In this document: piece after piece, positions 1-64,000 of the stretch | Layout: every line of letters begins with the position of its first letter | How positions within the stretch are numbered: the first letter of the stretch is position 1 | IMG/VR virus record: IMGVR_UViG_3300027759_000045 | Span: 1 to 64,000 of that record | Reading direction: 5' to 3' (one strand) | Length of the DNA: 64,000 nt | The notes under the pieces: generated by a model | The model's database searches: none | What the model saw: the letters and a program-made list of their open reading frames with translations, nothing else | What the model was told of the DNA's origin: nothing | Translations under genes and position numbers: made by a program

Positions 1-1934
1 CCGGCTGCCACATGTATATCCGCGGCCCCGGTCAAGTAAATATTTACATATGCGGCAGCATCAGCAGGGTCTGGTTGTAGGTTCAAGTTACCTGTGCCAA
101 TGATATTGACGTCATTGAATGTGACATTGCCTGTTGAGATGCCAGTTAGTTGTGATCCATCACCGATAAAATAATCAGCAGTGACGTTGCCGTTGACCAC
201 AGCATCGCCATCTATCTCTGCACTATCTTGTATTTTAACAACAGTGCTGTCGTCACTGCGGATCACGTTGACTGAGAGCGTACCAATTATATTGGTATCA
301 TGCAGGTCAGTGCTGCCGTCGACACTGAGGTATCCGCCTGTGCTGAATCCTGTGCCGGTCTGTATCACACCACTGGCCACAACTTGGGCGCTGGTCAGCA
401 CGTTGCCTGCTGTGACATTGCCTGGAGCGGATAAATCACCATCTGTGCCAAACGTCCATTGATTGCTGTTGGTTCTATCGCTGATGCTGTAATTGTTGCT
501 GCCATTGCCCAAGATACCAAAGTCCCATTGTTGGGTCGCCGTCGCTTGATCCTGAACAGAAAGGTAAGCACTACGGGGTGTGTTGTAGTTGTCATCATAG
601 CCAACCACTGTTATACCTGGACCAGCCACAATGTCAAAGTCTGTGCTCTCAACACGCGGCGCACTAACTGTCACATAAGGTGTGTAGTCAACTCTTGGTT
701 GGTACGCCGTGGTGCCGTTGACGTTCAATAAACCATCACTGTCAAACTGTAAAGTGCTATAGGTATCGCCCGGTGTGCCGCCTTGATTGCTGAATCTTCC
801 TAGCCAGTTTACCTGGACTGCTCCGTTATTCCCAACAGGTATATTAAGAAGTTGGCTGCCATCGCCAATGAAATAATCCGCAGTGACGTTGCCGCGAGTT
901 TCCATGTCTCCAACCACATTAAGTCCGTCTTGAATGGTCACAAACGAACTGTCATCACTACTGATGTCATTGGTAATGATAGTGGATGCAGTGACAGTGC
1001 CATCTGTGCTGATCACCAAAGGAATGGTACTTGCTGTTCTGTTCCGGACACTAAAGGCGTTGCTGCCATTGCCCAAGATACCAAAGTCCCATTGTTGGGT
1101 TGCTGTGGCCTGATCCTGCACTGACAAATAAGCACTGCGTGGCGTATTATAAAAAACATCGTCTGCGTATCCAGTTATCTGTATAGCAGGGCCGGCTACA
1201 ATGCCAAAGTCTGTGCTTTCTACTCTAGGAGCAAGCACCTGCAAGTAAGGTGAGTAATCAACACGCTGTTGATATGCTGTGGTGCCATCCAGTGTGGGCA
1301 TGCCGTTGCTGTCAAACTGTAGTGTACTGTAGGTGTCGCCCGGAGTACCACCTTGGTTACTGAACTTACCTAGCCAGGCAACCTGTACTGCTCCGTTGTT
1401 TCCGACAGGTATGTTAAGCAGTTGGCTGCCATCACCGAGTACATAGTCCGCAGTGACATTGCCATTGGCCAAGATATCGCCGTCTACTTCTACACCATCT
1501 TGTATGTTAACAACAGTGCTGTCATCACTGCGGATTGTGTTCACTGTGAGTTCTGGGGTAATTACTGCATTGGCAAAAAGGTTACCGGACACAGTTAAAT
1601 CACCAGAATAAATTGTACCATTGGTTATGTCTACATATTTTGCGTAAATAGTACCCCAACGAGCAGTGCTACTGCCCAGGTTACGCACATTGGCTTGGTT
1701 GGGCACAATGCTAACATTGCTCTGTACTACACCTGTGCCGTTGGGTGCCAGCACCAAGTTTCCATTGGTGTTTATTGTTAAGATCGTGTTGTTGGCAATC
1801 CTAACATTGGAACCTACCGGTCCAGCAGTGTAGATTTCTGTAAAATTGCTGTTGGTTTCGGTAAACGCAGTGCGTAGCGGGTCACCGGTGCCATCGTTGG
1901 CCACTGCGCCTGTGTTGATAATCTGTTGAGCCAT
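1..1934 (-). CDS. Tail fibre/baseplate-attached protein with T4 gp9/gp10-like N-terminus (partial, runs off left edge; absent from ORF track)
   Basis: Reverse strand from CAT at 1932-1934 reads MAQQIINTGAVANDGTGDPLRTAFTETNSNFTEIY; same N-terminal motif as the 19893 protein; G/N/T/V-rich repeats; upstream TAAATA. Confidence 0.8.
   Translation of the reverse strand, partial: MAQQIINTGAVANDGTGDPLRTAFTETNSNFTEIYTAGPVGSNVRIANNTILTINTNGNLVLAPNGTGVVQSNVSIVPNQANVRNLGSSTARWGTIYAKYVDITNGTIYSGDLTVSGNLFANAVITPELTVNTIRSDDSTVVNIQDGVEVDGDILANGNVTADYVLGDGSQLLNIPVGNNGAVQVAWLGKFSNQGGTPGDTYSTLQFDSNGMPTLDGTTAYQQRVDYSPYLQVLAPRVESTDFGIVAGPAIQITGYADDVFYNTPRSAYLSVQDQATATQQWDFGILGNGSNAFSVRNRTASTIPLVISTDGTVTASTIITNDISSDDSSFVTIQDGLNVVGDMETRGNVTADYFIGDGSQLLNIPVGNNGAVQVNWLGRFSNQGGTPGDTYSTLQFDSDGLLNVNGTTAYQPRVDYTPYVTVSAPRVESTDFDIVAGPGITVVGYDDNYNTPRSAYLSVQDQATATQQWDFGILGNGSNNYSISDRTNSNQWTFGTDGDLSAPGNVTAGNVLTSAQVVASGVIQTGTGFSTGGYLSVDGSTDLHDTNIIGTLSVNVIRSDDSTVVKIQDSAEIDGDAVVNGNVTADYFIGDGSQLTGISTGNVTFNDVNIIGTGNLNLQPDPADAAAYVNIYLTGAADIHVAA
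490..1460 (-). repeat. Internal tandem duplication (~565 bp period) in the tail fibre gene
   Basis: gccattgcccaagataccaaagtcccattgttgggt at ~501 and ~1065; gttggctgccatc at 851 and 1421. Confidence 0.85.
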
Positions 1935-1960
1935 TTGGGATCCTTGTTAGCCGTTTTTAT

Positions 1961-1966
1961 TATTTA
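1961..1966 (-). promoter_or_regulatory. Late-promoter-like TAAATA box
   Basis: tattta on + strand, upstream of the minus-strand fibre gene. Confidence 0.55.
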
Positions 1967-2077
1967 TGGCTAAACTGCTATTCGAAACAGCTTGTGCATT
2001 GTGCGTTTTTATAGTACAATAGATACATGCTGTACGGTACAGCTAATGTTTATATTACTTAAGAAAGGTAACATTCT

Positions 2078-2344
2078 ATGCGTTTTAATACTGAAACAAA
2101 GACTTACAAACTGTTTTCTGCTCTTCACTCCGGTGAGACAGTGACTGCCAGCCAAGCTGCCAAGCGTTTTGGCATCAAGAACATTTCTGCAGAAGTGTCA
2201 CGTATCCGTCAAAGCGGTTTTGCAGTGTATGCAAATTCACGCAAGGCAGGTAACGGCGTTACTGTTACGGAATACGCGATTGGAAAACCCAGTCGAAAAT
2301 TGGTTGCCGCTGGTTATCGCGCCATGGCGTTAGGTTTAGTCTAA
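2078..2344 (+). CDS. Small winged-HTH DNA-binding protein
   Basis: VTASQAAKRFGIKNISAEVSRIRQSGFAV HTH pattern; AAGG SD; followed by a terminator. Confidence 0.65.
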   Translation: MRFNTETKTYKLFSALHSGETVTASQAAKRFGIKNISAEVSRIRQSGFAVYANSRKAGNGVTVTEYAIGKPSRKLVAAGYRAMALGLV

Positions 2345-2382
2345 TTTAGACTCGCTGGCTTGTTCAACAAAGCCACACCAAA

Positions 2383-2409
2383 AAAGCCTACCGCCTTGGT
2401 GGGCTTTTT
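2383..2409 (+). terminator. Rho-independent terminator
   Basis: aagcctacc-gcctt-ggtgggctt hairpin plus T-run. Confidence 0.75.
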
Positions 2410-2410
2410 A

Positions 2411-2439
2411 TTGACTTTTTATTCTGCTTGTAGTATAAT
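2411..2439 (+). promoter_or_regulatory. Sigma70-type promoter
   Basis: TTGACT-17nt-TATAAT. Confidence 0.75.
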
Positions 2440-2460
2440 TGCACAGTAAAGGAGTAGCCA

Positions 2461-2913
2461 ATGCTGTTAAAATTGTTAGAAAAACTCGGGCGTAAACGCA
2501 TCGTAATGGATCGTGTAGAGAACGAACCTTATTTGGAACGTTATTACTTGTTCCTTCGAGAGCGTGAACGATTCCCATTCAACATATTTCTACACAAGTT
2601 CCTTAAAAGTGATCCGGATGATGTACACGATCATCCGTGGCCCTATGCTACACTTGTACTAAAAGGCGGCTACTGGGAATGGATTCCGCATTTTGATACT
2701 GTGGGAAGAAAAATTGGTGAGTATCAAGTGTGGCGAGGCCCAGGGCATTTTAGAGTCAGCAAGGCCCGCAGTTTTCATCGCATTGAACTTGATCCTGACA
2801 TAACAGCATGGACCTTGTTCATGCCCGGACCCAAACAACGTGAATGGGGATTTCTGGTTCGGAACCAATGGATACAATGGGAAGAATATCTGAAACAAAG
2901 GAAATCAGTATGA
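2461..2913 (+). CDS. Cupin-fold protein
   Basis: HDHPW...GGYWE and FHRIEL metal-binding cupin motifs; AAGGAG SD. Confidence 0.65.
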   Translation: MLLKLLEKLGRKRIVMDRVENEPYLERYYLFLRERERFPFNIFLHKFLKSDPDDVHDHPWPYATLVLKGGYWEWIPHFDTVGRKIGEYQVWRGPGHFRVSKARSFHRIELDPDITAWTLFMPGPKQREWGFLVRNQWIQWEEYLKQRKSV

Positions 2914-3209
2914 AGTGGTTAAAGCGACTAATTTGGCAGTGGAATCTGGAAGGTAGAGAACTGCTTGAGTACAGCAATTCAAAACCAATTGCCAGCAGAC
3001 TTGCTATACGCAGTGGTGGCGGTGATATTGACTCTGACGAAGGGCTCAACATCACAGTTCGCAAAGCCATTGGCGGTAAGATTGTATCATTCCGCAACTA
3101 CGATAATAAACAGGACCGTGCTAGCTACAAACTGTATGTGGTATCAGACGACGTGGATTTTGACAAAGAACTGGGCAAGATGATCACACTGGAATCAATG
3201 CGAATGTAA
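2910..3209 (+). CDS. Hypothetical phage protein
   Basis: ATGA overlap with the previous stop; start moved from 2844. Confidence 0.6.
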   Translation: MKWLKRLIWQWNLEGRELLEYSNSKPIASRLAIRSGGGDIDSDEGLNITVRKAIGGKIVSFRNYDNKQDRASYKLYVVSDDVDFDKELGKMITLESMRM

Positions 3210-3224
3210 ATACGCATGAGAGAC

Positions 3225-3253
3225 TTGACAACCGGCACAATACACTATATAAT
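3225..3253 (+). promoter_or_regulatory. Consensus sigma70 promoter for the tRNA
   Basis: TTGACA-17nt-TATAAT, 10 nt before the tRNA. Confidence 0.8.
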
Positions 3254-3263
3254 AACACATAAT

Positions 3264-3339
3264 GCGCCTGTAGCTCAGGGGTCAGAGCAGGGGTCTCATA
3301 AACCCTTGGTCGTTGGTTCAAAACCAACCAGGCGCACCA
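3264..3339 (+). tRNA. tRNA with CAT anticodon (Ile2-like or elongator Met)
   Basis: Acceptor GCGCCTG/CAGGCGC, D arm TAGCTCAG..AGAGC, anticodon loop CTCATAA, GGTTCAA T-loop, encoded CCA. Confidence 0.92.
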
Positions 3340-3353
3340 ATTTTAAAAACAGT

Positions 3354-3674
3354 ATGGACGAAATAATTAATTTTCTAATTAACTTTGCAGTAGTGTATTT
3401 TTTGATACGCATTGTGTTTAGGTTAATTGCACGGCGGCTAGAAAAACAAATTGTGCATGTTGAACACGCAGTTCAATCTGAATATGTGATTTTAGATCTA
3501 GAACACACTGACAATCAGTACTTTTGTTACGATACCCAAACTAAAGATTTTGTGTGTCAGGGTCGAGACATGGTAGAAGTTGCACGGAATTTCCGTCAAC
3601 GCTATCCGGCTCGTCGTGGAATGATTTACAATGCTGACACAAATGCCATGACTGCATTGGCGGAAGCGGTATGA
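3354..3674 (+). CDS. Hypothetical membrane-anchored protein
   Basis: Starts MDEIINFL after the tRNA; N-terminal TM segment. Confidence 0.6.
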   Translation: MDEIINFLINFAVVYFLIRIVFRLIARRLEKQIVHVEHAVQSEYVILDLEHTDNQYFCYDTQTKDFVCQGRDMVEVARNFRQRYPARRGMIYNADTNAMTALAEAV

Positions 3675-3865
3675 ACAGTGTGCTTAAATGGATTCGGTAC
3701 AGTGGAGCCAGTGTTATCATTACACTAAATCCACTGCATTGGTGTTGGATGCCTGTGGCAAAACACGAACAGAACATAGAATGGCCCAGTCCTAATGAAC
3801 ACACCTACCGGGTGGCCTGGTTATGGTTAACTGTGAGAATTTGGATAGACAACGGAGATTGGTAA
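3671..3865 (+). CDS. Hypothetical protein (Trp-rich)
   Basis: Translationally coupled ORF. Confidence 0.55.
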   Translation: MNSVLKWIRYSGASVIITLNPLHWCWMPVAKHEQNIEWPSPNEHTYRVAWLWLTVRIWIDNGDW

Positions 3866-4062
3866 TGGCAGCACAGATGCAATTGTCACGACGTCAATTG
3901 GAGCAAGTTCTCACAATGTTGGCACTGAACACCAGAATCAACACTGTTCGATTTGTCGAACAATCAAAATCTGGCATTGGACCAGACGTTACTGCGTATT
4001 TTTATGATGATAGAAATGTACCGCAACACGAAATGGACATCACAGATGTCAATACTTGGTAA
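3865..4062 (+). CDS. Hypothetical protein
   Basis: TAATG coupling; starts MAAQMQL. Confidence 0.55.
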   Translation: MAAQMQLSRRQLEQVLTMLALNTRINTVRFVEQSKSGIGPDVTAYFYDDRNVPQHEMDITDVNTW

Positions 4063-4071
4063 AGGAACACT

Positions 4072-4803
4072 ATGAAAGTTTATATCGGCGACTATCGACA
4101 CCATTGGTTCAGTCCATACACTTGGTTTGATTACATGTTTTTCTGGACTGACTGGTCAAAGTGTGCTCGAGACAAGAGCCTAGACCACGTCATCGATGAG
4201 ATGGAGGGCAAATACAAGTACGTGGATCGTCCCGACTGGGTAGAAAAATGGACAGACCGCCTTGAGCCTGTTAGCCGAGGTATCATGTGGGTGCTGGATC
4301 GTGTGCATCCTAAAATTGACTATGTGAAGATTGACAAATGGGACACCTGGAGCATGGATCATACCTTGGCTCTGATTGTGTTGCCCATGCTGAAGCAACT
4401 GCAAGCAACCAAACATGGCGCACCCAATGTGGATGACGAAGATGTGCCTGAAGGTGTTGGTCTACGTAGTACCGAAGCAGGCGCCAAAGAAAACGAATGG
4501 GACACAGACGAAAACTGGCACAAGCGGTGGGACTGGGCCCTGAAAGAAATGATCTTTGCGTTTGAGTGCAAAGTGGACGATTCATGGGAAGAAGCTTTCC
4601 GTTCCGGAGTAATGGATGTGATAACTGTTCCTGTGGATAAGGATGGCAACGAAGTGCCCAAAGGTGAACACAAATATTGGCAAATGAAAGACGGTCCTAA
4701 AAATACCTACAAATGCGATTACGAAGGCATGCGAGTGGTAGAAGCTCGTATCCAAAACGGATTCCGCTTGTTTGGCAAGTACTACCAGGCCCTTTGGGAT
4801 TGA
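4072..4803 (+). CDS. Hypothetical phage protein
   Basis: 243 aa ORF, AAGGA SD, C-terminal GFRLFGKYYQALWD. Confidence 0.7.
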   Translation: MKVYIGDYRHHWFSPYTWFDYMFFWTDWSKCARDKSLDHVIDEMEGKYKYVDRPDWVEKWTDRLEPVSRGIMWVLDRVHPKIDYVKIDKWDTWSMDHTLALIVLPMLKQLQATKHGAPNVDDEDVPEGVGLRSTEAGAKENEWDTDENWHKRWDWALKEMIFAFECKVDDSWEEAFRSGVMDVITVPVDKDGNEVPKGEHKYWQMKDGPKNTYKCDYEGMRVVEARIQNGFRLFGKYYQALWD

Positions 4804-4829
4804 CACACAATAACACTTTGTGTTATAAT
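4800..4829 (+). promoter_or_regulatory. Sigma70-type promoter with overlapping palindrome
   Basis: TTGACA-18nt-TATAAT; ataacac-ttt-gtgttat inverted repeat. Confidence 0.65.
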
Positions 4830-4855
4830 TGGTGACCCTAACTACGATAGTGTCG

Positions 4856-5107
4856 ATGTTTGATTCAATGATCCGTGAACTGCTTACACAACAGACTCCC
4901 AAAGCAGTCAGTACACCAGTGGCGCCCGACGCTTATGCTGAATGGAAAAAACTCTACACCTTCGAAGGCTTAAAAAGTCAACGTTACGGTCAGAGTTTTT
5001 GCAATCACTTTGGTATTCAAGATCATAGAATATACTATGAACCGGACTGGTCTCGCTGTGACGAAATAATACAGCGTGACTGGATAATTAAACTACATAC
5101 AGAATGA
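4856..5107 (+). CDS. Hypothetical protein
   Basis: ORF coupled to the next gene; start uncertain. Confidence 0.55.
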   Translation: MFDSMIRELLTQQTPKAVSTPVAPDAYAEWKKLYTFEGLKSQRYGQSFCNHFGIQDHRIYYEPDWSRCDEIIQRDWIIKLHTE

Positions 5108-5463
5108 CAAGATTAACAGGACTAGTACCCAAGGGGTGGGGTTCAGAGTTTATCTGGGCCACCAATGATCAGTACTGCGGCAAGTTCATGAACTTCAATG
5201 CAGGTGCAAAGTTCAGTATGCACTTTCATCAGTTCAAAGAAGAAACCTGGTATGTACAATCAGGACGGTTTATTGTGCGCTGGATTGACACTGCCACTGC
5301 TGAACACCATGAAAAAGAACTGCGTGATGGTGCAGTATGGCACAACGAACCCTGCAAGCCACATCAGTTGGAATGTCTTGAAGCAGGCACAGTAATTGAG
5401 GTCAGCACACCAGACTCAGTGGAAGATAATTACAGAGTGGCCAAGGGCGACAGTCAACGATGA
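5104..5463 (+). CDS. Cupin sugar-isomerase-like protein
   Basis: KGWGSE, SMHFHQFKEETWYV, PHQL, EVST motifs. Confidence 0.75.
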   Translation: MTRLTGLVPKGWGSEFIWATNDQYCGKFMNFNAGAKFSMHFHQFKEETWYVQSGRFIVRWIDTATAEHHEKELRDGAVWHNEPCKPHQLECLEAGTVIEVSTPDSVEDNYRVAKGDSQR

Positions 5464-5942
5464 GAACAGTATACCTAGACATGGATGATGTTGTTGCAGA
5501 CTTCAAAAGTTATGCTGTCAGTGTGCTTCGAAAGACAACCAACGAAGAACGCTGGGCACATGAGGAATGGACTAGACTACGTGACAATCCCAGACTGTAC
5601 CGAGACCTGGACAAGACAGCAGAAGCAGACCGCATTGTTGAAGCCTGCAGAGAAAAGTGCAAGACCAACAACTGGAACTTGATGTTCCTGACCGCAGTGC
5701 CCAAAGGCAATGATGTCAAGTGGGCATTTTATGACAAGGTAAATTGGGTTGCCACACACTATCCCGACATTCCGGTTATGTTTGGACCCTACAGTCATGA
5801 CAAGCATGTGCATTGTCTACCAGGAGATGTGCTGATTGATGACCGTACCAGCAACTGCGAAGAGTGGCGCAAGGCCGGAGGCGTTGCTATTCAGCATCGT
5901 GACAGTGTTGAAAACACACTGAGGGAAATTGCCGACCTATGA
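5460..5942 (+). CDS. HAD-family 5'(3')-deoxyribonucleotidase-like protein
   Basis: YLDMDDVVADF motif I; LIDDR motif IV. Confidence 0.75.
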   Translation: MRTVYLDMDDVVADFKSYAVSVLRKTTNEERWAHEEWTRLRDNPRLYRDLDKTAEADRIVEACREKCKTNNWNLMFLTAVPKGNDVKWAFYDKVNWVATHYPDIPVMFGPYSHDKHVHCLPGDVLIDDRTSNCEEWRKAGGVAIQHRDSVENTLREIADL

Positions 5943-6343
5943 CTCGAGTTGTTGTGAATGGTACATTTGACATCTTGCATGTGGGGCATCTACGATTGCT
6001 CCAGACAGCAAGGGCATACCCTGACTCATACGTGCTGGTACTGTTGGACACAGATCGACGCATTAAACAACTCAAAGGTGCCGATAGGCCTATACACAAC
6101 GAACTGGATCGTTGTACCATGATGTTTGCATTAAAGTCAGTTGACCGTGTAGAAACATTTGACAGCGACGAAGAACTGGCAAGATTAATTCGAGAATTTG
6201 ACCCCGATGTTATGGTCAAAGGCAGTGACTACAGAGACCAGCCAATCATTGGTTCTGAGTACTGCAAAAAAATACATTTTTACGATAGATACCGTGACTA
6301 CTCAACCACCAACACCATTAAGAATATTGCTAGTCGGAGATAA
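5939..6343 (+). CDS. Heptose-1-phosphate nucleotidyltransferase (HldC/RfaE domain II-like)
   Basis: NGTFDILHVGH, KGADRPI, VKGSDY, YSTT motifs. Confidence 0.8.
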   Translation: MTRVVVNGTFDILHVGHLRLLQTARAYPDSYVLVLLDTDRRIKQLKGADRPIHNELDRCTMMFALKSVDRVETFDSDEELARLIREFDPDVMVKGSDYRDQPIIGSEYCKKIHFYDRYRDYSTTNTIKNIASRR

Positions 6344-7037
6344 CTGCCTGGATGTATATCAATTCGGGACTGTGGATCGCATCAGTCCCGAAGCTCCTGT
6401 GCCTGTGTTTGTGGCAGGTCACACAGAACAACGTGCCGGAATGGCCGGCAATGTGAAGAATAACTTAGAATCACTGGGTTGTGACGTGGATTTTCTTTTT
6501 GATGGAATATCAAAAAAGACCCGACTGATTGACAGTCGTAGCAAGCAACAGATTGTACGCATTGATAACGATATGGCTTGTAAGTTCGTCGCTGTTGATT
6601 ACAATGCACTGTATTATGATGCTGTTGTGGTCAGCGACTACAACAAAGGCACAGTCAGCTATGAGATCATTGAGAAACTACGCCGAGAGTTTTCAGGTCC
6701 TATTTTTGTTGACACAAAGAAAACTGACCTGGCTAGACTGGAAGGTTGTATTGTAAAAATCAATCAACTTGAACACAGTCGCATCACCAGTACCTGCACA
6801 GATTTAATTGTGACGCTGGGCGACCAAGGCGCACGATGGAATGGAATTCATTTTACATCTAAACGTGTGGAGGTTGCAGACGTATGCGGTGCTGGCGATA
6901 CTTTTTTGGCCGCATTGGCCTACAAGTATCTGGTTGAAAACAGCATGTCACAGGCAATAAATTTTGCCATCCGAGCCAGTGCGGTAACTGTGCAACACAT
7001 TGGCAACTATGCCCCCACGTCAAAGGAAATAGCATGA
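6294..7037 (+). CDS. PfkB-family heptose-7-phosphate kinase (HldA/RfaE domain I-like)
   Basis: LVGD..LDVY, RISPEAPVPV, SDYNKG, DVCGAGDTF; start probably GTG 6294. Confidence 0.85.
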   Translation: MTTQPPTPLRILLVGDNCLDVYQFGTVDRISPEAPVPVFVAGHTEQRAGMAGNVKNNLESLGCDVDFLFDGISKKTRLIDSRSKQQIVRIDNDMACKFVAVDYNALYYDAVVVSDYNKGTVSYEIIEKLRREFSGPIFVDTKKTDLARLEGCIVKINQLEHSRITSTCTDLIVTLGDQGARWNGIHFTSKRVEVADVCGAGDTFLAALAYKYLVENSMSQAINFAIRASAVTVQHIGNYAPTSKEIA

Positions 7038-7681
7038 ATATATGCGTGATCGGTGGTGGTGGCGCTGTTGGCAAATTTGGAAGAGACTTTTGTGATCGTG
7101 CTCGACAAGACGGGCACAATGTGTATGTGTTAAGCCATCGTCCCAGTGCAGAAAACAACAGTCAGCACACCTGGGCAAACTTTGATGTAGTAACAGATGT
7201 AGTTACTGCGTTTGAACAACTCACAGCAGATCTTGATCACATTGATATTTTTGTATACAACTCCAAGCCACGACAGGAGTTTCCAGGACAACCCGAAGAT
7301 TTTGTGTCAAACAGCCGTGGCAATCCTTGGCTATGGCATAAAACCATTGACGGACATGCAGTACTGCCACACCTGTTGAGCATTGCGGCCTTGAAAAAAA
7401 TGTCCGACCGTAGCAAATTGGTTTTTTTGGTGTCAGGACTGGCAACCAATTTTGATCGAGACTACTACACTCAGTTAGTTGGGTATTCCACTGGCAAAGC
7501 GGCCCAGGCTTTTCTCATGCTGGCTTTTGCCAATCACAATGACCGTGGTGCCATATCCACAGCAGTGTCTCCGCATTTTGACAATCCAGACACTTATGAA
7601 AATATATTTGACAATACCTATCGATATATACTGACTATAGATCACGAACAAAATGGAAAAATTAAAAATTTTCACCTCTAA
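7034..7681 (+). CDS. SDR-like Rossmann oxidoreductase
   Basis: VIGGGG..GKFG glycine-rich loop; YSTGK (YxxxK). Confidence 0.6.
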   Translation: MNICVIGGGGAVGKFGRDFCDRARQDGHNVYVLSHRPSAENNSQHTWANFDVVTDVVTAFEQLTADLDHIDIFVYNSKPRQEFPGQPEDFVSNSRGNPWLWHKTIDGHAVLPHLLSIAALKKMSDRSKLVFLVSGLATNFDRDYYTQLVGYSTGKAAQAFLMLAFANHNDRGAISTAVSPHFDNPDTYENIFDNTYRYILTIDHEQNGKIKNFHL

Positions 7682-7683
7682 TT

Positions 7684-8451
7684 ATGAAAATACTACTCAC
7701 AGGTTATAAAGGCTTTATCGGCAGTCACATGTTTCGAGCATTAGAAACACAGGGGCATGATGTTTCTGTGTACGACTGGGGCGAGATACTGCCTAGCATA
7801 ATGGAACAGGATTGGGTCATCCACATGGGTGCTATCAGTTCAACCACTGAGCGTGATGTAGAAAAGGTCATGCAACAAAATGTTGACTTTACTCTGCAAT
7901 TGTATGAAGCATGCCATACGTTTGGTGTAAACTTCCAGTATTCTAGTTCAGCCAGCGTGTATGGATTGGTCAGTACATTCCGTGAAGATGCTGAACTGGA
8001 TCCACGCACTCCGTATGCTTGGAGCAAGTATTTGACCGAGCGTTATATACAAAGACATCCAATGGGTGCAAGAGCACAGATATTTCGTTACTTCAATGTG
8101 TGCGGACCCGAAGGTGAAGAACACAAAGGCAAGCAGGCCAGCCCGTATGCACAGTTCAAACGGCAAGCAGAACAAACTGGCAAAATCACTGTGTTCGAAG
8201 GCAGTGATAAGTTTTTACGTGACTTTGTGCCTGTGAGTAAAATTGTCGAAACACACTTGAAATTCTTAACAGTAAAAGAAAGCGGTGTATGGAATGTGGG
8301 CACGGGCCAGCCAAGAAGTTTTATGGACGTGGCCAAAGAGTTCAACGTTCCCATCTCAACCATTCCCATGCCGGACATCTTGAAAGACTCATATCAAAAG
8401 TACACCTGTGCTGACATGACCCGATACAACACTACCCTAAGTCGACTATGA
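7684..8451 (+). CDS. hldD: ADP-L-glycero-D-manno-heptose 6-epimerase-like protein
   Basis: TGYKGFIG, GAISSTTE, YSSSASVYG, YAWSK, FRYFNV, EEHKG, YQKYTCAD. Confidence 0.85.
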   Translation: MKILLTGYKGFIGSHMFRALETQGHDVSVYDWGEILPSIMEQDWVIHMGAISSTTERDVEKVMQQNVDFTLQLYEACHTFGVNFQYSSSASVYGLVSTFREDAELDPRTPYAWSKYLTERYIQRHPMGARAQIFRYFNVCGPEGEEHKGKQASPYAQFKRQAEQTGKITVFEGSDKFLRDFVPVSKIVETHLKFLTVKESGVWNVGTGQPRSFMDVAKEFNVPISTIPMPDILKDSYQKYTCADMTRYNTTLSRL

Positions 8452-8867
8452 AATCACTGTACTTCGCCTATGGCGCCAACATGCACCCAACCTCAATGAA
8501 AATGCGTTGCCCGGCGGCAGTTCCGTTGTGCCAATTCAATTTGCTAGATTGGAAATTGGAGTTTTATAACCATGCCACCATTGTGCCTCAAGCCGGTTGC
8601 TATGTACCGGGTGTGCTGTGGGAAATCACTGAAGATTGTGAATACGCATTGGATGCGTACGAAGGTTATCCTGCATACTATACCAAACGTGATTGGTATC
8701 AAGGCGATACAGATTTTTTCTTTTATGAAATGGCTCCTAGTAACAGGTCTGGAGCACCTGGCAGCAGTTATGTTGCCAACATTGCTGACAGTTATAGATA
8801 CTGGAATATATCCAGTAACGTGTTAAAGGCTGTGACATATGAAAACTACGCTGACCAAGCGGTCTAA
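8448..8867 (+). CDS. Gamma-glutamylcyclotransferase (AIG2-like)
   Basis: YFAYGAN, GVLW, LDAYEGYP. Confidence 0.8.
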   Translation: MKSLYFAYGANMHPTSMKMRCPAAVPLCQFNLLDWKLEFYNHATIVPQAGCYVPGVLWEITEDCEYALDAYEGYPAYYTKRDWYQGDTDFFFYEMAPSNRSGAPGSSYVANIADSYRYWNISSNVLKAVTYENYADQAV

Positions 8868-9093
8868 GACTTTTAGTTTTGAAATACGAGATGCCGAAAG
8901 TTTCAGGCACAGTATCTCAATAACCAAACCATTTGGATCACTTGATTCGGTGATAGACTGGGCCAAGACCGAACTCACGGAAGAATGGCGCTGGCAAGTG
9001 GTACGCACCAGTTCGGATCGCATGCCAGGTACCTACGTATTTTACTTTGATTCCGAATCTGATTACTTGGCATTCACAATGAAATTTGCCTGA
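8839..9093 (+). CDS. Hypothetical protein (FxLxW-terminal family)
   Basis: C-terminal FYFDSESDYLAFTMKF. Confidence 0.6.
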   Translation: MKTTLTKRSKTFSFEIRDAESFRHSISITKPFGSLDSVIDWAKTELTEEWRWQVVRTSSDRMPGTYVFYFDSESDYLAFTMKFA

Positions 9094-9097
9094 CAGG

Positions 9098-9126
9098 TTG
9101 ACAAATAATAAGAAGTTTGCTATACT
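9098..9126 (+). promoter_or_regulatory. Sigma70-type early promoter
   Basis: ggTTGACA-17nt-TATACT. Confidence 0.75.
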
Positions 9127-9152
9127 ACAAGCAATCTTACAAAGGTGTTAGA

Positions 9153-9368
9153 ATGCCATCCATTAACGGACTTACATATTACCAAAAAGACCTGCTTGAC
9201 TGCATGTGGGAAATTGATACTCCTGAGGAATTTCAAGAATGGTACCTTAATCTCGACCACTACGATCAGAAAGAAGTAGACCTGTTAAAATTGATGCTGG
9301 TGTATGATCTACTGGATGAAGTGTACAATCTTGACCAAGCCCGTGAAGTGATTGATCGAGTAAAATGA
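9153..9368 (+). CDS. Hypothetical early protein
   Basis: AAGGTG SD before MPSINGL. Confidence 0.6.
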   Translation: MPSINGLTYYQKDLLDCMWEIDTPEEFQEWYLNLDHYDQKEVDLLKLMLVYDLLDEVYNLDQAREVIDRVK

Positions 9369-9697
9369 ACCATCAATTTGTAATCATGTGGGACTGCAAC
9401 GGTCTTGAATACATTGGCGACATCACAGCAGACGATCAACGAATGATTGTGGAAAGCCTTCGAGGCAACAACAGTCCACGTCGTGCGTTGGCCAATCCGC
9501 ACCATCTGCGACTTAGAGCACAGTTCAATCCACAACGCCACTACGAGATTTACATTGTGGAAGCCACTGACGGCATCACAGAGGCGGATATCCGTGACAT
9601 GTTTGAAGCGTCACCACAAACAGCCGCTGACACCATACGTGAACTTGGTACTGTGTTTTACAGTGACCGTGCCACCCAAAAAGCGGCAATTGTCTAA
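9365..9697 (+). CDS. Hypothetical early protein
   Basis: Coupled ORF; MWDCNGLE, RAQFNPQRHYEIY. Confidence 0.65.
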   Translation: MNHQFVIMWDCNGLEYIGDITADDQRMIVESLRGNNSPRRALANPHHLRLRAQFNPQRHYEIYIVEATDGITEADIRDMFEASPQTAADTIRELGTVFYSDRATQKAAIV

Positions 9698-9722
9698 CCA
9701 ATCAGTCCGAGCAAGCTAGAGG

Positions 9723-9751
9723 TTGACGAATAAGACAATCCGTTATATAAT
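9723..9751 (+). promoter_or_regulatory. Sigma70-type promoter
   Basis: ggTTGACG-17nt-TATAAT. Confidence 0.75.
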
Positions 9752-9826
9752 ACACACATAGTTTAAATAGTTTAGACTATGTTTTATTAACCAATCCCGC
9801 ATTGTGTCGGGTAAAGAAGGAAGATT

Positions 9827-10879
9827 ATGGCACAGAAACGACTTACACGTAAACTCACGGACGTCATTGCCGAAGTTGAAACACAACTCAAAGCACATTA
9901 CGGCGTCACACAAAAAGAACTTGACGCTTGGCGGGCCCGAGCAAAAGCTCTATCACATAAATTCCCTATCAGTTCAATGATCCAAATCGAGGATCTATGG
10001 ATTGACTACGAAGTTCAACGAGATGTGCTACACAAGCACATTATCAACATCATGCGAAAATGGGATCCACGCATCTGCTCCCCCGGTTCTGCCTGTCGCT
10101 TTGGTGGAAAGCCTCCAATCTATCTGTATGACGCACAACATCGCACTATTGCCGCAGGTATTTTAGGCTTTACAGAAATCCCGTGTGCTGTGGTAGAAAC
10201 AGACGACCCTAACTTTGCTAGCTACGCATTTGAAATGCTCAACGATACAGGCGTTAAACGTCTTACACCCGGTGACCTCCATCGTAATGCCTTGGTGCGT
10301 TACAAGAACGGCAGTCCAGATGTTAAGGTAGCTCGTGCTCGCAAAATGCAAGATCAATTTGATTCCGCTGGCATTGACCTTCAAGACAAAGGTTCTCGTA
10401 ACAGCGACAACCTACGTGGTGATAACGACTACTTCTTCAGTCACTTTAAGTATGCACAAAAAGGAATCGAAGTAGATGAGAAGGGTAAAGTTTTGTTTGA
10501 AATCTTAAATTCTATTAAAATAGCCTTTCCGTTGCAAGAAGAAATTGATCAAGGTGTTTACATTGGACTTTTAGAATTGCACAAGTTGAGCCGTGCAGAA
10601 ACTACCGCATTACCAAATCAATGGATAATTGAATTACTAAATGTAGTTAAGAAAACATTCAAGAGCTCTGGGTTAATACATGCCAAAGCCAAAGTGCAAT
10701 GGGAACATGTGAACCCAGGCGGCACCTGGACTGCTCCTACTGCTATGAGCAACTTTATGCGGGAGTTGTATATTCGCAACGGTGGCACCAAATTAAACTT
10801 GCCCTATCACGGAGAAGGCGCTAAAATGGGTATTACTGAAGGCAATGTTGCCCCAGGTTTATTCCCAGAGGAGAATTGA
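9827..10879 (+). CDS. ParB/Srx-fold DGQHR-like protein
   Basis: IDYEVQRD and LYDAQHRT motifs, then F..LN. Confidence 0.65.
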   Translation: MAQKRLTRKLTDVIAEVETQLKAHYGVTQKELDAWRARAKALSHKFPISSMIQIEDLWIDYEVQRDVLHKHIINIMRKWDPRICSPGSACRFGGKPPIYLYDAQHRTIAAGILGFTEIPCAVVETDDPNFASYAFEMLNDTGVKRLTPGDLHRNALVRYKNGSPDVKVARARKMQDQFDSAGIDLQDKGSRNSDNLRGDNDYFFSHFKYAQKGIEVDEKGKVLFEILNSIKIAFPLQEEIDQGVYIGLLELHKLSRAETTALPNQWIIELLNVVKKTFKSSGLIHAKAKVQWEHVNPGGTWTAPTAMSNFMRELYIRNGGTKLNLPYHGEGAKMGITEGNVAPGLFPEEN

Positions 10880-10880
10880 A

Positions 10881-11393
10881 ATGAGTCACTTTCTTTATAT
10901 ACACAAGGACATGTCCAATGTTGCCGGCGTTTGGAAAGTAGGAGTGGCAATGACCCCTTACTCTGCGGTACGGGCACGACAAAAATTTTGTTGGAACAAA
11001 TTCCATCTTGACTATCTTTATTTTGGATTACCCGGGCATGTTAAGTCGTTGGAAAAAACTATCAAATATAGATTCAACCATCTTACTGGTAAACAGGCAC
11101 AGGGCACCAGTGCCAACACAGAAATGATCAAAATAGATATTGAGATTTTGCTAAAAGAAATTAAAGAGATAATCGAAGAACATGATCTCAAAATTCATCA
11201 ATTGGAATTGGCCGATCCGTATAGCGCCGCTAAAAGTGGTGATTGTCCGTTTGGGATTCCTTCGGAAGTATATGCCGTTGCCTGGTTGCAACGCAAAGCA
11301 AAACATTTCTTTAAAACAGAAGATCTTGAATACCCTCGAAAAATCAAACTCAACGCTAGAACAATGTTTAATGAATTGTTTGCAGTATGTTAA
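10881..11393 (+). CDS. GIY-YIG/T5orf172-like nuclease-domain protein
   Basis: FLYI...WKVG...R..Q...LEK.I pattern; GAGGAG SD. Confidence 0.5.
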   Translation: MSHFLYIHKDMSNVAGVWKVGVAMTPYSAVRARQKFCWNKFHLDYLYFGLPGHVKSLEKTIKYRFNHLTGKQAQGTSANTEMIKIDIEILLKEIKEIIEEHDLKIHQLELADPYSAAKSGDCPFGIPSEVYAVAWLQRKAKHFFKTEDLEYPRKIKLNARTMFNELFAVC

Positions 11394-11947
11394 AAGAATC
11401 TTTAGATAATTTTACTGCACCTGTGTATGGTAAGACCAAGCGCAGTGCCGAAACTTACCGGACTGTGGCAAAGCATTGCCGTACTCATCTTGAACGGTTG
11501 GTTAGTGAATATCAAACAGTTAAGAATGACCAACAATGGTTGCGTGAAATTCGCAACGACATTGATTACTATCTGCGCCGTTATCATGAATACTGTATCC
11601 AACAACGTGATGGAATGAAAGCACACTATCATGAAGTTGGTGCAGACGACGACTGTGACTTTGAACACCTGATTCCGGCCAGTCGTATTCGTGACCTGTT
11701 GTTGGCCAGTGCTGTCACAGTTGAGCAGGCATTAAATGCTCCAACTGTGAGATTGAGCCGTGCCAAACACATGGCATTAAAAGATGCTGGGTGGGCGGCC
11801 AAGACTCCGGACATGTGGCTACCATTTAAACGCTACACCAACGTATTTGAGGCCACGTATCAAACGCACGATGGCACGGAAATAGATCCAGAAACTTGGA
11901 CTTTGGAACGGCATTTTGACTATTTTAAGCACTTGGTTATAGGGTAA
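11387..11947 (+). CDS. Putative HNH/His-Me finger-like protein
   Basis: DFEHLIP motif followed by N..T..L...KH. Confidence 0.45.
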   Translation: MLKESLDNFTAPVYGKTKRSAETYRTVAKHCRTHLERLVSEYQTVKNDQQWLREIRNDIDYYLRRYHEYCIQQRDGMKAHYHEVGADDDCDFEHLIPASRIRDLLLASAVTVEQALNAPTVRLSRAKHMALKDAGWAAKTPDMWLPFKRYTNVFEATYQTHDGTEIDPETWTLERHFDYFKHLVIG

Positions 11948-11974
11948 TTTTGTTGTGTAAAAACAACACTAGTT

Positions 11975-12006
11975 CGGTTGACCAATTATTGCCATTTTGC
12001 TATAAT
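11975..12006 (+). promoter_or_regulatory. Sigma70 promoter, copy 1 of a 32-bp repeat
   Basis: cggTTGACCaattattgccattttgcTATAAT. Confidence 0.8.
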
Positions 12007-12012
12007 TAGTGT

Positions 12013-12213
12013 ATGAAAAATGCAACATTATCCCGTCCCGAACTGCTAAACGAGTTCGAAGTGCTCCAAGTCGCTGACTACATGGAGCAAAAACATCCTG
12101 ATTTACACTACACAATGACACCGGGAAACCAGTGCATTTGGGTGTACTACCAAAGTATTAACTTGTATTTTGTGTTTCGAGCCGGAAAAATCGCTGACAT
12201 CCAAATAGATTAA
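12013..12213 (+). CDS. Hypothetical early protein
   Basis: ATG 6 nt after TATAAT. Confidence 0.6.
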   Translation: MKNATLSRPELLNEFEVLQVADYMEQKHPDLHYTMTPGNQCIWVYYQSINLYFVFRAGKIADIQID

Positions 12214-12215
12214 AA

Positions 12216-12247
12216 CGGTTGACCAATTATTCCCAATTTGCTATAAT
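12216..12247 (+). promoter_or_regulatory. Sigma70 promoter, copy 2 of a 32-bp repeat
   Basis: cggTTGACCaattattcccaatttgcTATAAT, 30/32 identical to copy 1. Confidence 0.8.
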
Positions 12248-12278
12248 AGAAGTATAGTAAGTAAAAAGGAGTTAAAAA

Positions 12279-12557
12279 ATGTCATACGTAATCGTAGCTA
12301 AAGGTACCGGATTAATTGTCACAGACGGTCCCAATAAAACCCGTGCATACAAAACTTTTGGTGCCGCCAAAGCCACCAGAACTCGGTTGTGTAACAAAGC
12401 AGGTTGGAACGAAAGCCAACTGAACATTGTAAGCCGTGCAACCTACACCGCACCCAAGATCACTGTTCGCAACATGATGACGGGCAAGTCTGTGGAAATT
12501 GACGCAGACACACCTTGGGCTTGCCGAGTTGACAGCGAAGCATTTTGGAGCAATTGA
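12279..12557 (+). CDS. Hypothetical early protein
   Basis: AAGGAG SD; C-terminal TPWAC..DSEAFWS. Confidence 0.7.
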   Translation: MSYVIVAKGTGLIVTDGPNKTRAYKTFGAAKATRTRLCNKAGWNESQLNIVSRATYTAPKITVRNMMTGKSVEIDADTPWACRVDSEAFWSN

Positions 12558-12558
12558 T

Positions 12559-12792
12559 ATGATGCACAAAAACGTACAAAAACTTATCAATGATTATCAG
12601 ACAATTCTGGACCGAGATCCCTTGGATCAGATGGAAGACACGCAGAGCATTCTCGCTCGCTTTGCTCAACAGTTGGCCACCGAGCTAGGTGAAATCGTAG
12701 TAGCAAGTCCGTTCAATGAAGGTACTCGCATGTACTTTGACGAGAAGATTGCTCGCTACGAAATTAAAAAGAGTGTGGGTTTGGTTGACTAA
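12559..12792 (+). CDS. Hypothetical protein
   Basis: ORF immediately after the previous stop. Confidence 0.55.
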   Translation: MMHKNVQKLINDYQTILDRDPLDQMEDTQSILARFAQQLATELGEIVVASPFNEGTRMYFDEKIARYEIKKSVGLVD

Positions 12793-12813
12793 CAAATCCC
12801 CGTTTGCTACAAT
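12785..12813 (+). promoter_or_regulatory. Sigma70-type promoter
   Basis: ggTTGACT-17nt-TACAAT. Confidence 0.7.
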
Positions 12814-12842
12814 ACTTGTATAGAAATTAAAAAGGATTTCAA

Positions 12843-13079
12843 ATGATTTTAGACCTACACATGAGGCCCACTATTTGTTTTGACAGCGCAAATCATCAAC
12901 ATCGCAGATGGTTCGCTGAGTTTCAAAAAAATCGCACATGGAGCAAGTGCCCAGTTCGATTTGCAGTGCCAGGCGACAGCAGTGGCGGTGACTTGGTTGC
13001 AATGATCCAAAAATCTCTGTTGGTATATTACGTTTCCAAAGAGTTTTCTCCACGTAAACAGAAAGTGAAAGCATCATGA
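12843..13079 (+). CDS. Hypothetical early protein
   Basis: AAGGA SD; W..CPVRF motif. Confidence 0.65.
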   Translation: MILDLHMRPTICFDSANHQHRRWFAEFQKNRTWSKCPVRFAVPGDSSGGDLVAMIQKSLLVYYVSKEFSPRKQKVKAS

Positions 13080-13201
13080 GATTCGTTATAGGATTTGTAT
13101 TGGGGTTGGTAGTGGCCAGTGTGGGCTTTTCGGGTATTGCCCGTATGCTGGACCGTGGTGTCCAAACTATCCAAACTCAAAGTCAAGAATTGGCCAAGTG
13201 A
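13076..13201 (+). CDS. Small membrane protein (41 aa; not in ORF track)
   Basis: MRFVIGFVLGLVVASVGFSGIARMLDRGV...; ATGA overlap. Confidence 0.6.
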   Translation: MRFVIGFVLGLVVASVGFSGIARMLDRGVQTIQTQSQELAK

Positions 13202-13229
13202 TTTTGGCAAACCAGAATACACTTTGTGG

Positions 13230-13258
13230 TTGACAATCTAAACAAGATCAACTACAAT
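13230..13258 (+). promoter_or_regulatory. Sigma70-type promoter
   Basis: ggTTGACA-17nt-TACAAT. Confidence 0.7.
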
Positions 13259-13327
13259 ATGTATATGTTGAGCAGTAAGGCACAGCATTTTTTTAAACTT
13301 AGATAGGCAACATTAAAAGGCAACATT

Positions 13328-13675
13328 ATGACAGAAAAACTCTTTACAGTGGCAGGTACCGCAACTAACGCAGATGGTACCACAAAGGCTCGTTTTGCTA
13401 ACGACTTGGTGGCTCGCATCAAGATCCTCAACAAGGCCAAATGCACTGCCATTAACTTGGTAGAGCTGCCCCATGCAATGACCAAGCTCGAGGCTCTGCA
13501 GTTCTTGCAGGACACACAGGGCTACACAGGTGACGCCAGTTACGCTGTGGCTAACAAATTGGCTGAGAAAACCAAAGTCGCTAAAAAAGGCGAAGTTACA
13601 ATCTCTGCCAAGAGTGCCAAGCCCAGCAAGAGCACAGTGACTGCCAAGCAATTGGTAGAAGCTGCCAAAGCCTAA
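13328..13675 (+). CDS. Hypothetical Lys/Ala-rich protein
   Basis: FTVAG..KARFAND, ELPHAMTK; own promoter and terminator. Confidence 0.7.
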   Translation: MTEKLFTVAGTATNADGTTKARFANDLVARIKILNKAKCTAINLVELPHAMTKLEALQFLQDTQGYTGDASYAVANKLAEKTKVAKKGEVTISAKSAKPSKSTVTAKQLVEAAKA

Positions 13676-13693
13676 ACAACTTGGGCACAACAC

Positions 13694-13717
13694 AAAGCGG
13701 CTTCGGCCGCTTTTTTT
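13694..13717 (+). terminator. Rho-independent terminator
   Basis: aaagcggc-ttcg-gccgc-ttttttt. Confidence 0.9.
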
Positions 13718-13739
13718 ATTAAGTGTTATAACTAATACT

Positions 13740-13979
13740 ATGCTAGACGACGACGAAAAACTAGATGAAGATATCCGTGCCCATGTGCTGAGTTTAATGT
13801 ATGTACTTTATGAGTACGGATTACGAGACGTTCACATGGGAGGCCTGTTGCGCATACTGGGAGTGCCAGATACCGTGGCCGCAGGGTTTGATGACCGGGT
13901 ATTGGGACTAGATGCTGACTTTGCTAAGTATATGAACGACATTCAGTCGGGCAGAGACTTGAGCCAAACACTACATTAA
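13740..13979 (+). CDS. Hypothetical protein
   Basis: ORF 5 nt after TAACTA. Confidence 0.6.
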   Translation: MLDDDEKLDEDIRAHVLSLMYVLYEYGLRDVHMGGLLRILGVPDTVAAGFDDRVLGLDADFAKYMNDIQSGRDLSQTLH

Positions 13980-14224
13980 TGACCGTACCCTCCTACAAAA
14001 GCAACACCGCACTTTATATCATAGCACTGAGAGATGATGATGCCAAAAGCAAACTCACTAAATGGGTAAACTCGCATTCCAATGCCAGTGCCCGAGTTGA
14101 GGAGCATCGTCTCCAAATTTACGATCAAAACACCTTGAACCTTTTTGTGGTATCCTGGACTCACGGTATCGGCAACCTTACAGTTTGGGATTGTTGGAAT
14201 CGGCGACATATCTACTTAGATTAG
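13979..14224 (+). CDS. Hypothetical protein
   Basis: TAATG coupling. Confidence 0.6.
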   Translation: MTVPSYKSNTALYIIALRDDDAKSKLTKWVNSHSNASARVEEHRLQIYDQNTLNLFVVSWTHGIGNLTVWDCWNRRHIYLD

Positions 14225-14253
14225 TTGACACACAGAAAAAAATGCTGTATACT
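14225..14253 (+). promoter_or_regulatory. Sigma70-type promoter
   Basis: TTGACA-17nt-TATACT. Confidence 0.7.
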
Positions 14254-14299
14254 GTACACAGTGTTAAGTAAACACGTTATAACTTTTAAAGGAACAAAA

Positions 14300-14491
14300 A
14301 TGACACAACATGAACAAATCGTAGCCGCTTATGAATCTTACCTCGCTGAAAACGAGAAGTTTACTGCCAAAGGTGTTAAGGCCGCTGCCGCTCGTGCCCG
14401 CAAAGCACTACAGGAAATGAGCAAAGGCATCAAAGAACGCCGCAAAGAAATCACAGCAGAAAAAGAAGCCCTGGCCACCACTGCCAAGTGA
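14300..14491 (+). CDS. Histone H1-like (Hc1-family) small basic protein
   Basis: KGVKAAAARARKALQEM...ERRK motif; AAGGA SD. Confidence 0.7.
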   Translation: MTQHEQIVAAYESYLAENEKFTAKGVKAAAARARKALQEMSKGIKERRKEITAEKEALATTAK

Positions 14492-14495
14492 TCCA

Positions 14496-14660
14496 ATGAA
14501 CACACGCACCGTGCAAGTGGTCGAAGATCCGGAAAATCCGGAAGAGCTACTTCTGGATCTAGGCAATGAATTATGTGCCGAACTTGGGTGGCAAGTCGGC
14601 GACACAGTTACATGGACAGATAACAAGGACGGCACATGGACTCTACACAAAAACAACTAG
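14496..14660 (+). CDS. AbrB/MazE-like small protein (54 aa; not in ORF track)
   Basis: ELLLDLGNELCAELGWQVGDTVTW swapped-hairpin pattern. Confidence 0.6.
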   Translation: MNTRTVQVVEDPENPEELLLDLGNELCAELGWQVGDTVTWTDNKDGTWTLHKNN

Positions 14661-15127
14661 ATCTATGGGACTATGGTACTGATACCATTACCATTACCGG
14701 TAGCGGATCGTCTGGCAATGTGTTAACAACCGATACCATTGATCTGAGTTCACTAGACTTGAGCAGTACATTTGATTATAGTAGTTTATCAAACACTATT
14801 ATAAGCCAGTCTCATACCGGAAGATACACCTATGACACAGGTATGTCTCCTAACCTGACTGTAGGCACATCAATTAATACCAGTGGCACAATAGATCTGC
14901 GTGGCGACAATGCTGACATTGTGGTAAACGGTGTCAGCCTGATGGACAAACTTGATGCCATTGCTGAGCGTCTTAACCTGTTAGACGTCAACAAAGAACT
15001 TGAAGCAGAATGGGATCAACTTCGAGAGCTGCGTGAACGCTATCGACAACTTGAGCAAGATCTCAAAATCAAGTCGGCGATGTGGAAAACACTAAAAACC
15101 AAAACGCCCAGTAAACCGCGCAGTTAA
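14636..15127 (+). CDS. Hypothetical protein (S/T-rich N-terminus, coiled-coil C-terminus)
   Basis: 163 aa ORF. Confidence 0.6.
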   Translation: MDSTQKQLDLWDYGTDTITITGSGSSGNVLTTDTIDLSSLDLSSTFDYSSLSNTIISQSHTGRYTYDTGMSPNLTVGTSINTSGTIDLRGDNADIVVNGVSLMDKLDAIAERLNLLDVNKELEAEWDQLRELRERYRQLEQDLKIKSAMWKTLKTKTPSKPRS

Positions 15128-15194
15128 CGGCAAAAGTGTTTCGTTTCAGCCCGGTTTGTCCGGGGATCTACAACCATTGAGTAAGTACAAGCCT

Positions 15195-15773
15195 ATGGAA
15201 ACAAACTTAATTTTTAAAAATATCGACTTCGTACCTTGGCTCTCGCGAGCGTTAAAGACTGTGGGATTGGCTGGAGTGGCAATCGCAGTAGTAGCAGTTT
15301 GCCAAGCACGACTAGACAACCTGCGACTAGCACAGAATAACATGCCGCCTGGATATGTCACTGCCGCAGAACAGACACGTCAGTTAGAATGCCTAACTCG
15401 CAACATCTATTGGGAAGCTGCATCAGAGCCATTTGAAGGCAAAGTAGCAGTGGCCCAGGTCACACTGAATCGCATGCAATCGGGCAAGTTTGCAGATTCA
15501 GTCTGTGGAGTTGTACATCAAAAGAATGTGTTCTACGAAAAGGTAGTATGCCAATTTTCCTGGTACTGCGAAGGCAATCACAAAGTAAAAGCCATACACA
15601 AACCCATGTGGCGCGAATCTGAAGAAGTGGCCAAGAAGGTCTTGCTTGAGGGATTTAGATTACCCAGTTTGCATAAAGCACTGTACTATCATGCAGACTA
15701 TGTAAACCCCGGATGGAAACATCCTAAAATTGAAAAAATTGGTCGTCATATTTTTTACGGAGAACGCTCATGA
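15195..15773 (+). CDS. Cell wall hydrolase (SleB/Hydrolase_2 family)
   Basis: CLTRNIYWEA.SEP..GKVAVAQV.LNR, CQFSW, YYHADYVNP.W, IGRHIFY. Confidence 0.9.
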   Translation: METNLIFKNIDFVPWLSRALKTVGLAGVAIAVVAVCQARLDNLRLAQNNMPPGYVTAAEQTRQLECLTRNIYWEAASEPFEGKVAVAQVTLNRMQSGKFADSVCGVVHQKNVFYEKVVCQFSWYCEGNHKVKAIHKPMWRESEEVAKKVLLEGFRLPSLHKALYYHADYVNPGWKHPKIEKIGRHIFYGERS

Positions 15774-16066
15774 ACATCGAATCAGTACGCAACTTTCTTT
15801 CCACAACCCTTACCAAAATCTCTGCAGAAACACTGGGTTGGTTGGCAGCCATTGTAATCCACGCTGCCACTATTCCTACCCTGCTGGCCTTGATGACTGG
15901 ACTGAGTGATCGTACACCCAATTTGGATGTTGTACTGTTTGCCTGGGCCGGGCTGGTATTACTGTTCTTTAGAGCAGTGGTGCTCAAAGATTTATTAAAC
16001 ATCATCACAATTGGCCTGGGTTTTATTATCCAAGCCGTGTTGATGGCTTTGATTCTTTTTAAATGA
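15770..16066 (+). CDS. Small multi-pass membrane protein
   Basis: Three hydrophobic segments. Confidence 0.65.
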   Translation: MNIESVRNFLSTTLTKISAETLGWLAAIVIHAATIPTLLALMTGLSDRTPNLDVVLFAWAGLVLLFFRAVVLKDLLNIITIGLGFIIQAVLMALILFK

Positions 16067-16788
16067 CCATACCCAACTTTGTGGTACTAGACAGCATACA
16101 TGGTCGGTTTATTGTGAACCGACACTGTGCTTTCCAAGCTGAAGCACTGGTCAAAACAGGTGCCACCCACATCGAAGGTGAACTTGCCAACATCTTTGTG
16201 TTGATAGATACCTTGCCCACAGGTGCTGTGATCATTGATGGTGGCGCCAATGCTGGATTCTTTACTATCCCAGTGGCCAACAGAATCCGTGGCCGCGGGC
16301 AACGAATCATCAGCTTTGAACCGCAACTGACACTGTTCCGTGCGCTGTCTGGCAGCCTGGCCTTGAACGACATTGACTTTTGTGATTTACGCTATGCTGG
16401 ACTTGGTGATGCACCTGGCACAGCTCGGGTTCCGGATATCGATTACGGAACACCACAGGACTTTGGCACAGTACAGATCAGTGCAACCGGTTCTGGCACA
16501 CCTGTTGAAGTTACAACGATTGACAGCTTGGGATTGGAACGTGTAGACTTTATCAAGTTAGATGTAGAAGGCTACGAGTGTGCCGCATTGGCCGGCGGAA
16601 TTGGTATGATCCAACAGCACCGGCCCTACATCTGGATAGAGTTCTTTATCACCGGCAAGGAACCAATTAAGGCTAGTTTGGCTGGAGTGCCAGATTACGC
16701 CTTTTTCCAAGTGGATTACCAAAACATGCTGTGTATTCCAAGAGAACGCTTGCCCGAAATTAAGTTTTCCGGCGTGGCCGAATGCTAG
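16063..16788 (+). CDS. FkbM-family SAM methyltransferase
   Basis: IDGGANAG, SFEPQ, FIKLDVEGYE. Confidence 0.85.
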   Translation: MTIPNFVVLDSIHGRFIVNRHCAFQAEALVKTGATHIEGELANIFVLIDTLPTGAVIIDGGANAGFFTIPVANRIRGRGQRIISFEPQLTLFRALSGSLALNDIDFCDLRYAGLGDAPGTARVPDIDYGTPQDFGTVQISATGSGTPVEVTTIDSLGLERVDFIKLDVEGYECAALAGGIGMIQQHRPYIWIEFFITGKEPIKASLAGVPDYAFFQVDYQNMLCIPRERLPEIKFSGVAEC

Positions 16789-16817
16789 TTGACTATTAAA
16801 TCTTGGTGTGCTATAAT
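16789..16817 (+). promoter_or_regulatory. Sigma70-type promoter
   Basis: TTGACT-17nt-TATAAT with extended TG. Confidence 0.75.
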
Positions 16818-16843
16818 ACTAGCATGATTAACAGAGTTCAATT

Positions 16844-17083
16844 ATGACCAATACTAAAAAACCAATGAAGGTAGAATTTGCTCCCGGAGCCCTTGATCAT
16901 CTTGACGTGGAGGATCAAGCAGAACTGGATGCTGTGATGAAAGAAATTACAGAAATGTTTGCCAACATGACGCCAGAAGAACTTGAAGCACAGAGTCGTC
17001 CCATTGACTGGGACAGTCTTGATGACGAAGAACGTGTTATCCTCGAGCAGGCAATCAACAATGAACCAAGGAAACTACAATGA
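16844..17083 (+). CDS. Hypothetical acidic protein
   Basis: 79 aa ORF. Confidence 0.6.
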   Translation: MTNTKKPMKVEFAPGALDHLDVEDQAELDAVMKEITEMFANMTPEELEAQSRPIDWDSLDDEERVILEQAINNEPRKLQ

Positions 17084-17472
17084 GCATGCATCTTGAACAT
17101 CCTGCACTAAGCTATAACGGCAAGAAAAAAGGCAAGATTAAATTCCGCAACGCAGAAGAAGCACGTAAGGCACGTGAGCTTGACGCATCATGGAAAGAAC
17201 TACAGGCCAAGTGGGAATTAGATGCCAATGAAAAACGTCGTCAACGTGCGCTGGCAGCCGAACCCCTAAGCTACAGTTTGAACACACCCATTGGTCGTAC
17301 AAACACACACCACATTCCCAGCCGTGTGACCCCGGGTTCTTCAACTGCACCTGTTCATAAAGTGTACACAGGTACAAAAGTTCTTGGCATTGGCACCATG
17401 CACAAATCCAATGCAGTACCTATCTTTTCCAACGAAGAGGCACATGACATTGCCACAATGAGGAGAGGATAA
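17080..17472 (+). CDS. Conserved phage hypothetical protein
   Basis: C-terminal YTGTKVLGIGTMHKSNAVP motif typical of large myophages. Confidence 0.7.
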   Translation: MSMHLEHPALSYNGKKKGKIKFRNAEEARKARELDASWKELQAKWELDANEKRRQRALAAEPLSYSLNTPIGRTNTHHIPSRVTPGSSTAPVHKVYTGTKVLGIGTMHKSNAVPIFSNEEAHDIATMRRG

Positions 17473-17741
17473 TGATGCATCCGGCAGCACTTAATAACTT
17501 GGTGCATGAAACCTTTATTGACATGCCCAAACGTGTGCAGGTTCACAAATGGTGTGAACAACAGTTTGGCCGTGCCTGGGAACCATTCAACAATCGAGAA
17601 GGACGTTGGACCATGATCTGGGGCGGACATGACGAAGACACTCGAACCCTGATCAATGAGAAACTCACCAAATCTAACAAGTACAAAGTTTGCTTTGAGG
17701 ATGAACAAGATTTGGCTGTGTTTAAACTGACCTGGTCATGA
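17472..17741 (+). CDS. Hypothetical protein (FxLxW family)
   Basis: WC..QFG...FEDEQDLAVFKLTWS. Confidence 0.65.
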   Translation: MMHPAALNNLVHETFIDMPKRVQVHKWCEQQFGRAWEPFNNREGRWTMIWGGHDEDTRTLINEKLTKSNKYKVCFEDEQDLAVFKLTWS

Positions 17742-18061
17742 AAACTTCTGATGTTGATCGTATCATTGATAATCTTGGTGAACAGATAGTCCGGGATATT
17801 GACACCCAGGTTATGATGTCTGCACTGGGATGGATGGCATTTGAGATTAGTGAAGGCACAGTGTACGGACAAAAATACTTGACTGTACACCCAACCAGTG
17901 GCACCAGATGGGACGACATGATGGAGTGGACAGTCAAAACATTTGGCCCCAGTGCTTGGGATGGTGTATGGACTCCGGACCAGCGTTGGTATGCCAACAA
18001 TGCTAAATTTTGGTTCCGCGATGCCAAAGACCTAGAGTGGTTCATGTTGAAGTGGTCATGA
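17738..18061 (+). CDS. Hypothetical protein (FxLxW family)
   Basis: W...TFG...FRDAKDLEWFMLKWS. Confidence 0.65.
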   Translation: MKTSDVDRIIDNLGEQIVRDIDTQVMMSALGWMAFEISEGTVYGQKYLTVHPTSGTRWDDMMEWTVKTFGPSAWDGVWTPDQRWYANNAKFWFRDAKDLEWFMLKWS

Positions 18062-18270
18062 CCATTGTAAAACTACACAACAAGCGTGTGGATGAAATGT
18101 TGTTGATTGTGCATGACCTAAAGCATCAAGGGCTACGACAAGGAGCAGATTTTGATTTTGCGTATTATCAGCCTAGGTGGGACAACATGACAGGAGATGT
18201 TCCGGGTTATGTTGAATTTAGATTTTATGACAGTAAATGGGCAAGCTGGTTCAGTTTAAAATGGACATGA
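18058..18270 (+). CDS. Hypothetical protein (FxLxW family)
   Basis: FRFYDSKWASWFSLKWT. Confidence 0.6.
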   Translation: MTIVKLHNKRVDEMLLIVHDLKHQGLRQGADFDFAYYQPRWDNMTGDVPGYVEFRFYDSKWASWFSLKWT

Positions 18271-18308
18271 AGAAAAAACGTTTATTAACCTATAGAGGAG
18301 AAAGTGAA

Positions 18309-18728
18309 ATGGCCGCAGACATGTGGGAAAAGCAAGAAGTGGTTCGTCTGCTCCGAGGAGCACCGGGCACACAATATCAAGAAGCAGATGACACAAACCG
18401 ACATGTCATACGTGACTGGGTACGAGGTCTGTTGCAACAACAACCTATCACAGTGACATTTACCAAAGCAGACGGCACAGATCGTAGTATGCGATGCACA
18501 CTGAACTGGGATTTGATTCCAGAAAAACCCCCAATGGCTTTTATATCACACAGTGCTTCTATTGTAGGGCGTGTTGATGGGCTAGTAACAGAAACCAAAA
18601 AATCACGAAAAGAACCAAAAGAACCCGATCCTGCTGTGATCAAAGTGTGGGATCTGGACGCCGGATCCTGGCGCAGTTTCCGAATGGACCGACTGAAGAA
18701 GATCACAGCAGAACTCAGTTTCGAATAA
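18309..18728 (+). CDS. WYL_2/Sm-like SH3-barrel phage protein
   Basis: VTFTKADGTDRSMRCTL and VWDLDAGSWRSFR; start 18309 (GAGGAG SD) or 18267. Confidence 0.7.
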   Translation: MAADMWEKQEVVRLLRGAPGTQYQEADDTNRHVIRDWVRGLLQQQPITVTFTKADGTDRSMRCTLNWDLIPEKPPMAFISHSASIVGRVDGLVTETKKSRKEPKEPDPAVIKVWDLDAGSWRSFRMDRLKKITAELSFE

Positions 18729-18738
18729 GTAATTGCTT

Positions 18739-18957
18739 ATGGCAAAAGAAGAAACAATCAACATGGAAGGTCGGGTGGAGGAGATTTTACCAGCTGCCAT
18801 GTTTAGAATTAAATTAGACAGTGTAGATAACATAGTGTTAGGGCATCTAAGCGGACGTATGCGTACCAACAACATCAAAGTGTTGCTGGGCGACCGCGTA
18901 GAAATTGAATTTACTCCGTATGATCTAACTCGTGGACGTATTACACGTAGGAAATAA
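18739..18957 (+). CDS. infA: Translation initiation factor IF-1
   Basis: [17 protein letters not shown]...[24 protein letters not shown]. Confidence 0.95.
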
Positions 18958-18960
18958 ATA
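18955..18960 (+). promoter_or_regulatory. TAAATA late-type box overlapping the infA stop codon
   Basis: TAAATA-caac-ATG. Confidence 0.6.
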
Positions 18961-18964
18961 CAAC

Positions 18965-19513
18965 ATGGAACTACGTGATCATATTAATCTGCTGGAAGCC
19001 AGCACTCGTCCAGCCAAACTGGAAACTACACCACTACCTTACGGTGAAAAAGACCTTGAGCCAGTGTTGAGTAAAGAAAGTTTAGAATACCATTATGGGC
19101 ATTTGGCCCGAGGCTATGCCAAGCGTTACAACGCAGGCGAAGGCAACGCAGATTTTAATCGTGCTGGTAGTTTTTTACACAACAAATTCTTCCCTCAGCT
19201 TAGGGCTCCCAAAGGCGCCAACAGACCAAAGGGCGCAGTGTTGGCACTGATAGAAGAACATTTTACCACTTACGAAGACTTCAAAGATGCAGTGAAAGAA
19301 ACTGCCATGAAAATCCAAGGCTCTGGATGGGTTTATCTCAGCACCAGTGGCACAATTAAAACAATTGCTAACCATGCAGTACGCACAGATATATGTGTGC
19401 TTATTGATTGGTGGGAACATGTGTGGGCACTGGACTACCAGTGGGACAAAGAAAAATACCTGGACAATATCTGGAAGATTATTGACTGGGATGTTTGTAA
19501 CGAAAGACTATAA
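18965..19513 (+). CDS. Fe/Mn superoxide dismutase
   Basis: LPY...LEP, EYHY, LHNKFF, GSGW, DWWEH metal ligands. Confidence 0.9.
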   Translation: MELRDHINLLEASTRPAKLETTPLPYGEKDLEPVLSKESLEYHYGHLARGYAKRYNAGEGNADFNRAGSFLHNKFFPQLRAPKGANRPKGAVLALIEEHFTTYEDFKDAVKETAMKIQGSGWVYLSTSGTIKTIANHAVRTDICVLIDWWEHVWALDYQWDKEKYLDNIWKIIDWDVCNERL

Positions 19514-19836
19514 TGATATTAGAATCCAGCGCAATAGTAAAACTCAAAGACTTATTGGCAGAAGAAAACAACCCGGATATTAAACTACGTGTGTTTGTTC
19601 AGGGCGGCGGCTGTTCGGGAATGAGCTATGGGTTTACACTGGACGAAGTACAAAACGAAGACGACATGGACTTTGAATATGATTCAGTGCGAGTGCTGGT
19701 AGACAGCATCAGCTATCAATACCTGGAAAAAGCCAGCATTCGTTACGAAGAAGGCCCAATGGGCAGTAGTTTTGCCATCAACAACCCCGAAGCAGTTTCA
19801 ACTTGCGGGTGTGGCAGTAGTTTTAGTCCGGGCTAA
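19513..19836 (+). CDS. erpA: A-type Fe-S carrier (ErpA/IscA/HesB family)
   Basis: LRVFVQGGGCSG..YGF and NP.A..TCGCGSSF. Confidence 0.88.
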   Translation: MILESSAIVKLKDLLAEENNPDIKLRVFVQGGGCSGMSYGFTLDEVQNEDDMDFEYDSVRVLVDSISYQYLEKASIRYEEGPMGSSFAINNPEAVSTCGCGSSFSPG

Positions 19837-19864
19837 CACAAAACACCGAGCGTGAGTAATCTGG

Positions 19865-19870
19865 TAAATA
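19865..19870 (+). promoter_or_regulatory. TAAATA late-type box
   Basis: Upstream of the structural operon. Confidence 0.6.
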
Positions 19871-19892
19871 CAATACCAGAGGACTCAAATAT

Positions 19893-21845
19893 ATGGCTCG
19901 TGAAATTATCAATGTAGGTGCGGCTCCGAATGACGGACAAGGCGATCCCATACGCACTGCGTTTACTAAAACAAACAACAATTTTGGAGAACTTTACTCC
20001 AGAATTCAAACTGTACCTCCTGTTGCGTTAACAGGCAGCGTAGGCGATGTTGCAGGCATGACTGCGTACGACGCAGAATATTACTATTATTGTTTTGCAA
20101 ATTACAACGGATCCAGTATAATTTGGAGAGAAGTTCCAAATGCCGCCCAGGCCAATATCACTGCTTTGTCGGCAACCGGCAACATCACAGCCAGTTATTA
20201 CATTGGTAATGGCAGCCAACTCACTGGGGTAATAGCCACCGCTGGTCCGGCTATTGTCAATGGCAATACCAATATTACCCTGGCCAACAACGGCAATGCA
20301 ACCATAACAATCAACGGTACATCAAACGTTGCTGTGTTCACAACCACAGGTGTTGCCATATCTGGTAATGTCACTGCTGGCACACTCAGTACAACCGGCA
20401 ATGTCAGTGCTGGAAACTTGCGCACAACTGGTGCTGTAAGTGCCACTGGTATTGTTTATTCAGCAGGTGGATTGGAGACAGCAGGCGCAGCCAGTGCAAC
20501 TGGTACTGTGACCGGCGGTAATGTTGTGACCGGAGGCTTAGTAAGTGCAACTGGAAATGCCACACTAGGAAATATCACAACCGGCGGCACAATAAGTTCT
20601 GTTGGAAATATCAACACATCTGCAAATGTTGTTGCTGTTGGAAACGTCTCTGGCACCTACATCATTGGCGACGGCGGCTATCTAAGCAATGTCACTGTGG
20701 TCAGCAACGTGGCTGTGACACAGATTGCCAATGGCACATCTATTCTGTCAGTTGCAGGGTCGGCTGGAAATATTGTGGTCAACGTCAATGGTGTTTCAAA
20801 TGTGGCACAGTTTGTACCCAATGGCATAGAAGTCCTGGGCAATGTAAATTCTGCAAATATCTATCTGACAGGAAGATTTGTAAGTGTTGGCAATGTCACT
20901 GGCAGTAACTTATTGGCCACTTCTGGTGTTATTGCCACCGGAAATGTCACCGGTGCGCATGTAAACTCAGATTTGACCATGTCGGCCTCGGGCAACATCA
21001 CCGGAGGCAACCTACGCACCGTTGGAAGTGTCAGTGCCACAGGTAATGTCACCAGCGGCAATGTTGTAACAGGTGGATTGATCAGTGCGACTGGAAATAT
21101 ATTTGGCAACATTATCAGTGCCACTGGCAATGTCAATGCTGCAGATGCATATCTGTCAGGACGATTTGTAAGTGTTGGTAACGTCACTGGCAGTAACTTA
21201 AGGGCTACTTCTGATGTTGTGGCCACTGGAAATGTCACTGGCGGCCAGGTAATCTCAAATTCAACCATGTCAGCCGTGGGCAACATCACTGGCAGCTATT
21301 TCTTTGGCAATGGTAGTCAATTAACTGGCGTAGTTGCCAACAGCACAGGCACCTTGGCCTCACTGAGTGTGACTGGAAACACAACCACTGGCAATTTATT
21401 CACCAGCGGTGCGGTAAGCGCCACCGGCAATGTGATTGGGTCATATTTTGTTGGTACTGCTACCTCAGCACAATACGCTGACATAGCAGAAAACTACACA
21501 GCAGATGCTGAGTATGAGCCTGGCACAGTGCTGGAATTTGGTGGTAACAAAGAAGTTACCATTGCCACAGACGAAACTGCACGAGTTGCAGGAATTGTAT
21601 CCACTCAACCTGCACATTTGATGAACAGCATGTTGAACAGTGAGCATGTGGTGGCAGTGGCTTTATTGGGCCGAGTTCCATGTCGAGTGCGTGGCACAGT
21701 TGTCAAAGGCGACATGCTTGTATCAACAGGCAACGGATATGCTCGAGCTAAACAAAACCCAATGATGGGCACTGTGATTGGCAAAGCGTTAGAAGCATCA
21801 ACTGGTGATCACAGTATTATTGAAGTTGTTGTTGGAAGACTATAA
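19893..21845 (+). CDS. Tail fibre protein with gp9/10-like N-terminus and C-terminal intramolecular chaperone-like domain
   Basis: INVGAAPNDGQGDPIRTAF; SATGNVTGGN repeats; YADIAENY..D..YEPGTV, VAL.GRVP. Confidence 0.8.
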   Translation: MAREIINVGAAPNDGQGDPIRTAFTKTNNNFGELYSRIQTVPPVALTGSVGDVAGMTAYDAEYYYYCFANYNGSSIIWREVPNAAQANITALSATGNITASYYIGNGSQLTGVIATAGPAIVNGNTNITLANNGNATITINGTSNVAVFTTTGVAISGNVTAGTLSTTGNVSAGNLRTTGAVSATGIVYSAGGLETAGAASATGTVTGGNVVTGGLVSATGNATLGNITTGGTISSVGNINTSANVVAVGNVSGTYIIGDGGYLSNVTVVSNVAVTQIANGTSILSVAGSAGNIVVNVNGVSNVAQFVPNGIEVLGNVNSANIYLTGRFVSVGNVTGSNLLATSGVIATGNVTGAHVNSDLTMSASGNITGGNLRTVGSVSATGNVTSGNVVTGGLISATGNIFGNIISATGNVNAADAYLSGRFVSVGNVTGSNLRATSDVVATGNVTGGQVISNSTMSAVGNITGSYFFGNGSQLTGVVANSTGTLASLSVTGNTTTGNLFTSGAVSATGNVIGSYFVGTATSAQYADIAENYTADAEYEPGTVLEFGGNKEVTIATDETARVAGIVSTQPAHLMNSMLNSEHVVAVALLGRVPCRVRGTVVKGDMLVSTGNGYARAKQNPMMGTVIGKALEASTGDHSIIEVVVGRL

Positions 21846-24362
21846 ATGACAGCGCAACCAGTGTGGCTTACTCCTGCAGGTAATTTAGGAACATATCCTG
21901 AGGGTGTGTTCTTTCAATTGCCATTACTAGCAGAAGTTGTAGATGACACTCTGTACTACAGATTGATTGCTGGAGAATTACCTGCAGGTGTACAATTGAC
22001 AGATCTTGGTGCAATCGTAGGAATCCCGTCAGTTGATGTACAAGGTGTTCCTGGTCTGGTGTCCAGAGATACAGTTAGTAAGTTTGCAGTTCGTGCCTAT
22101 ACAAAGAAAACAGTTGGTACGGTTACTGTGGTCAACAGACTTGCCGATCGAACATTTAGCATAACAGTGTCCGGACAAAACGTTCCGGAGTTCATCACAC
22201 CGCCTGGAAACATTGCCACATATTTTGATGGCAGTCAAGTGACAGATTTGCAAATTCAGTACACTGACACCGACCCATTGGATGTGGTAATTGTGAGACT
22301 GATTGCAGGAACGTTGCCGCCCGGAACCACTATAACTACCAAAGGAGTTATATCAGGATTTATTACTCCGGAAGCGCCAAGCGGTGGTGTTGCAGGATTT
22401 TCTAGGGATGGTCAGGGATATGATGAATATGATTTCGACTTTTCCACAAATAGTTTAAATATAAATTATGAATTTATTCTCGAAGTCACTGATGGCAAAG
22501 CCAGTAATATACGTACATTTAGCATTCAAGTATACAGTCGAGACAGTTTGACTGCGGACACAACAGATTTTACTGCAGATAACACATTCATCACAGCCGA
22601 CGGTACTCCGATACGTCCACCCATACTGCTAACACCAGAAGGCAGCATTGGAACTGTTCGCAACGACAACTTCTTTGCATTCAAATTTGACGGAATCGAC
22701 CTCGACGATAATGCAATTGTATATGATATTATTGTAGGTCAGGGGGTTGGCTACGACTCAGATCCGTACGACACAACAGGATTTGATCGCGGCGCTTATG
22801 AGTTACCGCCTGGTGTGACTCTTGATCCAAACAGTGGTTGGTTATATGGTTATATTCCTGACACTGGATTGACCGAACAAACATACTATTTTACTGTGCG
22901 TGTTTCCCAACTTGATAATCCTGATATAAGTAGTCCTTATCAAAGTTACAGTTTGACCATCATTGGACAAATTGGCACAGACATAGTTTGGACAACACCC
23001 GGCACAGCAGTTGATCGCGCTAAAGACCCCAGCCCATTGGGAACTATCAACACCGGCTCAATAAGCACACTGTACGTTGCTGCCGTTAACGTAGACGGCA
23101 TTGGCCTAGAATACAGACTTAAATCTGGCAGTGACAGTAGTTTGCCGCAGGGGTTAGAGTTGATGCCTTCGGGCAACATTGTCGGGCGTGTCAGTTTTAA
23201 TACATTTGCCGTGGATGGTGGCACAACAACTTTTGACGTGGCCAGTGTCAATCGTACCGTGACCAGTCCAACAACATTTGACATGGAATTTGTTTTCACA
23301 GTCGAAGCATTCAATGGTGGTAGTAATGTCAGTGTGTATAAAACTTTCTCTGTGGTTGTGAATAGAGCATTTAATACTCCCTACGAGAATTTGTATATTC
23401 AAGCAATGCCGCCACAGAACGATCGAGATCTGATCAACAATTTGTTGCAAGATTCAGTTGTTATTCCGATTGAATCATTATATCGACGGGATGATCCAAA
23501 CTTTGGCCGTGCCACACAGGTGGTTTATGATCACGCTTATGGATTGACCGCGGCCACTTATATAGATTATGTGTCTAGTTTGTATCTGAATCATTACTGG
23601 AAAAACCTAGTACTGGGAGAAATTTCCACAGCACGGGCATTGGATCCTGTCACTGGCGCTGTTGTGTATGAAGTTGTGTACAGCCGCGTGATTGACAATT
23701 TGGTCAACAATTCGGGTCAAAGCGTTGGCAAACAAGTTGTTATTCCTTATCCAATAGATCCAAATACCCTGGCAGAAATTGATGTGGTATATCCCAACAG
23801 CTTGATAAACATGCGTGATCAAGTGATTGATGTTGTTGGACAAGAAAGTAATTTGTTACCATTATGGATGTTGTCGAAACAAACTGATGGCCGTGTGTTG
23901 GGATTTACACCAGCCTGGGTTATTGCCTATGTGAATCCAGGACAAAGCGGACAAGTTGCTTATAATATACGTACACAATTTGGAGCAAGATTAAATCTAA
24001 TAGACTTCCAGGTTGACCGTTACGAATTAGATCGTGCATTGACACACAACTGGAGTCCTGAATACGAACAGTGGGAGCCACAGCCGCCGGCAGAAACAAC
24101 ATTTGATCTGTCGCCTGGGCCGCAGACTGTGTTCGATGGCGGAAGTTTACGATTCATCACTCCTGTGGATATATACCTTGACAGCAACACACAAGACTAC
24201 GACAAGTATCTGGTGTTCCCAAGAAGAAACATTATTTCTCCAGTTACTCCGATTATTCCTTCACAACCAGTGGGATGGACTAATAATTCTGTCCAACCAG
24301 TTGAATGGGTCAACGATGATACCGATGCAGTTGAATGGATAAATGATCCATCGCAACTTTAA
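21846..24362 (+). CDS. Baseplate/structural protein with Ig-like repeats
   Basis: Repeated W.TP.G.LG and LP.G..L...G.I.G motifs. Confidence 0.7.
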   Translation: MTAQPVWLTPAGNLGTYPEGVFFQLPLLAEVVDDTLYYRLIAGELPAGVQLTDLGAIVGIPSVDVQGVPGLVSRDTVSKFAVRAYTKKTVGTVTVVNRLADRTFSITVSGQNVPEFITPPGNIATYFDGSQVTDLQIQYTDTDPLDVVIVRLIAGTLPPGTTITTKGVISGFITPEAPSGGVAGFSRDGQGYDEYDFDFSTNSLNINYEFILEVTDGKASNIRTFSIQVYSRDSLTADTTDFTADNTFITADGTPIRPPILLTPEGSIGTVRNDNFFAFKFDGIDLDDNAIVYDIIVGQGVGYDSDPYDTTGFDRGAYELPPGVTLDPNSGWLYGYIPDTGLTEQTYYFTVRVSQLDNPDISSPYQSYSLTIIGQIGTDIVWTTPGTAVDRAKDPSPLGTINTGSISTLYVAAVNVDGIGLEYRLKSGSDSSLPQGLELMPSGNIVGRVSFNTFAVDGGTTTFDVASVNRTVTSPTTFDMEFVFTVEAFNGGSNVSVYKTFSVVVNRAFNTPYENLYIQAMPPQNDRDLINNLLQDSVVIPIESLYRRDDPNFGRATQVVYDHAYGLTAATYIDYVSSLYLNHYWKNLVLGEISTARALDPVTGAVVYEVVYSRVIDNLVNNSGQSVGKQVVIPYPIDPNTLAEIDVVYPNSLINMRDQVIDVVGQESNLLPLWMLSKQTDGRVLGFTPAWVIAYVNPGQSGQVAYNIRTQFGARLNLIDFQVDRYELDRALTHNWSPEYEQWEPQPPAETTFDLSPGPQTVFDGGSLRFITPVDIYLDSNTQDYDKYLVFPRRNIISPVTPIIPSQPVGWTNNSVQPVEWVNDDTDAVEWINDPSQL

Positions 24363-24377
24363 CAAAGAAAGATAACA

Positions 24378-26078
24378 ATGACCGTTCCTTTTAATTTCGC
24401 AACACAATCCGGCAACATACCACTCAGTGAGTTGGATGCAAACTTTGCCAATGTGAGTGCTAGTACTATCACAGCAACTTATGTAACTGGCAATAACCAA
24501 AGCAATATTACCGATGTTGGCACACTGAACAGTTTGGCTGTGTACGGCAATGTGTCGGCTGGTAATGTCTCTACCAATGGTATTGTTAGAGCCAATGCTG
24601 TAATTGGGGTCAACTATACAGGTACAAATGTAAGTGTCACAGGCAACATCACAGGTAGTAATATTTCAGCCACTAGTTATACAGGTACCACTGTCAGTGT
24701 CACAGGCAATGTAACTGGCGGTAATATGCGAACTAGTGGTATCGTAAGTGCCACAGGTAACATCACAGGTGGGAATGTTCTGACAGGTAATCTTACGGTC
24801 AATAATATTTCCAGCGATGACTCAACATACGTGACTGTTACCAATGGATTAGAAATATTTGGCGAGTTAATTTCTGAAGCACTTGATGTAACAGGCAATT
24901 CTATCATGAACAATTTAACAGTTACCGGAAACTTTATTGGTACCGATATCACTGTTAACAGTATCAAAAATGGATCAAGTAATGTTGACATTACCAACAC
25001 AAACGGTAACGTAACAATTGGAGTAGATGGAGTTAGTAATGTGTTGGTTGTGACCAGCACAGGTACTAACGTTGCAGGCACAATTAATGCCACTGGTAAT
25101 ATAACTGCTGGCAACTTGGAATCTGTTAACCTTCTAATCAACCGCATCTCCAGCGATGACTCAACTGCAATAACTGTGTTAGATGGGTTATCAGTGCATG
25201 GTGATATTGATGTAATTGGAGATATATCTGCTACTGGCAATGTAACAGGTGCGGCAATAAGTGCTGTTGGCAATGTAACAGGTGGCAATTTGATAATACC
25301 AATTGGGGGGAAGATAAGAGGTAATTTCTCGACCTCAGTTGCCGCAGGCAGAACAATATTCCAAACATCTGTTGCCAACAACGCTACTATACTTACTGCT
25401 ATTCCCAATGGCACAGGCATCACTGCAGGATTGGTGGCATACAATACAAGCGACACAGTCAATTTTGTAAGCGGAGCAATCCTGGCAAACGCCACTGCTA
25501 TTTCAATTAGATCTTCAAATGTTGGCAACACCGCGCCTCTACCAATATTGTTTGAAACCGGCAATGTAGTTCGGGCCACATTTGATGTTAATGGCAATGT
25601 TGGCATTGGCAACACCACACCTGTTGACACACTCAGCGTGGGAGGCAATGCGTATGTGTCGGGTAATATAACAAGTGGTAACTTGGCAGCCACTAACCAC
25701 ACAGGAACCACAGTAAGTGTGTCGGGTAATGTCACAGGAGGTAATTTGATTACTGTAGGACAAATTAAGAATACTGGATTAGAAGTGGTAGGTGTTAATT
25801 ATGCAACCATAACTGCCAATGCTGCCACATCAAATCTAAGTGCCACTATTTCTACTAACATATTGATTGCTAACAACACAGGGTACACACACACTGTAAA
25901 TATGCCTACAAGCCCAGTTGACGGACAAGTGACACAATTTACAATTTTGGGCAACACAGTAACACTGTTAGTAGGAACAGGTACTGTTACTCCAAGTTTT
26001 GCAGGTAGCACCACTGCAGGTTCTGGGTACACATATGTGTACAGGAATACTGATACCACATGGTACAGATCAATCTGA
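24378..26078 (+). CDS. Tail fibre-like protein
   Basis: IPLSELDANF N-terminus; GNVTGGN repeats; SSDDST modules; GNVGIGNTTP. Confidence 0.75.
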   Translation: MTVPFNFATQSGNIPLSELDANFANVSASTITATYVTGNNQSNITDVGTLNSLAVYGNVSAGNVSTNGIVRANAVIGVNYTGTNVSVTGNITGSNISATSYTGTTVSVTGNVTGGNMRTSGIVSATGNITGGNVLTGNLTVNNISSDDSTYVTVTNGLEIFGELISEALDVTGNSIMNNLTVTGNFIGTDITVNSIKNGSSNVDITNTNGNVTIGVDGVSNVLVVTSTGTNVAGTINATGNITAGNLESVNLLINRISSDDSTAITVLDGLSVHGDIDVIGDISATGNVTGAAISAVGNVTGGNLIIPIGGKIRGNFSTSVAAGRTIFQTSVANNATILTAIPNGTGITAGLVAYNTSDTVNFVSGAILANATAISIRSSNVGNTAPLPILFETGNVVRATFDVNGNVGIGNTTPVDTLSVGGNAYVSGNITSGNLAATNHTGTTVSVSGNVTGGNLITVGQIKNTGLEVVGVNYATITANAATSNLSATISTNILIANNTGYTHTVNMPTSPVDGQVTQFTILGNTVTLLVGTGTVTPSFAGSTTAGSGYTYVYRNTDTTWYRSI

Positions 26079-26095
26079 CCACGGTACAACCGCGC

Positions 26096-26101
26096 TAAAT
26101 A
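26096..26101 (+). promoter_or_regulatory. TAAATA late-type box
   Basis: Upstream of a structural gene. Confidence 0.55.
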
Positions 26102-26124
26102 CACTAACAAATTAGGATAAACAA

Positions 26125-27072
26125 ATGTCATCAAACATTAACCCAAACAACATCGACGGCGCATACCCTGTAGCCGGGCAAGATAACAATTCGCAAGGTT
26201 TTCGTGATAACTTCACCAACACCAAAACCAATTTTCAGTTTGCTGCCGACGAAATTAGCCAATTGCAATCTTACGCTGTGTTAAAGGCAGCACTTACAGG
26301 AACTGTGCTTGACAACAACATGAACGGATCTGTGCTGAGTAATGCGCAATTACAAGACATGTCATTGACTCGTGTGGCATTGGGTACACTAAGTGGAAGT
26401 GTTGGTATCAACTATTCCGCTGGTCATTACCAAACTGTAACAACTGCTGGCAGCATTAGTTTAGCATTCACTAACTTTTCTGCCGCAGGAACGTTGAGTT
26501 TTGTCACTGTACGAGTCACTGTGACAAGTACTGCACACACATTGACGTTGCCGGCGCAAGTTGGAAATGCTAGTGCCAGCACCAGCATCTTGGGTATCGA
26601 AGGCATTGCCAGCAACATTATCACGTTTGCCGAAACAGGCACATACGAATTCCAATTCCACACAGATGACGGTGGCAACACTGTTTATCTAAGTGAGTTG
26701 ACTCGTCCACGAAACTATTTCACTAATAAAATTACAGTGGCTGGCGGCATTACTGTGACCAATGGTGTAGTCGTTGTTGCTGGATCTGAAGATTTGGCAG
26801 CTTCAGCAGCCGCTAGTTTGACCGTACCAACCAGTTACTTCACAACTGCCACTGCCGAAACAGCAACATTGGCAGCAGGTACAAATGGACAAATTAAAAC
26901 ATTTGCCATGTACGGAGACGGTGGTGACATGGTCATTACTGTGACCAACGCAGGATGGAAGTCCAGTGGCACCGGAACTATTACATTTAACACAATCGGC
27001 CAGGCATGTACTTTACAGTACATCAATTCAAAATGGTTCTGTGTCGGCAACAACGGAACAGTGTTTGCTTAA
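26125..27072 (+). CDS. Virion structural protein (baseplate/tail-associated)
   Basis: YPVAGQDNNSQGFRDNF N-terminus; beta-rich. Confidence 0.7.
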   Translation: MSSNINPNNIDGAYPVAGQDNNSQGFRDNFTNTKTNFQFAADEISQLQSYAVLKAALTGTVLDNNMNGSVLSNAQLQDMSLTRVALGTLSGSVGINYSAGHYQTVTTAGSISLAFTNFSAAGTLSFVTVRVTVTSTAHTLTLPAQVGNASASTSILGIEGIASNIITFAETGTYEFQFHTDDGGNTVYLSELTRPRNYFTNKITVAGGITVTNGVVVVAGSEDLAASAAASLTVPTSYFTTATAETATLAAGTNGQIKTFAMYGDGGDMVITVTNAGWKSSGTGTITFNTIGQACTLQYINSKWFCVGNNGTVFA

Positions 27073-27077
27073 CCAAA

Positions 27078-27110
27078 CAGGTTGATCTTTACATCAACCT
27101 GCTGTACAAT
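27078..27110 (+). promoter_or_regulatory. Sigma70-type promoter overlapped by a 9-bp inverted repeat
   Basis: caggttgat-ctttac-atcaacctg; TTGATC-17nt-TACAAT. Confidence 0.6.
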
Positions 27111-27116
27111 TAACGC

Positions 27117-27365
27117 ATGGAACATCCGTTAATACCCAGTGTAGACTCGTTGACCATTGACGAGCTGGGCGGTAAAATATCAGAACTCAACAAAAAAATG
27201 GGCATTGCTCTCCGTATGGGCAATACCGAACTGGTACGTCAAATTCAAATGGCAATTGAAACGTATCAGACCAAATACACAGAAAAATCCACAGCTCTGT
27301 TCAACAAGCAAAACAACAAAGATGGATCAGGTCCCAACTTTGATCAAATCATCGACATATCATGA
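27117..27365 (+). CDS. Hypothetical protein
   Basis: 82 aa ORF. Confidence 0.65.
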   Translation: MEHPLIPSVDSLTIDELGGKISELNKKMGIALRMGNTELVRQIQMAIETYQTKYTEKSTALFNKQNNKDGSGPNFDQIIDIS

Positions 27366-27973
27366 ACGTAAGATTACAATACTCCGTTGACTTCTTGGCA
27401 GGATGTTACTTTGATGGCACACTCAGAATGAACAACTACACTGTTCGTTTATGGATGATGACCACCACAATGGATGGCGAAAGTCATAATGTTGCGTTTG
27501 ATCGCATCAAGTTCTTCATTGCCGACTCGTTAGATTCAAGTGTGTTTATCAATGGCAGCAACGAAGAGCAGTGTAAACTGTTGGCCAATGCTGGTGTTAA
27601 AATTACCACATTACCGGATGAACCAGTTGACCAACTGATTGGTATTATGCTATACTGCAAACTAAATGCCATTTGCGAGGATCGCATGGTTATTGGCGAA
27701 GTTGAAGTCAGTAGTGAACTCGGTGGCGGAGTAACTTACATGCACAGTGACGAAGAGCCCATTGGTCCTTATGATCAAAAGGGCTGGTGGCACGACGCCA
27801 ACTTGATGCACTATAATAACAAGATATCCGAAACAGAAAACATCATGAGTTTAGGCGCTATCTCATCCTGGAGAGAACTAGAATTACAATGGCCCGAAGA
27901 CGACGCCCCTGTTTCTGAGGACACTGGTAACACTATTGTGTTTGTTAATTTTAATAAAGATGAAACAAAATAA
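27362..27973 (+). CDS. Hypothetical protein, possibly degenerate QueD/PTPS T-fold
   Basis: Spacing pattern F.A..N.Y.V..F..IK..LD..F.N..P..I..Y..L; no His ligands. Confidence 0.4.
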   Translation: MNVRLQYSVDFLAGCYFDGTLRMNNYTVRLWMMTTTMDGESHNVAFDRIKFFIADSLDSSVFINGSNEEQCKLLANAGVKITTLPDEPVDQLIGIMLYCKLNAICEDRMVIGEVEVSSELGGGVTYMHSDEEPIGPYDQKGWWHDANLMHYNNKISETENIMSLGAISSWRELELQWPEDDAPVSEDTGNTIVFVNFNKDETK

Positions 27974-28469
27974 CGTTGGTGAGTTAATTTACACAGAAGA
28001 AGATGTATGCGATCTTGTAATGAAAGGTCACACGCCTGTGGAACTCAGCGGAATGATTGTTGATTCCACTGTGGAATTAACATATCTAACTGAACTGTTG
28101 GATCCGGTGCCGCAGTGGTTTCTTGAGCAAGAACATATCAATCCTGCAGAGTTCCATGCACAGCAACAGGCCGTATGGCACATGCCCGAGCAGTATCAGA
28201 GCATGGACATTGCGGCACATGTACTGGGATTGTGCAGTACAGAAGCAGAACTGCAACGTTGTGGCAAAGAGTTGCTACTGTATCAAGAACGTGATCTGTT
28301 TGACCTGCTACGTTTTATGGTGTATATAGTTGACACAATGACTGAACACCGGATAATATGGGGTGTCGGACGTGGATCCAGTGTGGCCAGTTATGTACTG
28401 TACAAATTACAGGTACACCGAATCGACAGCATGTACTATAATTTAGATGTGGAAGAGTTTCTACGTTAA
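27960..28469 (+). CDS. DNA polymerase III alpha (DnaE) fragment
   Basis: R...EL...L.F..Y, WGVGRGSSVASYVLY.L..HRID...Y.L..EEFL; stops before the PDxDxD motif. Confidence 0.8.
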   Translation: MKQNNVGELIYTEEDVCDLVMKGHTPVELSGMIVDSTVELTYLTELLDPVPQWFLEQEHINPAEFHAQQQAVWHMPEQYQSMDIAAHVLGLCSTEAELQRCGKELLLYQERDLFDLLRFMVYIVDTMTEHRIIWGVGRGSSVASYVLYKLQVHRIDSMYYNLDVEEFLR

Positions 28470-28496
28470 ATATATGTATATTTCAAAGGAATAGTT

Positions 28497-29066
28497 ATGG
28501 CACAAAAAATATATAAATCGGCTATGGGGCGTGTGGTTGACATCGGAGCACTGATGTTAGAAAACGAAAATGTCCGTGCAGTTGGCAACATGAATGTTAA
28601 TGCTCGTGGTGACACACTGGACAGTGCTAACCGCGTGATTGAGTCCAAGACTAAACAGGTACAAAAACACTATCAGAAACAAAGCACAAACACATCAGCA
28701 ATGGAGCCCACTACCAGCACAATAGTTGCCAAAAAACAACAGGCAGAAAAAGCCAAGATTAAGAAACGCAAAGAAAAGGTTGTAAGTGATTCAGTGTTGG
28801 ATGTATACAATGATGAGCGGTTAGTATCTGTGCATGATAAGACTCAGCCAGACCCTGTTGAAGTTGAAGAAATTCCAGAAATTGAATCATTAGAAGAACT
28901 TGCAGAACTAGAAGCTGTTGTTCCAGAACTAGCACAAGAACCCGCAAAAACTATTCCACGCGGCGGCCTGGCAGCTGCCATTGCCAAAGCACAAACAGTC
29001 AAACAAGAACTACTTACCACACCACGTCAAATGGCACAAAACAAGCCAGGCGTCAACAAAATCTAA
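28497..29066 (+). CDS. Hypothetical late protein
   Basis: AVGNMNVNARGD motif; TAAATA upstream. Confidence 0.7.
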   Translation: MAQKIYKSAMGRVVDIGALMLENENVRAVGNMNVNARGDTLDSANRVIESKTKQVQKHYQKQSTNTSAMEPTTSTIVAKKQQAEKAKIKKRKEKVVSDSVLDVYNDERLVSVHDKTQPDPVEVEEIPEIESLEELAELEAVVPELAQEPAKTIPRGGLAAAIAKAQTVKQELLTTPRQMAQNKPGVNKI

Positions 29067-29075
29067 GAGGAATCA

Positions 29076-29468
29076 ATGAACAAAGCCGCATTTGCACCAT
29101 ATAAATTATCAGCTGACAGTCTCGAGCCATTGAGAGATGCAGTGATTGTGAGAGACATGTCGTTTGACATGCGTCAAACATCCGCGGGTATTGTGTTATT
29201 AAACGACAACGGAACAGGACTAGGTATCCGTCCACGCTGGGCACAGGTCTATGCGGTTGGCCCAGAGCAACAGGATGTTCGGCCCGGTGACTGGATCTGC
29301 GTGGCCCACGGTCGTTGGACACGTGGAATTGAAATTGACGACAACGGTACTGAACGCACCATCCGACGAGTTGATCCCGGTGACATTTTACTAGTGTCAG
29401 ATGAACAGCCGCAAGATGACACAATGAGCACAGCCGAACATGTGGAATCCAAGCATAGATTTGCATAA
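29076..29468 (+). CDS. groES: GroES-like co-chaperonin
   Basis: LEPLRDAVIV, TSAGIVL mobile loop, VYAVGP..V.PGD. Confidence 0.8.
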   Translation: MNKAAFAPYKLSADSLEPLRDAVIVRDMSFDMRQTSAGIVLLNDNGTGLGIRPRWAQVYAVGPEQQDVRPGDWICVAHGRWTRGIEIDDNGTERTIRRVDPGDILLVSDEQPQDDTMSTAEHVESKHRFA

Positions 29469-29947
29469 TGATTTTCAATCACATCAAAGAACTAAAAGCT
29501 CAAGGCAAAAAGATTGGTATCACTTTCAGTACCTTTGATATGTTGCATGCCGGGCATGTTGCTATGCTGAGTGAAGCAAAGAATCATTGTGATTATCTAA
29601 TCTGTGGACTGCAAACAGATCCCACAATCGATCGCCCCGACACCAAAAACAAACCTATTCAAAGTATTGTAGAACGTCAAATTCAATTGGCCGCTTGCCG
29701 TTATGTAGACGAAGTTGTTGTGTACCAAACTGAACAGGATCTAATTGACTTACTGTTAATTCTTCCTTTGGATGTGCGTATACTGGGTGTAGAATATCAA
29801 GACCAAGAGTTCACTGGAAGATACGAAGGCAGCGAACGAGGTATCGAACTGGTGTTTAACGGTCGCGATCATTCTTTTTCATCAAGCAGTCTCCGCAAAC
29901 GTGTGGCAGCTGCCGAAACATTTAAAGCATTAACTGCTCCAAACTAG
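29468..29947 (+). CDS. Cytidylyltransferase (TagD-like)
   Basis: TFDMLHAGH, SIVER, YVDEV, FSSSSLR. Confidence 0.85.
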   Translation: MIFNHIKELKAQGKKIGITFSTFDMLHAGHVAMLSEAKNHCDYLICGLQTDPTIDRPDTKNKPIQSIVERQIQLAACRYVDEVVVYQTEQDLIDLLLILPLDVRILGVEYQDQEFTGRYEGSERGIELVFNGRDHSFSSSSLRKRVAAAETFKALTAPN

Positions 29948-30007
29948 TAGACACACATCGCCACAGATGTTATAATTGTCAACAATGAAACAACAAATTG
30001 CAATAAC

Positions 30008-30928
30008 ATGAAACAACTCTGGACAGAAAAATATAGACCAAATGTAGTCAGCGATTATGTGTTTATTGATGATAACCATAAGCAACAAGTGGCAGCCTGG
30101 ATTACAGACGGAACCATTCCGCATTTGATGTTTTCGGGCGGTCCTGGCACAGGAAAAACCACCTTGGCCAAAGTGTTGATCAACGAACTGGGCATAGACG
30201 AGTATGATGTACTGTATGCCAATGGTAGTAAAGAAGCACGTAAAGTTGAATGGGTTGACAAACTGATCAGTTTCTGTCAGACCATGCCATTTGGCAAGTT
30301 CAAGGTGGTACTGATTGACGAAGCAGACTACATGAATCCCAACTCAGTGCAACCGGCCATGCGTAACTTGATGGAAGACTACAGTCACAGTGTGCGTTTT
30401 ATTTTAACGTGCAACTATCCCAACAAGATTTTGCCGCCAATACATAGTCGTTGTCAGCATATTGCTATTCCCAAAACTGATCACACAGAGTTCACTGCCC
30501 GGGCGGCCACTGTGTTGGTCACAGAAGGTGTGGAGTTTGACATTGACACACTAGACAGCTATGTCAAAGCCACTTATCCGGATCTGCGCAAGTGTTTGAA
30601 TCTGACACAGCAAAACAGTCAAACTGGCACACTGTTGGCACCCAGTGTAGGCGATAGGTCAGTGGGTGACTGGAAGTTGGACTGTGTAGGCCTGTTCAAA
30701 ACAGGCCGGATCCGTGAAGCACGTACACTGCTGTGTCAACAAAGCACTCCGGAAGAAGCAGATGTCACATTCCGTTGGATGTACGACAATCTTGATCTGT
30801 GGAGCCAGGATGTTGAAAAACAAGACCAGGCAATTATCATTATTCGTAATGGCATAGCCAACATTCCTTTGGTAGCAGATCAAGAAATTAATTTAAGTGC
30901 AACATTGATTGAATTGGCAAACTTATGA
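30008..30928 (+). CDS. Clamp loader AAA+ subunit (RFC/gp44-like)
   Basis: WTEKYRP, GGPGTGKT, IDEAD, FILTCNY, SRC. Confidence 0.92.
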   Translation: MKQLWTEKYRPNVVSDYVFIDDNHKQQVAAWITDGTIPHLMFSGGPGTGKTTLAKVLINELGIDEYDVLYANGSKEARKVEWVDKLISFCQTMPFGKFKVVLIDEADYMNPNSVQPAMRNLMEDYSHSVRFILTCNYPNKILPPIHSRCQHIAIPKTDHTEFTARAATVLVTEGVEFDIDTLDSYVKATYPDLRKCLNLTQQNSQTGTLLAPSVGDRSVGDWKLDCVGLFKTGRIREARTLLCQQSTPEEADVTFRWMYDNLDLWSQDVEKQDQAIIIIRNGIANIPLVADQEINLSATLIELANL

Positions 30929-31197
30929 GATACCTGATCCTTACCTACTATAAAAAAGCCAATGGTCAAACTGACGAAGTTATGACTGTGGCCACAAGAT
31001 TAAAAACAAACGACATTCAAACTGCCAGTGTGATTTTAGATTTCAAACTGCTCCGAGTTGAAAAGTGCAGTATGAATGGTGTTCAAGTTCCTAGAGTTTG
31101 GGACACTGTTGTAAGTTATTATTACCAGCACTATGCCAATATTATCGAACGCTTGTTCAATGAAAATGGCCATCCAATTGATATAAAATCAGACTAA
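30925..31197 (+). CDS. Hypothetical protein
   Basis: Coupled ORF. Confidence 0.6.
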   Translation: MRYLILTYYKKANGQTDEVMTVATRLKTNDIQTASVILDFKLLRVEKCSMNGVQVPRVWDTVVSYYYQHYANIIERLFNENGHPIDIKSD

Positions 31198-31198
31198 T

Positions 31199-31903
31199 AT
31201 GAAATTTCATCAAACCGAATCATTTAAAAATTTAAACAATTATAAAGGCATGCGACTTAATTTTGAATTGTTGCTAATCTTTAAATTGATCAAATATTTT
31301 AAATTAAATAAAATTTTAGAGATAGGGTTTAGGCAAGGAAAATCATTTGGTGCAATGATAGAAGCCACTAATGATGTTGGTGATCTAACCGCAGTTGACA
31401 TTGTAATGGATCGAACATTGTATGATAAAATATATCATTGTAGTTCAATTATTAATAATAAAAAAATCAATTTAGTAACTATGCCAAGCTCAGACTTTGT
31501 TGACCATCCTGCCTCGTATGATTTTATCAATGTTGACGGTGATCACACCATGCCGCAGGTGCTAGATGATATAATTATGTCATCCAAACTGATCAAACAA
31601 AATGGTATAATTATGGTTGACGATTATAGAGTACCCGATGTTAACATAGCAATTGATAAGTTTTTAACATTGAATACTGATTTTGTTCCATTTTTAATAG
31701 ACGAACAGGCTATATTTTTTCATCATACATCACACAACGCTTCTGATTTTTTGGACATTGAATTGGAAAAGATATTTTCATCATTTGCTTCGTTGGACAA
31801 TATTACATATAAATCATTTATAGTTAAAAAAATCAAATGTTTACCAGCAGTAACAACACATGAGGATATCTTTTCATTAATCTGCCAACGCTACAATTTA
31901 TAG
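31199..31903 (+). CDS. Class I SAM methyltransferase (Methyltransf_24-like), AT-rich
   Basis: ILEIG...G.S, DFINVDGDH, GIIMVDDY. Confidence 0.8.
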   Translation: MKFHQTESFKNLNNYKGMRLNFELLLIFKLIKYFKLNKILEIGFRQGKSFGAMIEATNDVGDLTAVDIVMDRTLYDKIYHCSSIINNKKINLVTMPSSDFVDHPASYDFINVDGDHTMPQVLDDIIMSSKLIKQNGIIMVDDYRVPDVNIAIDKFLTLNTDFVPFLIDEQAIFFHHTSHNASDFLDIELEKIFSSFASLDNITYKSFIVKKIKCLPAVTTHEDIFSLICQRYNL

Positions 31904-31913
31904 GTGTTTTTAA

Positions 31914-31945
31914 CGGTTGACCATTAATTCCATTTCTAGTATAAT
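31914..31945 (+). promoter_or_regulatory. Sigma70 promoter related to the 11975/12216 repeats
   Basis: cggTTGACC-17nt-TATAAT. Confidence 0.75.
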
Positions 31946-31951
31946 AATAAT

Positions 31952-32557
31952 ATGAAGAAATACAAAAATTTAGATAAAGTAATCTTAGCCGATTGTGATG
32001 GTGTGTTGTTAGATTGGGAATGGGCGTTTAATGTTTGGATGCAGGAACACGGATTTGAAGAAGTTCCGGGTAGTAAACTCAACTATGACATGTCAATGCG
32101 ATATGGCATACCCAAAGAGCAGGTTAAAAAATTAATACGCTTGTTCAACGAATCGGCCGCAATTGGCTTTTTGCCTGCACTGCGTGATGCCATGTACTAT
32201 GTTAAACGACTGCATGAAGAACACGGATTTAGATTTCACTGTATCACCAGTTTGAGTCTAGATCCCAATGCACAAAAACTTCGTGAAATGAATCTAAACA
32301 AACTGTTTGGAACATCGGCATTTGAACGTATTGTGTGCTTGGACACTGGAGCCGACAAAGATGAAGTGCTACAAGAATATGAAGGTACTGGGTGTTACTG
32401 GCTTGAAGACAAAATTGAAAATGCCGAAGCCGGATACCGCGCAGGATTAAGGAGCCTTCTGGTAGAGCACGGACATAACATGCACCACTACCATGAAGGC
32501 ATCACAACTGTTAAAAACTGGAAAGAAATTTACCAGTTAATAACTGATCAAGAGTAA
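31952..32557 (+). CDS. HAD-family nucleotidase-like protein
   Basis: LADCDGVLLDW; WLEDK..NA. Confidence 0.8.
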   Translation: MKKYKNLDKVILADCDGVLLDWEWAFNVWMQEHGFEEVPGSKLNYDMSMRYGIPKEQVKKLIRLFNESAAIGFLPALRDAMYYVKRLHEEHGFRFHCITSLSLDPNAQKLREMNLNKLFGTSAFERIVCLDTGADKDEVLQEYEGTGCYWLEDKIENAEAGYRAGLRSLLVEHGHNMHHYHEGITTVKNWKEIYQLITDQE

Positions 32558-33279
32558 AGTTTTAACACTGAACCAATGATAGCATGACGTTGAACATCTC
32601 TTGCTTCCATTGGGCACACTGCAATACCCTCCACATCTTGACGATCTAACTTGACACACAGATCCAGTAGGCCGTTGTTACTGCCCGGACGGTCAGTTTG
32701 TTCCACATCGCCTGTGACCACAATCTTACTGCCTACACCAATGCGTGTCATCAGCATTTTCATCTGATTAGGCGTGGCGTTCTGCATTTCGTCAGCAATG
32801 ATCCAACTGTGCTTGAACGTGCGCCCACGCATGAATGCCAAGGGTGATATTTCTATCAGTTGATTTTCAATCATGGCAGCTATGTCCTGTGGACGATAGG
32901 TCTCACGTAGCACATCTATCAGGGGTCTGGTCCAGGGTTCCATTTTCTGGTTAAGGTCCCCGGGTAGGAATCCATGTGATTCATCCTCTACGCCCACCGC
33001 CGGGCGTGTTAATACTATACGTTCGCAGGTGCCTTCTTTAAGGGCTTTTACTGCGGCTTGCATGGCTAGATAGGTTTTGCCAGTGCCTGCCGGTCCTGCT
33101 GTTACTACGATGTGTTGGTGTTCATCCAACAACGCTAACACAAGTCGTTCTTGATTGCGAGTCCGTGGCACAAGTGCAATCGCTTTTGGGCGATGATACT
33201 GTTGTGCCTGGGAAAAATCAATTGTGTTTTCTACTTGTGCCATACGTTTCTGTGCTTTTGCGGCTCTTTGTCTGCTCAA
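32548..33279 (-). CDS. phoH: PhoH-family ATPase
   Basis: GPAGTGKT, LTRP, GFLPG, FMRGRT, DEMQN, TGD..Q.D. Confidence 0.93.
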   Translation of the reverse strand: MSRQRAAKAQKRMAQVENTIDFSQAQQYHRPKAIALVPRTRNQERLVLALLDEHQHIVVTAGPAGTGKTYLAMQAAVKALKEGTCERIVLTRPAVGVEDESHGFLPGDLNQKMEPWTRPLIDVLRETYRPQDIAAMIENQLIEISPLAFMRGRTFKHSWIIADEMQNATPNQMKMLMTRIGVGSKIVVTGDVEQTDRPGSNNGLLDLCVKLDRQDVEGIAVCPMEARDVQRHAIIGSVLKLYS

Positions 33280-33455
33280 GGTACTTCTCCAAAGTTGAGG
33301 GTTTTGTCTGACAGCAACATGCTGTCCTGAGTATTTAGGCTATAACTTTTTGAATTCTCTGGGCGGTGATAACGGACTTTTACGGCATAAGTATTAGGCT
33401 AACCGAGACACAATTCCAAAATACCCCACACAGTGTCAATGCCATAAATAACTGT

Positions 33456-34046
33456 ATGGATTTAGCAGACGAAAAAGTATTCAAAGACGGTTCAGATTAC
33501 TGGCAAGTGGCAGAGAACATCCGCGACATTTACATGTCAGAAGGAAGTTTGCTGACCTTGTTGGATTTTGAGCGTGTTATTGACGAACTAGACTTATACG
33601 CATTTCAAAACTGGGCGATCGGCGAACTAGTGGCTGGACCAGACATTGGCAAATACACAGTGACTTGTGTGTTCATGTGGCCCGAAAAGCGCATGCCCGA
33701 TCCACGTGGCGCACGTAGATTGCTGCCGTTTGACTGCACAGTAAAGTTCAAGAAAACCACAATGAAAGTGCCGGTAAAGATCGAAACACCCAGTGACTAT
33801 CGTCCCGGCACACACAAAGCAAGAATAATGGAACAGAAGATTTGGCTGGTGGAAATTACCATGCCAAAGAGTCTGATGAGTGATATCCGCACAGGATCCA
33901 TAGAACTGGAAGATCAAGACATTGATCTAGCAGACCTAGATGATGCCTACGAACAAGACATTGATCAGGATGAATACCAAAATGACCAGCAAGCACAAAA
34001 TGCACAAGACAACCTTTCCCAACAGCCTCAGCAACCTGCTGTCTGA
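33456..34046 (+). CDS. Hypothetical late protein
   Basis: TAAATA-5nt-ATG; DFERVIDE, MPDP.G motifs. Confidence 0.7.
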   Translation: MDLADEKVFKDGSDYWQVAENIRDIYMSEGSLLTLLDFERVIDELDLYAFQNWAIGELVAGPDIGKYTVTCVFMWPEKRMPDPRGARRLLPFDCTVKFKKTTMKVPVKIETPSDYRPGTHKARIMEQKIWLVEITMPKSLMSDIRTGSIELEDQDIDLADLDDAYEQDIDQDEYQNDQQAQNAQDNLSQQPQQPAV

Positions 34047-34566
34047 AAGCCTTAATTACAAGGACCTAGAAGGCTTGATGAAGCCCACTATTCACGTTGA
34101 CGAGTTTAGCAGTAAAATGGGCGACGATGACGACATTATTGTTGTGAGTTTCTTTGTGCGTGATCCACAAGCAGCCAAGGATCTAATGGCCTGGTTTGAA
34201 AAGGGCTATGACTTTGTGCTGGACGCAGACAAGAGCCCCGGAGAAGTCAAACCCAATCGTTACCTAGTATACGTGGAAATACGTCGTCGTAGCACAGCAG
34301 GTCAGCATGTAGAAACCTTATTGAATGATCTAAACACTTTAACAGAGTATGAGCCAGATGACTGGACCATGCACTACAAAGGTGACTCTGTGCCGTTCAG
34401 CAGAGATACATTTGACAGTACAGTTCCCACCAGCCCCAAGGCCTACAGAGAACGCTACGAAAAAGATCTCAACGAAGTACGTGTGTCAGCCGGACTGCCT
34501 TACAAGCAGATCTATGAAACTGACGCAGAACTAAAATCCCTACAAACAGCCGCCGGCCTGCGTTAA
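34000..34566 (+). CDS. Hypothetical protein
   Basis: IHVDEFSSKMG.DDD, FEKGY.FVLDAD; start uncertain. Confidence 0.65.
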   Translation: MHKTTFPNSLSNLLSESLNYKDLEGLMKPTIHVDEFSSKMGDDDDIIVVSFFVRDPQAAKDLMAWFEKGYDFVLDADKSPGEVKPNRYLVYVEIRRRSTAGQHVETLLNDLNTLTEYEPDDWTMHYKGDSVPFSRDTFDSTVPTSPKAYRERYEKDLNEVRVSAGLPYKQIYETDAELKSLQTAAGLR

Positions 34567-34604
34567 TTTACGCCCTGCTCCGTAAAGTAGGTATATAACT
34601 ACCT

Positions 34605-35327
34605 ATGAATTTAAAAAGTTTTGGTTGCAGTTTTATCTTTGGCACGGAACTAAGTGACGATGGACAAAACAATCGATACGCCCGATACGTCCGAGACAAC
34701 GGCGTCTGGCGAGGTTGTCCTGTTGGCAGTCGACTAACATGGCCTGCACACCTGGCTACTCACCTTGGGTACAAATATCTAACTTATTCACGCCCTGGCA
34801 GCGGTAATCTGCAAATTGCAGAACGAGTGCTGTCACATTTGACCACCAATGAACAGGCATTTTTTGTGATTGGGTGGACATACATAGATCGGTTTGATTA
34901 CGTTGATGCTGCTACTTCCAATGGCTTCCCAGGTACACCATGGTCAACACTTATGCCAGTTGATACTACAGATATAGCAGCCGCATACTATAAAAACTTA
35001 CATTCTGAAATACGAGATAAACTAACAACACTTATGAGTATCCGATTGGTTATTGATGCACTTAAACAAAAAAGTTGCCCATTTATAATGACCTACATAG
35101 ATGATCTCATGTTTGATACTCAATGGAATACCTCTCCTGCAATTACAGATTTACAAGACTATATTCGTCCACACATGACCACATTCGAAGGATTAAACTT
35201 TCAGGCATGGAGCAAAAAGAATGGACACGCTATAACTGATATAGGGCATCCATTGGAATCAGCACATCGTGCCGCAGGCGAGTTAATGATCAAAGTTTTT
35301 GATACACAAAATACAATCGATCGTTAG
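34605..35327 (+). CDS. SGNH/GDSL-like protein
   Basis: FGCSF..G, WP, GSGN, GHP...AH. Confidence 0.55.
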   Translation: MNLKSFGCSFIFGTELSDDGQNNRYARYVRDNGVWRGCPVGSRLTWPAHLATHLGYKYLTYSRPGSGNLQIAERVLSHLTTNEQAFFVIGWTYIDRFDYVDAATSNGFPGTPWSTLMPVDTTDIAAAYYKNLHSEIRDKLTTLMSIRLVIDALKQKSCPFIMTYIDDLMFDTQWNTSPAITDLQDYIRPHMTTFEGLNFQAWSKKNGHAITDIGHPLESAHRAAGELMIKVFDTQNTIDR

Positions 35328-36015
35328 CGTCTTTCTTGAACGTTTCCAGTCGAAGATTATACTTTTCAGCAAAGTCGTTTACTACTTCAAATGTCCAGGG
35401 AAATATTTCCACATAAGGACCTGTGCGGTGTGTGATGCCTGGGTTAGCACGTAAAAAGAACTTGCCATCTGTTTTTAACAAATCTACACAATGACTGAAT
35501 CTAGCTTCAATTTCATCACGTGAGTTGAAGTTAATTGACCCCAGTGCCAAGATAACATCGTACTGATGTTTTACTCGGTACTCTAGAATGTCTACTTCAT
35601 AGTCTGCGCAGTTATTATATGGATCAATACCAACCAGATTTGTGATACGGCCTTTGAATGGATGGTATCCGCAACCAACATCTAGCACACGTTCTGGGTT
35701 CAGCTTGTTGATTTCTTCTACCAGTTCCCAGCCCGAATGTTCGTATTCGCCGGTTCTGGGTTTCCATATTTCGCCAAAGAACCGTAGTATGTAACGCTCA
35801 TTAAGATCATCCACAATACTTCTTACGGTACCTACATAATCGCAGGATAGACTTAGTTCTGCTTCCACAGCGTCCTTGAACTTGCGATAACGTGCAGGTG
35901 TCCAAGGCAGGGCCTGTACCTGAGTATCTGCATCAATTGTGATATCGGCGTACTTGGGCAGGCTAAAAGAGTCCTGCAAATTTTTGCAGATTAGGTTAAA
36001 AATTTTGGTGTTCAT
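35290..36015 (-). CDS. Class I SAM methyltransferase with small helical N-terminal domain
   Basis: VLDVGCG, GIDP, YDVILALGSINF. Confidence 0.75.
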   Translation of the reverse strand: MNTKIFNLICKNLQDSFSLPKYADITIDADTQVQALPWTPARYRKFKDAVEAELSLSCDYVGTVRSIVDDLNERYILRFFGEIWKPRTGEYEHSGWELVEEINKLNPERVLDVGCGYHPFKGRITNLVGIDPYNNCADYEVDILEYRVKHQYDVILALGSINFNSRDEIEARFSHCVDLLKTDGKFFLRANPGITHRTGPYVEIFPWTFEVVNDFAEKYNLRLETFKKDANDRLYFVYQKL

Positions 36016-36107
36016 AGAAAAATTTAATAAATAAAGTAGAATTTTTAACAAACCAGCAAATTATTTGCCAGGCGTTTAAAAATCAAGCATACTATTTAAG
36101 GAACTAT

Positions 36108-37085
36108 ATGTCAATCAAAAAATTATTTGCTGTGCTATTATTAGCACCTGCCCTGGCGTTTGCTTGGGAACCCACAAAGCCTGTCACTGTGTATATTGGT
36201 AACACACCCGGTGCTGGCAATGAAATGGCCTTTCGGAAACTGGCTGATATTGTACAAAAATCCAACCCTAAATTTGTTTATGTTGTGCAGAACATACCCG
36301 GTGCTGATAGTGTCATTGCCAACAACCGGTTTTTGGAAGTGGCCAATGATGGCTACACCATCAACTTGCCCAGCCATATGTCAAGCTATGTGACAAATGA
36401 TATCTGGGAAAAGTCGATTAAAAAGTACAACTACGACAGCTTCGTGGATGTGTTGACCATGGGCAAAAGCCCACTGGTATTAGTTGCCAGTCCTCGAAGC
36501 GGCATTAACACTCCGCAGGAGTTTGCAAAGTATATTCAATCAGGTAGAACAATCAACATTGCCATTGGTGGTGGCGCACATCGCACAGCGTTTGAATACT
36601 TGATGGACAAAGGTCGTGGCAACAAAGACACTGTAAAACCGATCAAATTCAATGGTCCAATGCCAGCAGTGACCAGTGCCGCAAGCTATGACGGCAAAAC
36701 AGGCACAGAATTTGCCATCATACCTATTGCAGTGGCCAAAGCACTAGTAGATGCTGGTAAGGTCAAACCAATTGGATTCACTGGCACACAGAAAATGTCG
36801 CAGTTTCCCACGGTTCCATTGCTTAATACAATAGCACCAGGCATCAATGTATATGCGGCCTGGTCAATTCAATTGCCGCCTGGCACAGATCGAGAAATTG
36901 TTGCCTGGTATCAACAACAATTTAGTCGTGCAGTTCGTTCAGCAGAATACAAAGAGTACACGGATGCCAATGTTATATTCTACGTGGAAGATGAATTAAC
37001 TCCTGCAGGGCTAAAGCGTCACATGGACGATTTAAGAGCTGCCTTTATTCCTGTACTGAGTCGAATTGATTTAAATAAAGAATGA
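36108..37085 (+). CDS. Bug/TctC-family periplasmic solute-binding protein
   Basis: Signal peptide, P.KPV, NIPGA, DGYT, PLVLV, P.VP, W...LPPGT. Confidence 0.85.
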   Translation: MSIKKLFAVLLLAPALAFAWEPTKPVTVYIGNTPGAGNEMAFRKLADIVQKSNPKFVYVVQNIPGADSVIANNRFLEVANDGYTINLPSHMSSYVTNDIWEKSIKKYNYDSFVDVLTMGKSPLVLVASPRSGINTPQEFAKYIQSGRTINIAIGGGAHRTAFEYLMDKGRGNKDTVKPIKFNGPMPAVTSAASYDGKTGTEFAIIPIAVAKALVDAGKVKPIGFTGTQKMSQFPTVPLLNTIAPGINVYAAWSIQLPPGTDREIVAWYQQQFSRAVRSAEYKEYTDANVIFYVEDELTPAGLKRHMDDLRAAFIPVLSRIDLNKE

Positions 37086-37708
37086 AATATATCTTTGTGG
37101 CCGGTGCTCCGGGCTCAAAATGGAGCAGTGTAGTTAAAAATATCTACTACAGTCCTGACATTGATCGGTCAGACTACAGAGATGAATGGACTTATTATCA
37201 CGATGCGTCTGGCACTCGCGAACTCATGCACCTGGGTGCGTATTTTGATCCGGGCATGGCCTCTGCATTGCCCGAGGATTTGACCACACTGACTAGATCT
37301 GAATTAGAAAAAATCTTTGCTGAACCATTTAAATTCAAAGAATCTCATAGCACACGAATTATCAAAAGTCATGTGTTCTCAACGCATCTTGAGTATCTGC
37401 GAGAACAGTTTCCGGAGTCGCCCATTGTGTTGGTGCATCGCCCAGACGATGCTTGCCTGGGCTGGTGGGTCAAGTGCGGGCACTTTGACATAACATATCC
37501 CTCCTATGACATATATTATAAAAACTTAAAGACTATGGCCACGATAATTAAACAACAGAATGTGGGAATTGTCAATGCTTCATTAAAGTACCCAGGACAA
37601 CATCCGTTGACCAATCAACAGTTGGCACGAATGCTGGGTATAGCAGTACCGCCAAAGGAGTATGAACAAAGCTATGGCGCAAGCGACATAAGGGTAACAG
37701 TAATATGA
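37082..37708 (+). CDS. Sulfotransferase-like P-loop protein
   Basis: FVAGAPGSKWSS, IIKSH, VLVHR. Confidence 0.5.
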   Translation: MKYIFVAGAPGSKWSSVVKNIYYSPDIDRSDYRDEWTYYHDASGTRELMHLGAYFDPGMASALPEDLTTLTRSELEKIFAEPFKFKESHSTRIIKSHVFSTHLEYLREQFPESPIVLVHRPDDACLGWWVKCGHFDITYPSYDIYYKNLKTMATIIKQQNVGIVNASLKYPGQHPLTNQQLARMLGIAVPPKEYEQSYGASDIRVTVI

Positions 37709-38367
37709 TAACAGAAGAATTTAAAAGCAGTTGGGATTTTACCAAGAGCCGCAGTACATATCACTTTGATAGTACTGTAAAAGATGCACCGGAATCTGTG
37801 CTCACACACTTAGGGCACATTGAGCCTACTTGGCAAGCAGACATAGCAGACATTGTCAATCATTCTACACCAGCCACCTGGGAAACACGTGGCTACAAAG
37901 GAGAAGGCGTGCTGCCACCACGTGAAGATTTGCTTGCTGAAGAGTACGATGTCTCTCGTGTGGGTGCTGATCCCAAAATGATCATTACACACTTGAACTG
38001 GCAGATACCAGATTCACTGAAAGCAATTACTGCGGCATTTGGACTAGATGACTGTATGGAACGCATACACATACAACAGCCAGGCGAAGTGTGGAATCTG
38101 CACATGGACAAACTGCAAAAATGGTCGCCTGAAGATCCCAGTCGTGTGGGCCGGTACTTTGTTCAACTAACAGACTGGCAACCTGGACAGTTCTGGGAGT
38201 ACGGCAACTATCACTGGAATCAATGGTCAGCAGGAGATGTATCAACTTTTGACTGGGCAAACATACCACACAGCACTGCCAATGCTGGCCATCATCCTCG
38301 GGTGACATTTCAATTAACTGGTGTTATTACAGATCAGACTCGCCGCTTCCTAGCATCTCTACAATGA
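37705..38367 (+). CDS. 2OG-Fe(II)/Asp-hydroxylase-like double-stranded beta-helix oxygenase
   Basis: QQPG...LHMD, PHSTAN.G..PR..FQ. Confidence 0.7.
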   Translation: MITEEFKSSWDFTKSRSTYHFDSTVKDAPESVLTHLGHIEPTWQADIADIVNHSTPATWETRGYKGEGVLPPREDLLAEEYDVSRVGADPKMIITHLNWQIPDSLKAITAAFGLDDCMERIHIQQPGEVWNLHMDKLQKWSPEDPSRVGRYFVQLTDWQPGQFWEYGNYHWNQWSAGDVSTFDWANIPHSTANAGHHPRVTFQLTGVITDQTRRFLASLQ

Positions 38368-38588
38368 ACAAGTATCATGTTAGATTCAACACCAAGCACA
38401 ACGGCAGTGAGTTAGTGTGGCGCATCTTTGAAAATGGTCAGGAGCATCTAGCCTCTGATGTTCGCATCATTGGAGAAACCTACACCGAATGCACAAACGA
38501 ACACGGCGAAACAAAATGGAACATTGCTTGTGAAGGTCGAATGGTCTGGGTTGATCAAGTTGCTGTAATTGTCACAGACAAAGACTAA
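38364..38588 (+). CDS. Hypothetical protein
   Basis: 74 aa coupled ORF. Confidence 0.6.
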   Translation: MNKYHVRFNTKHNGSELVWRIFENGQEHLASDVRIIGETYTECTNEHGETKWNIACEGRMVWVDQVAVIVTDKD

Positions 38589-38622
38589 CAATGAAAAAAC
38601 ACTTTTAAAAAGAATTGGATAG

Positions 38623-39408
38623 ATGACTAATTGGGCACTGCAATATTCCGGCGGATCTGGTGGATTTCTATTGTTACATCTTTTGTTATTGTCGGACAAG
38701 TTTTACACTGCATTTGACAGAAATATACCACTGGCCCAACTAATTCAAGAACACTGGAATATAAAATCTCCTGATCAATGGAAAAGCACTGAAATATGGC
38801 CAGATGCTCAAATCACACTAGACGCCCGGGTTGATTTTGATAAAATCTATTTTCAATGCAATCCATTTGAATACGATTACAACACTGTCTTGAAAGAATT
38901 AGTTTATAAAAAAATTGTTATCTATACAGATTACCAAAGCCAATTGTTATTAGCTCATTATAAAAAAGCAAATTGGTATATTAGTGTCCCTGGGCAAGAT
39001 TTAAAATATATTAAATTTAAAAAAGTTTTAAACAACTGGAAAGACCATTACGCCAATATAAAAGATCCATTGTGGCCAAAATGTCTCAGTGTCAGACATA
39101 TCGATCGTCTACCTGAGAATATACAAAAAGAAATATTAGCAGATCCGTATACTGAATATTTTTTAAATCTTACATATCAGGATCCTAGTGCGTATTTTAA
39201 CAATGAACTGGTGCATGAACCTATGATACCCTATTTAGAATCAGCCGATGTGGCTGTTAAATTGCAAGATTTAGTTAACAGCAATGGAAAAATTTTAGAA
39301 ACATTGTTCGACATACCTAAAATTAATAATAAACAACTGTTGTTGTTAAAAAAATGGAAACAACATCATACCAATGAGTTATTAATCAGCATAGGAATAA
39401 CCCCATAA
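38623..39408 (+). CDS. Sulfotransferase-like/P-loop protein (AT-rich) with DPxWP module
   Basis: YSGGSGGFLL N-terminal loop; YANIKDPLWPKC..LPE.I..EI. Confidence 0.45.
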   Translation: MTNWALQYSGGSGGFLLLHLLLLSDKFYTAFDRNIPLAQLIQEHWNIKSPDQWKSTEIWPDAQITLDARVDFDKIYFQCNPFEYDYNTVLKELVYKKIVIYTDYQSQLLLAHYKKANWYISVPGQDLKYIKFKKVLNNWKDHYANIKDPLWPKCLSVRHIDRLPENIQKEILADPYTEYFLNLTYQDPSAYFNNELVHEPMIPYLESADVAVKLQDLVNSNGKILETLFDIPKINNKQLLLLKKWKQHHTNELLISIGITP

Positions 39409-39421
39409 TACTTTTAATAAA

Positions 39422-40051
39422 ATGTCAAAAACACTTTTAATTTTAACAGGCCCACAGGGATCTGGCAATCATTTATGGAGTAAAATATTTGCACAGCACC
39501 CTGATGTGTACGGATGGCATGCACTGTTGCATGAATACTGGATAGGGCATGATCAAGAGCCCTTTGCTGAATACTGGGAAAATCCTGATTTACTCAAAGA
39601 CTTTGACTGGAGCCGCTGTGATTACTTTGTCACCAGTGTCAGCACACCTTACATGTTCAATGGTGAACGCACAGTACCCGACATTGTGCGTTTTGCTGCC
39701 ACTGCCATGGGCCTGGGTATCTGTGTAAAAATTGCTGTGATTGGACGAGATTGCAACATACTAAACTATCAACAAACTCGTGTGCGCGGCGAGCCCACTG
39801 TTGATATTGCACTTGCTGAATACAAAAAACTACGCACTTGGGATCCGGTATTTTTAAGTTATGAATTATTGCACTTGTACCGAGAAGATTACCTGCGTCA
39901 GATTGCAAAGCAGTTGGAATTCCCAATGGATTTTACGCATCCGCAGTTAACAAATATTCTAGTAGATGATACCAACAGTAAATACTTTCACCCTGTGGCG
40001 CATCATGCCACAGATGATCTAGCACAACATGCTTCAAGGCAATGGCGATAA
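39422..40051 (+). CDS. Sulfotransferase-like P-loop protein
   Basis: ILTGPQGSGNHLW, VIGRD, FLSYE.L. Confidence 0.55.
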   Translation: MSKTLLILTGPQGSGNHLWSKIFAQHPDVYGWHALLHEYWIGHDQEPFAEYWENPDLLKDFDWSRCDYFVTSVSTPYMFNGERTVPDIVRFAATAMGLGICVKIAVIGRDCNILNYQQTRVRGEPTVDIALAEYKKLRTWDPVFLSYELLHLYREDYLRQIAKQLEFPMDFTHPQLTNILVDDTNSKYFHPVAHHATDDLAQHASRQWR

Positions 40052-40890
40052 TTCACCCAATTTTTCTGTCAGAATTATATTTGTCTACTTATGCTGATAC
40101 ACATTGGCACAACTCTGGTCTGGACAGTCCAGAGTTGTGTTCAAATCGTCAACATTATTTTTCATACCCGCATAAAGTTGAGTATTGTTATAATAGTCGA
40201 GGCTTCAGAGATGCAGAATGGCCTGATGATCTAGCCGATGTAATATGGTGCGTCGGCGATAGCTTCACAGTGGGACTGGGAAGTCCGCGTGAACACACAT
40301 GGCCTTATATACTACAGCAACGCTTGGGTCGGCGCACAATAAATCTCAGCCTGGATGGAGCAAGCAATAATTGGATTGCCAGGATTGGATCTGCCATCCT
40401 AGCGGAATTCCCCAATGCGGTTATTGTGACCCAATGGAGTTTCCTACACAGAAGAGAGTTATCTGTGGAAGCATCGTTAAAAAAAGGATTCCCAGAGTTT
40501 TATAAAGCAGTAGCAGATCACAGTTGGCCGCTGTGCAATAATTTAGATGATTTCAAAGAATTACCCGAATGGATAAAACAAGAAATAAAACAACTGCACA
40601 ATTGGCCAGACTGCCTGACTACTAGTGAAAAGAGACGGGCATATTATATAAATTCCACAACCGAAGAGGATGTTGTTAATACTCAATTCTGCATACAACA
40701 ACTTCAAGGCAATGTTGTGCATTCTGCTATTCCAAATTGGGCACCACCCGGAATTGATTTAAACTATGATAATATAATATTAACCAAGCAGTTGGATCGT
40801 GCTCGCGACGACTTTCATTATGACATTCTTACTAGCAATTCCTTAATAGATCAAATTATTCCAGCCTTGGCATCGAATGCCAGGTACTAA
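40042..40890 (+). CDS. SGNH-like protein with DxxWP module
   Basis: YNSRGFRD, GDSFT.G, NLS.DGASN, ARDDFHY. Confidence 0.55.
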   Translation: MAIIHPIFLSELYLSTYADTHWHNSGLDSPELCSNRQHYFSYPHKVEYCYNSRGFRDAEWPDDLADVIWCVGDSFTVGLGSPREHTWPYILQQRLGRRTINLSLDGASNNWIARIGSAILAEFPNAVIVTQWSFLHRRELSVEASLKKGFPEFYKAVADHSWPLCNNLDDFKELPEWIKQEIKQLHNWPDCLTTSEKRRAYYINSTTEEDVVNTQFCIQQLQGNVVHSAIPNWAPPGIDLNYDNIILTKQLDRARDDFHYDILTSNSLIDQIIPALASNARY

Positions 40891-41983
40891 TTTCATCCAG
40901 TGCAATTTTCTTGATATCAGCATCTGTATAAAGATTGCCTACTCCGCTTTGCTTGACCCAGTTATTGTATGCTTCTGCGCATTGATCAAAGTTGCGTATT
41001 AGTCGGCGTTTTTCCATCATGGTTTGCAATTTAATGGGAACACCTGTGACCATTATTTTATGCTGAACTAACTCATTGATTGCTTTGTAACTGTCAATAT
41101 ACTTGCCGGTATGGTGTTGTAAAAACTGTTTATCACCGGCGCTTAGACTATTGAGAATTGCATTTCTAGTCAACACAGGTGCTAGATCTACACTGTCCAG
41201 CTGGTCCGTAGAGTCGAACGTGATTTTTAAGTTGTCAGGCGCAGGCAACTGCGCACTTATACCGCTTATGTCGCTGGCAAGATAATGACATCGATTCCAG
41301 TCTTGAAATTCAATGCCAAATGTGTCATGCCAGGATTTTGTTTGTTGTCCACCAAATATATCTAAACCTAATATATACTCTTCAATTTTAAGCATGTGTG
41401 TTTCGTATTCAAAATAGGAACTTACAGTAAAATGATCATTGACCCACTGTAAATAATTAACATACTTGTTAAGATATGACAGCATTACATTTACATCAAC
41501 GGTAATTCTATTTTGATATATGCCAGCAAATGCATCGATCTTTTCTTGGTGCGTATAAACATTTAACTTTTTTGAATGTCCTTGAATACACCAACTCAGT
41601 GCGTGTTCTAGTAGATTTTTTCGTTGAGCACTGATTATAAAAAAGTTATCGTTTAGGTATTGATAAAACGGTACTTGATTGGCCAATGAATCTTGTCGAT
41701 TCACAATGTGATAATGTGCCAATCGTGCTGTCTTATAGTGATCTGTACTGTGCAAGTGTTCAATTATTTCATTGAGTGTTTGATAATATCCCCAAGGGCG
41801 GTCAGTTGGTTTACCCAGCACTTCTTGATTGAACACAGGACTGTAGTATTTCATTAGCCCGTTTGTGAGTTCATGCAAATTGATTACAGGGCGATCGTAC
41901 GTGTGCGATTGCATGTACACTGTGATCAGACGTTGCAATAGTGTGCTGCCAACTCGGTCCGGGGTTAAAATTAATACATTCAT
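40856..41983 (-). CDS. Sulfotransferase-like (Stf0-like) protein
   Basis: LTPDRVGSTLL PAPS-loop-like motif; R.NLLEHALSW. Confidence 0.6.
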   Translation of the reverse strand: MNVLILTPDRVGSTLLQRLITVYMQSHTYDRPVINLHELTNGLMKYYSPVFNQEVLGKPTDRPWGYYQTLNEIIEHLHSTDHYKTARLAHYHIVNRQDSLANQVPFYQYLNDNFFIISAQRKNLLEHALSWCIQGHSKKLNVYTHQEKIDAFAGIYQNRITVDVNVMLSYLNKYVNYLQWVNDHFTVSSYFEYETHMLKIEEYILGLDIFGGQQTKSWHDTFGIEFQDWNRCHYLASDISGISAQLPAPDNLKITFDSTDQLDSVDLAPVLTRNAILNSLSAGDKQFLQHHTGKYIDSYKAINELVQHKIMVTGVPIKLQTMMEKRRLIRNFDQCAEAYNNWVKQSGVGNLYTDADIKKIALDEISTWHSMPRLE

Positions 41984-41988
41984 GCAAT

Positions 41989-42001
41989 TACTTAGTAAAT
42001 A
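41989..42001. promoter_or_regulatory. Back-to-back late-type boxes (TAAGTA minus, TAAATA plus)
   Basis: Each lies 5 nt from its ATG. Confidence 0.6.
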
Positions 42002-42006
42002 GCACT

Positions 42007-42801
42007 ATGACACAACGTATTTTAATCATGGGCTTACCAGGAGCCGGCAAAACATATCTGGCACAACACATTGTAGATCACTTACAAGCAGAAAAGAAAC
42101 GGGTAGGTTGGCTCAACGCTGACGATGTACGTAAAAAGTACAACGACTGGGACTTTAGCGAAGCAGGCCGTATTCGACAAAGTCTACGTATGAGAGAACT
42201 GGCAGACACAATGGCCGATGTTGATTATGTGATCTGCGACTTTGTTGCTCCATTGGTTGAGATGCGCAACAACTTCAAAGCAGACTGGACTGTGTGGGTT
42301 GATACCATTGACAAAGGTAGATACGAAGACACTAACCGGGCATTTGTTCCTCCTGAACAGTATGATTTTAGAATCACAGAACAGCACAGTGAGAAATGGG
42401 GCGAGTTTATTGCCGCGCATATCTTAGACAACCGTCGTAGACCGGTGTTTGACTGGCAAAAGGAAACTGTTGAACAACTTGGCAGATGGCAACCTTGGCA
42501 TGCAGGTCACCGTGCGTTGTTTGACAGACTGATACAAAAAACAGGGCAAGTATGCATTATGATTCGTGATTGTCAAGGATGGCAAGGTTCAAATCCATTT
42601 GCAATTGATCAGGTCAAAAACGCTATCAAACGAGATTTAGACATGATGTATCAAGGTCAATACGAAATACTGGTAGTTCCTAATATTACTCATATTGGAT
42701 ACGGTCGCGGAGTAGGCTACACAATGGCAGAAGAAAAATTCGACGAATCTATTACAAACATATCCGGGACAGAGATCCGCAAAAGCCTGGGATTAAAGTA
42801 A
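42007..42801 (+). CDS. Adenylylsulfate-kinase-like domain fused to an HxGH nucleotidyltransferase domain
   Basis: MGLPGAGKT, LNAD.VR..DFS..GR, FVAP..MR; GRWQPWHAGH, THIGYGR, ISGTEIR. Confidence 0.75.
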   Translation: MTQRILIMGLPGAGKTYLAQHIVDHLQAEKKRVGWLNADDVRKKYNDWDFSEAGRIRQSLRMRELADTMADVDYVICDFVAPLVEMRNNFKADWTVWVDTIDKGRYEDTNRAFVPPEQYDFRITEQHSEKWGEFIAAHILDNRRRPVFDWQKETVEQLGRWQPWHAGHRALFDRLIQKTGQVCIMIRDCQGWQGSNPFAIDQVKNAIKRDLDMMYQGQYEILVVPNITHIGYGRGVGYTMAEEKFDESITNISGTEIRKSLGLK

Positions 42802-42858
42802 TTTCCTAAATCGCGCACTCTTTGTTGTTCGCTAAATACTTCCATATAAGGTATACGT

Positions 42859-43332
42859 ATGTCGCAACTTGCATGGATGTTTAGTTTAATTCCAGATTTT
42901 ATTTTTGTACTCATTGCCTGGGCCGCTGCTGTAGGCGGGGTTGGACTATTTTTAGCCAGCAAAGCAGTGCGTTGGATTCCCGGTATTGCACTGTACCGAA
43001 CACCTGCTGAGTTAGCAGGCGTTGTGTTGTTGGTCATTGGTGCCTGGATGCTGGGCGGGCAAGCTGCCGATGCACGTTGGCAAGCAAAAGTTGTAGAAGT
43101 TGAAGCAAAGTTAAAAATTGCCGAAGAACAATCTGTTGTTGCCAACACAGAAATAGAAACCAAAACCCGAGAAACAATCAAATACATTCGTGGTCGCACA
43201 GAGATTGTTAAACAATATGTTGACCGCGAAGTGGTCAAGTACGACACCAAGTTCATGCCAGGCGGCATTTGTGAAATACCTCGAGAATTTGTCAAGGCAC
43301 ACAATGATGCCGCAGAAGGACCTAAAAAATGA
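42859..43332 (+). CDS. Putative inner-membrane spanin (Rz-like)
   Basis: N-terminal TM helices, coiled coil, C-terminal Cys; lysis context. Confidence 0.6.
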   Translation: MSQLAWMFSLIPDFIFVLIAWAAAVGGVGLFLASKAVRWIPGIALYRTPAELAGVVLLVIGAWMLGGQAADARWQAKVVEVEAKLKIAEEQSVVANTEIETKTRETIKYIRGRTEIVKQYVDREVVKYDTKFMPGGICEIPREFVKAHNDAAEGPKK

Positions 43333-43901
43333 GAGCTAATGAATTTGTAACTGAAGAACCCAGAACAGCGGCCCCAAAGCCCGAAATAGTATCAGTACAG
43401 GACGATGGCAAAACGATCACAATTAAAGTACGCGGCCATGACGGGGCTGTGCGAGCAATTGCAAATTCGAACCCAGCGGTGTTACAACAACAGTTGAATC
43501 TCAAATACGGGCTAAGACTGCCACACAGCATTGCTAAAAAGTTTGCAGGAATGCCAGCTGCAATGGCCGAAGATCAAGCAGACAATCCCGACAGTTGGCA
43601 GTCACAGGCAGCAGATGCCGAACGTGATGAAGAAACTGCTAAGATGGCTGCGCAAGATGCTGAGGCAGGTGGATTGGCAGAAGAACAACTAGACGAAAAA
43701 AGTACTAGCCAAGCACAGTTCCGCACAATGGCAGCAGCCGCACACAATCCCAAGTTTGCCAAGAAAGTTGGCATCAGCCCGGATGTGGCTCGAGAATTCC
43801 ACGGTGCTGATCGTAAACAAAATTATAAATCATTGCCCCGGAAAGCCGCAGAAGACGCATCCTGGGGAATGGCACCCGAAAGTCGAGGCTACAAGAAATG
43901 A
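43329..43901 (+). CDS. Putative virion internal protein
   Basis: MRANEFVTE leader; QAQFRTMAAAAHNPKFAKKVGI module. Confidence 0.55.
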   Translation: MRANEFVTEEPRTAAPKPEIVSVQDDGKTITIKVRGHDGAVRAIANSNPAVLQQQLNLKYGLRLPHSIAKKFAGMPAAMAEDQADNPDSWQSQAADAERDEETAKMAAQDAEAGGLAEEQLDEKSTSQAQFRTMAAAAHNPKFAKKVGISPDVAREFHGADRKQNYKSLPRKAAEDASWGMAPESRGYKK

Positions 43902-44179
43902 TCAACAAACGTGTCGTAGCTAGTTTAGTCGTACTTGTGACACTTGCAGGATGCTCAACCGCAGTACCAGTTACTGCACGGTTTCCAGAACCTCCTGGGC
44001 TAAACTCTTTAGAACGTTGCCCCAACTTGGAAAAATTAAAAGATACACCTGTGCTGAGTGATGTTGCTAGAACAGTAACCATCAACTATGGCACCTACTA
44101 TGAGTGCGCCGTAAAAGCAGATGCTTGGCAACAGTGGTATCAGATACAAAAAAATATATTTGAAGGAGCCGTTAAATGA
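43898..44179 (+). CDS. Putative outer-membrane spanin lipoprotein (Rz1-like)
   Basis: Lipobox LAGC; Pro-rich; NY..YYEC. Confidence 0.7.
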   Translation: MINKRVVASLVVLVTLAGCSTAVPVTARFPEPPGLNSLERCPNLEKLKDTPVLSDVARTVTINYGTYYECAVKADAWQQWYQIQKNIFEGAVK

Positions 44180-44793
44180 GTAGCATACTAGCACTGGACC
44201 AACTAAAACAGATGGTCAAGAATCCCTACATTGATCATTGGCACGACGCACTGGATCAGTTGTTAGATGATTACGAAATCAATACACCACTGCGTGTGGC
44301 GCACTTTATTGCACAGTGCGCACACGAGTCGGGCAACTTTGTGTTCATTAAAGAAAACTTAAACTACAAGGCCGCAAGTTTGATGACGGTGTTTAAAAAG
44401 TATTTCCCTACACCGGACTTGGCACAACAATATGCCAACAAACCCGAGCGCATTGCCAACAGAGTATATGCTAATCGTATGGGCAATGGTGATGAAGCAT
44501 CTGGCGACGGATTCCGCTATTGTGGACGTGGACTTATTCAGTTGACCGGCAAAGACAACTACACATTCTTTGCCGGAAGTTTAAATATCAGTGTGGAAGA
44601 GGCCGCAGAATACTTGGCCACCTTTGAAGGTGCCGCACAGAGTGCCTGCTGGTACTGGGAACAAAACAAACTAAATCGCTTTGCTGACGCAGACGATACC
44701 AAGGGGCTCACACGAGCCATCAACGGTGGCTACATTGGTCTAGAAGATCGAATCCAGCATACTGAACACGCATTACATATACTAGGAGCATAA
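44176..44793 (+). CDS. Endolysin, glycoside hydrolase family 19
   Basis: FIAQCAHES, ENLNY, YANRMGNG, GRGLIQLTGK.NY, INGG..G..DR. Confidence 0.92.
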   Translation: MSSILALDQLKQMVKNPYIDHWHDALDQLLDDYEINTPLRVAHFIAQCAHESGNFVFIKENLNYKAASLMTVFKKYFPTPDLAQQYANKPERIANRVYANRMGNGDEASGDGFRYCGRGLIQLTGKDNYTFFAGSLNISVEEAAEYLATFEGAAQSACWYWEQNKLNRFADADDTKGLTRAINGGYIGLEDRIQHTEHALHILGA

Positions 44794-44795
44794 AT

Positions 44796-44915
44796 ATGTT
44801 AGAAACACTATTTTGGTTGGCATTAGGAGCATTTGTTGGATGGAATTTTCCGCAACCAGACTTTGCAAAACGCATACAGGCCCGCGTCATGGCCGCATTT
44901 CGAAAGGATCAATAA
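44796..44915 (+). CDS. Small membrane protein (39 aa; not in ORF track)
   Basis: MLETLFWLALGAFVGWNFPQP...; AGGAG SD. Confidence 0.6.
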   Translation: MLETLFWLALGAFVGWNFPQPDFAKRIQARVMAAFRKDQ

Positions 44916-44916
44916 A

Positions 44917-45858
44917 ATGACAAAGACAAATTTTTTAGCAACAATTATTTTGGCCTTGGCACCCGTGGTGTCCATGAGTCAAAGTCAAACACCAATTAAT
45001 ATCACAGCAGTTACTCCACAAGGCAGTCCTGCTCAGTTTACCAATTATAGTGGTCTGAATGCTACATTTACTTTTCAAACACAAAACACATTGAATAGTC
45101 CATTTTGTAATACCGGTGCAGGCGATATTTGTACCTTGCCAACTGCAACGGCCGGGGTGAATGCATATCCCATTGCCAACACTCGCTGGGGAACATATAA
45201 ACTTAATAACCCCAATGCAGGTTCATGTGCGCCTGGCATTATGTTTGGCGGTGCTCAATACTGCTTGCTAGAGTTTCACTTTCATGGACCTGCAGAACAC
45301 TGGGTCAACAACTCAGTAACTGATTTAGAAGTACACTTTGTCTATTTTAAACTGGCTGATTTTACAGGTCCTTATGGATTGTGTAATGCAGACAGTTTGT
45401 TGGTGTTGGGTCAGCGCATGGTTGGTAATGGCAATACAGCAAACGCAGCCTGGACCACGGTGTTCAATGCAATACCGGCTGCCAATGCCAGCGGCGCAAA
45501 TTCTGGACAGACCGTGAGTTTCAACATTGCAAGCATGATGGGCATGGCCAACTTTAACACAGCACCAAGCTATAGATACAGCGGTGGATTGACTGCACCA
45601 ATTTCAATTGGTACATTAGGCGCCAACAGTACTTGTGTAGCAACTACTAACCCTGCCAATGGTCGTCCATGGTGGGGCAATCCACAACGTCAACTGACTC
45701 AACAAGCATACCCACAAATTGTTTCTTGGGTGTTGTTTAGACAACCAATACAGTTGTCTGTAGCACAGGTAGCACAATTTAAAACTGTGTTCCCTGATGG
45801 CAATGCTCGTGCTGTACAACCACAAGGTTCTACTGTTTATTTTGCCAATCCAAATTGA
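44917..45858 (+). CDS. Secreted alpha-class carbonic anhydrase
   Basis: Signal peptide, QTPINI, EFHFH.PAEH, LEVHFV, YRYSGGLTAP, V.WVLF, NARAVQP. Confidence 0.85.
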   Translation: MTKTNFLATIILALAPVVSMSQSQTPINITAVTPQGSPAQFTNYSGLNATFTFQTQNTLNSPFCNTGAGDICTLPTATAGVNAYPIANTRWGTYKLNNPNAGSCAPGIMFGGAQYCLLEFHFHGPAEHWVNNSVTDLEVHFVYFKLADFTGPYGLCNADSLLVLGQRMVGNGNTANAAWTTVFNAIPAANASGANSGQTVSFNIASMMGMANFNTAPSYRYSGGLTAPISIGTLGANSTCVATTNPANGRPWWGNPQRQLTQQAYPQIVSWVLFRQPIQLSVAQVAQFKTVFPDGNARAVQPQGSTVYFANPN

Positions 45859-45878
45859 TATAAAAAAGAAAATTAAAA

Positions 45879-46415
45879 ATGATCGAAGAAAAGAAACCCT
45901 TATCACGCAGTGAACGTGAAGCTCAGATCAAAGACAAAGCCGGCCTGGTCATTGTGTTTATGGCCTTGTTCCTGGCAGCAAATACATATCTTGCCAATGG
46001 GTTTAGTAGCACAGCACAAACTAACCTGTTACAGGCCAGTAACACATATGGTTTTTATCAGAGCAAAAGTATCAAACAAACTCTTGCTGAAGGACAATTA
46101 GAAGAAGCTAAGAAGGGCACTGATAAAGCTCGCATTGAGAAACTGGAAGCCAAGATTGCTCGTTACGAAAGTGAACCGGCCACTGGCGAAGGCAAACGAG
46201 AACTGCTTGAAAAAGCACGGGCACAAGACGCCGCACGTGAAGAAGCCAGAGCACACAGTCCTTGGTTAACATTCTCCGGCATGTTGTTTCAACTGGCCAT
46301 TGTACTGTTAAGTGCTAGTATTTTGTCGGTGAACAACCGGATGTACCGGGCCAGTTTAGGTGTTGGTGCAGTTGGATTAGTGCTGATGGCCCAGGGCTAT
46401 TGGTTGTGGTTTTAA
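45879..46415 (+). CDS. DUF4337-like membrane protein
   Basis: FYQSKSIKQ, coiled coil, FQLAIVL.S. Confidence 0.65.
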   Translation: MIEEKKPLSRSEREAQIKDKAGLVIVFMALFLAANTYLANGFSSTAQTNLLQASNTYGFYQSKSIKQTLAEGQLEEAKKGTDKARIEKLEAKIARYESEPATGEGKRELLEKARAQDAAREEARAHSPWLTFSGMLFQLAIVLLSASILSVNNRMYRASLGVGAVGLVLMAQGYWLWF

Positions 46416-46430
46416 TAACAAGGAGTTGGC

Positions 46431-46994
46431 ATGACACAAAAAATAAGTGAGTCAGAAAAGAAAAAAGAAGATTGGATGAACTCTAAATGGCGTCCGGCCA
46501 TGGGTTGGTTGTACATGTTTGTATGTTTCTTTGATTTTGTACTTGCGCCCATCCTTTGGAGTCTAGTACAGGCCTTATACAAGGGCGGAATTAATTTGCA
46601 ATGGCAACCACTGACGCTACAAGGCGCTGGATTGTTTCATATTTCCATGGGTGCTGTGTTGGGTCTTGCCGCATATGGCAGAACACAAGAAAAACTAAAT
46701 GGAGCAAACAATGGCGGAATCAACTTACCGCCAAATGTCGGTACAACATATACGCCACCGGGAGCAGTCACGCAGGCCGGGCCCGGTGCGTTTGGTGCAC
46801 CAACAGCAACAACAGTTACCCAGTCCTGGGGAACAACACCCATTGGTAGCGGGTTTGGAGGTTCATCCTCCGGCTTTGGCGCAGTACCGCCAGCACCAGC
46901 CGTATTCGGCAACGACTTTGGGGCACCAGTGGGTGTGACCACAGGATTTGGCGGCAAGCCGGCGCCTGTAATTCCACCATTCCCAGAACGCTGA
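46431..46994 (+). CDS. Putative holin (3TM/GTA-holin-like) with G/P-rich tail
   Basis: KWRPAMGW.Y, GAVLG..AYGRTQEK. Confidence 0.65.
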   Translation: MTQKISESEKKKEDWMNSKWRPAMGWLYMFVCFFDFVLAPILWSLVQALYKGGINLQWQPLTLQGAGLFHISMGAVLGLAAYGRTQEKLNGANNGGINLPPNVGTTYTPPGAVTQAGPGAFGAPTATTVTQSWGTTPIGSGFGGSSSGFGAVPPAPAVFGNDFGAPVGVTTGFGGKPAPVIPPFPER

Positions 46995-47620
46995 TGCACA
47001 TACAACTAGGCCAACGTCACATACACATAGTGCCACAACAGCCAGGCCATTTAAGTGGCATGTATGATAATGTGTTTTGGGAAGTTGAACTAGTTGATGC
47101 TCCTGATTGTTCGAATGAATTACTTCGCACAGACATCTGGGTTGATAATACAACATCAGCTATCGGCCACCAACGAAAACAGTGTCACGCAGATTGCAAG
47201 TCAGATATGTTGAAAGAAATATTACAGGTGCCTAGCCAACAACGTGCAGAATTTCTTGGTGCTGCTGCTCAGGCAGATACGGATACAGGCAAGGCTTATT
47301 TTAGAAAGCTCTGGCACAGAGATCTTGATTCCTATGTCAATTCCACTCGTACCGTAACTGTTATAAATCATGATGCTCCGGGATTTGCAATGGGTACTCA
47401 TTGTGACAACAATCATATTATTCTACAGATGATTGTTAATTTAACTGACAACGATACTGGAACCGAACTGTTTGATATCATTTCACCAGACCCCTACTAC
47501 ACAATGACCGGACAACGTAACAAAGGCATTATGTTTCTCAACGGTGCAGGCACACTGCACAATATACGCAATATAAATAAAGACAGGTACACATTATACT
47601 CGGCTGTAATGATTGGATAA
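46994..47620 (+). CDS. 2OG-Fe(II) oxygenase-like protein
   Basis: HCD, GT, LH, RYT motifs. Confidence 0.6.
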   Translation: MHIQLGQRHIHIVPQQPGHLSGMYDNVFWEVELVDAPDCSNELLRTDIWVDNTTSAIGHQRKQCHADCKSDMLKEILQVPSQQRAEFLGAAAQADTDTGKAYFRKLWHRDLDSYVNSTRTVTVINHDAPGFAMGTHCDNNHIILQMIVNLTDNDTGTELFDIISPDPYYTMTGQRNKGIMFLNGAGTLHNIRNINKDRYTLYSAVMIG

Positions 47621-47637
47621 AATAAAGGAAAAACAAA

Positions 47638-47850
47638 ATGAAAAAAATCGTATTAGCATTAGCATTGGCCCTAGGTAGTCAATTTGCAGTGGCCGAAGAA
47701 CCAAAAGAAAAAACACGAGTTTGTGTTGATGTCAAAGACAAAGAAGGCCGGGATGTAATTGATCCAAAAACCAAAAAAGTCAAACAAAACTGCAAAGAAG
47801 TCAAAGTACACAAGAAGCTAGAAGGACATGAAGTTCCTGTTAAGAAGTAA
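47638..47850 (+). CDS. Small secreted protein
   Basis: Signal peptide, two Cys, Lys-rich. Confidence 0.65.
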   Translation: MKKIVLALALALGSQFAVAEEPKEKTRVCVDVKDKEGRDVIDPKTKKVKQNCKEVKVHKKLEGHEVPVKK

Positions 47851-47899
47851 TTGACCCGACCCAATAAGTCCTGTATAATTAACTGTACAGGACTTTTTT
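47851..47899 (+). promoter_or_regulatory. Sigma70 promoter embedded in a terminator-like hairpin
   Basis: TTGACC-17nt-TATAAT; aagtcctgta/tacaggactt stem plus T-run. Confidence 0.65.
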
Positions 47900-47900
47900 C

Positions 47901-48677
47901 ATGATAGATTACTATTCAACGTTGGGTGTGAGCCGGACTGCCACACAAGATGAAATCAAACGGGCTTTTCGTAAGTTGGCCAGCCAGCATCATCCAGACA
48001 AAGGCGGAGACACTGCTAAGTTCCAAGAAATACAAGCTGCCTATGATACCTTAGGTGACAGTGCCAAACGACAACAGTACGACAACCCAAGGCCGCAGTT
48101 TAACAACTTTAACCAGCCAGGCGGACAACAGTTTGATTTTGACACAATCTTTAATGTATTTGGTGCAAAATTTGGGCATCAACAAAGACAGCAACCAGCA
48201 GTTAGTCGTGCAAACTTAACTATTACGTTGGCAGATGTGGCAACAGGTGGCAAACGTACAATCGGCATTGGCGCATCCACAGTAGAAATAGAAATTCCCA
48301 TGGGTATCAACGATGGTGACAGTGTTCAGTACCGGGGCATTGGACCACACGGAAGTGATCTTGTGATAACTTTTAGAATTGCACCCAGTCCAACATGGGG
48401 CCGACAAGGATCAAACTTGTTAACCGAACATGAAGTAAACATTTGGGATCTTATACTAGGCAGTGAAACCACAGTTAAAGACCTGCTCGGCAACGAAATA
48501 ACTATCGTTGTGCCAAAAGACACACAGCCCGGTGCCAAGCTACGCTTACGTGGCAGAGGATTGCCCGGGCGAACCGGGCCTGGGGATATGATTGTGCAAA
48601 TACAAGCAGTCATTCCCAAAGACATACCACAGGATCTGTTGGACATGATACAACAAAAACGAACAAGTATCACTTGA
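47901..48677 (+). CDS. DnaJ/CbpA-like J-domain protein
   Basis: DYY..LGV, HPD, F.EI..AY..L; no Zn finger. Confidence 0.9.
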
Positions 48678-48731
48678 TATATAAAACAAATTGCTGTATA
48701 ATAATATATACACGAACTATAAAAGGAACCG

Positions 48732-51020
48732 ATGCAAAATAATCCTGAAATTGAAAAAATTGTCAACAATGCTGTGGCCATTGCAAAAGCTCACAATCAT
48801 GCTTATGTGATAACCGAACATGTACTGATGGCAATGATTCAACACGCACCATTTCGAGCATTGTTGGTGAAATATGGCACAGCCGTTGAACAGTTCGAAG
48901 GCGAACTAAGTGCATATATTCTAGCGCAGGTTAGTTTAATAACCAGCAAAGAAGATGTTACACCTCGCAAAACCAATGGCCTTGAGCGCATGTTTAATCG
49001 TGCGCTGACACAGGTACTGTTTACCGGACGCAGATCAATCACATTGCTGGATCTGTACCTGGCCATGATGGCAGAAAATAACAGCCATGCACATTACTTT
49101 TTGTTGAAGTATGGCGTTCACAAAACTGAATTTGCTGAGTTCTATCAGAAAAATCATGCCTCTGCCTCTAAAGAGTTGAGCAATGAAACTGCAAACGAAA
49201 TCCTGGATCAACACTGTACAAATCTAAGCAAACGAGCTGCCGACGGACAATTAGAACCCATGATCGGCCGGGCCGCAGAACTGGAAGAAATGATCACTGT
49301 GTTGGCTCGCAAGTTCAAGGCCAACGTGCTGATGGTGGGCGATCCTGGTGTGGGCAAAACTGCCATCATTGACGGACTAGCACAGGAGATCAACGCTGGC
49401 CGTGTTCCAGAGTTTCTTAAAGGTTCTGAAGTTTGGGGATTAGAGATTGGTTCGCTGTTGGCTGGCAGCAAATACCGTGGTGAGTTTGAAGAAAAGTTCA
49501 AAGACGTTATCTCTGCACTGGAAACTAAAAAGAACTGTGTGCTGTTTATCGACGAAGCGCACACCATGATGGGCGCAGGAACTTCGGGATCAAGCAGTTT
49601 AGACTTTGCCAACATGATCAAACCAGCAATTACCAAGGGCAACATCAAGGTAATTGCGAGTACCACATGGGAAGAATACTACGAGAGCTTTGAAAAAGAT
49701 CGTGCGCTGATGCGCAGATTCCACAGAGTCAATATTGGTGAGCCTGATTCAGCCACCACAGAGCAAATTCTAATTGGCATTAGCCCGCGTCTAGAAACAT
49801 TCCACAATGTACTGATTGACACAGAAGCAATGACAGCGGCTGTGGAATTGAGTGGACGCTACATTCATGATCGTAAGAATCCTGACAAGTCAATCGACCT
49901 GTTGGATGGCGCCTGTGCTGGAGAGCGTGTGAAAGACCTGGGCACAGTTACCATCAACCGTGACATGATCATGGCGCAACTCAGTCGTGTTACCGGAGTT
50001 CCTTTAGATAGATTGCAAAACGAACGCAGTACCAAGGTTACCGAGCTGGAAGGTAACATCAAGCAGTTCTTATACGGGCAAGACCAAGCCATTGACACTG
50101 TGCTAGAACGTATCTACATCAACTTCTCCGGCATTGGCAATGCTAAAAAGCCTGTGGCCAGTTTCTTGTTCCTGGGTCCAACCGGCACAGGTAAAACAGA
50201 ACTGGCCAAACTGCTGTCGCAAAATCTAGACATGCACCTGTTGAAATATGACATGAGTGAGTTCCAAGAGAAGCACAGCATTGCCAGTTTGATTGGTGCC
50301 CCTCCTGGATACGTGGGCTTTGATGACGGCAACGTGGGCGGCGGCAAGTTGATCAGCGACATTTCCAAGCACCCGTTCAGTATCCTGTTGTTTGACGAAA
50401 TTGAAAAGGCACACCCAGATGTGGTCAACATCATGTTGCAGATGCTGGATGAAGCCCGGATCACTGGCAGCAGTGGCAAGTCAGTGGATGTCAAGAACTG
50501 TATCATTATTATGACCAGTAACCTAGGTGCCAGAGACAATGAAAACAACAACATCGGCTTTGGTCAGTCGTTAGAAAAGACCGGCGAAGAAGACCGTGCT
50601 ATGAAAGAGTTCTTCAAGCCGGAACTGCGCAATCGCATTGACAAGGTGTGCAAATTCAACAAGTTAGACAAGCTAGCCATCAAGAAGATTGTGGTCAAGT
50701 TCACAGCAGAGTTACAAGAAACACTGTTGAACAAGAACATTCGTCTTACATTTGCTGAAGATGTGATCGACATGCTGGCAGACAAAGGCTACGATCCCAA
50801 GATGGGTGCTCGTCCATTGGGTCGCAAGATTGACGAACTGATCCGTGTACCACTTAGTAAGCGTATCTTGTTTGATCAAATTGCTGACTGTGCAATTCAT
50901 GCCAGTATGGTCAATGATACAGTGGAATTCACAACCACATCATTGCTGACTGTGCCTGGCCCAGGCGTCAACGACGAAGGATACATTGTAATTGATCAAT
51001 TTACACCCAACATTCAATAA
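48732..51020 (+). CDS. clpA: ClpA-like ATP-dependent chaperone
   Basis: Two AAA+ modules (GDPGVGKT, GPTGTGKT), KYRGEFEE, IGF loop, no ClpB middle domain. Confidence 0.88.
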   Translation: MQNNPEIEKIVNNAVAIAKAHNHAYVITEHVLMAMIQHAPFRALLVKYGTAVEQFEGELSAYILAQVSLITSKEDVTPRKTNGLERMFNRALTQVLFTGRRSITLLDLYLAMMAENNSHAHYFLLKYGVHKTEFAEFYQKNHASASKELSNETANEILDQHCTNLSKRAADGQLEPMIGRAAELEEMITVLARKFKANVLMVGDPGVGKTAIIDGLAQEINAGRVPEFLKGSEVWGLEIGSLLAGSKYRGEFEEKFKDVISALETKKNCVLFIDEAHTMMGAGTSGSSSLDFANMIKPAITKGNIKVIASTTWEEYYESFEKDRALMRRFHRVNIGEPDSATTEQILIGISPRLETFHNVLIDTEAMTAAVELSGRYIHDRKNPDKSIDLLDGACAGERVKDLGTVTINRDMIMAQLSRVTGVPLDRLQNERSTKVTELEGNIKQFLYGQDQAIDTVLERIYINFSGIGNAKKPVASFLFLGPTGTGKTELAKLLSQNLDMHLLKYDMSEFQEKHSIASLIGAPPGYVGFDDGNVGGGKLISDISKHPFSILLFDEIEKAHPDVVNIMLQMLDEARITGSSGKSVDVKNCIIIMTSNLGARDNENNNIGFGQSLEKTGEEDRAMKEFFKPELRNRIDKVCKFNKLDKLAIKKIVVKFTAELQETLLNKNIRLTFAEDVIDMLADKGYDPKMGARPLGRKIDELIRVPLSKRILFDQIADCAIHASMVNDTVEFTTTSLLTVPGPGVNDEGYIVIDQFTPNIQ

Positions 51021-51666
51021 TGTCAGTAAAGATCGGTTGTTTTACGATCAATACCGATACTGCATGACAGGTGAACTGCGTGAAGCAGGTTGTATGCGCA
51101 AACTTGATCATGCCGCAATTGATCATGTTGTGTCAGTGCGCAAAGAATGGACAGGTCGATTACATGATTACTATTCTTCAAATCGTGCTATCACAGATGA
51201 TGTAGTAAAAAATTTACACAACATGTGTGACGTGTTGATCAATACTAAACGGCAGCATAAATTAATAATAGAGCATGGCCAAATACGTGTGTACGCCAAT
51301 GAGCCCGAACTGTTCACAGAGATAATTGATCATGTACCAGGCCTTAAATATCCAGCATACACACAGGCTGTGATTGATCGCCCCAGAGACTCTATTCGTC
51401 TTAAAGAATCTGCATACTCACATCGCACATACCTGCGATCAGTTGTGGTAAACGATCAACAAAAACGATCAATTGGTCAACTACTAAGGAATCAAGAAGG
51501 TATCAGATTAAGTCCTGGATTAAAGTCCTGGGCATCAACTATCAGCTGGCGCGGCTGGACTGAATCGTATTACTTTGTGGATCACACGGATACAGGCTGG
51601 ATGACCATGTTGAGTTTGGTATATCCTGGCCTGATAAAAAACACAATTCAAATCATAAAAGCATAA
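50992..51666 (+). CDS. Hypothetical protein
   Basis: 224 aa ORF. Confidence 0.65.
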   Translation: MINLHPTFNNVSKDRLFYDQYRYCMTGELREAGCMRKLDHAAIDHVVSVRKEWTGRLHDYYSSNRAITDDVVKNLHNMCDVLINTKRQHKLIIEHGQIRVYANEPELFTEIIDHVPGLKYPAYTQAVIDRPRDSIRLKESAYSHRTYLRSVVVNDQQKRSIGQLLRNQEGIRLSPGLKSWASTISWRGWTESYYFVDHTDTGWMTMLSLVYPGLIKNTIQIIKA

Positions 51667-51676
51667 GTAATACACT

Positions 51677-51841
51677 ATGGCAAAAATACACGAAGAAATA
51701 GTTGTGATCAAACTATCAAAATTGGTCCGAGATACAGATGCTGGCACCGAAATTGCCACAGCTGACATTGTTACAGCCCTACAAAGCGTGGCAGAAGAAC
51801 TGGCTGGCACAGGTGTTGTGGTAGAAGCGGAACGAGCATAA
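51677..51841 (+). CDS. Hypothetical protein (54 aa; not in ORF track)
   Basis: MAKIHEEIVVIKLSKLV...; TAAGTA-7nt-ATG. Confidence 0.6.
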   Translation: MAKIHEEIVVIKLSKLVRDTDAGTEIATADIVTALQSVAEELAGTGVVVEAERA

Positions 51842-51842
51842 C

Positions 51843-52226
51843 ATGACTATCACAACGTTGACATTACTAAGCGACCTAGTGACCGGCACACCCAGCGGCA
51901 ACTACGATGGTAGCACTGTTGACTTTGAAAGCGATCCTGTTAAAGCAGTGGGCTACTATCAAGGGCAAGGCAGTTTAGAAACTGTGTTTATCACTGTGGA
52001 AAACTTTCCGGGTAAAATAACCCTGCAAGCCACACTGGATTTTGATCCTGCTGATGCCAACTGGTTTACAGTGTTTGAATATGGTGATGGATCTACGCCT
52101 GCAACTGACTTTAGATATCCGGTTAATTTGACCGGTAATTTTTCCTGGTTAAAAGCAGTGGTAACCAGCTTTGAAGAATACGAAAGCGGACTGGCTTACA
52201 TCAACAGTGTGACAGTTTCGTACTAA
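51843..52226 (+). CDS. Putative structural beta-sandwich protein
   Basis: KAVGYY, G...LQATL..P...WF, N.TGNF.W. Confidence 0.55.
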   Translation: MTITTLTLLSDLVTGTPSGNYDGSTVDFESDPVKAVGYYQGQGSLETVFITVENFPGKITLQATLDFDPADANWFTVFEYGDGSTPATDFRYPVNLTGNFSWLKAVVTSFEEYESGLAYINSVTVSY

Positions 52227-52235
52227 GGAATAATT

Positions 52236-52670
52236 ATGGATAAAATAACAGTCTCTTTTGACCTCACCTCCTCTGACTATGCCGCCGTGCTGGGATTTGA
52301 AGTGTTGCTTGATGATGTTTTGCTACTTTCAATTGATCACGTGACAGAACCAATGCCTGTGAGTTTAGAAATTCTCGATGATGAAACTGAGCACGAGTTT
52401 AAGTTTGTAATGAAAAACAAAACTCCGGAGCACACAGTTGTAGATGACAATGGTAATATTACCAAAGACGCAATGTTGTCCATTGCTAACGTAGCATTTG
52501 ATGACATTGAACTGGGTCAGGTGTTTGTTGACCAAAGTGTGTACCATCACAGTTTTAACGGATCACAAGCACCTATCGAAGACAAATTCTTTGGAGATAT
52601 GGGCTGTAATGGTCATGTTAGTTTACCGTTTACAACACCAATTTACCTGTGGTTGCTAGAAAACATGTAA
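52236..52670 (+). CDS. Hypothetical protein
   Basis: MG.NG...F.TPIYLWLLENM C-terminus. Confidence 0.65.
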   Translation: MDKITVSFDLTSSDYAAVLGFEVLLDDVLLLSIDHVTEPMPVSLEILDDETEHEFKFVMKNKTPEHTVVDDNGNITKDAMLSIANVAFDDIELGQVFVDQSVYHHSFNGSQAPIEDKFFGDMGCNGHVSLPFTTPIYLWLLENM

Positions 52671-52686
52671 GCATAAATATGCTATA

Positions 52687-53442
52687 ATGAATTATCTAGT
52701 AATTTACCCAGGACGTTTTCACCCATTCCACAAAGGTCACAAGGCCAGTTATGATTGGCTGAACAAACAGTTTAGCAACGACAGTGTTTTTATTGCCACC
52801 AGTGGTGTACAAGCACCTGTTACAAGTCCGTTCAGTTATTCCGACAAAGTAATGATGATGACCAAACTGGGCATTCCTGCTGGTCGCATTGTCAACGTAA
52901 AAAATCCATATCAAGCTGTTGAAATTACCAGTGCTGTTCCCGATGAAGAAAAGGCCAACACAGTATTGGTGTTTGCTGTGAGTGCTAAAGATGCAGAACG
53001 TTTTAATTTTGCTCCTAAAAAAGATGGCACCCCTGGGTATCTACAACCATTGCCTAAAAATAAAAAGTCAATAAAGCCCATGACCAAACATGGCTACGTT
53101 GTGATCACTCCCACTATCAACTTTCGAGTAAATGGCGTAGATGCCAACTCTGCATCCGAAATACGCAAAATGTATCTCAAAGGCAACGACCGTGACAAAG
53201 ATCAAGTGATTGCTGATTTATATGGTCAACCAGATTTGGCAATTCGCGCAGTGTTTGATAAGAAATTGGGCATTTCGGAACAGGCCCAAAACTATATTCG
53301 CGAAGCCAGGCAATTTGGCAATGTCAAGGTTGTGGAATGGCTGGAGAATGTGTTACAATTAGAAAAACAAGTAAACAGCGTCCACGCTGATTTCGCACAC
53401 ATCAACCCTGATTACATAGACGAAAAAACATATAATCGATAA
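52687..53442 (+). CDS. HxGH cytidyltransferase-like protein
   Basis: YPGRFHPFHKGH, SPF, SASEIR. Confidence 0.75.
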   Translation: MNYLVIYPGRFHPFHKGHKASYDWLNKQFSNDSVFIATSGVQAPVTSPFSYSDKVMMMTKLGIPAGRIVNVKNPYQAVEITSAVPDEEKANTVLVFAVSAKDAERFNFAPKKDGTPGYLQPLPKNKKSIKPMTKHGYVVITPTINFRVNGVDANSASEIRKMYLKGNDRDKDQVIADLYGQPDLAIRAVFDKKLGISEQAQNYIREARQFGNVKVVEWLENVLQLEKQVNSVHADFAHINPDYIDEKTYNR

Positions 53443-53459
53443 TACTTGGAGTACGGAGT

Positions 53460-54314
53460 ATGAAGATAGCAGTAGCCAGTGACGTCCACCTAGAATTCGG
53501 TGACTTAGACCTAACCAACAACAACAACGCAGAAGTATTAATTCTGTCTGGAGATATTCTTGTGGCCAAGGATATCACACAACGTGACCCCAACGGAATT
53601 ATGGGACCAGAATACCGCAGTAATCGTTATCACGATTTTATGCAAAGATGTTCTGCACAGTTTCCACATGTGATTTACATCATGGGCAATCACGAGCATT
53701 ACAACGGCAACTTTGCCACTACAGAAACGCACTTAAAGAATGTGCTTGGGTACTTGCCCAACGTGTATCTGTTGGAAAAAGAAATTAAGGTCATTGACAA
53801 TATCACGTTTATTGGCGGCACACTGTGGACAGACATGAACAACGGTGATGGAATAACGCTGTATCACATGAAGAGTATGATGAATGACTTCCGTTGTGTT
53901 GCCAACAGCACAGCCCCGGTACACTTTAAAACACAACAAGGCGAATTCAAAACTCGTGTTGGCAAATTTAGTCCCGAAGATGCCATGGAAGAACATGTAA
54001 AATTCCGAGGCTATATTCAACAAATCATCGAAGGCAACCCAGCCCAAAAGTTTGTGGTTTGTGGGCATCACAGTCCCAGCAAATTGAGCACACATCCACG
54101 CTATGCAGATGATGTGATCATGAACGGTGGCTACAGTAGTGATATGAATGATTATATCCTGGATCATCCGCAAATTAAACTGTGGACACACGGGCATACA
54201 CATCACCCATTTGATTACCGGATTGGTTCTACACGTATCGTGTGTAACCCACGTGGGTATGTTGGCTACGAAGATCGTGCTGACGAATTTGAATTAATCA
54301 CCGTAGAAATTTAA
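53460..54314 (+). CDS. Calcineurin-like metallophosphoesterase
   Basis: SDVHLE, GD, GNHE, HH.P, HGHTH, CNPRGY. Confidence 0.9.
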   Translation: MKIAVASDVHLEFGDLDLTNNNNAEVLILSGDILVAKDITQRDPNGIMGPEYRSNRYHDFMQRCSAQFPHVIYIMGNHEHYNGNFATTETHLKNVLGYLPNVYLLEKEIKVIDNITFIGGTLWTDMNNGDGITLYHMKSMMNDFRCVANSTAPVHFKTQQGEFKTRVGKFSPEDAMEEHVKFRGYIQQIIEGNPAQKFVVCGHHSPSKLSTHPRYADDVIMNGGYSSDMNDYILDHPQIKLWTHGHTHHPFDYRIGSTRIVCNPRGYVGYEDRADEFELITVEI

Positions 54315-54364
54315 CCTGGGTAGGCAACTGGTAGTAAATATCTGACTAACTTTTTAAGGAAAAC

Positions 54365-55267
54365 ATGGCTGAAGAACAAAACGTAACAGGCAAAATGCCA
54401 GATGTTGTGCCCACAACAGAAATTCCATCAACACCACAACAGGTGGGTGGGCAACAACAGATACAAGTAAACATTGATTACTTAAAAACCACAAGAGTTC
54501 ACATTTGTATGCCATGTTACGGCGGTATGTTGACTGAGTCAACATTTATGAGCTACATCAAATGGTCAAACACAGCCCGCCAACTAGGCATTGACTGGAC
54601 CATGGAAACACTCACAAACGAAAGTTTGATCAGTCGTGCTCGCAACACCATGGTGGCCAAGTTTTTGGCCAACCCTGACTCAACACACTTGATGTTTGTA
54701 GATGCTGATATTGGCTGGGAGCCATGGCACCTGTTGGTCATGTTGAACCGTGACGTGGACGTTATTGGCGGATTGTACCCAATGAAAAGCCTGCCAATCA
54801 AGTGGTGTGTGAATGGATTTGATGGTGCCGAAGAAGGTGCAGATGGCCTGCAAGAAGTTAGTAAAACAGGCACAGGTTTCTTCTTGGTCAAGCGGCATGT
54901 GTTTGACAAGTTAAATGCACACCCTGCAACCAAGCCGTTTATCAACGACATTGGCTTGCCAGTGGAACTTAATCCCTATATGAAAACCTACTTTGACACA
55001 GCAGTGCGTGAAAATCGCTACTATTCAGAAGACTGGACATTCTGTGAAAACTGGCGTGACCTAGGTGGTCGTGTCTGGGTTGACAAACGTGTGTTACTAC
55101 GTCACACTGGCACATACACATTTGCACATGAAACACAAGAGAAACTGATCACTGATGTTACACCAATGGTTGAAGCACGACAAGTTGCCGCTAGAGCCGC
55201 TGCCGTGCCTGCGCCAGCTGAAACCAAAGTGTTGGCATCAAACAAAAAAGCCAGCAAAAAGAAATAA
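54365..55267 (+). CDS. GT-A fold (family 2-like) glycosyltransferase
   Basis: SLISRARN, FVDAD, GTGF.L, SEDWTFC, L.H.G. Confidence 0.75.
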   Translation: MAEEQNVTGKMPDVVPTTEIPSTPQQVGGQQQIQVNIDYLKTTRVHICMPCYGGMLTESTFMSYIKWSNTARQLGIDWTMETLTNESLISRARNTMVAKFLANPDSTHLMFVDADIGWEPWHLLVMLNRDVDVIGGLYPMKSLPIKWCVNGFDGAEEGADGLQEVSKTGTGFFLVKRHVFDKLNAHPATKPFINDIGLPVELNPYMKTYFDTAVRENRYYSEDWTFCENWRDLGGRVWVDKRVLLRHTGTYTFAHETQEKLITDVTPMVEARQVAARAAAVPAPAETKVLASNKKASKKK

Positions 55268-55290
55268 ACTGCTAGTTTAATTCCGATTCC

Positions 55291-55317
55291 AAAAGCCACT
55301 TTGCCCAGTGGCTTTTT
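55291..55317 (+). terminator. Rho-independent terminator
   Basis: aaaagccact-ttgccc-agtggcttttt. Confidence 0.85.
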
Positions 55318-55340
55318 CATTTGCGCTAAATATTACAATC

Positions 55341-58300
55341 ATGAATATTTCTGAACTAGATTCCTACAACCTTGCTGATGCTGTTAAATTTAATGAACAG
55401 TTGAACCCACGTATCTGGCAGGGCAATAAAATGCGCCCACAGGTGCGGGCCACGCTGTTAAAAATTGCTGAAGACTTTAAACAAAGTTTGGGGATTGGCG
55501 ATTTGAACGTCAAAGACATCACCTTGTCCGGCAGCAATGCTGGTTACACATATACTCCACATAGTGACATAGATCTACACCTGGTGGTGGACCTACCCGA
55601 AGCAGATGTGAGTGAAGTGTATCGCGAGTTGTTTGATGCTAAAAAGTTTCAGTACAACGAAACACACAATATCAAAATTGGTGGCTACGATGTAGAACTC
55701 TATGTGGAAAACGCCAACAAATCGGCAGTGAGTCAAGGCATATTCAGTGTGCTGAATAACGACTGGATCAACATTCCACTGAAAAAACGTTCTACAATAA
55801 ACGACACTGCGGTCAAGAGCAAGTACGATGTGATCAAGCATCGCATTGAATCAGCAGTGAAATCTGGCAGTCTAAAACGACTGACCAACACTGCTGCCAA
55901 GATTAAAAAGATGCGTCAAGCCGGACTTGATCAGCACGGTGAACTGGGTCCAGAAAACATTGCGTACAAGATGTTGCGTTCACAAGGTGTTATACAACAA
56001 CTGTATGATGCCAGAACCAAGGCCAAAGATCGAGCACTGAGTCTTAAAGAACGGTCTATTGAAATTGATAAACCATTTAAATTCACCTACGGATTCAAAG
56101 CCACAGAAGATGTTGGTGCTTCATGGGATGGAGTAAGTCCCACAACACAGATGTTCTTGAATGAAGAACCCAAGTCAGATGAAGATATACTCACAGACTT
56201 TGTGGAGTTTTGTGTTGCAGAACTAGAGATTGAACAGATGCCACGTGTTCGCCTGCGTAAAGATCCGCAGTGGCCTGTGCGGCACAAGACGTTTGGTCGC
56301 TACAACGACAATGAAAAAATGTTAGAAGTGGCCTGGGGTCAACGACACATCATGGATGTGTTGCGCACAGTGGCACATGAACTCACACACAAGCATCAAC
56401 ACGAACGTGATGGCAGTGATATGGGATCTGACGCAGGTGAAACTGGCAGTCCTTACGAAAACGAAGCCAATGCTCGTGCCGGTGTACTCATGCGTGACTA
56501 TGCCAAACTGCACCCGGAACATTTTGCCGCCGGCCAAACAGATGATTTAGCAGAAGCATCAGGATACATCCCCACAAAGAAGCAGGCAAAGGACCCACGC
56601 TTTAGCATGGCCTTGACTCGAGATGTACGTCCAGGTGCGGTGGGTAAGGAAGCAAACAAACTAGGACTAAAGACTGACAATCAAGGACATCCAGGATTGT
56701 TAATGACTGGTTTGGCCAATGCACTGCGTGAGTTTAAAGAAACTGGGCAGATGCCGCTGATATACGAAGATGAGTTGTTTGAAATCAACATGAGCACAGG
56801 TAGCTTACGTCGCGAAGCTGCCAAGACCGGCGCTATTGCTGGCATGGAATTTGAAATGATTGTGCCCAATGTGGAAGGTGGCGACGATGATGGCCAACAG
56901 GAACCTGATTATGAGTATGACGAAGGTGTTAGTAGTATCCAAGACGCATATGACTTCTTCTACGACGGTGATTACAACAGCCGAGGTGATGTTACTCGAC
57001 TGCGTGAGAAGATGCAAAATGAATATTACGAATGGCTAGGTGAGTCGTTTGATACTCGTTGGGACGGTGACGAGTCAGAGTTTGTGTACAACTACCTTAA
57101 AGAAAACGCCAGTGCAGATGAAATTGCAGAAATACTAAGCACAGAACCCGACGCAGACGGTGAATACCCAGAGCCTGATAAACAGGCATATCGCGATGCC
57201 ACAGAAAAAGTTGTCGAAGAAAGCTACGGCAACTACTGGTATGATGCAGCACGTGAAAGTGCGCAGGAAGATTTTAATCAGAATGCAGACCTAGAATCAG
57301 AATGGTTAGAAGATCGAGACTTGAACCGCATGTCAGACATTGAAAATGAATACAACATGAGTTGGCCGCACTGGCAGTCAATGGGCAATGGTGGCGAAGC
57401 CAGCATCGAAGATGTTGCCCAAGAGTTTGAAAATGCCATAGACCGTCCTGTTCAAGCCAGCGGTAACTATCACTCCGGCGGCGTGCGAAGACCCAGCCCA
57501 ACAGCACAGCACTATCTAGTAGAACCTGATGGCAGTTTAGAAGCCAATGACAGCGATGATGTAGGCCTAGAGTTTGTAAGTCCACCTTTGCCTATTGACG
57601 ATATATTAAGTGACTTGAACAAAGTCAAGGCCTGGGCCAAACAATACGGATGCTACACCAACGATTCAACAGGCCTACACATCAACATCTCAGTGCCGGA
57701 CTACAGTAGAGAAAACTTGGACTTTGTTAAACTAGCTCTGTTAATGGGCGACGAGTATGTGCTGGACAACTTTGGTCGTGCTGGCAATACCTACGCTAAA
57801 TCAGCAATGAAATTAGTACGCGATCAAGTGCGCACTAAACCCGACGAAGCTGAACGTTTGTTGGATAAAATGAAAGGCAACCTGGACAGTTTGGCAAGCA
57901 AGGCCATACACTCGGGCGTGACCAGCAAGTACACCAGTATCAACACCAAGGACGGACATATTGAATTCCGCTCACCCGGTGGTGACTGGTTAGATGACAA
58001 CTTTGACAAGATTGAAAACACATTATTGCGTTTTACAGTGGCCATGAGTGCGGCTCTAAATCCAGAAATGTATCGCGAAGAATACCTGAAGAAACTGTAC
58101 AAGTTGTTGACACAGGACAACAAGGGTTCTGACACCATCAAGTACTTCAGTGAATATGTAGCAGGCAAGATTCCTGCAGCCGCACTGCGTAGTTTTGTTA
58201 AGCAGGCACAGTTGGAACGCAAGTTGAAGAAAGATCCAACAGGCGGTGAAAAATATTGGTGGAGTGTTCGTAGTCCTGGCAATAGCAATGCTGGTATAGA

Positions 58301-59072
58301 AGTTGTTGCCTCATCTAAAGAAGAAGCAATTGAAAAAGCCATTGGTGGTTATCCAAGTTGGGCTAACTATCGAAGTTCGTTGGTTGCCAAGCCAATGCGT
58401 CCATATGAACAATCTGCAAAAACTGTTCGCTACGAAATCTACAACAAACAGACTGGCAACTCAGTAGAGGATGCCGATGGAATTACCAATGATGAAGAGG
58501 CATTGGTTCGTCTCAATGATTATATTGAACACGGTCCGCATAGCCTACAACGAGGCCAGGCCACTGCTATGTTTGGTATACGTACTACCGGTGGAGTTGG
58601 AATTGTTGATATAGACATGCCAATAGCCCAGGGTCGTGCTGCCACAAGCCCAACTGGACAGTGGAAAATGATTGACGGATTAAATCGTGAATTATATCGT
58701 TTCCGTCCTGCAGAAAACACAAGAACAAGAGCCAATTACTTGGCAAGAGTATGGGCAGAAACACATAACTTTGACGGTAACTATCAAGTTGATCCAGTGG
58801 AAGAAAACGATGTGGTGCCGCAACCGGACGTGATCCCGCTACAGCAACCAACACCCGTTCCAGGCAGTACCGCAGACCTAGCACAACGCCGAGCACAAGG
58901 TGGCGAGTTTACCGGTGCTTGGAAGATTGTAGATTCTGATGGTAATGAACTGCATAGATTTTCCGGCATAGGCAATCAACAGCGTGACGCTAATCGTGTG
59001 GCCACACAGTGGTTGACCGACAATGGCTACAGCTATGGCACAGATGTCACTGTGCTACCAATAGTGAGTTAA
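55341..59072 (+). CDS. Polyvalent protein: Pol-beta-type nucleotidyltransferase + zincin metallopeptidase + amidoligase (COOH-NH2 ligase) + C-terminal repeats
   Basis: GSNA..SDIDLH; AHELTH..Q..ENEANA; GMEFE, DGSL, LEFVSP, TGLHINIS, KY.SIN, IEFR. Confidence 0.75.
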   Translation: MNISELDSYNLADAVKFNEQLNPRIWQGNKMRPQVRATLLKIAEDFKQSLGIGDLNVKDITLSGSNAGYTYTPHSDIDLHLVVDLPEADVSEVYRELFDAKKFQYNETHNIKIGGYDVELYVENANKSAVSQGIFSVLNNDWINIPLKKRSTINDTAVKSKYDVIKHRIESAVKSGSLKRLTNTAAKIKKMRQAGLDQHGELGPENIAYKMLRSQGVIQQLYDARTKAKDRALSLKERSIEIDKPFKFTYGFKATEDVGASWDGVSPTTQMFLNEEPKSDEDILTDFVEFCVAELEIEQMPRVRLRKDPQWPVRHKTFGRYNDNEKMLEVAWGQRHIMDVLRTVAHELTHKHQHERDGSDMGSDAGETGSPYENEANARAGVLMRDYAKLHPEHFAAGQTDDLAEASGYIPTKKQAKDPRFSMALTRDVRPGAVGKEANKLGLKTDNQGHPGLLMTGLANALREFKETGQMPLIYEDELFEINMSTGSLRREAAKTGAIAGMEFEMIVPNVEGGDDDGQQEPDYEYDEGVSSIQDAYDFFYDGDYNSRGDVTRLREKMQNEYYEWLGESFDTRWDGDESEFVYNYLKENASADEIAEILSTEPDADGEYPEPDKQAYRDATEKVVEESYGNYWYDAARESAQEDFNQNADLESEWLEDRDLNRMSDIENEYNMSWPHWQSMGNGGEASIEDVAQEFENAIDRPVQASGNYHSGGVRRPSPTAQHYLVEPDGSLEANDSDDVGLEFVSPPLPIDDILSDLNKVKAWAKQYGCYTNDSTGLHINISVPDYSRENLDFVKLALLMGDEYVLDNFGRAGNTYAKSAMKLVRDQVRTKPDEAERLLDKMKGNLDSLASKAIHSGVTSKYTSINTKDGHIEFRSPGGDWLDDNFDKIENTLLRFTVAMSAALNPEMYREEYLKKLYKLLTQDNKGSDTIKYFSEYVAGKIPAAALRSFVKQAQLERKLKKDPTGGEKYWWSVRSPGNSNAGIEVVASSKEEAIEKAIGGYPSWANYRSSLVAKPMRPYEQSAKTVRYEIYNKQTGNSVEDADGITNDEEALVRLNDYIEHGPHSLQRGQATAMFGIRTTGGVGIVDIDMPIAQGRAATSPTGQWKMIDGLNRELYRFRPAENTRTRANYLARVWAETHNFDGNYQVDPVEENDVVPQPDVIPLQQPTPVPGSTADLAQRRAQGGEFTGAWKIVDSDGNELHRFSGIGNQQRDANRVATQWLTDNGYSYGTDVTVLPIVS

Positions 59073-59073
59073 C

Positions 59074-60060
59074 ATGCGAGCCAGTGAATTTTTAATCGAA
59101 TATAGAGATAGACTATTACAATATGTCAAGAGTCTGTTGCCCACTTGGCCTGAATATGTTCTCAAAGATTGGTTGGTGCCCAACAAAGGTGACTTTAGTA
59201 ATTTACCAGATACTGAACTTAAAAATGGTATAATGGAAAAATTAAAAGGACAAGGTCTTTCTCCGAGTACTAAATGGCAACTTGTACCCGATATGAAGTT
59301 TACAATGGACATGTTTGAGCCAATGACTACACAGCGATTGGTTGGTCGTGCAGGTGGCAAAAGTGATTTAGGCATGAAAATTCCAAAGGATGCCGAACGA
59401 CACGCTACACAAGCCGCCCTGGCACAACAGCAAGGCGGTGTGCGTAAAGAACCTGTGCTACTAATAAAAACAGCCAATGGATATGAACTATTAGAAGGTT
59501 GGCATAGAACAATACAGCACTTTGCTCGGTATCCTAATGGATATACAGGCCCTGCGTATGTGGCAGTGGCACAAGGTCAGCAAGGTGTGGCGGAAGGCTC
59601 GGAACATTACAATGGCATTGAAATCTCCATGGAAAAGGAAGATGATGAAATTATGGTAAAGGCAATAATGCCAGGCGGTCGCGAACTTGGACATGTATTA
59701 TTTGTACAAGAGGGTGATTACTTAATGCCACAAGATTTAGAAGTTGATGAACGCTATCAAGGCCAAGGCATTGCCGCCACAATGTACGACTATATAAAAA
59801 GCAAAGGATACAAGATACGCCGCAGTGGTCAACAAACAGATGCAGGTGCAGGCTTCTGGGACAAACATCGTCCTGAGCAAAACGTTTGGGAAAACTTTGC
59901 GGATGGCAAAAATCCTGGACGCAAAGGCTTGAGCAAGCGAGTGGGAATTCCTAAAAAAGCCACCTTGGGCAAACTGGAAAAGATTGCAAAGTCCAGCACA
60001 GGCGAACGCCGCAGGATGGCACAGTGGCAACTAAATATGAGACGAGGTAAGAAAAAATGA
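59074..60060 (+). CDS. Multi-module protein: ParB-like + GNAT acetyltransferase + basic tail
   Basis: EPVLL..LLEGWHR; V...YQGQGIA..MY, QT.AG..FW. Confidence 0.65.
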   Translation: MRASEFLIEYRDRLLQYVKSLLPTWPEYVLKDWLVPNKGDFSNLPDTELKNGIMEKLKGQGLSPSTKWQLVPDMKFTMDMFEPMTTQRLVGRAGGKSDLGMKIPKDAERHATQAALAQQQGGVRKEPVLLIKTANGYELLEGWHRTIQHFARYPNGYTGPAYVAVAQGQQGVAEGSEHYNGIEISMEKEDDEIMVKAIMPGGRELGHVLFVQEGDYLMPQDLEVDERYQGQGIAATMYDYIKSKGYKIRRSGQQTDAGAGFWDKHRPEQNVWENFADGKNPGRKGLSKRVGIPKKATLGKLEKIAKSSTGERRRMAQWQLNMRRGKKK

Positions 60061-60381
60061 GATCAAGTGAATTCGTATTTGAAAAGTGGAGCGAAAAATA
60101 CAAAAGCAGTATTAACTGTAGCCACCCTCGAGGCTTTTCACAAAAAGCACACTGTGCCGGTAAAAACAAACAGAATGAATCAGTTGAGATGGAAATGGTG
60201 TGCGAAGATTGTGGCATGTGTGAAACACATGGCAATGTAAATGAAATTAAAAAAGGTGCTAAAGACTCAAATGGCTATACCCGTTGCTGGCCTGGCAAAC
60301 ATGCTGAAGGCACCAAAAAGGGCAAGAATGGCGGACAAGTTCGCAACTGTGTGCCCAATGAATCGCAAGGTGTGGCGGAAG
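59580..60381 (+). repeat. 17-bp direct repeat GCAAGGTGTGGCGGAAG (59580-59596 and 60365-60381)
   Basis: Identical copies, both encoding QGVAE at module junctions. Confidence 0.8.
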
Positions 60382-60794
60382 AATTATCAAAAGAGTTTGA
60401 TCTTATTGAAAGTATCATCGAAGGTATTGCTGAGCACAATGGTGTAGATGCCGAAACAGTATGGGAGGACCTAGAAAGCCTGACTGAAGATGAACTGTAT
60501 GCGTTTGCTGTGACTTCGCAACTGAACGAAGACTGGCAAAAGGCCAACAAGCGAGACAAGACCGATGGCATGAGCCAAAAGGCTGTGAATGCTTATCGCA
60601 GAGAGAATCCCGGATCGAAACTAAAGACTGCTGTGACCACTAAACCTTCGAAGCTAAAGAAAGGCTCTAAAGCCTCCAAGCGCAGATCAAGCTATTGCTC
60701 ACGCAGCCGTGGACAAATGAAAATGCATAGTATCTCATGTGCCAAAACTCCAGACAAAGCCATCTGCAAAGCACGACGTCGTTGGAACTGCTGA
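60057..60794 (+). CDS. Putative virion internal multi-module protein
   Basis: MRSSEFVFE leader; SINCSHPRGFSQKAHC, CWPG..NCVP, YRRENPGSKL..SYC.RS modules. Confidence 0.6.
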   Translation: MRSSEFVFEKWSEKYKSSINCSHPRGFSQKAHCAGKNKQNESVEMEMVCEDCGMCETHGNVNEIKKGAKDSNGYTRCWPGKHAEGTKKGKNGGQVRNCVPNESQGVAEELSKEFDLIESIIEGIAEHNGVDAETVWEDLESLTEDELYAFAVTSQLNEDWQKANKRDKTDGMSQKAVNAYRRENPGSKLKTAVTTKPSKLKKGSKASKRRSSYCSRSRGQMKMHSISCAKTPDKAICKARRRWNC

Positions 60795-60982
60795 TGAAGG
60801 TCAAAGAAGTCGTTAAAAGTGCAAAGCAATGGACTGCCAAGGTGCGTGTTCAGAATCCTGGATATGTGGGCTGGGTCGATGCAGTGGTCTGGGCTCCTAA
60901 CACTCATGTGGCCAGACAAATGATCAAAGCACAGTACCGAATTGAAGATTGGCACGTGGGCTCAATCAAAGAACTGCGTTAA
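60794..60982 (+). CDS. Hypothetical protein
   Basis: TGATG coupling; MKVKEVV. Confidence 0.55.
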   Translation: MKVKEVVKSAKQWTAKVRVQNPGYVGWVDAVVWAPNTHVARQMIKAQYRIEDWHVGSIKELR

Positions 60983-61683
60983 CTACGTAAGCGAGCCAGT
61001 CCTACTAGTCTAAATACACCAAGCCACATCCATCCTGCATCAAATTCAAACCAACGACGACTCAGTCTAGGGTTAGCAGGATCCAGATGATGGTTATTAT
61101 GCAGGCATTCCCCACCAACAACAATATCCCAAGGCACAATGTTTCTGCTGTGATCTTTAGTTTCGCCATTTCTATATCCCCACCAATGTCCAATGCCGTT
61201 GATAACTCCGGCCGCCCACCAAGGTATCCATGCCATTTGTATACCCCAAATCAGCACTCCCCACACACCAAACAACGCAACATCGATCGCAAGCATTAAT
61301 AAGATGCCTAGTCTGCTGTGGCGAGTGTAAACGTTGCGTTCAATCCAGTCATCCGGTGTGCCTGCGCCATACTGTGCAACCATCTCTGCGTCTCGGCTGG
61401 CTGAGTGATACAGGCCTGCACCTTTAAACAATACACGCCCAATTCCGTATACGTGTGGGCTGTGCGGATCACCTTCTGCATCACTGAATCTGTGATGCTT
61501 GCGATGGATAGCTACCCATTGCTTTGTAACCATGCCTGTGGTGAGCCATAGCCAGGCTCGCATGAAGTGTTCCAGTACAGGAGTAAAAACGATACCGCGA
61601 TGTGCTTGGCCACGGTGTAGGTACAATGTAACACAGATTATGGTAATGTGTGTGACTATTAAGGTATAGATAAGTTCTGTCAT
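60979..61683 (-). CDS. Membrane fatty-acid (delta-9-type) desaturase
   Basis: His boxes HRGQAH, HRKHH, HNNHH; GDPHSP. Confidence 0.9.
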   Translation of the reverse strand: MTELIYTLIVTHITIICVTLYLHRGQAHRGIVFTPVLEHFMRAWLWLTTGMVTKQWVAIHRKHHRFSDAEGDPHSPHVYGIGRVLFKGAGLYHSASRDAEMVAQYGAGTPDDWIERNVYTRHSRLGILLMLAIDVALFGVWGVLIWGIQMAWIPWWAAGVINGIGHWWGYRNGETKDHSRNIVPWDIVVGGECLHNNHHLDPANPRLSRRWFEFDAGWMWLGVFRLVGLARLRS

Positions 61684-61751
61684 AGTGTATTTAAGTAAAA
61701 CTATTGCCAAATTGCTAATTTAACTATACAGTTAACGGCACTAAATACAGC

Positions 61752-62033
61752 ATGAAACAGTTTATTCGTGTGCTATGTGACGTTGATTGTGCTTGGGCAG
61801 GTACTGAGCCAGTGTATCGCGTTTATGTTGATGACGAATTATTTGCTGAAAGAACCTGGCGCTGGCAAGATGTGTATCTAGAAGAAATGATACAGATCGA
61901 AGCAGAGCCGGGAGAATATGTAATCAGTTATGAACTTGTTGATTCTCCCGGTGCCACGCTACGTGTGTCAAACATGCGTGTGGATTATGGTCCCGGAAGA
62001 ATTAAAGGAAATCTACTAAAGATACTCACATGA
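61752..62033 (+). CDS. Hypothetical late protein
   Basis: YRVYVDDELFAERTW; TAAATA-4nt-ATG. Confidence 0.65.
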   Translation: MKQFIRVLCDVDCAWAGTEPVYRVYVDDELFAERTWRWQDVYLEEMIQIEAEPGEYVISYELVDSPGATLRVSNMRVDYGPGRIKGNLLKILT

Positions 62034-62230
62034 GAGCTCAGGAATTTATCAAAGAAAATGCGTCAGTTGGTGCCACCAGTTCCGGCAGCGTTGCCACAGT
62101 GGCCATGCCCATGGGTGGCATGCAGTCAAGAAATCCCGATAGTTTCTTTTCTGGTAAATATACAAATGACCCTTTTCCCAACACACCGAAAAGTATGAGA
62201 AAGAAAGCAAGGAAAACAAATGTTAAGTGA
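62030..62230 (+). CDS. Small putative virion protein
   Basis: MRAQEFIKE leader; GATSSGSVA. Confidence 0.55.
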   Translation: MRAQEFIKENASVGATSSGSVATVAMPMGGMQSRNPDSFFSGKYTNDPFPNTPKSMRKKARKTNVK

Positions 62231-62660
62231 TTTACTAAAGACCTATTTGGCCAGTACATTTTCGTACTATTTGAAGGCACACTATTTTCATTGGAATGTG
62301 GAAGGACCTGACTTTGGTGAATTACATGAATTCTTTTCCAACATCTACGAAGATGCCTATTCAGCTGTGGATCCCATTGCTGAGTACATCCGTACCACAG
62401 AAGAATATGCTCCTGGCAGTCTCAGCCGCTTTTTAGAACTAACACAAGTACCAGATCAAACCAAAGTGCCACGTGCTCGTTTGATGCTGGAAGAATTACT
62501 CGCAGACACCCAAATAATGATCAACCTTAGCCGCCAAGTTTTCGAAGCCAGTGCTGCCGAAGGTCGTGAAGACATTGCAAACTTTGCCGCAGAACGCCAA
62601 AGCCAACACGGCAAGTATCAGTGGCAACTGAAAAGTTACTTGAAGGACGCGAGGGCATAA
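62220..62660 (+). CDS. dps: Dps/ferritin-like protein
   Basis: KAHYFHWNVEG..F..LHEFF..IY, D.IAE.IR, H.K..WQL. Confidence 0.9.
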   Translation: MLSDLLKTYLASTFSYYLKAHYFHWNVEGPDFGELHEFFSNIYEDAYSAVDPIAEYIRTTEEYAPGSLSRFLELTQVPDQTKVPRARLMLEELLADTQIMINLSRQVFEASAAEGREDIANFAAERQSQHGKYQWQLKSYLKDARA

Positions 62661-62661
62661 C

Positions 62662-63360
62662 ATGGATGAAATTTACACGATAATGCAGAGACTTGCATTG
62701 ATTGAAAGCACTATCACACCAGATAATGTTACCAAGGGATTGAACGCACAACAAAAATCTGTGCCGCAGATGCCTGCACTGTTTAAAATGCCTGATCAAG
62801 GTCCTGTGTTGGGTGGCGATCCTGATAAGAAAGCCTCCAGTGCTGGTTACATGGTTGGCTCCAATGAAAGTGAAGAACCTGAGCAGGATGCACTGGAAGA
62901 AGAAGTGGCCAGTGAAGACAAGCTGGACCGAGTTAAAAAGTCATTTGCCGATTACCTTGACAGCATTTCCGACGAAAAGAAAGACAGTGACTTAAAAGAC
63001 CGGGTCCGAGTAGATCGTGACATCAGCAAGCGGCCTGCGAAAGATGCCAGCATCATTGCCAAACAAGTTGTAGGTGTTGCAGAAGATCCCACAGAAGAAG
63101 ATCCCATTGTACAAATGCCCACAACCCCGGTACAAGAACCTACCTATGCTGAATCAGCGCCGGTTAAAACCGTTGCACTAGAAGACGGTCGTTCATGTGA
63201 AATACACGGAGACGAACGTGCGGGATTTGAAATTCGACACGCGGGCCGTTCATTGAAGAGTCGCTTTAAGAACTTGGACCAAGCACAGATGGCACTGGAA
63301 ATGTACCAGGCTAGACAACGCCGACAAGACGAATCAGCCGACTACGTAGAGGAAGCATAA
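62662..63360 (+). CDS. Acidic putative virion protein
   Basis: 232 aa ORF, Glu-rich junction motifs. Confidence 0.55.
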   Translation: MDEIYTIMQRLALIESTITPDNVTKGLNAQQKSVPQMPALFKMPDQGPVLGGDPDKKASSAGYMVGSNESEEPEQDALEEEVASEDKLDRVKKSFADYLDSISDEKKDSDLKDRVRVDRDISKRPAKDASIIAKQVVGVAEDPTEEDPIVQMPTTPVQEPTYAESAPVKTVALEDGRSCEIHGDERAGFEIRHAGRSLKSRFKNLDQAQMALEMYQARQRRQDESADYVEEA

Positions 63361-64000
63361 TGAACCTAAATGACCTATATGAAATGAGAGACTCACGTGA
63401 CGCATACGAACGTGATGTTGATAACAGCCAAGCGGGTATGGGCAAGCAGTCTCGTTCGGACGTCACAGGCGAGGAAGAACCCAGCGGTGTTTTTACTGTT
63501 GTGATCAACGGTAAACCTTGGAAAACTGGCTCGAGCAATGAAATGTTTGCTCTTGCCAGTCGTGTTGCCGACAAGCACTCTGACAAAAAAGTTGCTGTTA
63601 AATGGCCCACAGGTGAATTAAACACAGTTAAATCACGTGATGTAACCGAAGGTTATCATAATTCTAAAACAATAATCACTGAAGCGTTAATTACACAAAA
63701 ATTATGGGAAAATGCTGGCCGTAAGTTGATGGAAGCACAGTTAACTGCTGACCAAATTAATCAAATCTTTCAACAGGTAGAACAAGGTGCCACTGCCGCA
63801 GGCGGTAATCGTACCTTGATTGGTAAAGGCAAAGATGCTGCCGAAGCTGTTAACAAAGCCTGGGAAGATTTAAAGACCAAAGTACAGAACTCAGGACCTA
63901 TCAAAGGTGTTGATGCCATGTATGACCAAGCCGCTGAGAAACTAAAGCAAGCAACAGGCGGTGATCAAGGCGTGATGAAATACGTTCAAAAGTATCGTGA
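63360..64000 (+). CDS. Putative virion protein (partial, runs off right edge)
   Basis: MNLNDLYEMRDSRDAYERD..., open to the window end. Confidence 0.65.
   Translation, partial: MNLNDLYEMRDSRDAYERDVDNSQAGMGKQSRSDVTGEEEPSGVFTVVINGKPWKTGSSNEMFALASRVADKHSDKKVAVKWPTGELNTVKSRDVTEGYHNSKTIITEALITQKLWENAGRKLMEAQLTADQINQIFQQVEQGATAAGGNRTLIGKGKDAAEAVNKAWEDLKTKVQNSGPIKGVDAMYDQAAEKLKQATGGDQGVMKYVQKYR

What the first reader, a model, noticed from the sequence alone, without database searches (positions are those of the whole stretch)
34605..42801. Putative phage-encoded sulfation/tailoring island
Seen: eleven contiguous genes, including four with sulfotransferase-like N-terminal loops (GAPGSKWS, GGSGG, GPQGSGN, PDRVGST), an APS-kinase fusion, two SGNH-like proteins, a SAM methyltransferase, a 2OG-Fe(II)-like oxygenase and a Bug/TctC binding protein, with late-type boxes. 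Established: sulfotransferases need PAPS, which APS kinase makes. Inference: a self-contained pathway that hydroxylates, methylates, acylates and sulfates a glycan, lipid, virion protein or DNA base. I know of no described phage system like it.
Basis: partly seen in the sequence, partly recalled or inferred. Interest (0 to 1): 0.75.

Follow-up and report, generated by a model that had tools for sequence, protein, structure and literature searches.

The report
Phage sulfation and tailoring gene island
An uncultured 347-kb lake phage carries a conserved block of genes (a secreted binding protein, a hydroxylase, two to three sulfotransferases, two esterases, a methyltransferase and an APS-kinase fusion) that probably hydroxylates and sulfates a still unknown target; similar enzyme sets were predicted in bacteria in 2010, but none has been studied in a phage.

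Summary
The eleven genes are real. All are long ORFs conserved in dozens of related 340-350 kb freshwater phage contigs, with dN/dS of 0.08-0.2.

**Confirmed:**
- TctC-family secreted binding protein (g03).
- Sulfotransfer_3-like enzyme (g04).
- 2OG/Fe(II) oxygenase by fold and HxD..H..R motif (g05).
- Sulfotransferase by fold (g08).
- Two SGNH enzymes with intact S-G-N-H residues (g01, g09).
- Class-I methyltransferase, on weak evidence (g02).
- APS-kinase-family domain fused to an NMNAT-like nucleotidyltransferase (g11).

**Tentative:** g10 as a Stf0-like sulfotransferase.

**Not supported:** g07 as a sulfotransferase, and the 'late-type boxes'.

The invariant core is MTase | TctC-ST-oxygenase. 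The other genes form a variable shell.

Best reading: a hydroxylate-then-sulfate tailoring module using PAPS, like the bacterial beta-hydroxylase/sulfotransferase/methyltransferase/PAPS-synthetase neighbourhoods of Iyer et al. 2010. The acceptor is unknown.

It is not shown to be self-contained. No recognisable ATP sulfurylase is present. Full-length g11 homologues also occur in small phages in which no sulfotransferase was detected, so its PAPS role is uncertain.

Verdict: a new phage variant of a known kind, of moderate interest.

The parts
34605..35327 (+). g01, 240 aa: SGNH-type hydrolase/acyltransferase. Variable shell, present in 19 of 39 long loci.
   Evidence: There is no Pfam hit. In 19 family members, including a paralogue at genome 255536-256261, S9, G65, N68 and H215 are invariant. 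dN/dS is 0.15.
35290..36051 (-). g02, about 241-253 aa: class-I SAM methyltransferase, transcribed divergently from g03. Invariant core.
   Evidence: Methyltransf_23 E 0.002, with a VLDVGCG motif. Present in 39 of 39 long loci. dN/dS is 0.08.
36108..37085 (+). g03, 325 aa: secreted TctC/Bug-family solute-binding protein. Invariant core, first gene of the operon.
   Evidence: PF03401 E 4.7e-19. Signal peptide MSIKKLFAVLLLAPALAFA|WEP, and the paralogues also carry signal peptides. Present in 37 of 39 loci. Its stop overlaps the g04 start. Identical contigs occur in a lake metatranscriptome.
37082..37708 (+). g04, 208 aa: Sulfotransfer_3-like sulfotransferase. Invariant core.
   Evidence: PF13469 E 3.8e-4 and 8e-5 in the genome search. 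PF13469 is precomputed on 17 of the 120 listed clusters. The N-terminal loop GAPGSKWSS, K95-x-H97 and R120 are invariant. There are 3704 homologues in metagenomes. The protein was not folded.
37705..38367 (+). g05, 220 aa: 2-oxoglutarate/Fe(II) dioxygenase, close to the Asp/Asn and Pro hydroxylase group. Invariant core.
   Evidence: AlphaFold model with pLDDT 78. All 50 top VIA matches are 2OG oxygenases, Z up to 10.9. H133-x-D135, H189 and R199 are invariant. By shape it matches bacterial ST + Asp_Arg_Hydrox fusion proteins, TM 0.56.
38364..38588 (+). g06, 74 aa: small soluble protein of unknown function. Variable, present in 5 of 39 loci.
   Evidence: No family hit. Conserved at 86-94% identity where present.
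38623..39408 (+). g07, 261 aa: unknown function. It has an N-terminal GGSGGF loop and an inserted ~40-aa 'WP' mini-domain at aa 140-185. Variable, present in 7 of 39 loci.
   Evidence: No Pfam hit. No profile-profile link to g08 or g10. There is a paralogue at genome 275409-276323.
39422..40051 (+). g08, 209 aa: sulfotransferase-fold enzyme nearest to TPST, OLS-ST, Stf9 and NodH. Its P-loop lacks the Walker lysine. Present in 29 of 39 loci.
   Evidence: Model with pLDDT 88.5. The 11 best of 48,161 chains are all sulfotransferases, Z 12.0-9.1, and kinases begin at Z 9.0. All named Atlas shape matches are sulfotransferase families. Language-model hits also point to sulfotransferases. There is no sequence-level hit.
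40042..40890 (+). g09, 282 aa: SGNH/GDSL hydrolase carrying the 'WP' mini-domain at aa 151-196. Present in 16 of 39 loci.
   Evidence: Lipase_GDSL_2 E 4.6e-5. NCBIfam SGNH LA_2486 E 0.0018. S74, G106, N109, D256 and H259 are invariant.
40856..41983 (-). g10, 375 aa: possible Stf0-like sulfotransferase in the N-terminal ~240 aa, plus a C-terminal extension. Present in 15 of 39 loci.
   Evidence: Language-model similarity to Stf0/Sulfotransfer_3 clusters, 0.94-0.95. One distant homologue hits PF13469 at E 0.0015. G12, S13, R87, R96 and R121 are conserved. Pfam, PDB and hhalign gave no support. The protein was not folded.
42007..42801 (+). g11, 264 aa (the ORF is open from GTG 41941): an APS-kinase-family P-loop domain (aa 1-~150) fused to an HxGH/ISxTxIR nucleotidyltransferase domain (aa ~150-264).
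   Evidence: APS_kinase E 1.5e-11. The PDB profile search gives APS kinases at E 3e-9 and NMNAT at 6.6e-5 for the C-terminus; see also NCBIfam. The start was set from the orthologues. Present in 27 of 39 loci and in 5 of 5 near-complete relatives.

Best explanation
**What the island is.** It is a clade-conserved enzyme set that decorates one acceptor by hydroxylation followed by O-sulfation, with methylation and acyl-ester editing as side steps.

**Shown.**
- The invariant core is a methyltransferase gene (g02) facing an operon with overlapping stop and start codons: secreted TctC-family binding protein (g03), then a Sulfotransfer_3-like enzyme (g04), then a 2OG/Fe(II) dioxygenase (g05).
- A variable shell surrounds the core. 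It holds a second sulfotransferase-fold enzyme (g08), a possible third (g10), two SGNH enzymes with intact catalytic residues (g01, g09), and an APS-kinase-family / nucleotidyltransferase fusion (g11).

**Inferred.**
- g05 installs a hydroxyl group on the acceptor.
- g04, and in some phages g08 and g10, transfer sulfate from PAPS to hydroxyl groups.
- g02 methylates other positions, and g01 and g09 add or remove acyl esters.
- g11 phosphorylates APS made by the host's CysDN to raise PAPS. Many bacteria keep PAPS low or bypass it.

**The acceptor.** My best guess is a macromolecule assembled in the cytoplasm during infection: a protein, or a protein- or lipid-linked glycan, of the virion or the host envelope. 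This follows the bacterial beta-hydroxylase / sulfotransferase / methyltransferase / PAPS-synthetase neighbourhoods. The role of the secreted TctC protein in this model is unexplained. It may import a carboxylate such as citrate or 2-oxoglutarate that feeds the phage's many 2OG oxygenases, or it may import the acceptor itself (see rival 1).
For: **The genes are real and under selection.**

**Core linkage.** TctC, ST4, the oxygenase and the MTase occur in 70-81 of 81 loci, and they stay together even where the flanks differ completely.

**Enzyme assignments.**
- g04: Sulfotransfer_3 hits and invariant K-x-H and R residues.
- g08: sulfotransferase fold ranking above kinases.
- g05: 2OG oxygenase fold with an intact iron and 2OG triad.
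- g01 and g09: SGNH residues invariant.

**Hydroxylase-sulfotransferase coupling.**
- A bacterial protein cluster fuses Sulfotransfer_3 with Asp_Arg_Hydrox, and its hydroxylase part matches the g05 model.
- Iyer et al. 2010 described bacterial operons with a beta-hydroxylase, sulfotransferase, methyltransferase and PAPS synthetase. They predicted hydroxylation followed by sulfation.

**g11.**
- It belongs to the APS-kinase family.
- It is present in 5 of 5 near-complete relatives.
- A 63%-identical copy in an unrelated T4-like contig lies among a canonical sulfotransferase, methyltransferases, a 2OG oxygenase and two GT2 glycosyltransferases.

**Expression.** A lake metatranscriptome holds identical contigs over g03-g05 but none over the next 3 kb.
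Against: - No acceptor is identified. The genome has no collagen-like repeats and no tail-collar domain, which were the substrates predicted for the bacterial systems.
- g04 was not folded, and its family hit is below Pfam's threshold.
- g10 rests on language-model similarity only, and g07 has no assignment.
- g11 carries N-A-D where APS kinases have D-G-D. The significance of that change rests on my own knowledge of the motif.
- Full-length g11 homologues occur in Sano/Salvo/Bacata-type siphophages that gave no Sulfotransfer_3 match, next to COG3236/NADAR and MazG genes. g11 may therefore serve nucleotide or NAD metabolism instead.
- No ATP sulfurylase, CysD or CysH was found in the genome.
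- The shell genes vary from phage to phage. This also fits a hotspot of independent accessory genes.
- A periplasmic binding protein does not fit a purely cytoplasmic macromolecule-tailoring model.
- The metatranscriptome depth is low, and DNA carry-over cannot be excluded.
Confidence: 0.5

Rival explanations
1. Small-molecule pathway. The secreted TctC protein captures an external carboxylate, which the host's TctAB imports. In the cytoplasm g05 hydroxylates it, g04 sulfates it and g02 methylates it. This would be a viral secondary-metabolite, signal or detoxification pathway. The shell enzymes would extend or vary the chemistry.
For: - Operons that start with a binding protein normally act on the imported ligand.
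- TctC, ST and oxygenase are translationally coupled and co-occur in about 80 loci.
- Relatives carry further signal-peptide TctC paralogues, each paired with another cytoplasmic enzyme: cluster c33, about 397 aa, with an SxGxDS PP-loop-like motif seen by eye.
- The best single structural match of g05 is free-L-proline 3-hydroxylase, Z 10.9.
- The core is the part found in the metatranscriptome.
Against: - No TctA or TctB is present in the phage, and the host is unknown.
- Structural neighbours of g05 and g08 include as many protein-modifying enzymes (prolyl hydroxylases, AspH, TPST) as small-molecule ones.
- There is no precedent for such a phage pathway.
- The benefit to a lytic phage is unclear.
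Confidence: 0.22
2. Not one pathway. The region between the replication genes and the lysis cassette is a hotspot where unrelated accessory genes pile up. TctC would be a nutrient-uptake auxiliary gene. g11 would work in nucleotide or NAD-type metabolism, as in Sano-like phages. The sulfotransferases, SGNH enzymes and methyltransferase would each have separate targets.
For: - Only four genes are invariant. g01, g06, g07, g09 and g10 are present in 5-19 of 39 loci, and gene order differs between relatives.
- Relatives insert unrelated genes here, such as a Peptidase_C26 and a ferritin-like protein.
- g11 lies up to about 80 kb from the core in relatives. It also occurs in phages that gave no Sulfotransfer_3 match, beside NADAR and MazG genes.
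- Similar tailoring genes (SGNH, hydroxylases, methyltransferases, radical SAM) are scattered over the whole genome.
Against: - The four-gene core is kept together in very different genomic contexts.
- ST + hydroxylase fusions exist in bacteria.
- g11 sits among a sulfotransferase, methyltransferases and an oxygenase in a second, unrelated phage lineage.
- g11 is present in every near-complete relative that has g04.
Confidence: 0.23
3. The island modifies phage DNA or nucleotide precursors, for example by hydroxylating and sulfating a base, to evade restriction.
For: - The island lies next to replication genes (clamp loader, PhoH, a 5'-nucleotidase-like gene).
- 2OG oxygenases include nucleic-acid modifiers (AlkB-type hits at Z 8-10).
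- Some relatives have TGT-like and QueC-like motifs close to the core, seen by eye only.
Against: - No DNA-binding or glycosylase-type domain was found in the island.
- Sulfated DNA bases are unknown (own knowledge).
- The nearest neighbours of g05 and g08 are amino-acid, protein and glycan enzymes rather than Tet/JBP or AlkB.
- The TctC and SGNH proteins do not fit.
Confidence: 0.04

Closest known systems
Bacterial gene neighbourhoods of beta-hydroxylase-family 2OG oxygenase + sulfotransferase + methyltransferase (+ PAPS synthetase, acetyltransferase), Iyer, Abhiman, de Souza and Aravind 2010 (PMC2938197)
   Same: The enzyme logic is the same: an Asp/Asn/Pro-hydroxylase-type dioxygenase, a P-loop sulfotransferase, a methyltransferase and a PAPS-making enzyme encoded together. 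The predicted order of reactions is hydroxylation and then sulfation. A fused ST + hydroxylase cluster in bacteria matches g05 by shape.
   Different: - Those systems are bacterial and purely predicted.
- Their proposed substrates, collagen-like peptides and tail-collar proteins, are absent here.
- Here the set sits in a lytic-type jumbo phage and includes a secreted TctC protein and SGNH enzymes.
- It has an APS-kinase/nucleotidyltransferase fusion instead of a recognisable PAPS synthetase.
NodH/NodPQ (Nod-factor sulfation), RaxST/RaxPQ (peptide tyrosine sulfation) and Stf0 (trehalose sulfation)
   Same: All pair a PAPS-dependent sulfotransferase with a dedicated PAPS supply. The g08 model aligns with NodH (TM 0.51) and with TPST-type enzymes at Z 12. 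g10 resembles Stf0 clusters by language-model features.
   Different: - There is no sequence-level membership.
- No ATP sulfurylase partner such as NodP/CysD or NodQ/CysN is present.
- The acceptors are unknown.
Orphan sulfotransferase and cysC 'auxiliary metabolic genes' reported in phage genomes (Synechococcus phage S-SRM01, OM43 phage genomes; cysC in aquatic viruses)
   Same: Phage-borne Sulfotransfer_3-type genes and APS kinase genes are already on record. phiRSL1 has an annotated APS kinase.
   Different: - These are reported as single genes with 'function unclear'.
- Here several are clustered with a hydroxylase, a methyltransferase, SGNH enzymes and a binding protein, with a conserved 4-gene core across a large clade.
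Animal PAPS synthase (PAPSS1/2) and Aquifex SAT/APS kinase: fused ATP sulfurylase + APS kinase
   Same: g11 has an N-terminal APS-kinase-family domain. It is followed by an HxxH-type nucleotidyltransferase domain with an ISxTxxR-like motif, the same order as in PAPSS (the domain order in PAPSS is from own knowledge).
   Different: - The C-terminal domain is only about 115 aa.
- It matches NMNAT (E 6.6e-5) and not ATP sulfurylase.
- PF01747 finds nothing in the genome.
'Kinase' gp35 of Xylella phage Sano and its relatives (Salvo, Bacata, Suzuki, DLP_6)
   Same: These are full-length homologues of g11, 36-39% identical over 98-100% of the query, so they have the same two-domain architecture.
   Different: - They sit in 56-kb siphophages in which no Sulfotransfer_3 match was found.
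- Their neighbours are COG3236/NADAR, a MazG-like pyrophosphatase and a cupin annotated as 'cysteine dioxygenase'.
- Their function is untested.

Membership tests
PAPS-dependent sulfotransferase (P-loop sulfotransferase fold; Pfam clan including Sulfotransfer_1/3, Stf0): g04 | Significant match to a sulfotransferase family model | tested here: inconclusive
   PF13469 gives E 3.8e-4 at 21.2 bits, below the 27-bit cut-off, and E 8e-5 in the single-genome search. 17 of the 120 listed clusters carry precomputed PF13469. A PDB profile search found nothing.
PAPS-dependent sulfotransferase: g04 | 5'-phosphosulfate-binding loop at the N-terminus, a catalytic base (His in a K-x-H context) and a 3'-phosphate-binding Arg | tested here: met
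   GAPGSKWSS (aa 8-16), K95, H97 and R120 are invariant in 25 sequences. Mapping them onto SULT motifs rests on my own knowledge, not on a structural superposition.
PAPS-dependent sulfotransferase: g08 | Sulfotransferase fold distinguishable from P-loop kinases | tested here: met
   Model pLDDT is 88.5. Ranks 1-11 of 48,161 chains are sulfotransferases, Z 12.0-9.1 with 158-173 residues aligned. The best kinase reaches Z 9.0 with 134 aligned. All named Atlas shape hits are sulfotransferase families.
PAPS-dependent sulfotransferase: g08 | Basic residue (Lys or Arg) in the PSB loop, and PAPS binding | tested here: inconclusive
   The loop reads GPQGSGNH, with Q where most sulfotransferases have K or R, and it has no Walker GK[ST]. 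R109, R120 and R122 are invariant. Cofactor binding cannot be tested with these tools.
Stf0-type sulfotransferase (PF09037): g10 | Match to the family by sequence or fold | tested here: inconclusive
   Language-model hits to Stf0 and Sulfotransfer_3 clusters score 0.94-0.95. One distant homologue hits PF13469 at E 0.0015. Pfam on 13 members, a 42-sequence profile against PDB, hhalign and PF09037 on the genome gave nothing. The PF09037 control also rang nowhere. The protein was not folded.
Sulfotransferase: g07 | Any sequence or profile similarity to sulfotransferases | tested here: not met
   No Pfam, PHROG or NCBIfam hit. hhalign against the g08 and g10 profiles gave probability below 1%. The fold was not tested.
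APS kinase (CysC; PF01583): g11 N-terminal domain | Family-level sequence match above the curated threshold | tested here: met
   PF01583 scores 45 bits against a cut-off of 21.1, E 1.5e-11. Solved APS kinases are the best PDB profile hits, 2yvu at E 3.3e-9. All NCBIfam scores are below the equivalog cut-offs.
APS kinase: g11 N-terminal domain | Signature residues: P-loop, L-D-G-D, F-S..R and S-P motifs | tested here: inconclusive
   The P-loop GLPGAGKT, D39, R42, F50, S51 and R55 are conserved. However, the domain has L-N-A-D instead of L-D-G-D and A-P instead of S-P, and only model positions 5-94 of 152 are matched.
ATP sulfurylase (PF01747): g11 C-terminal domain | Match to the ATP-sulfurylase catalytic domain | tested here: not met
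   PF01747 finds nothing in the genome at E <= 1. The best solved relatives are NMNATs, 2qjt at 6.6e-5 and 1f9a at 0.031. Only the generic HxGH and ISxTxIR motifs are shared.
SGNH/GDSL hydrolase: g01 and g09 | The four invariant residues Ser (block I), Gly (II), Asn (III) and His (V) | tested here: met
   g09: S74, G106, N109 and H259 (plus D256) are invariant, with Lipase_GDSL_2 at E 4.6e-5. g01: S9, G65, N68 and H215 are invariant in 19 sequences, but no Pfam hit.
2OG/Fe(II)-dependent dioxygenase (double-stranded beta-helix): g05 | DSBH fold with an HxD/E...H iron triad and a basic 2OG-binding residue | tested here: met
   The model has pLDDT 78 and pTM 0.79. All top 50 VIA hits are 2OG oxygenases. 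H133, D135, H189 and R199 are invariant. There is no Pfam hit in 25 members.
TctC/Bug extracytoplasmic solute receptor: g03 | PF03401 match above threshold plus an export signal | tested here: met
   The score is 69.4 bits against a cut-off of 27. A signal peptide is present. No cognate TctA was found in the phage.
Class I SAM-dependent methyltransferase: g02 | Rossmann-type SAM-binding motif I and a family match | tested here: inconclusive
   Methyltransf_23 gives E 0.002 at 18 bits, below the cut-off. The motif VLDVGCG is present. The fold was not tested.

The most novel reading that the evidence does not exclude
A large clade of freshwater jumbo phages runs its own sulfation chemistry. A secreted TctC receptor brings in a carboxylate. 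The phage hydroxylates, O-sulfates and methylates it, or uses the same enzymes on its virion or the host envelope. PAPS comes from a miniature PAPS synthase in which an NMNAT-like ~115-aa nucleotidyltransferase has taken over the ATP-sulfurylase step beside an APS-kinase domain. That would be a new viral metabolic capability and a new, minimal type of sulfate-activating enzyme.
Probability: 0.15. Interest if true: 0.85.

Novelty: new variant of a known kind. Interest (0 to 1): 0.55.

Why it matters
Sulfotransferase genes have been noted in phage genomes, but the papers read here call their role unclear. I found no report of a tested function.

This island offers a tractable case:
- It has a 4-gene core of binding protein, sulfotransferase, hydroxylase and methyltransferase.
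- The g04 sulfotransferase has thousands of metagenomic homologues (3704), on lake phage contigs that include near-complete 340-350 kb genomes.
- The core region is represented in a lake metatranscriptome.

If the enzymes sulfate virion or host-envelope components, that would be a new way for phages to tune adsorption, superinfection exclusion or particle stability in fresh water. If they make a sulfated small molecule, it would be viral secondary metabolism.

The g08 family, which the ESM Atlas records as a cluster of about 9,900 almost purely viral proteins without annotation, can now be called sulfotransferase-fold.

The g11 fusion, also present in cultured Xylella, Stenotrophomonas and Xanthomonas phages, is an easily testable candidate for a compact PAPS-related enzyme.

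Tried and rejected
**DNA and sequence searches that found nothing**
- Near-identity DNA search of the island against deposited phages: no match.
- PHROGs on ten island proteins: no hit.
- PDB sequence-profile searches for g04, g08 and g10: nothing useful.
- Profile-profile comparisons among g04, g07, g08 and g10: no significant link. The sulfotransferase-like proteins are therefore not recent paralogues.
- Pfam on all members of the g05, g08 and g10 alignments: nothing.
- An exhaustive HMMER search with the g10 profile found only 261 relatives. Ten distant ones gave one marginal PF13469 hit.
- tblastn of g05 and g08 against deposited phages: no match.

**Regulatory signals**
- The promoter and terminator scan was at chance level.
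- The T4 late box TATAAATA is absent near the island.

**Sulfur-activation genes and predicted substrates**
- ATP sulfurylase and PAPS_reduct/CysD: absent.
- Collagen-like repeats and tail-collar domains, the substrates predicted for the bacterial analogue: absent.

**Complex prediction**
- The g04 + g05 job gave 'no answer'. It is evidence neither for nor against binding.

**Host inference**
- A 79%-identical TctC lies on a contig binned into a Haliscomenobacter MAG. That MAG holds two or three phage-like contigs and no TctA.
- Several island genes have Shine-Dalgarno-like sequences.
- The host remains open.

**Corrections and limits**
- I first took g06 for a DUF2061 protein. That was a different 69-aa gene in a relative, and the idea was dropped.
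- The 'stand-alone' ~110-125-aa nucleotidyltransferase proteins proved, in the two contigs checked, to be mis-called or split pieces of the fused gene.
- Only two structure predictions were allowed, so g04, g07, g10 and g11 were not folded.

Full report
**Setting.** The window is the first 64 kb of a single 346,856-bp IMG/VR virus record with direct terminal repeats, rated 100% complete.
- The gene content is that of a jumbo myovirus. It includes a baseplate-wedge/tail-fibre connector, tail-fibre-like proteins, a clamp loader, PhoH and a ClpA-like ATPase. The ClpA-like ATPase is 36-40% identical to those of PA5oct, Phosso, SCTP-2 and XaC1-type jumbo phages.
- No deposited phage matches the island at the DNA level.
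- Public runs that hold the sequence are freshwater and lake metagenomes.

**The observation.** Eleven ORFs fill 34605-42801 without large gaps. Nine lie on the + strand and two (g02, g10) on the - strand.
- The quoted N-terminal motifs are there.
- g04 alone has 3704 homologues in public metagenomes, many on contigs of 340-352 kb.
- 81 related IMG/VR loci were fetched.
- In the 39 loci with at least 18 kb, g02 was found in 39, g03 in 37, g04 in 39 and g05 in 39. The rest were found less often: g08 in 29, g11 in 27, g01 in 19, g09 in 16, g10 in 15, g07 in 7 and g06 in 5.
- Pairwise dN/dS against relatives is 0.08-0.20 for all genes tested. These are real genes under purifying selection.
- Gene-order maps show that the block MTase(-) | TctC, ST, oxygenase(+) is kept even where the flanks are entirely different, while the remaining genes come and go.
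- g03/g04, g04/g05 and g05/g06 overlap by 4 bases. This is typical of one operon.

**What each gene is.**
- **g03** is a TctC/Bug-family binding protein (69 bits, E 4.7e-19) with a clear signal peptide. Relatives carry one to three such paralogues, all with signal peptides.
- **g04** gives a sub-threshold Sulfotransfer_3 match over residues 52-130.
  - 17 of the 120 listed clusters carry the same Pfam flag.
  - Its alignment keeps an N-terminal GAPGSKWSS loop, K95-x-H97 and R120 invariant.
  - From my own knowledge of cytosolic sulfotransferases, these correspond to the 5'-phosphosulfate loop, the catalytic Lys/His and the 3'-phosphate Arg.
- **g05** has no Pfam hit, but its model (pLDDT 78) is a double-stranded beta-helix.
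  - The 50 best of 48,161 solved chains are all 2OG oxygenases, led by proline 3-hydroxylase, prolyl hydroxylases, PiuC, proline 4-hydroxylase and viral collagen prolyl hydroxylase, with AspH lower down.
  - H133-x-D135, H189 and R199 are invariant.
- **g08** has no sequence-level hit, but its model (pLDDT 88.5) is a sulfotransferase.
  - Ranks 1-11 are TPST1/2, the olefin-synthase sulfotransferase domain, Stf9, NDST, 3-OST5 and Stf1 (Z 12.0-9.1).
  - P-loop kinases start at Z 9.0 with about 30 fewer aligned residues.
  - All named Atlas shape matches are sulfotransferase families.
- Its loop GPQGSGNH lacks a Walker lysine.
- **g10** is only tentatively a sulfotransferase. It has language-model similarity to Stf0 and Sulfotransfer_3 clusters and one marginal Pfam hit in a distant homologue. 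Nothing came from Pfam, PDB or hhalign even with a 42-sequence profile.
- **g07** has no support as a sulfotransferase.
- **g09 and g01** keep all four SGNH signature residues invariant.
- **g02** is a weak class-I methyltransferase match with a VLDVGCG motif.
- **g06** is unassigned.

**The APS-kinase fusion.** Orthologues show that g11 starts at ATG 42007, MTQRILIMGLPGAGKT.
- The first ~90 residues match APS kinases above Pfam's threshold. Solved APS kinases are the best PDB hits, at E 3e-9.
- F-S..R and D..R are conserved, but L-N-A-D replaces L-D-G-D.
- Residues ~150-264 form an HxGH / ISxTxIR nucleotidyltransferase whose best solved relatives are NMNATs (6.6e-5).
- Source annotations of its homologues vary between PPAT, NMNAT, cytidylyltransferase and even 'ATP sulfurylase'.
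- The apparently stand-alone copies turned out, in the two contigs checked, to be mis-called or split pieces of the fusion.
- The genome has no ATP sulfurylase and no CysD or CysH. If g11 makes PAPS, it needs host APS, unless the small nucleotidyltransferase domain adenylylates sulfate. That is an attractive idea without evidence.

Two findings on g11 pull in opposite directions:
- **For a link to sulfation.** g11 is present in 5 of 5 near-complete relatives. A 63%-identical copy in an unrelated T4-like contig lies among a canonical Sulfotransfer_1/3 gene, two methyltransferases, a 2OG oxygenase and two GT2 glycosyltransferases, next to neck genes.
- **Against it.** Full-length homologues (36-39% identity) are single 'kinase' genes in 56-kb Sano/Salvo/Bacata-type siphophages. 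Those phages gave no Sulfotransfer_3 match. There the gene sits beside COG3236/NADAR, a MazG-like pyrophosphatase and a cupin.

**How it probably works.** The strongest functional link is between g05 and g04.
- They are adjacent, translationally coupled and co-inherited.
- A bacterial protein cluster fuses Sulfotransfer_3 with an Asp/Asn-hydroxylase domain that matches the g05 model (TM 0.56).
- Iyer et al. 2010 described bacterial neighbourhoods combining beta-hydroxylase-family oxygenases, sulfotransferases, methyltransferases and PAPS synthetases. [quoted passage not shown]

I therefore read the core as a hydroxylate-then-sulfate (and methylate) module. The variable shell adds further sulfation and acyl-ester chemistry.

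**The acceptor is not identified.**
- **For a protein or glycan target:**
  - the TPST-like and prolyl/aspartyl-hydroxylase-like neighbours;
  - the glycosyltransferase-rich context of the g11 homologue in L104;
  - the SGNH enzymes;
  - the many other protein-modifying-type enzymes in this genome: three Asp_Arg_Hydrox genes, a g05 paralogue, two radical-SAM enzymes (one with a SPASM domain) and further methyltransferases.
- **Against the specific published substrates:** the genome has no collagen-like repeats and no tail-collar domain.
- **For a small-molecule target:** the operon begins with a secreted solute receptor, and relatives pair further TctC paralogues with other cytoplasmic enzymes.
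- I cannot decide between these readings with the tools at hand.

**Expression.** In one lake metatranscriptome run, contigs identical to the window cover g03, g04 and the start of g05 (36.3-38.0 kb). None covers the following 3 kb, although DNA runs cover the whole stretch. This suggests that the core operon is transcribed in nature. The depth is low and DNA carry-over cannot be excluded.

**Novelty.**
- Single sulfotransferase genes and cysC are on record in phages, with 'function unclear'.
- The enzyme logic was predicted for bacteria.
- What is new here:
  - the phage setting;
  - the tight core that includes a secreted TctC receptor;
  - the scale of the clade;
  - the fold-level assignment of the large, unannotated viral g08 family to sulfotransferases;
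  - the g11 fusion as a candidate compact PAPS-related enzyme.
- I rate it a new variant of a known kind, of moderate interest. The open acceptor and the uncertain role of g11 are the main gaps.

Noticed in passing
window 39040-39177 (g07 aa 140-185) and 40492-40629 (g09 aa 151-196); genome 108058-108915(-), 275409-276323(+), 292122-292940(+): A ~40-aa mini-domain with the pattern Y..[IV].D..WP.C....DF..LP..I..E[CI] is inserted in five otherwise unrelated proteins of this genome: an SGNH enzyme, g07 and its paralogue, an Asp/Asn-hydroxylase-family protein and an unknown protein. In g07 relatives it is absent or sits at another position. It could be a shared docking or substrate-recognition module. 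No family was found for it.
   Followed up: partly
genome 68844-69566(+), 108058-108915(-), 120721-121458(+), 325463-325978(+): There are three further genes with above-threshold Asp_Arg_Hydrox (PF05118) matches and a truncated paralogue of g05. The phage therefore carries at least five cupin/2OG-type hydroxylases.
   Followed up: partly
genome 248000-267000 (locus L112): A second stretch rich in tailoring genes is interleaved with core genes (large terminase, gp32-like, UvsX/RecA-like). It holds two radical-SAM enzymes (one with a SPASM domain), two SGNH paralogues of g01 and g09, three methyltransferases, a GT2-like gene and a cytidylyltransferase-like gene.
   Followed up: partly
window 5939-6343, 29468-29947, 52687-53442; genome 266156-266911(-): Four more small CTP_transf_like (HxGH) nucleotidyltransferase genes score above threshold, three of them in this window. 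That is unusually many for one phage.
   Followed up: no
loci L025, L039, L062, L064 (e.g. L039:12838-13719 and the next gene): Relatives carry second and third signal-peptide TctC paralogues, each followed by a ~397-aa protein (cluster c33) with an SxGxDS PP-loop-like motif seen by eye. It has no Pfam hit.
   Followed up: partly
loci L007, L028, L033, L040, L064 between the MTase and TctC/ST genes: Some relatives insert a Peptidase_C26/GATase-like gene (E 1e-17) and a ~232-aa protein with two ExxH motifs (ferritin-like/di-iron by eye) into the core.
   Followed up: partly
locus L104 (NCBI GCA_010031135.1 contig RHBH01000016.1, labelled 'bacterium'): This is a T4-like phage contig. It carries a 3158-aa RCC1-repeat protein, a canonical sulfotransferase, an RfbT-like and other methyltransferases, a g11 homologue, a 2OG oxygenase and two GT2 glycosyltransferases, directly upstream of gp13/gp14/gp15 neck genes. 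The g11 homologue is annotated only as a 127-aa 'cytidyltransferase' because a TTG start was missed.
   Followed up: partly
locus L083 and G001 contigs C49, C36, C90: A 6.9-Mb MAG labelled Haliscomenobacter sp. contains two or three contigs that carry the phage's TctC-ST core (79% and 57/53% identity). These are probably phage contigs binned with a bacterium. That is at most a weak host hint, and several island genes have Shine-Dalgarno-like sequences.
   Followed up: partly
window 41941-42006: The 286-aa GTG ORF of g11 overlaps the start of g10 on the other strand. Orthologues begin at the ATG 22 codons downstream (42007), which removes the overlap.
   Followed up: yes
window 31199-31903 and 31952-32557: Just upstream of the island lie a Methyltransf_24/O-methyltransferase-like gene (E 5e-11) and a weak 5'-nucleotidase (NT5C-like) gene. 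They were not examined for linkage with the island.
   Followed up: no
window 3264-3339: A single tRNA-Met (CAT) gene.
   Followed up: no

What the first reader, a model, noticed from the sequence alone, without database searches (positions are those of the whole stretch)
39037..40590. A ~33-aa module shared by two unrelated enzyme folds
Seen: HYANIKDPLWPKCLSVRHIDRLPENIQKEI (39037-39138, P-loop-like protein) and FYKAVADHSWPLCNNLDDFKELPEWIKQEI (40489-40590, SGNH-like protein), consensus Y..(I/V).D..WP.C.......LPE.I..EI. Inference: an unnamed portable targeting or scaffold-docking domain that recruits tailoring enzymes to a common substrate or complex.
Basis: partly seen in the sequence, partly recalled or inferred. 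Interest (0 to 1): 0.6.

Follow-up and report, generated by a model that had tools for sequence, protein, structure and literature searches.

The report
Portable 45-residue phage enzyme module
A small, previously undescribed three-helix protein module, apparently confined to phages, is attached to the start, the end or an internal loop of many unrelated enzymes in freshwater jumbo phages. It probably serves as a shared recognition or docking handle, but its partner is unknown.

Summary
The window is the first 64 kb of a 346,856-bp freshwater jumbo-phage genome.

- **Copies in this genome.** The motif (consensus W..FY..IKD.SWPDC....DF..LP..IQ.EC...H, about 45 aa) occurs five times. It sits in a sulfotransferase/P-loop-like protein (A), an SGNH hydrolase (B), a second P-loop-like protein (E), an Asp/Asn-hydroxylase-type cupin (D, N-terminal copy) and an unassigned protein (C).
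- **Only the module is shared.** Pairwise BLASTP and profile-profile comparison align nothing else.
- **Wider distribution.** A profile search of 1.84 billion representatives found 788 clusters. The module is N-terminal, internal, C-terminal or tandem, in at least 22 sequence-unlinked host families. These include radical SAM, several methyltransferases, a possible GT10-like glycosyltransferase, DUF6492 and SGNH.
- **Variable within families.** Inside a single enzyme family it is present, cleanly absent, or inserted at a different site.
- **Protein-level selection.** Synonymous sites are scrambled, so it is not a DNA repeat. It is about as conserved as the catalytic domains and is acidic. Its cysteines behave as buried hydrophobic residues.
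- **Unfiled and phage-restricted.** No Pfam, NCBIfam or PDB family matches. A consensus pattern was confirmed 143 times in IMG/VR and 0 times in 185,579 prokaryote genomes.

Portability is shown. The docking function is inferred, and no partner was found.

The parts
38623..39408 (+). Gene A: 261-aa protein with a sulfotransferase/P-loop-kinase-like fold that carries the module internally
   Evidence: ORF. No Pfam hit. AlphaFold2 pLDDT 93.1. Best matches are sulfotransferases, Foldseek E 3.8e-3 and VIA Z 8.7. About 100 metagenomic relatives, all unnamed.
39025..39156 (+). Module copy in A (aa 135-178): helix, WPKC loop, short helix, LP turn, helix
   Evidence: HMM 58.7-80.9 bits. Predicted helices 127-146, 157-162 and 165-173 at pLDDT 92-97. 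Cleanly absent in relatives P0092 and P0094, and at another site in P0101 and P0107.
40042..40890 (+). Gene B: 282-aa SGNH/GDSL-type hydrolase that carries the module internally, after the fourth strand and between the GxSNN and D..H blocks
   Evidence: ORF. Lipase_GDSL_2 E 4.6e-5, below the curated cut-off, covering aa 70-129 only. Family of 1,044 hits.
40480..40614 (+). Module copy in B (aa 147-191)
   Evidence: HMM 60-80 bits. 120 of 121 B-family members have it. P0299, 76% identical to B, has a clean 37-aa in-frame deletion of it. AlphaFold2 of the module alone gave pLDDT 76.7 and three helices.
36108..42801 (.). Context: a conserved cluster around A and B. It holds a TctC-like binding protein, sulfotransferase-like P-loop proteins (37082-37708, 39422-40051, 40856-41983 minus strand) and an APS-kinase/nucleotidyltransferase fusion (41941-42801).
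   Evidence: Pfam TctC 4.7e-19, Sulfotransfer_3 3.8e-4 (below cut-off), APS_kinase 1.5e-11. The same neighbours recur in related IMG/VR contigs L007-L019.

Best explanation
The shared stretch is an autonomous module of about 45 residues, acidic and made of three helices: helix 1 W..FY..IK, a D.SWPDC loop, a short helix ..DF.., an LP turn, and helix 3 ..IQ.EC...H. It is a distinct, uncatalogued protein domain family that appears confined to phages, mostly large freshwater and environmental ones.

It has been fused to, or inserted into surface loops of, many unrelated enzymes. These include radical SAM/SPASM enzymes, several classes of SAM methyltransferase, sulfotransferase- or kinase-like P-loop proteins, SGNH hydrolases, cupin hydroxylases and a possible GT10-like glycosyltransferase family.

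Its position relative to the catalytic domain is not fixed, so it is unlikely to be part of any catalytic machinery. The most likely role is a common recognition or docking handle. It would bring the phage's set of tailoring enzymes to one shared, phage-specific partner such as a scaffold protein, an assembly, or a common handle on their substrate.

Shown: existence, boundaries, portability, presence/absence polymorphism, protein-level selection and enrichment in viruses. Inferred: the helical fold (a model) and the docking function. Unknown: the partner.
For: - **Five copies in one genome, and only the module aligns.** The host proteins share nothing else.
- **Broad distribution.** 788 representative clusters. 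In the best 150 hits there are 41 N-terminal, 72 internal and 47 C-terminal copies, and 6 proteins carry tandem copies.
- **Many host families.** After masking the module, 135 proteins split into 22 BLAST-unlinked families. Pfam hits include Radical_SAM, MTS and other methyltransferases, Asp_Arg_Hydrox, GDSL, DUF6492 and CmcI.
- **Variable within families.** The A family has members with the module at one site, at a second site, or with none. A B-family member 76% identical to B lacks exactly the module. In one radical SAM-SPASM family, 23 ORFs have it and 30 do not.
- **Selection on the protein.** Codons for the invariant Pro, Leu and Tyr differ at third positions among the five copies. The module is about as conserved as the catalytic part: 0.445 against 0.514 in the B family and 0.528 against 0.469 in the A family.
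- **Similar across host families.** Mean identity is 0.40 between families and 0.48 within, as expected under one common constraint.
- **Viral restriction.** A consensus peptide pattern gave 143 confirmed loci in IMG/VR and 0 confirmed in 185,579 prokaryote species genomes. A related 320-kb phage has three copies.
- **Stand-alone form.** A stand-alone tandem-module ORF overlaps the start of a radical SAM-SPASM gene, as accessory recognition proteins often do.
- **Confident model.** Module alone pLDDT 76.7, three helices; inside A pLDDT 92-97.
Against: - No partner or scaffold was found. No neighbouring gene family accompanies the module across host families, apart from the local synteny around B.
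- In A the first module helix is continuous with a host helix, and the whole protein models as one rigid body (pTM 0.86). There the module may act as a built-in lid rather than a free docking domain.
- Most invariant residues (Y, W, P, L, P, I, and Cys replaceable by I/V/L) look like core residues. No conserved binding surface has been demonstrated.
- The enzymes' substrates are unknown, so "common substrate" is unproven.
- The viral-versus-cellular contrast rests on one consensus pattern, confirmed against one query sequence.
Confidence: 0.45

Rival explanations
1. It is a substrate-recognition lid or cap. On this view the module is a prefabricated helical flap placed beside the active site. 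It would recognise a chemical moiety common to the enzymes' substrates, for example a carrier or nucleotide handle, rather than docking to a protein.
For: - In B it is inserted after the fourth beta-strand, between SGNH blocks III and V. That places it on the face where SGNH active sites lie (sequence; the placement is inferred from knowledge of the fold).
- In A it is modelled as a rigid part of the protein.
- The invariant polar residues Y, D and E and the K/R position could line a ligand site.
Against: - The same enzyme family tolerates it at two different sites or not at all.
- N- and C-terminal, tandem and stand-alone forms are hard to reconcile with a fixed geometry next to an active site.
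- No ligand-binding motif is recognisable, and the cysteines are not metal ligands.
Confidence: 0.2
2. It is an oligomerisation element. Modules would bind each other and assemble the different enzymes into a multi-enzyme complex.
For: Several module-bearing enzymes are encoded in one genome and sometimes side by side, A and B being 634 bp apart. Tandem copies exist.
Against: Nearly all modules are acidic (mean net charge -3.6, 138 of 150 negative), which does not favour self-association. No positive evidence exists. The one complex prediction gave no verdict and is not counted either way.
Confidence: 0.1
3. It is a selfish or neutral in-frame insertion, comparable to Rickettsia palindromic elements. 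It would spread among genes and be merely tolerated at surface sites, with no function for the enzymes.
For: Presence/absence polymorphism, different insertion sites within one family and preference for termini and loops.
Against: - There is no DNA-level conservation or repeat structure. Third codon positions are randomised while the amino acids are invariant.
- Conservation equals that of the catalytic domains over deep divergence.
- In 82 of 126 cases, against 15 expected by chance, the nearest module lies in the same host family. The modules are therefore mostly inherited vertically.
Confidence: 0.1
4. It is a divergent homologue of a known helix-LP-helix binding motif. The candidates are the ubiquitin-binding motif (UBM) of Pol iota, Rev1 and HUWE1, or the villin headpiece. 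On this view it binds a ubiquitin-like or actin-like protein.
For: - The second half (DF..LP..I..E) resembles UBM and VHP. The PDB profile search's best hit is the Pol iota UBM (E 0.089).
- Pfam VHP and UBM are each hit weakly by 10 of 150 modules (best E 0.007 and 0.009).
- VIA aligns chicken villin headpiece 1vii over 34 residues at rmsd 2.4 Å (Z 2.1).
Against: All scores are far below the curated thresholds and are not significant. Only about 15 residues are concerned, and the defining N-terminal half (W..FY..IKD.SWPDC) has no counterpart. Foldseek finds nothing.
Confidence: 0.05

Closest known systems
RiPP recognition element (RRE, PqqD-like domain)
   Same: It is a small accessory domain fused to many unrelated tailoring enzymes, including radical SAM-SPASM enzymes and methyltransferases. 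It also occurs as a stand-alone protein encoded next to a radical SAM-SPASM gene.
   Different: The RRE is a winged helix-turn-helix of about 80-90 aa whose beta-sheet pairs with a leader peptide. This module is about 45 aa and all-helical. It has no Pfam match, is often inserted internally, and comes with no identified precursor peptide.
Dockerin and other docking or targeting modules (dockerin-cohesin, PKS/NRPS docking domains)
   Same: It is a short portable module appended to diverse catalytic domains in one organism, sometimes duplicated. The presumed role is assembly on a common partner.
   Different: It has no Ca-binding repeats and no Dockerin Pfam hit. No cohesin-like receptor was found. 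Internal insertion at variable sites is not typical of dockerins.
UBM (PF14377) and villin headpiece (PF02209) helix-LP-helix motifs
   Same: They share an invariant Leu-Pro turn between two short helices, followed by an I/W..E pattern, and are of similar size.
   Different: The similarity is below every threshold and limited to half of the module. The WP loop and first helix are unique. UBM and the villin headpiece are eukaryotic motifs, whereas this module appears only in phages.
Rickettsia palindromic elements (in-frame coding insertions)
   Same: Short insertions found in frame in many unrelated genes, with presence/absence polymorphism.
   Different: RPEs are conserved and palindromic at the DNA level. 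Here only the protein is conserved.

Membership tests
Any curated protein family (Pfam-A 2025 copy, NCBIfam 20.0) | Match to a family model at or above its curated cut-off over the module | tested here: not met
   Pfam on 149 full-length hits: no family is shared by all of them, and none covers the module. Pfam on 150 isolated modules at E<=1: only VHP and UBM, 10 members each, best E 0.007. NCBIfam: nothing relevant.
UBM ubiquitin-binding motif (PF14377) | Profile match above the gathering score (23.3 bits) | tested here: not met
   10 of 150 modules hit, best E 0.0094. PDB profile hit to the Pol iota UBM at E 0.089, 14-15 bits over 16 residues.
UBM ubiquitin-binding motif (PF14377) | Helix-turn-helix with a central invariant Leu-Pro | tested here: met
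   L 149/150 and P 148/150. Helices are predicted on both sides.
UBM ubiquitin-binding motif (PF14377) | Binds ubiquitin | not testable with these tools
   No binding assay is possible, and no ubiquitin-like partner was identified.
Villin headpiece (PF02209) | Profile match above the gathering score (27 bits) | tested here: not met
   B module 14.1 bits, E 0.047. 10 of 150 modules hit, best E 0.0071.
Villin headpiece (PF02209) | Three-helix headpiece fold | tested here: inconclusive
   VIA-align to 1vii_A: Z 2.1, rmsd 2.4 Å, 34 aligned, 21% identity, ranked 31st among unrelated rows. Foldseek finds nothing.
RiPP recognition element (PqqD-like) | Winged helix-turn-helix of about 80-90 aa with a three-stranded sheet | tested here: not met
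   The module is about 45 aa with three helices and no strand. No PqqD Pfam hit.
RiPP recognition element (PqqD-like) | Fused to diverse tailoring enzymes, or stand-alone beside a radical SAM-SPASM gene | tested here: met
   This is an analogy of architecture only.
Dockerin | Duplicated Ca-binding loop-helix segments and a cohesin partner | tested here: not met
   No Dockerin hit, no internal duplication within a module, and no recurrent partner family.
DNA-level mobile in-frame repeat (RPE-like) | Nucleotide-level conservation or palindromic structure of the copies | tested here: not met
   In the DNA alignment of the five copies only first and second codon positions of conserved residues are invariant. 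All four Pro codons are used.
Sulfotransferase fold (host domain of A) | Structural match to PAPS-dependent sulfotransferases | tested here: inconclusive
   Foldseek best hit 1efh, E 3.8e-3, prob 0.98. VIA Z 8.7 over about 165 residues, tied with P-loop kinases at Z about 8. No Pfam hit.
SGNH/GDSL hydrolase (host domain of B) | Block I GDS, block III GxND-like, block V DxxH, and a Pfam match | tested here: inconclusive
   GDSFTVG, DGASNNW and DDFHYD are present and invariant in the family. Lipase_GDSL_2 scores 24.4 bits, below the 32.9 cut-off.

The most novel reading that the evidence does not exclude
The module is the address tag of a phage-specific enzyme-recruitment system. An unidentified phage (or host) receptor or assembly would bind it and gather a whole suite of otherwise unrelated modification enzymes at one site. 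These include radical SAM enzymes, methyltransferases, sulfotransferase-like proteins, hydrolases, hydroxylases and possible glycosyltransferases. The site could be a virion precursor, newly made phage DNA or an infection-specific compartment. Phages would gain or lose targeting of an enzyme simply by inserting or deleting the 45-residue cassette.
Probability: 0.25. Interest if true: 0.8.

Novelty: new variant of a known kind. Interest (0 to 1): 0.6.

Why it matters
Jumbo phages carry large sets of tailoring enzymes whose targets are mostly unknown. A module shared by more than twenty unrelated enzyme families marks these enzymes as belonging together. It also gives a concrete experimental handle, a 45-residue bait, for finding what they act on or assemble with.

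It is also a clean natural example of a mini-domain that moves between termini and different internal loops of enzymes. Natural with/without pairs such as B and P0299 are ready for comparison.

For annotation, it defines a new domain family covering at least 788 protein clusters that are currently labelled "hypothetical".

Tried and rejected
- **Degenerate DNA pattern scan.** It was replaced by the search for related loci with alignment A8.
- **The search for related loci with the 150-module alignment** failed because no stretch was conserved enough.
- **Word-index search restricted to D's module** found only D orthologues.
- **blastn and tblastn against GenBank phages** with the window and with A, B, P0137 and P0124 found no match.
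- **PHROGs** gave nothing for A, B or their neighbours except the kinase fusion.
- **Structure searches with the module model** found nothing meaningful: Foldseek PDB none, VIA wide best Z 3.3, ESM Atlas by shape unrelated rows, and one weak BFVD hit to an uncultured Caudovirales protein at E 0.33.
- **Atlas by features** on the module gave no usable hit.
- **Complex prediction with two copies of the module** scored 0.00 with no verdict. This is not evidence either way.
- **Search for a common neighbour (candidate receptor)** across 98 loci found only the local synteny around B.
- **The genome search** by "relatives" and by a JGI locus was not available for a virus record.
- **Metal-site or disulfide idea rejected.** The two cysteines are replaced by I/V/L in 16 and 68 of 150 copies.
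- **The "bacterial" stand-alone copy (L005) rejected as evidence for cellular occurrence.** It lies directly after a run of N, a scaffold gap.
- **P0126 excluded.** Its nine matching stretches come from a HEAT-like repeat and it is a false positive.
- **Literature searches** for the motif and for the gene-cluster context found nothing relevant.
Full report
**Setting.** The window is the first 64 kb of a single 346,856-bp contig with 43.6% G+C. Phage-type genes include a T4-like clamp loader and an ATP-dependent protease family known from phages. The tools treat the contig as a virus record. An IMG/VR contig is 100% identical over gene B, and a 320-kb IMG/VR contig is a relative. The A-B stretch is held by freshwater and lake-water metagenome runs. 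This is an uncultured freshwater jumbo phage. GenBank phage records gave no match to the region or to proteins A and B.

**Checking the observation.** One is aa 139-172 of the 261-aa protein A (38623-39408, +). The other is aa 150-183 of the 282-aa protein B (40042-40890, +). BLASTP of A against B aligns only this stretch (E 0.002).

A regex on the six-frame translation of the whole genome found two further copies. An HMM built from those four found a fifth at E 3e-12. A richer 150-sequence HMM finds exactly these five and nothing else. The three copies outside the window, all on contig G000:C1, are:
- C: 272 aa, bases 292122-292940 (+), module at aa 148-191.
- D: 269 aa, bases 108061-108867 (-), module at aa 1-45, followed by an Asp_Arg_Hydrox domain (Pfam 2e-11).
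- E: 304 aa, bases 275409-276323 (+), module at aa 127-173, with Ile in place of the first Cys.

Pairwise BLASTP of A against E and of C against D aligns only the module, which sits at different positions. Profile-profile comparison gives the same answer. The A family against the B family aligns 47 columns (E 4.9e-10) and the A family against the E family aligns 40 columns (E 4e-10). In both cases the aligned columns are the module and nothing else.

**Anatomy of the module.** The alignment of 150 copies (A3) gives the consensus W..FY..IKD.SWPDC....DF..LP..IQ.EC...H.
- Y, W, P and E are invariant in 150 of 150 copies.
- D (140), L (149), P (148) and I (138) are nearly invariant.
- I/V, K/R, S/T and F are strongly preferred at four other positions.
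- The first Cys (134/150) is otherwise I/V/L. The second (82/150) is otherwise I/L/V. Both therefore behave as buried hydrophobic positions, not as metal ligands or a disulfide.
- The core is acidic, with mean net charge -3.6 and 138 of 150 copies negative. That argues against nucleic-acid binding.

AlphaFold2 with the 150-row alignment predicts three helices (residues 6-14, 25-29 and 33-42 of the 53-residue segment) at pLDDT 76.7. Inside full-length A the same region is modelled at pLDDT 92-97, with its first helix continuous with a host helix.

**Distribution and host domains.** The five-copy profile was searched against 1.84 billion representative proteins. It returned 788 clusters at E<=1e-3 and 106 at E<=1e-10. 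One of the best 150 (P0126) is a HEAT-like repeat false positive.

In the remaining hits the module is N-terminal 41 times, internal 72 times and C-terminal 47 times. Six proteins carry two copies in tandem. After masking the module, 135 proteins with at least 60 other residues fall into 22 groups not linked by BLASTP at 1e-5.

Pfam recognises the following among them:
- Radical_SAM (14 members);
- MTS, PrmA-like and other class-I methyltransferases, some with an NPPH/F motif;
- Methyltransf_24/CmcI;
- Asp_Arg_Hydrox;
- GDSL;
- DUF6492.

The largest group has 36 proteins of about 400 aa with a C-terminal module and no Pfam match. It is viral (Uroviricota) in the ESM Atlas and has only a weak lead to GT10 fucosyltransferases. 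It shares an H(I/L)TEK...PF motif block with a module-less protein of this genome. All named members are "hypothetical protein". Several lie on contigs of 140-357 kb.

**Portability within families.** This is the strongest new result.
- *A family.* Most members carry the module after the conserved YKKANWY segment. P0092 (212 aa) and P0094 (206 aa) lack it cleanly, and P0102 has a degenerate remnant. P0101 and P0105-P0113 carry it at a different site, after the CNP motif, and lack it at the usual one.
- *B family.* 120 of 121 members have it at the same place. P0299, 76% identical to B, has a clean 37-residue in-frame deletion that removes it.
- *Radical SAM-SPASM family.* Among IMG/VR loci, 23 ORFs of one such family carry the module and 30 do not.

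**It is a protein, not a DNA repeat.** In the DNA alignment of the five copies only first and second codon positions of the conserved residues are invariant. All four Pro codons and several Leu codons are used. The module is about as conserved as the rest of its host protein, at 0.445 against 0.514 mean pairwise identity in the B family and 0.528 against 0.469 in the A family.

For 82 of 126 modules the nearest module lies in the same host family, against 15 expected by chance. Inheritance is therefore mostly vertical. Even so, mean identity between families (0.40) is close to that within families (0.48). This pattern indicates one common constraint on all copies.

**Restriction to viruses.** The consensus peptide pattern [IV][KR]D[PS]SWP[DE](C) matched 156 stretches in IMG/VR, and 143 were confirmed as relatives. 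Sixteen of the 80 loci kept lie on contigs of at least 100 kb. In one genome from each of 185,579 prokaryote species it matched 86 stretches, and none was confirmed. The related 320-kb phage has three copies.

One 57-aa stand-alone copy lies on a bacterial-looking scaffold. It sits directly after a run of N, a scaffold join, so it is not evidence for cellular occurrence. A 106-aa ORF consisting of a partial and a complete module overlaps the start of a radical SAM-SPASM gene. That gene is followed by a P-loop protein and a second radical SAM-SPASM gene.

**Comparison with known families.**
- No Pfam or NCBIfam model covers the module.
- The PDB profile search gives only the Pol iota UBM at E 0.089 over 16 residues.
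- Pfam VHP and UBM are each touched weakly by 10 of 150 modules.
- Structure searches found nothing above noise: Foldseek PDB none, VIA best Z 3.3, and villin headpiece Z 2.1 at rank 31. The Atlas and BFVD searches added nothing significant.

The resemblance to UBM and the villin headpiece is therefore limited to a helix-LP-helix motif, and membership fails. In architecture the closest analogues are RiPP recognition elements and docking modules. The fold and size differ from the RRE, and no dockerin features are present.

For the host proteins, A resembles sulfotransferases and P-loop kinases (Foldseek E 3.8e-3, VIA Z 8.7). It lies in a conserved cluster with a TctC-like protein, other sulfotransferase-like proteins and an APS-kinase fusion.

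**Interpretation.**
- *Established.* This is a new, portable, phage-restricted mini-domain under protein-level selection.
- *Inferred.* It serves as a shared recognition or docking handle. Supporting points are the lack of a fixed geometry relative to the catalytic domains, the tandem and stand-alone forms, the uniform conservation across host families and the absence from cellular genomes.
- *Counter-indications.* No partner was found. Most invariant residues look structural. In A the module is an integral part of the model, which keeps the lid model alive.
- *Self-association.* This could not be assessed, because the complex prediction gave no verdict.
- *Selfish insertion.* This is unlikely given the codon evidence and the level of conservation.

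Noticed in passing
window 36108-42801: A conserved cluster that looks like a sulfation pathway. It holds a TctC-like solute-binding protein with a signal-peptide-like N-terminus (36108-37085) and three or four sulfotransferase-like P-loop proteins. It also holds a fusion of APS kinase with a cytidylyltransferase-like HxGH domain (41941-42801). The same neighbours recur in related IMG/VR contigs.
   Followed up: partly
G000:C1 about 102800-111300 (L002:806-9311): An array of 21 tRNA genes plus a tmRNA-like call by ARAGORN. The module-bearing hydroxylase gene D and an FkbM-like methyltransferase are embedded in it.
   Followed up: no
G000:C1 289900-294200 (L001:3909-8231): IscU/NifU-like and IscA-like Fe-S assembly genes (assigned by eye from the sequences) lie between radical SAM genes, next to module protein C. 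The genome holds several radical SAM-SPASM paralogues with a Cys-rich N-terminal region.
   Followed up: partly
window 40603-40614: A second "WPDC" in B, 26 residues after the first, is not a second module copy. It belongs to the tail of the module (H-x-W-P, conserved in the B family) and scores only 4.6 bits.
   Followed up: yes
window 37705-38367: A 220-aa protein with no Pfam or PHROG hit is conserved next to the B cluster in at least five related contigs. By eye it has an HxD...H pattern that could indicate a cupin oxygenase.
   Followed up: no
L004:11767-16428 (254.7-kb JGI contig): Beside a module-bearing protein lie GTP cyclohydrolase I, PTPS/QueD, HIT and a B12-binding radical SAM gene, plus a sugar epimerase and a DegT-like gene. 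This set is reminiscent of 7-deazaguanine and sugar-nucleotide pathways in phages.
   Followed up: no
L005:1631-1641: A run of N (scaffold join) lies directly upstream of the 57-aa stand-alone module ORF on a scaffold that otherwise looks bacterial. It may be a chimeric scaffold.
   Followed up: yes
window 48732-51020: A 762-aa ATP-dependent protease/AAA+ protein with a very strong PHROG match (phrog_4871, 760 bits).
   Followed up: no

Follow-up and report, generated by a model that had tools for sequence, protein, structure and literature searches.

A giant phage gene fusing a trimmed APS kinase-like domain to a small NMNAT-like nucleotidyltransferase, a candidate minimal PAPS synthase

How can a protein of only 264 residues combine an APS kinase with an HxGH nucleotidyltransferase, and could such a protein make the sulfate donor PAPS? 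PAPS and APS are the only entry points of sulfate into biology, and two enzyme types, Sat and CysDN, are known for the first step. We address this question for a gene located at 42007-42801 (+) in a window of 64,000 nucleotides (positions 1 to 64,000 of the IMG/VR record IMGVR_UViG_3300027759_000045), which belongs to a complete 347-kb jumbo phage. A sequence-only reading had proposed that this gene encodes a very small bifunctional sulfate-activating enzyme with a Sat-like C-terminal domain. We find that this function is the best-supported explanation, but not for the reason given there, as the C-terminal domain is not of the Sat type.

The gene is intact, running from the ATG at 42007 to the stop codon at 42799-42801. 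A longer GTG start at 41941 is possible. However, it would overlap the divergent minus-strand gene that starts at 41983, and homologues begin at the ATG with the P-loop at residues 9-16, so the ATG is preferred. The motifs GLPGAGKT (residues 9-16), GRWQPWHAGH (159-168), ITHIGYGRG (227-235) and ISGTEIR (252-258) are all present. The similarity is far more than chance, as the protein matches PHROG 10255 at full length (E 2.8e-45), and more than 7,800 metagenomic homologues were found, with 2,062 representative clusters. The AlphaFold model has a mean pLDDT of 94.7 and two compact domains. A megablast search of the region 36000-44000 against phage genomes found nothing, and eight literature searches found no description of this family.

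The N-terminal domain (42007-42444 (+), residues 1-146) is a trimmed APS-kinase-like P-loop kinase. It scores 45.2 bits against the Pfam model PF01583 (cut-off 21.1, E 1.3e-11), although only model positions 5-94 of 152 are covered and all NCBIfam CysC models score below their cut-offs. The top 40 or so Foldseek matches are almost all APS kinases, from archaea, bacteria, fungi, plants and humans, with probability 1.00 and a target TM of 0.57-0.73 for stand-alone kinase chains. In an alignment with canonical CysC domains, G9, L10, G12, G14 and K15 of the Walker A motif (42031-42054 (+)) are invariant, as are D39, R42, F50, R55, R61, F79, P82 and R87, while F/Y106 and P116 are nearly so. Judging from APS kinase structures, these include the residues that contact APS, i.e., the aspartate of DGD, R42, F50, R55 and the second aromatic residue at position 106. 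However, two segments of about 11 residues are missing, and the one that holds the mobile lid helix (KGLYKKAR) is deleted in all mini-kinases.

The C-terminal domain (42454-42798 (+), residues 150-264) is a minimal HxGH nucleotidyltransferase of about 115 residues, and a model of the domain alone has a pLDDT of 93.9. A six-frame search of the whole phage genome with the ATP-sulfurylase model PF01747 found nothing at E<=1, although the control genomes gave matches. Nor did a search of PDB with the family profile return any Sat at E<=1, and Foldseek returned none in its top 50. In structural alignments with VIA-align, Thermus Sat ranks only sixth (Z 8.8, 114 aligned residues), behind NadM (10.5), NMNAT (10.4), PPAT (10.3) and NadR (9.3). 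The QxRNPxHxxH active-site motif of Sat is absent.

Instead, the nearest relatives by sequence and fold are archaeal and NadM-type NMNATs. The family profile hits 1f9a at E 9e-13 and 2qjt at 7e-11 over the first ~78 positions, and an NMNAT is also the first-ranked Foldseek match. The resemblance to the NMNAT motif GRFQPFH, which the sequence-only reading mentioned only as a caveat, describes the true ancestry. The motif GRWQPWHAGH (42481-42510 (+)) is of the archaeal NMNAT type, with R at H-5 and Q at H-3, and G159, R160, Q162, H165 and H168 are invariant in 45 homologues. The ISGTEIR motif (42760-42780 (+)), with invariant T255 and R258, corresponds to the ISxTxxR motif of the superfamily and aligns with SGTEIR of NMNAT and of Aquifex Sat. 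However, the alignment to NMNAT breaks into two stretches and skips about 30 residues between the third strand and the SGT motif, a segment that probably helps to form the NMN site, and the domain has 115 residues against 168. The curated NMNAT models of NCBIfam, PRK01153 and TIGR01527, score 23.1 bits against a cut-off of 127 and 22.2 against 181. Further, two family-specific arginines are present. R187 is nearly invariant and aligns with a glycine in 1f9a, while R234 is invariant and lies in the loop YGRGVGY (42700-42720 (+), residues 232-238; family consensus YGRDVGY), in which G233 and G237 are also invariant. It can be speculated that this loop is an anion (sulfate) site.

Domain fusions and gene pairs suggest a link between this transferase and APS. 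The same mini-transferase, with 42% identity, is found as the N-terminal domain of a fusion with a full, canonical CysC, where PF01583 scores 212 bits and all motifs are present. This architecture occurs in SAR11-like contigs and in 177 protein clusters from marine metagenomes, and both domain orders exist. In SAR11 and SAR86, the mini-kinase (136 aa) and the mini-transferase (124 aa) are overlapping adjacent genes. In a sample of 61 genomes of the SAR86 order, the transferase was accompanied by a mini-kinase in 28 of 28 genomes, next to it in all but one, and a sulfotransferase gene lies directly beside the pair in five genomes. The contexts of two loci from soil Alphaproteobacteria with the fused form were uninformative, and two short contigs gave no context.

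The phyletic distribution fits a role in PAPS supply. Among the 61 SAR86 genomes, Sulfotransfer_1 is present in 31, of which 26 carry the pair, while Sat was found in 1 genome. CysD and CysNC were found in only one genome, which has sulfotransferases but not the pair. The complete genome CP097973 has sulfotransferases, but no Sat, no PF01507 protein, no AprA and no other APS-kinase hit. Among 61 genomes of Pelagibacterales, the pair is in 47, Sulfotransfer_1 in 53 and Sat in 3, while CysD is in 5, all of which lack the pair. A paper states that most SAR11 lack ATP sulfurylase although they have AprAB (PMC10356861). However, these statistics are not corrected for phylogeny, many of the genomes are MAGs or SAGs of at least 80% completeness, and the genomes lacking the pair tend to be the smallest. 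In 4 SAR86 and 4 SAR11 genomes with sulfotransferases, no pair, Sat or CysD was found. A replacement of CoaD, NadD or RibF was set aside, as SAR11 and SAR86 genomes with the pair also hold other CTP_transf_like genes of the expected sizes.

In the phage, the gene sits among sulfotransferase-like genes. The divergent neighbour (40856-41983 (-), 375 aa), whose start lies 23 bp from the start of the fusion gene, has Stf0/Sulfotransfer_1/3 as its nearest named Atlas clusters (scores 0.94-0.95). Its motifs TPDRVGSTLLQR and RxNLLEHALSW are conserved across 16 homologues (R121, N123, L124, E126, H127, L129, S130 and W131 invariant), in the style of PAPS-binding loops. A 209-aa protein (39422-40051 (+)) without any Pfam hit also has sulfotransferases as its nearest named Atlas clusters (0.94-0.95), and a 208-aa protein (37082-37708 (+)), conserved in the syntenic phage L110, has a weak Sulfotransfer_3 match (PF13469, E 3.8e-4, below the cut-off). 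These identities are only suggestive, as phmmer or profile searches against PDB gave nothing relevant, 1,745 homologues of the 375-aa protein carry no Pfam domain, and PF00685 and PF09037 found nothing in the phage genome. Alignments with hhalign to bona fide SAR11/SAR86 sulfotransferase domains were not significant (probability below 2%), although the aligned stretches are the PAPS-loop regions. The region also contains an SGNH/GDSL-like protein of 282 aa (40042-40890 (+); weak Lipase_GDSL_2 hit, 35% identity to L110), whose homologue is fused to the mini-kinase in a related phage, and, at its upstream edge, a TctC-like solute-binding protein (36108-37085 (+); PF03401, 69.4 bits). No phage PAPS reductase was found with PF01507, and PAPS reduction by a phage enzyme is therefore not the use. 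Other phages carry the fusion among nucleotide or cofactor genes with no recognisable sulfotransferase.

We suggest that the gene encodes a minimal PAPS synthase, with a probability of about 0.62; no member of the family has been assayed, and sulfate as the acceptor, the order of the two steps and the use of PAPS by the neighbouring genes are inferred. In this scenario, the C-terminal domain, which descends from archaeal/NadM-type NMNATs, adenylylates sulfate (ATP + sulfate -> APS + PPi), and the trimmed APS kinase then phosphorylates the 3'-OH of APS to give PAPS, which pulls the unfavourable first step forward. In the phage, the PAPS would feed the sulfotransferase-like enzymes encoded next to the gene. 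In SAR11 and SAR86, which are among the most abundant bacteria in the sea, the same two domains, as adjacent genes or with a canonical CysC, would be the sulfate-activation route of the cell, and in SAR11 the transferase could also be the missing partner of AprAB.

A further-reaching version of this idea, about as likely as not, is that the mini-transferase of ~115-120 residues is a third, independently evolved class of ATP sulfurylase, derived from NMNAT and the smallest known, which together with the trimmed kinase would be the previously missing sulfate-activation system of SAR11 and SAR86. Run in reverse, it could complete the AprAB sulfite-oxidation pathway in SAR11, and phages would have captured it as a fused auxiliary gene that feeds their own sulfation module. 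Such an enzyme would close a gap in marine sulfur metabolism and change how it is reconstructed from genomes, give the smallest known scaffold for making PAPS, useful for enzymatic sulfation, and show that phages carry complete sulfation modules.

Other explanations are unlikely but cannot be excluded. The pair could act on another small anionic substrate and make a nucleotide-activated, possibly 3'-phosphorylated, compound for the neighbouring transferase-like and SGNH enzymes, analogous to PPAT plus dephospho-CoA kinase or to the phosphonate or sugar-phosphate cytidylyltransferases. PPAT ties with NMNAT as the structural neighbour, a phosphonate cytidylyltransferase (Fom1) also matches (Z 8.1), the mini-kinase is also fused to an unrelated sugar-1-phosphate-type NTP_transferase and to an SGNH domain, and the neighbours are not proven to be sulfotransferases. 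However, the fusion of the same transferase to a canonical CysC points to APS as the shared intermediate, and other sources of PAPS are nearly absent from SAR86 genomes with Pfam-level Sulfotransfer_1 genes, while none of the genomes with CysD carries the pair.

Slightly less probable is that only the kinase half takes part in sulfate activation, using APS from CysDN or Sat of the host, or from AprAB, while the C-terminal domain does something else with adenine nucleotides, for example regulation or turnover of a by-product. A syntenic phage has the kinase without the transferase, Ralstonia jumbo phages have the kinase domain alone, and AprAB could supply APS in SAR11 without a sulfurylase. 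However, SAR86 genomes with the pair have no AprA, Sat or CysD (Sat being found in only 1 of the 61 genomes), so APS would have no source. The invariant catalytic HxGH and ISxTxxR residues argue for a working transferase, and the two genes occur together in SAR86.

Least likely is a NAD salvage enzyme resembling NadR with its domains in reverse order, in which an NMN (or NaMN) adenylyltransferase would be joined to, for example, a nicotinamide riboside kinase, since despite the NMNAT ancestry of the C-terminal domain, the location of some phage homologues among nucleotide-metabolism genes and a COG3236/NADAR-GTP cyclohydrolase II neighbour in Bacata-like phages, the N-terminal domain is an APS kinase by family, fold and APS-binding residues, and the missing NMNAT segment, the low NMNAT scores, the fusion to CysC, the phyletic distribution and the other CTP_transf_like genes in the host genomes all speak against it.

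Compared with the animal bifunctional PAPS synthases (PAPSS1/2) and Aquifex Sat-CysC, one polypeptide would likewise carry an APS kinase and a sulfate adenylyltransferase, with the same proposed chemistry and coupling of the two steps, and the kinase-transferase order is that of PAPSS. However, the phage protein has 264 residues against about 620, its transferase half is not a Sat domain and has no PUA-like domain, and its kinase lacks the lid helix. Compared with CysC, the fold, the P-loop, the DGD-type aspartate and the two arginines and two aromatic residues that hold APS are kept, but the domain has about 140 residues against about 180-200. The archaeal and NadM-type NMNATs (e.g. 1f9a, 1ej2 and 2qjt) share the GRFQPFHxGH, NPF and SGTEIR motifs with the C-terminal domain, and the first ~78 residues match in both the profile alignment and the Foldseek superposition. 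The YGRDVGY loop is specific to the family, and the domain is coupled to APS kinase and sulfotransferases, not to NAD genes. Finally, the proposed reaction is that of Sat and CysDN. Sat belongs to the same broad nucleotidyltransferase fold class and shares the SGTxxR motif, and the resemblance to its GRD loop is too short to establish equivalence, but there is no specific homology to Sat and none to CysD or CysN, the domain is a third to a quarter of their size, and no GTPase coupling is present. Like CysDN, the pair seems to fill the sulfate-activation slot in genomes.

The open reading frame at positions 42007-42801 (+) of the window is real and intact and encodes 264 aa. All the motifs listed in the sequence-only reading are present: QPWHAGH (within GRWQPWHAGH, residues 159-168), ITHIGYGRG (227-235) and ISGTEIR (252-258). 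The P-loop GLPGAGKT (9-16) is present as well. A GTG at 41941 could extend the frame, but homologues start at the ATG. The divergent minus-strand gene, which encodes a 375-aa protein, begins at 41983, so the two genes start only 23 bp apart and point away from each other (41983-42007). Their promoters must therefore overlap or lie inside the neighbouring coding sequences.

The gene belongs to a complete 346,856-bp virus record with direct terminal repeats, i.e., a jumbo phage. An endolysin, PhoH, a clamp loader and a tRNA-Met (CAT) lie nearby, the last at 3264-3339 (+), and it is the only tRNA in the window. Just downstream of the GH19-like endolysin, at 44833-45858 (+), is a 341-aa protein with a eukaryotic-type (alpha) carbonic anhydrase domain (PF00194, 57.8 bits), which is unusual cargo for a phage. 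The phage also holds four further cytidylyltransferase-like genes, at 5939-6343, 29468-29947 and 52687-53442 of the window and at 266597-266896 of the genome (locus L004 1060-1815, -). Two are RfaE domain II / heptose-1-phosphate adenylyltransferase-like, one is fused to a mannose-6-phosphate isomerase-like C-terminus and one has an NMNAT-like N-terminus. Together they suggest extensive nucleotide-sugar or cofactor metabolism.

The N domain is a trimmed APS kinase. Pfam APS_kinase scores 45.2 bits against a cut-off of 21.1, but only over model positions 5-94 of 152. A phmmer search finds solved APS kinases, and the AlphaFold model (pLDDT 94.7) has APS kinases from all kingdoms as its top Foldseek matches. 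The alignment with canonical CysC domains shows two deletions of about 11 residues, one of which holds the lid helix KGLYKKAR. However, the P-loop, D39 (the second Asp of DGD), R42, F50, R55, R61, F79, P82 and R87 are invariant in the same alignment, while Y/F106 and P116 are nearly invariant. From the APS kinase structures, these residues are expected to be the ones that hold APS.

The C domain matches no curated family. CTP_transf_like has E 0.03, and the NCBIfam NMNAT models score 22-23 bits against cut-offs of 127-181. A profile built from 45 homologous domains hits archaeal NMNAT 1f9a at E 9e-13 and NadM 2qjt at 7e-11 over the first ~78 positions, but no ATP sulfurylase at E<=1. Structurally, a model of the domain alone (pLDDT 93.9) is closest to NadM and archaeal NMNAT, then PPAT, by Foldseek. 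By VIA-align the order is NadM (Z 10.5), NMNAT (10.4), PPAT (10.3) and NadR (9.3), while Thermus ATP sulfurylase is sixth at Z 8.8. Thus, the domain is an offshoot of NMNAT-type transferases and not a Sat, with which the sequence-only reading had compared it, although that reading also noted the NMNAT-like character of the HxGH motif. Compared with NMNAT, about 30 residues between the third strand and the SGT motif are missing. The domain carries a family-specific loop (family consensus YGRDVGY) with invariant R234, and a near-invariant R187 that aligns with a glycine in 1f9a.

The family is large, with more than 7,800 word-search hits and 2,062 representative clusters, and the two domains occur in several arrangements. 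The kinase::transferase form seen here is found in phages such as Xylella phages Sano and Salvo and in Stenotrophomonas and Xanthomonas phages, at 35-39% identity, and also in some soil Alphaproteobacteria. The reverse order, transferase::mini-kinase, occurs in the protein P0218. The mini-kinase exists alone in Ralstonia jumbo phages, and it is fused to an SGNH domain in the protein P0145 and to an NTP_transferase in P0254. The most telling architecture is transferase::canonical CysC. These 310-aa proteins score 212 bits on PF01583 with every CysC motif, and their N domain is 42% identical to the phage C domain. This architecture fills 177 clusters from marine samples and lies on SAR11-like contigs (L012 10001-10936 and L015 4432-5364) next to an MFS/PTR2 transporter, a 655-666-aa protein with no known domain, a giant RTX-like protein of 1,600-2,000 aa and TPR-sulfotransferase or TPR-2OG-oxygenase proteins. 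This looks like a surface-protein sulfation island.

A scan of species-representative genomes found the mini-transferase mainly in Pelagibacteraceae and SAR86, at up to 57% identity to the phage domain, where it is a 124-131-aa gene. Where the flanks were read, in SAR11 HIMB1495 and in the complete SAR86 genome CP097973, it overlaps the end of a 136-aa mini-kinase gene. In the complete SAR86 genome the gene just upstream of the pair (locus L019 6649-7548) is a PF03601 (YeiH-type) membrane protein, a family often annotated as a putative sulfate exporter.

To study the distribution of the pair we first examined five genomes that carry it: two SAR11, two SAR86 and one Pseudolabrys MAG. None of these has Sat. 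The two SAR86 genomes have no PF01507 protein and no AprA, and their only APS-kinase hit is the mini-kinase, yet both still carry Sulfotransfer_1 genes. Other CTP_transf_like genes of CoaD, NadD and RibF size are present, so the pair is not replacing those.

Next, 61 SAR86-order genomes were sampled. The mini-transferase is found in 28 genomes and is accompanied by a mini-kinase in all 28, adjacent to it except in one genome, G006. Sulfotransfer_1 is present in 31 genomes; 26 genomes have both, 2 have only the pair, 5 have only the sulfotransferase and 28 have neither, while Sat was found in 1. Fisher's exact test gives p = 4.6e-10, although this is not corrected for phylogeny, the sample includes incomplete MAGs and SAGs, and the genomes lacking the pair are on average smaller. 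Canonical CysD and CysNC occur only in G017, one of the five genomes with sulfotransferases but no pair. In five genomes (G018, G037, G046, G050 and G058) a sulfotransferase gene lies next to the pair, and in four of these it points the same way, like an operon.

A sample of 61 Pelagibacterales genomes, which also includes incomplete MAGs and SAGs, was then examined. The mini-transferase is found in 47 genomes, Sulfotransfer_1 in 53, both in 44, Sat in 3 and CysD in 5. All five CysD genomes are among the nine that have sulfotransferases but lack the mini-transferase. In one genome (G080:C1:283949-284289) the mini-transferase matches in two overlapping pieces in different frames, which suggests a frameshift or a pseudogene. 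In agreement with these counts, it has been remarked that most SAR11 lack ATP sulfurylase although they have AprAB (PMC10356861). This is the signature of non-orthologous displacement: in most of the sampled genomes where Sulfotransfer_1-family sulfotransferases (taken here to be PAPS-dependent) exist without Sat or CysDN, the pair is present, and where CysDN is present, the pair is not.

In the phage, the gene lies in a module that is conserved in a related phage (L110/L111) at about 57% amino-acid identity. The module holds a TctC-like binding protein, a protein with a weak Sulfotransfer_3 match, further 200-260-aa proteins, an SGNH-like protein and the divergent 375-aa protein. The TctC-family (tripartite tricarboxylate transporter) solute-binding protein lies at the edge of the module, at 36108-37085 (+), and in L110 a glutamine amidotransferase takes that position instead. 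For the 209-aa and 375-aa proteins, the nearest named clusters by protein-language-model features are all sulfotransferases, scoring 0.94-0.95. The 375-aa family keeps the motifs TPDRVGSTLLQR and RxNLLEHALSW conserved, and these resemble the two PAPS-binding loops. However, profile methods do not confirm this, so the neighbours are only probably sulfotransferases. The phage has no Sat and no PAPS reductase.

In the syntenic relative the kinase is fused to the SGNH protein and no mini-transferase is present. This fits an optional APS-supplying add-on, but it also shows that the module can work without it. Elsewhere, the fusion sits among cofactor or nucleotide genes: MetK and ThyX in one case, PurA, IMPDH and Fe-S genes in another, and MazG in Sano. 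Sano-like phages (Xylella phage Sano, L001 2211-2888 and 4024-4704) carry the fusion a few genes from an annotated cysteine dioxygenase and the MazG-like pyrophosphatase, while in Bacata and Bhz60 the neighbour is a COG3236/NADAR-GTP cyclohydrolase II protein.

We suggest that the best explanation is a minimal PAPS synthase, as the sequence-only reading had proposed. The NMNAT-derived mini-transferase would make APS from ATP and sulfate, and the lid-less APS kinase would convert APS to PAPS. The domain identities, the fusions, the gene order and the distribution are clear from the data; however, sulfate as the acceptor, the order of the two steps and the roles of R187 and R234 are only inferred. 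It remains possible, though unlikely, that the pair acts on another anionic acceptor, or that only the kinase takes part in sulfate activation. Both ideas are weakened by the CysC fusion and by the SAR86 genomes that have sulfotransferases but no other source of APS or PAPS, and neither can be excluded without an assay. An NMNAT/NAD function is the least likely alternative and is weakened by the same observations, but in the absence of an assay it cannot be excluded either.

Public annotations of this protein are inconsistent, including hypothetical protein, adenylylsulfate kinase, GTPase SAR1 and phosphopantetheine adenylyltransferase, and we found no description of it in the literature. Sulfate activation itself is known, and what would be new is the enzyme type that performs its first step. 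Compared with the known systems, the protein qualifies neither as a Sat nor as an NMNAT, while it shows most of the characters of an APS kinase, apart from the lid.
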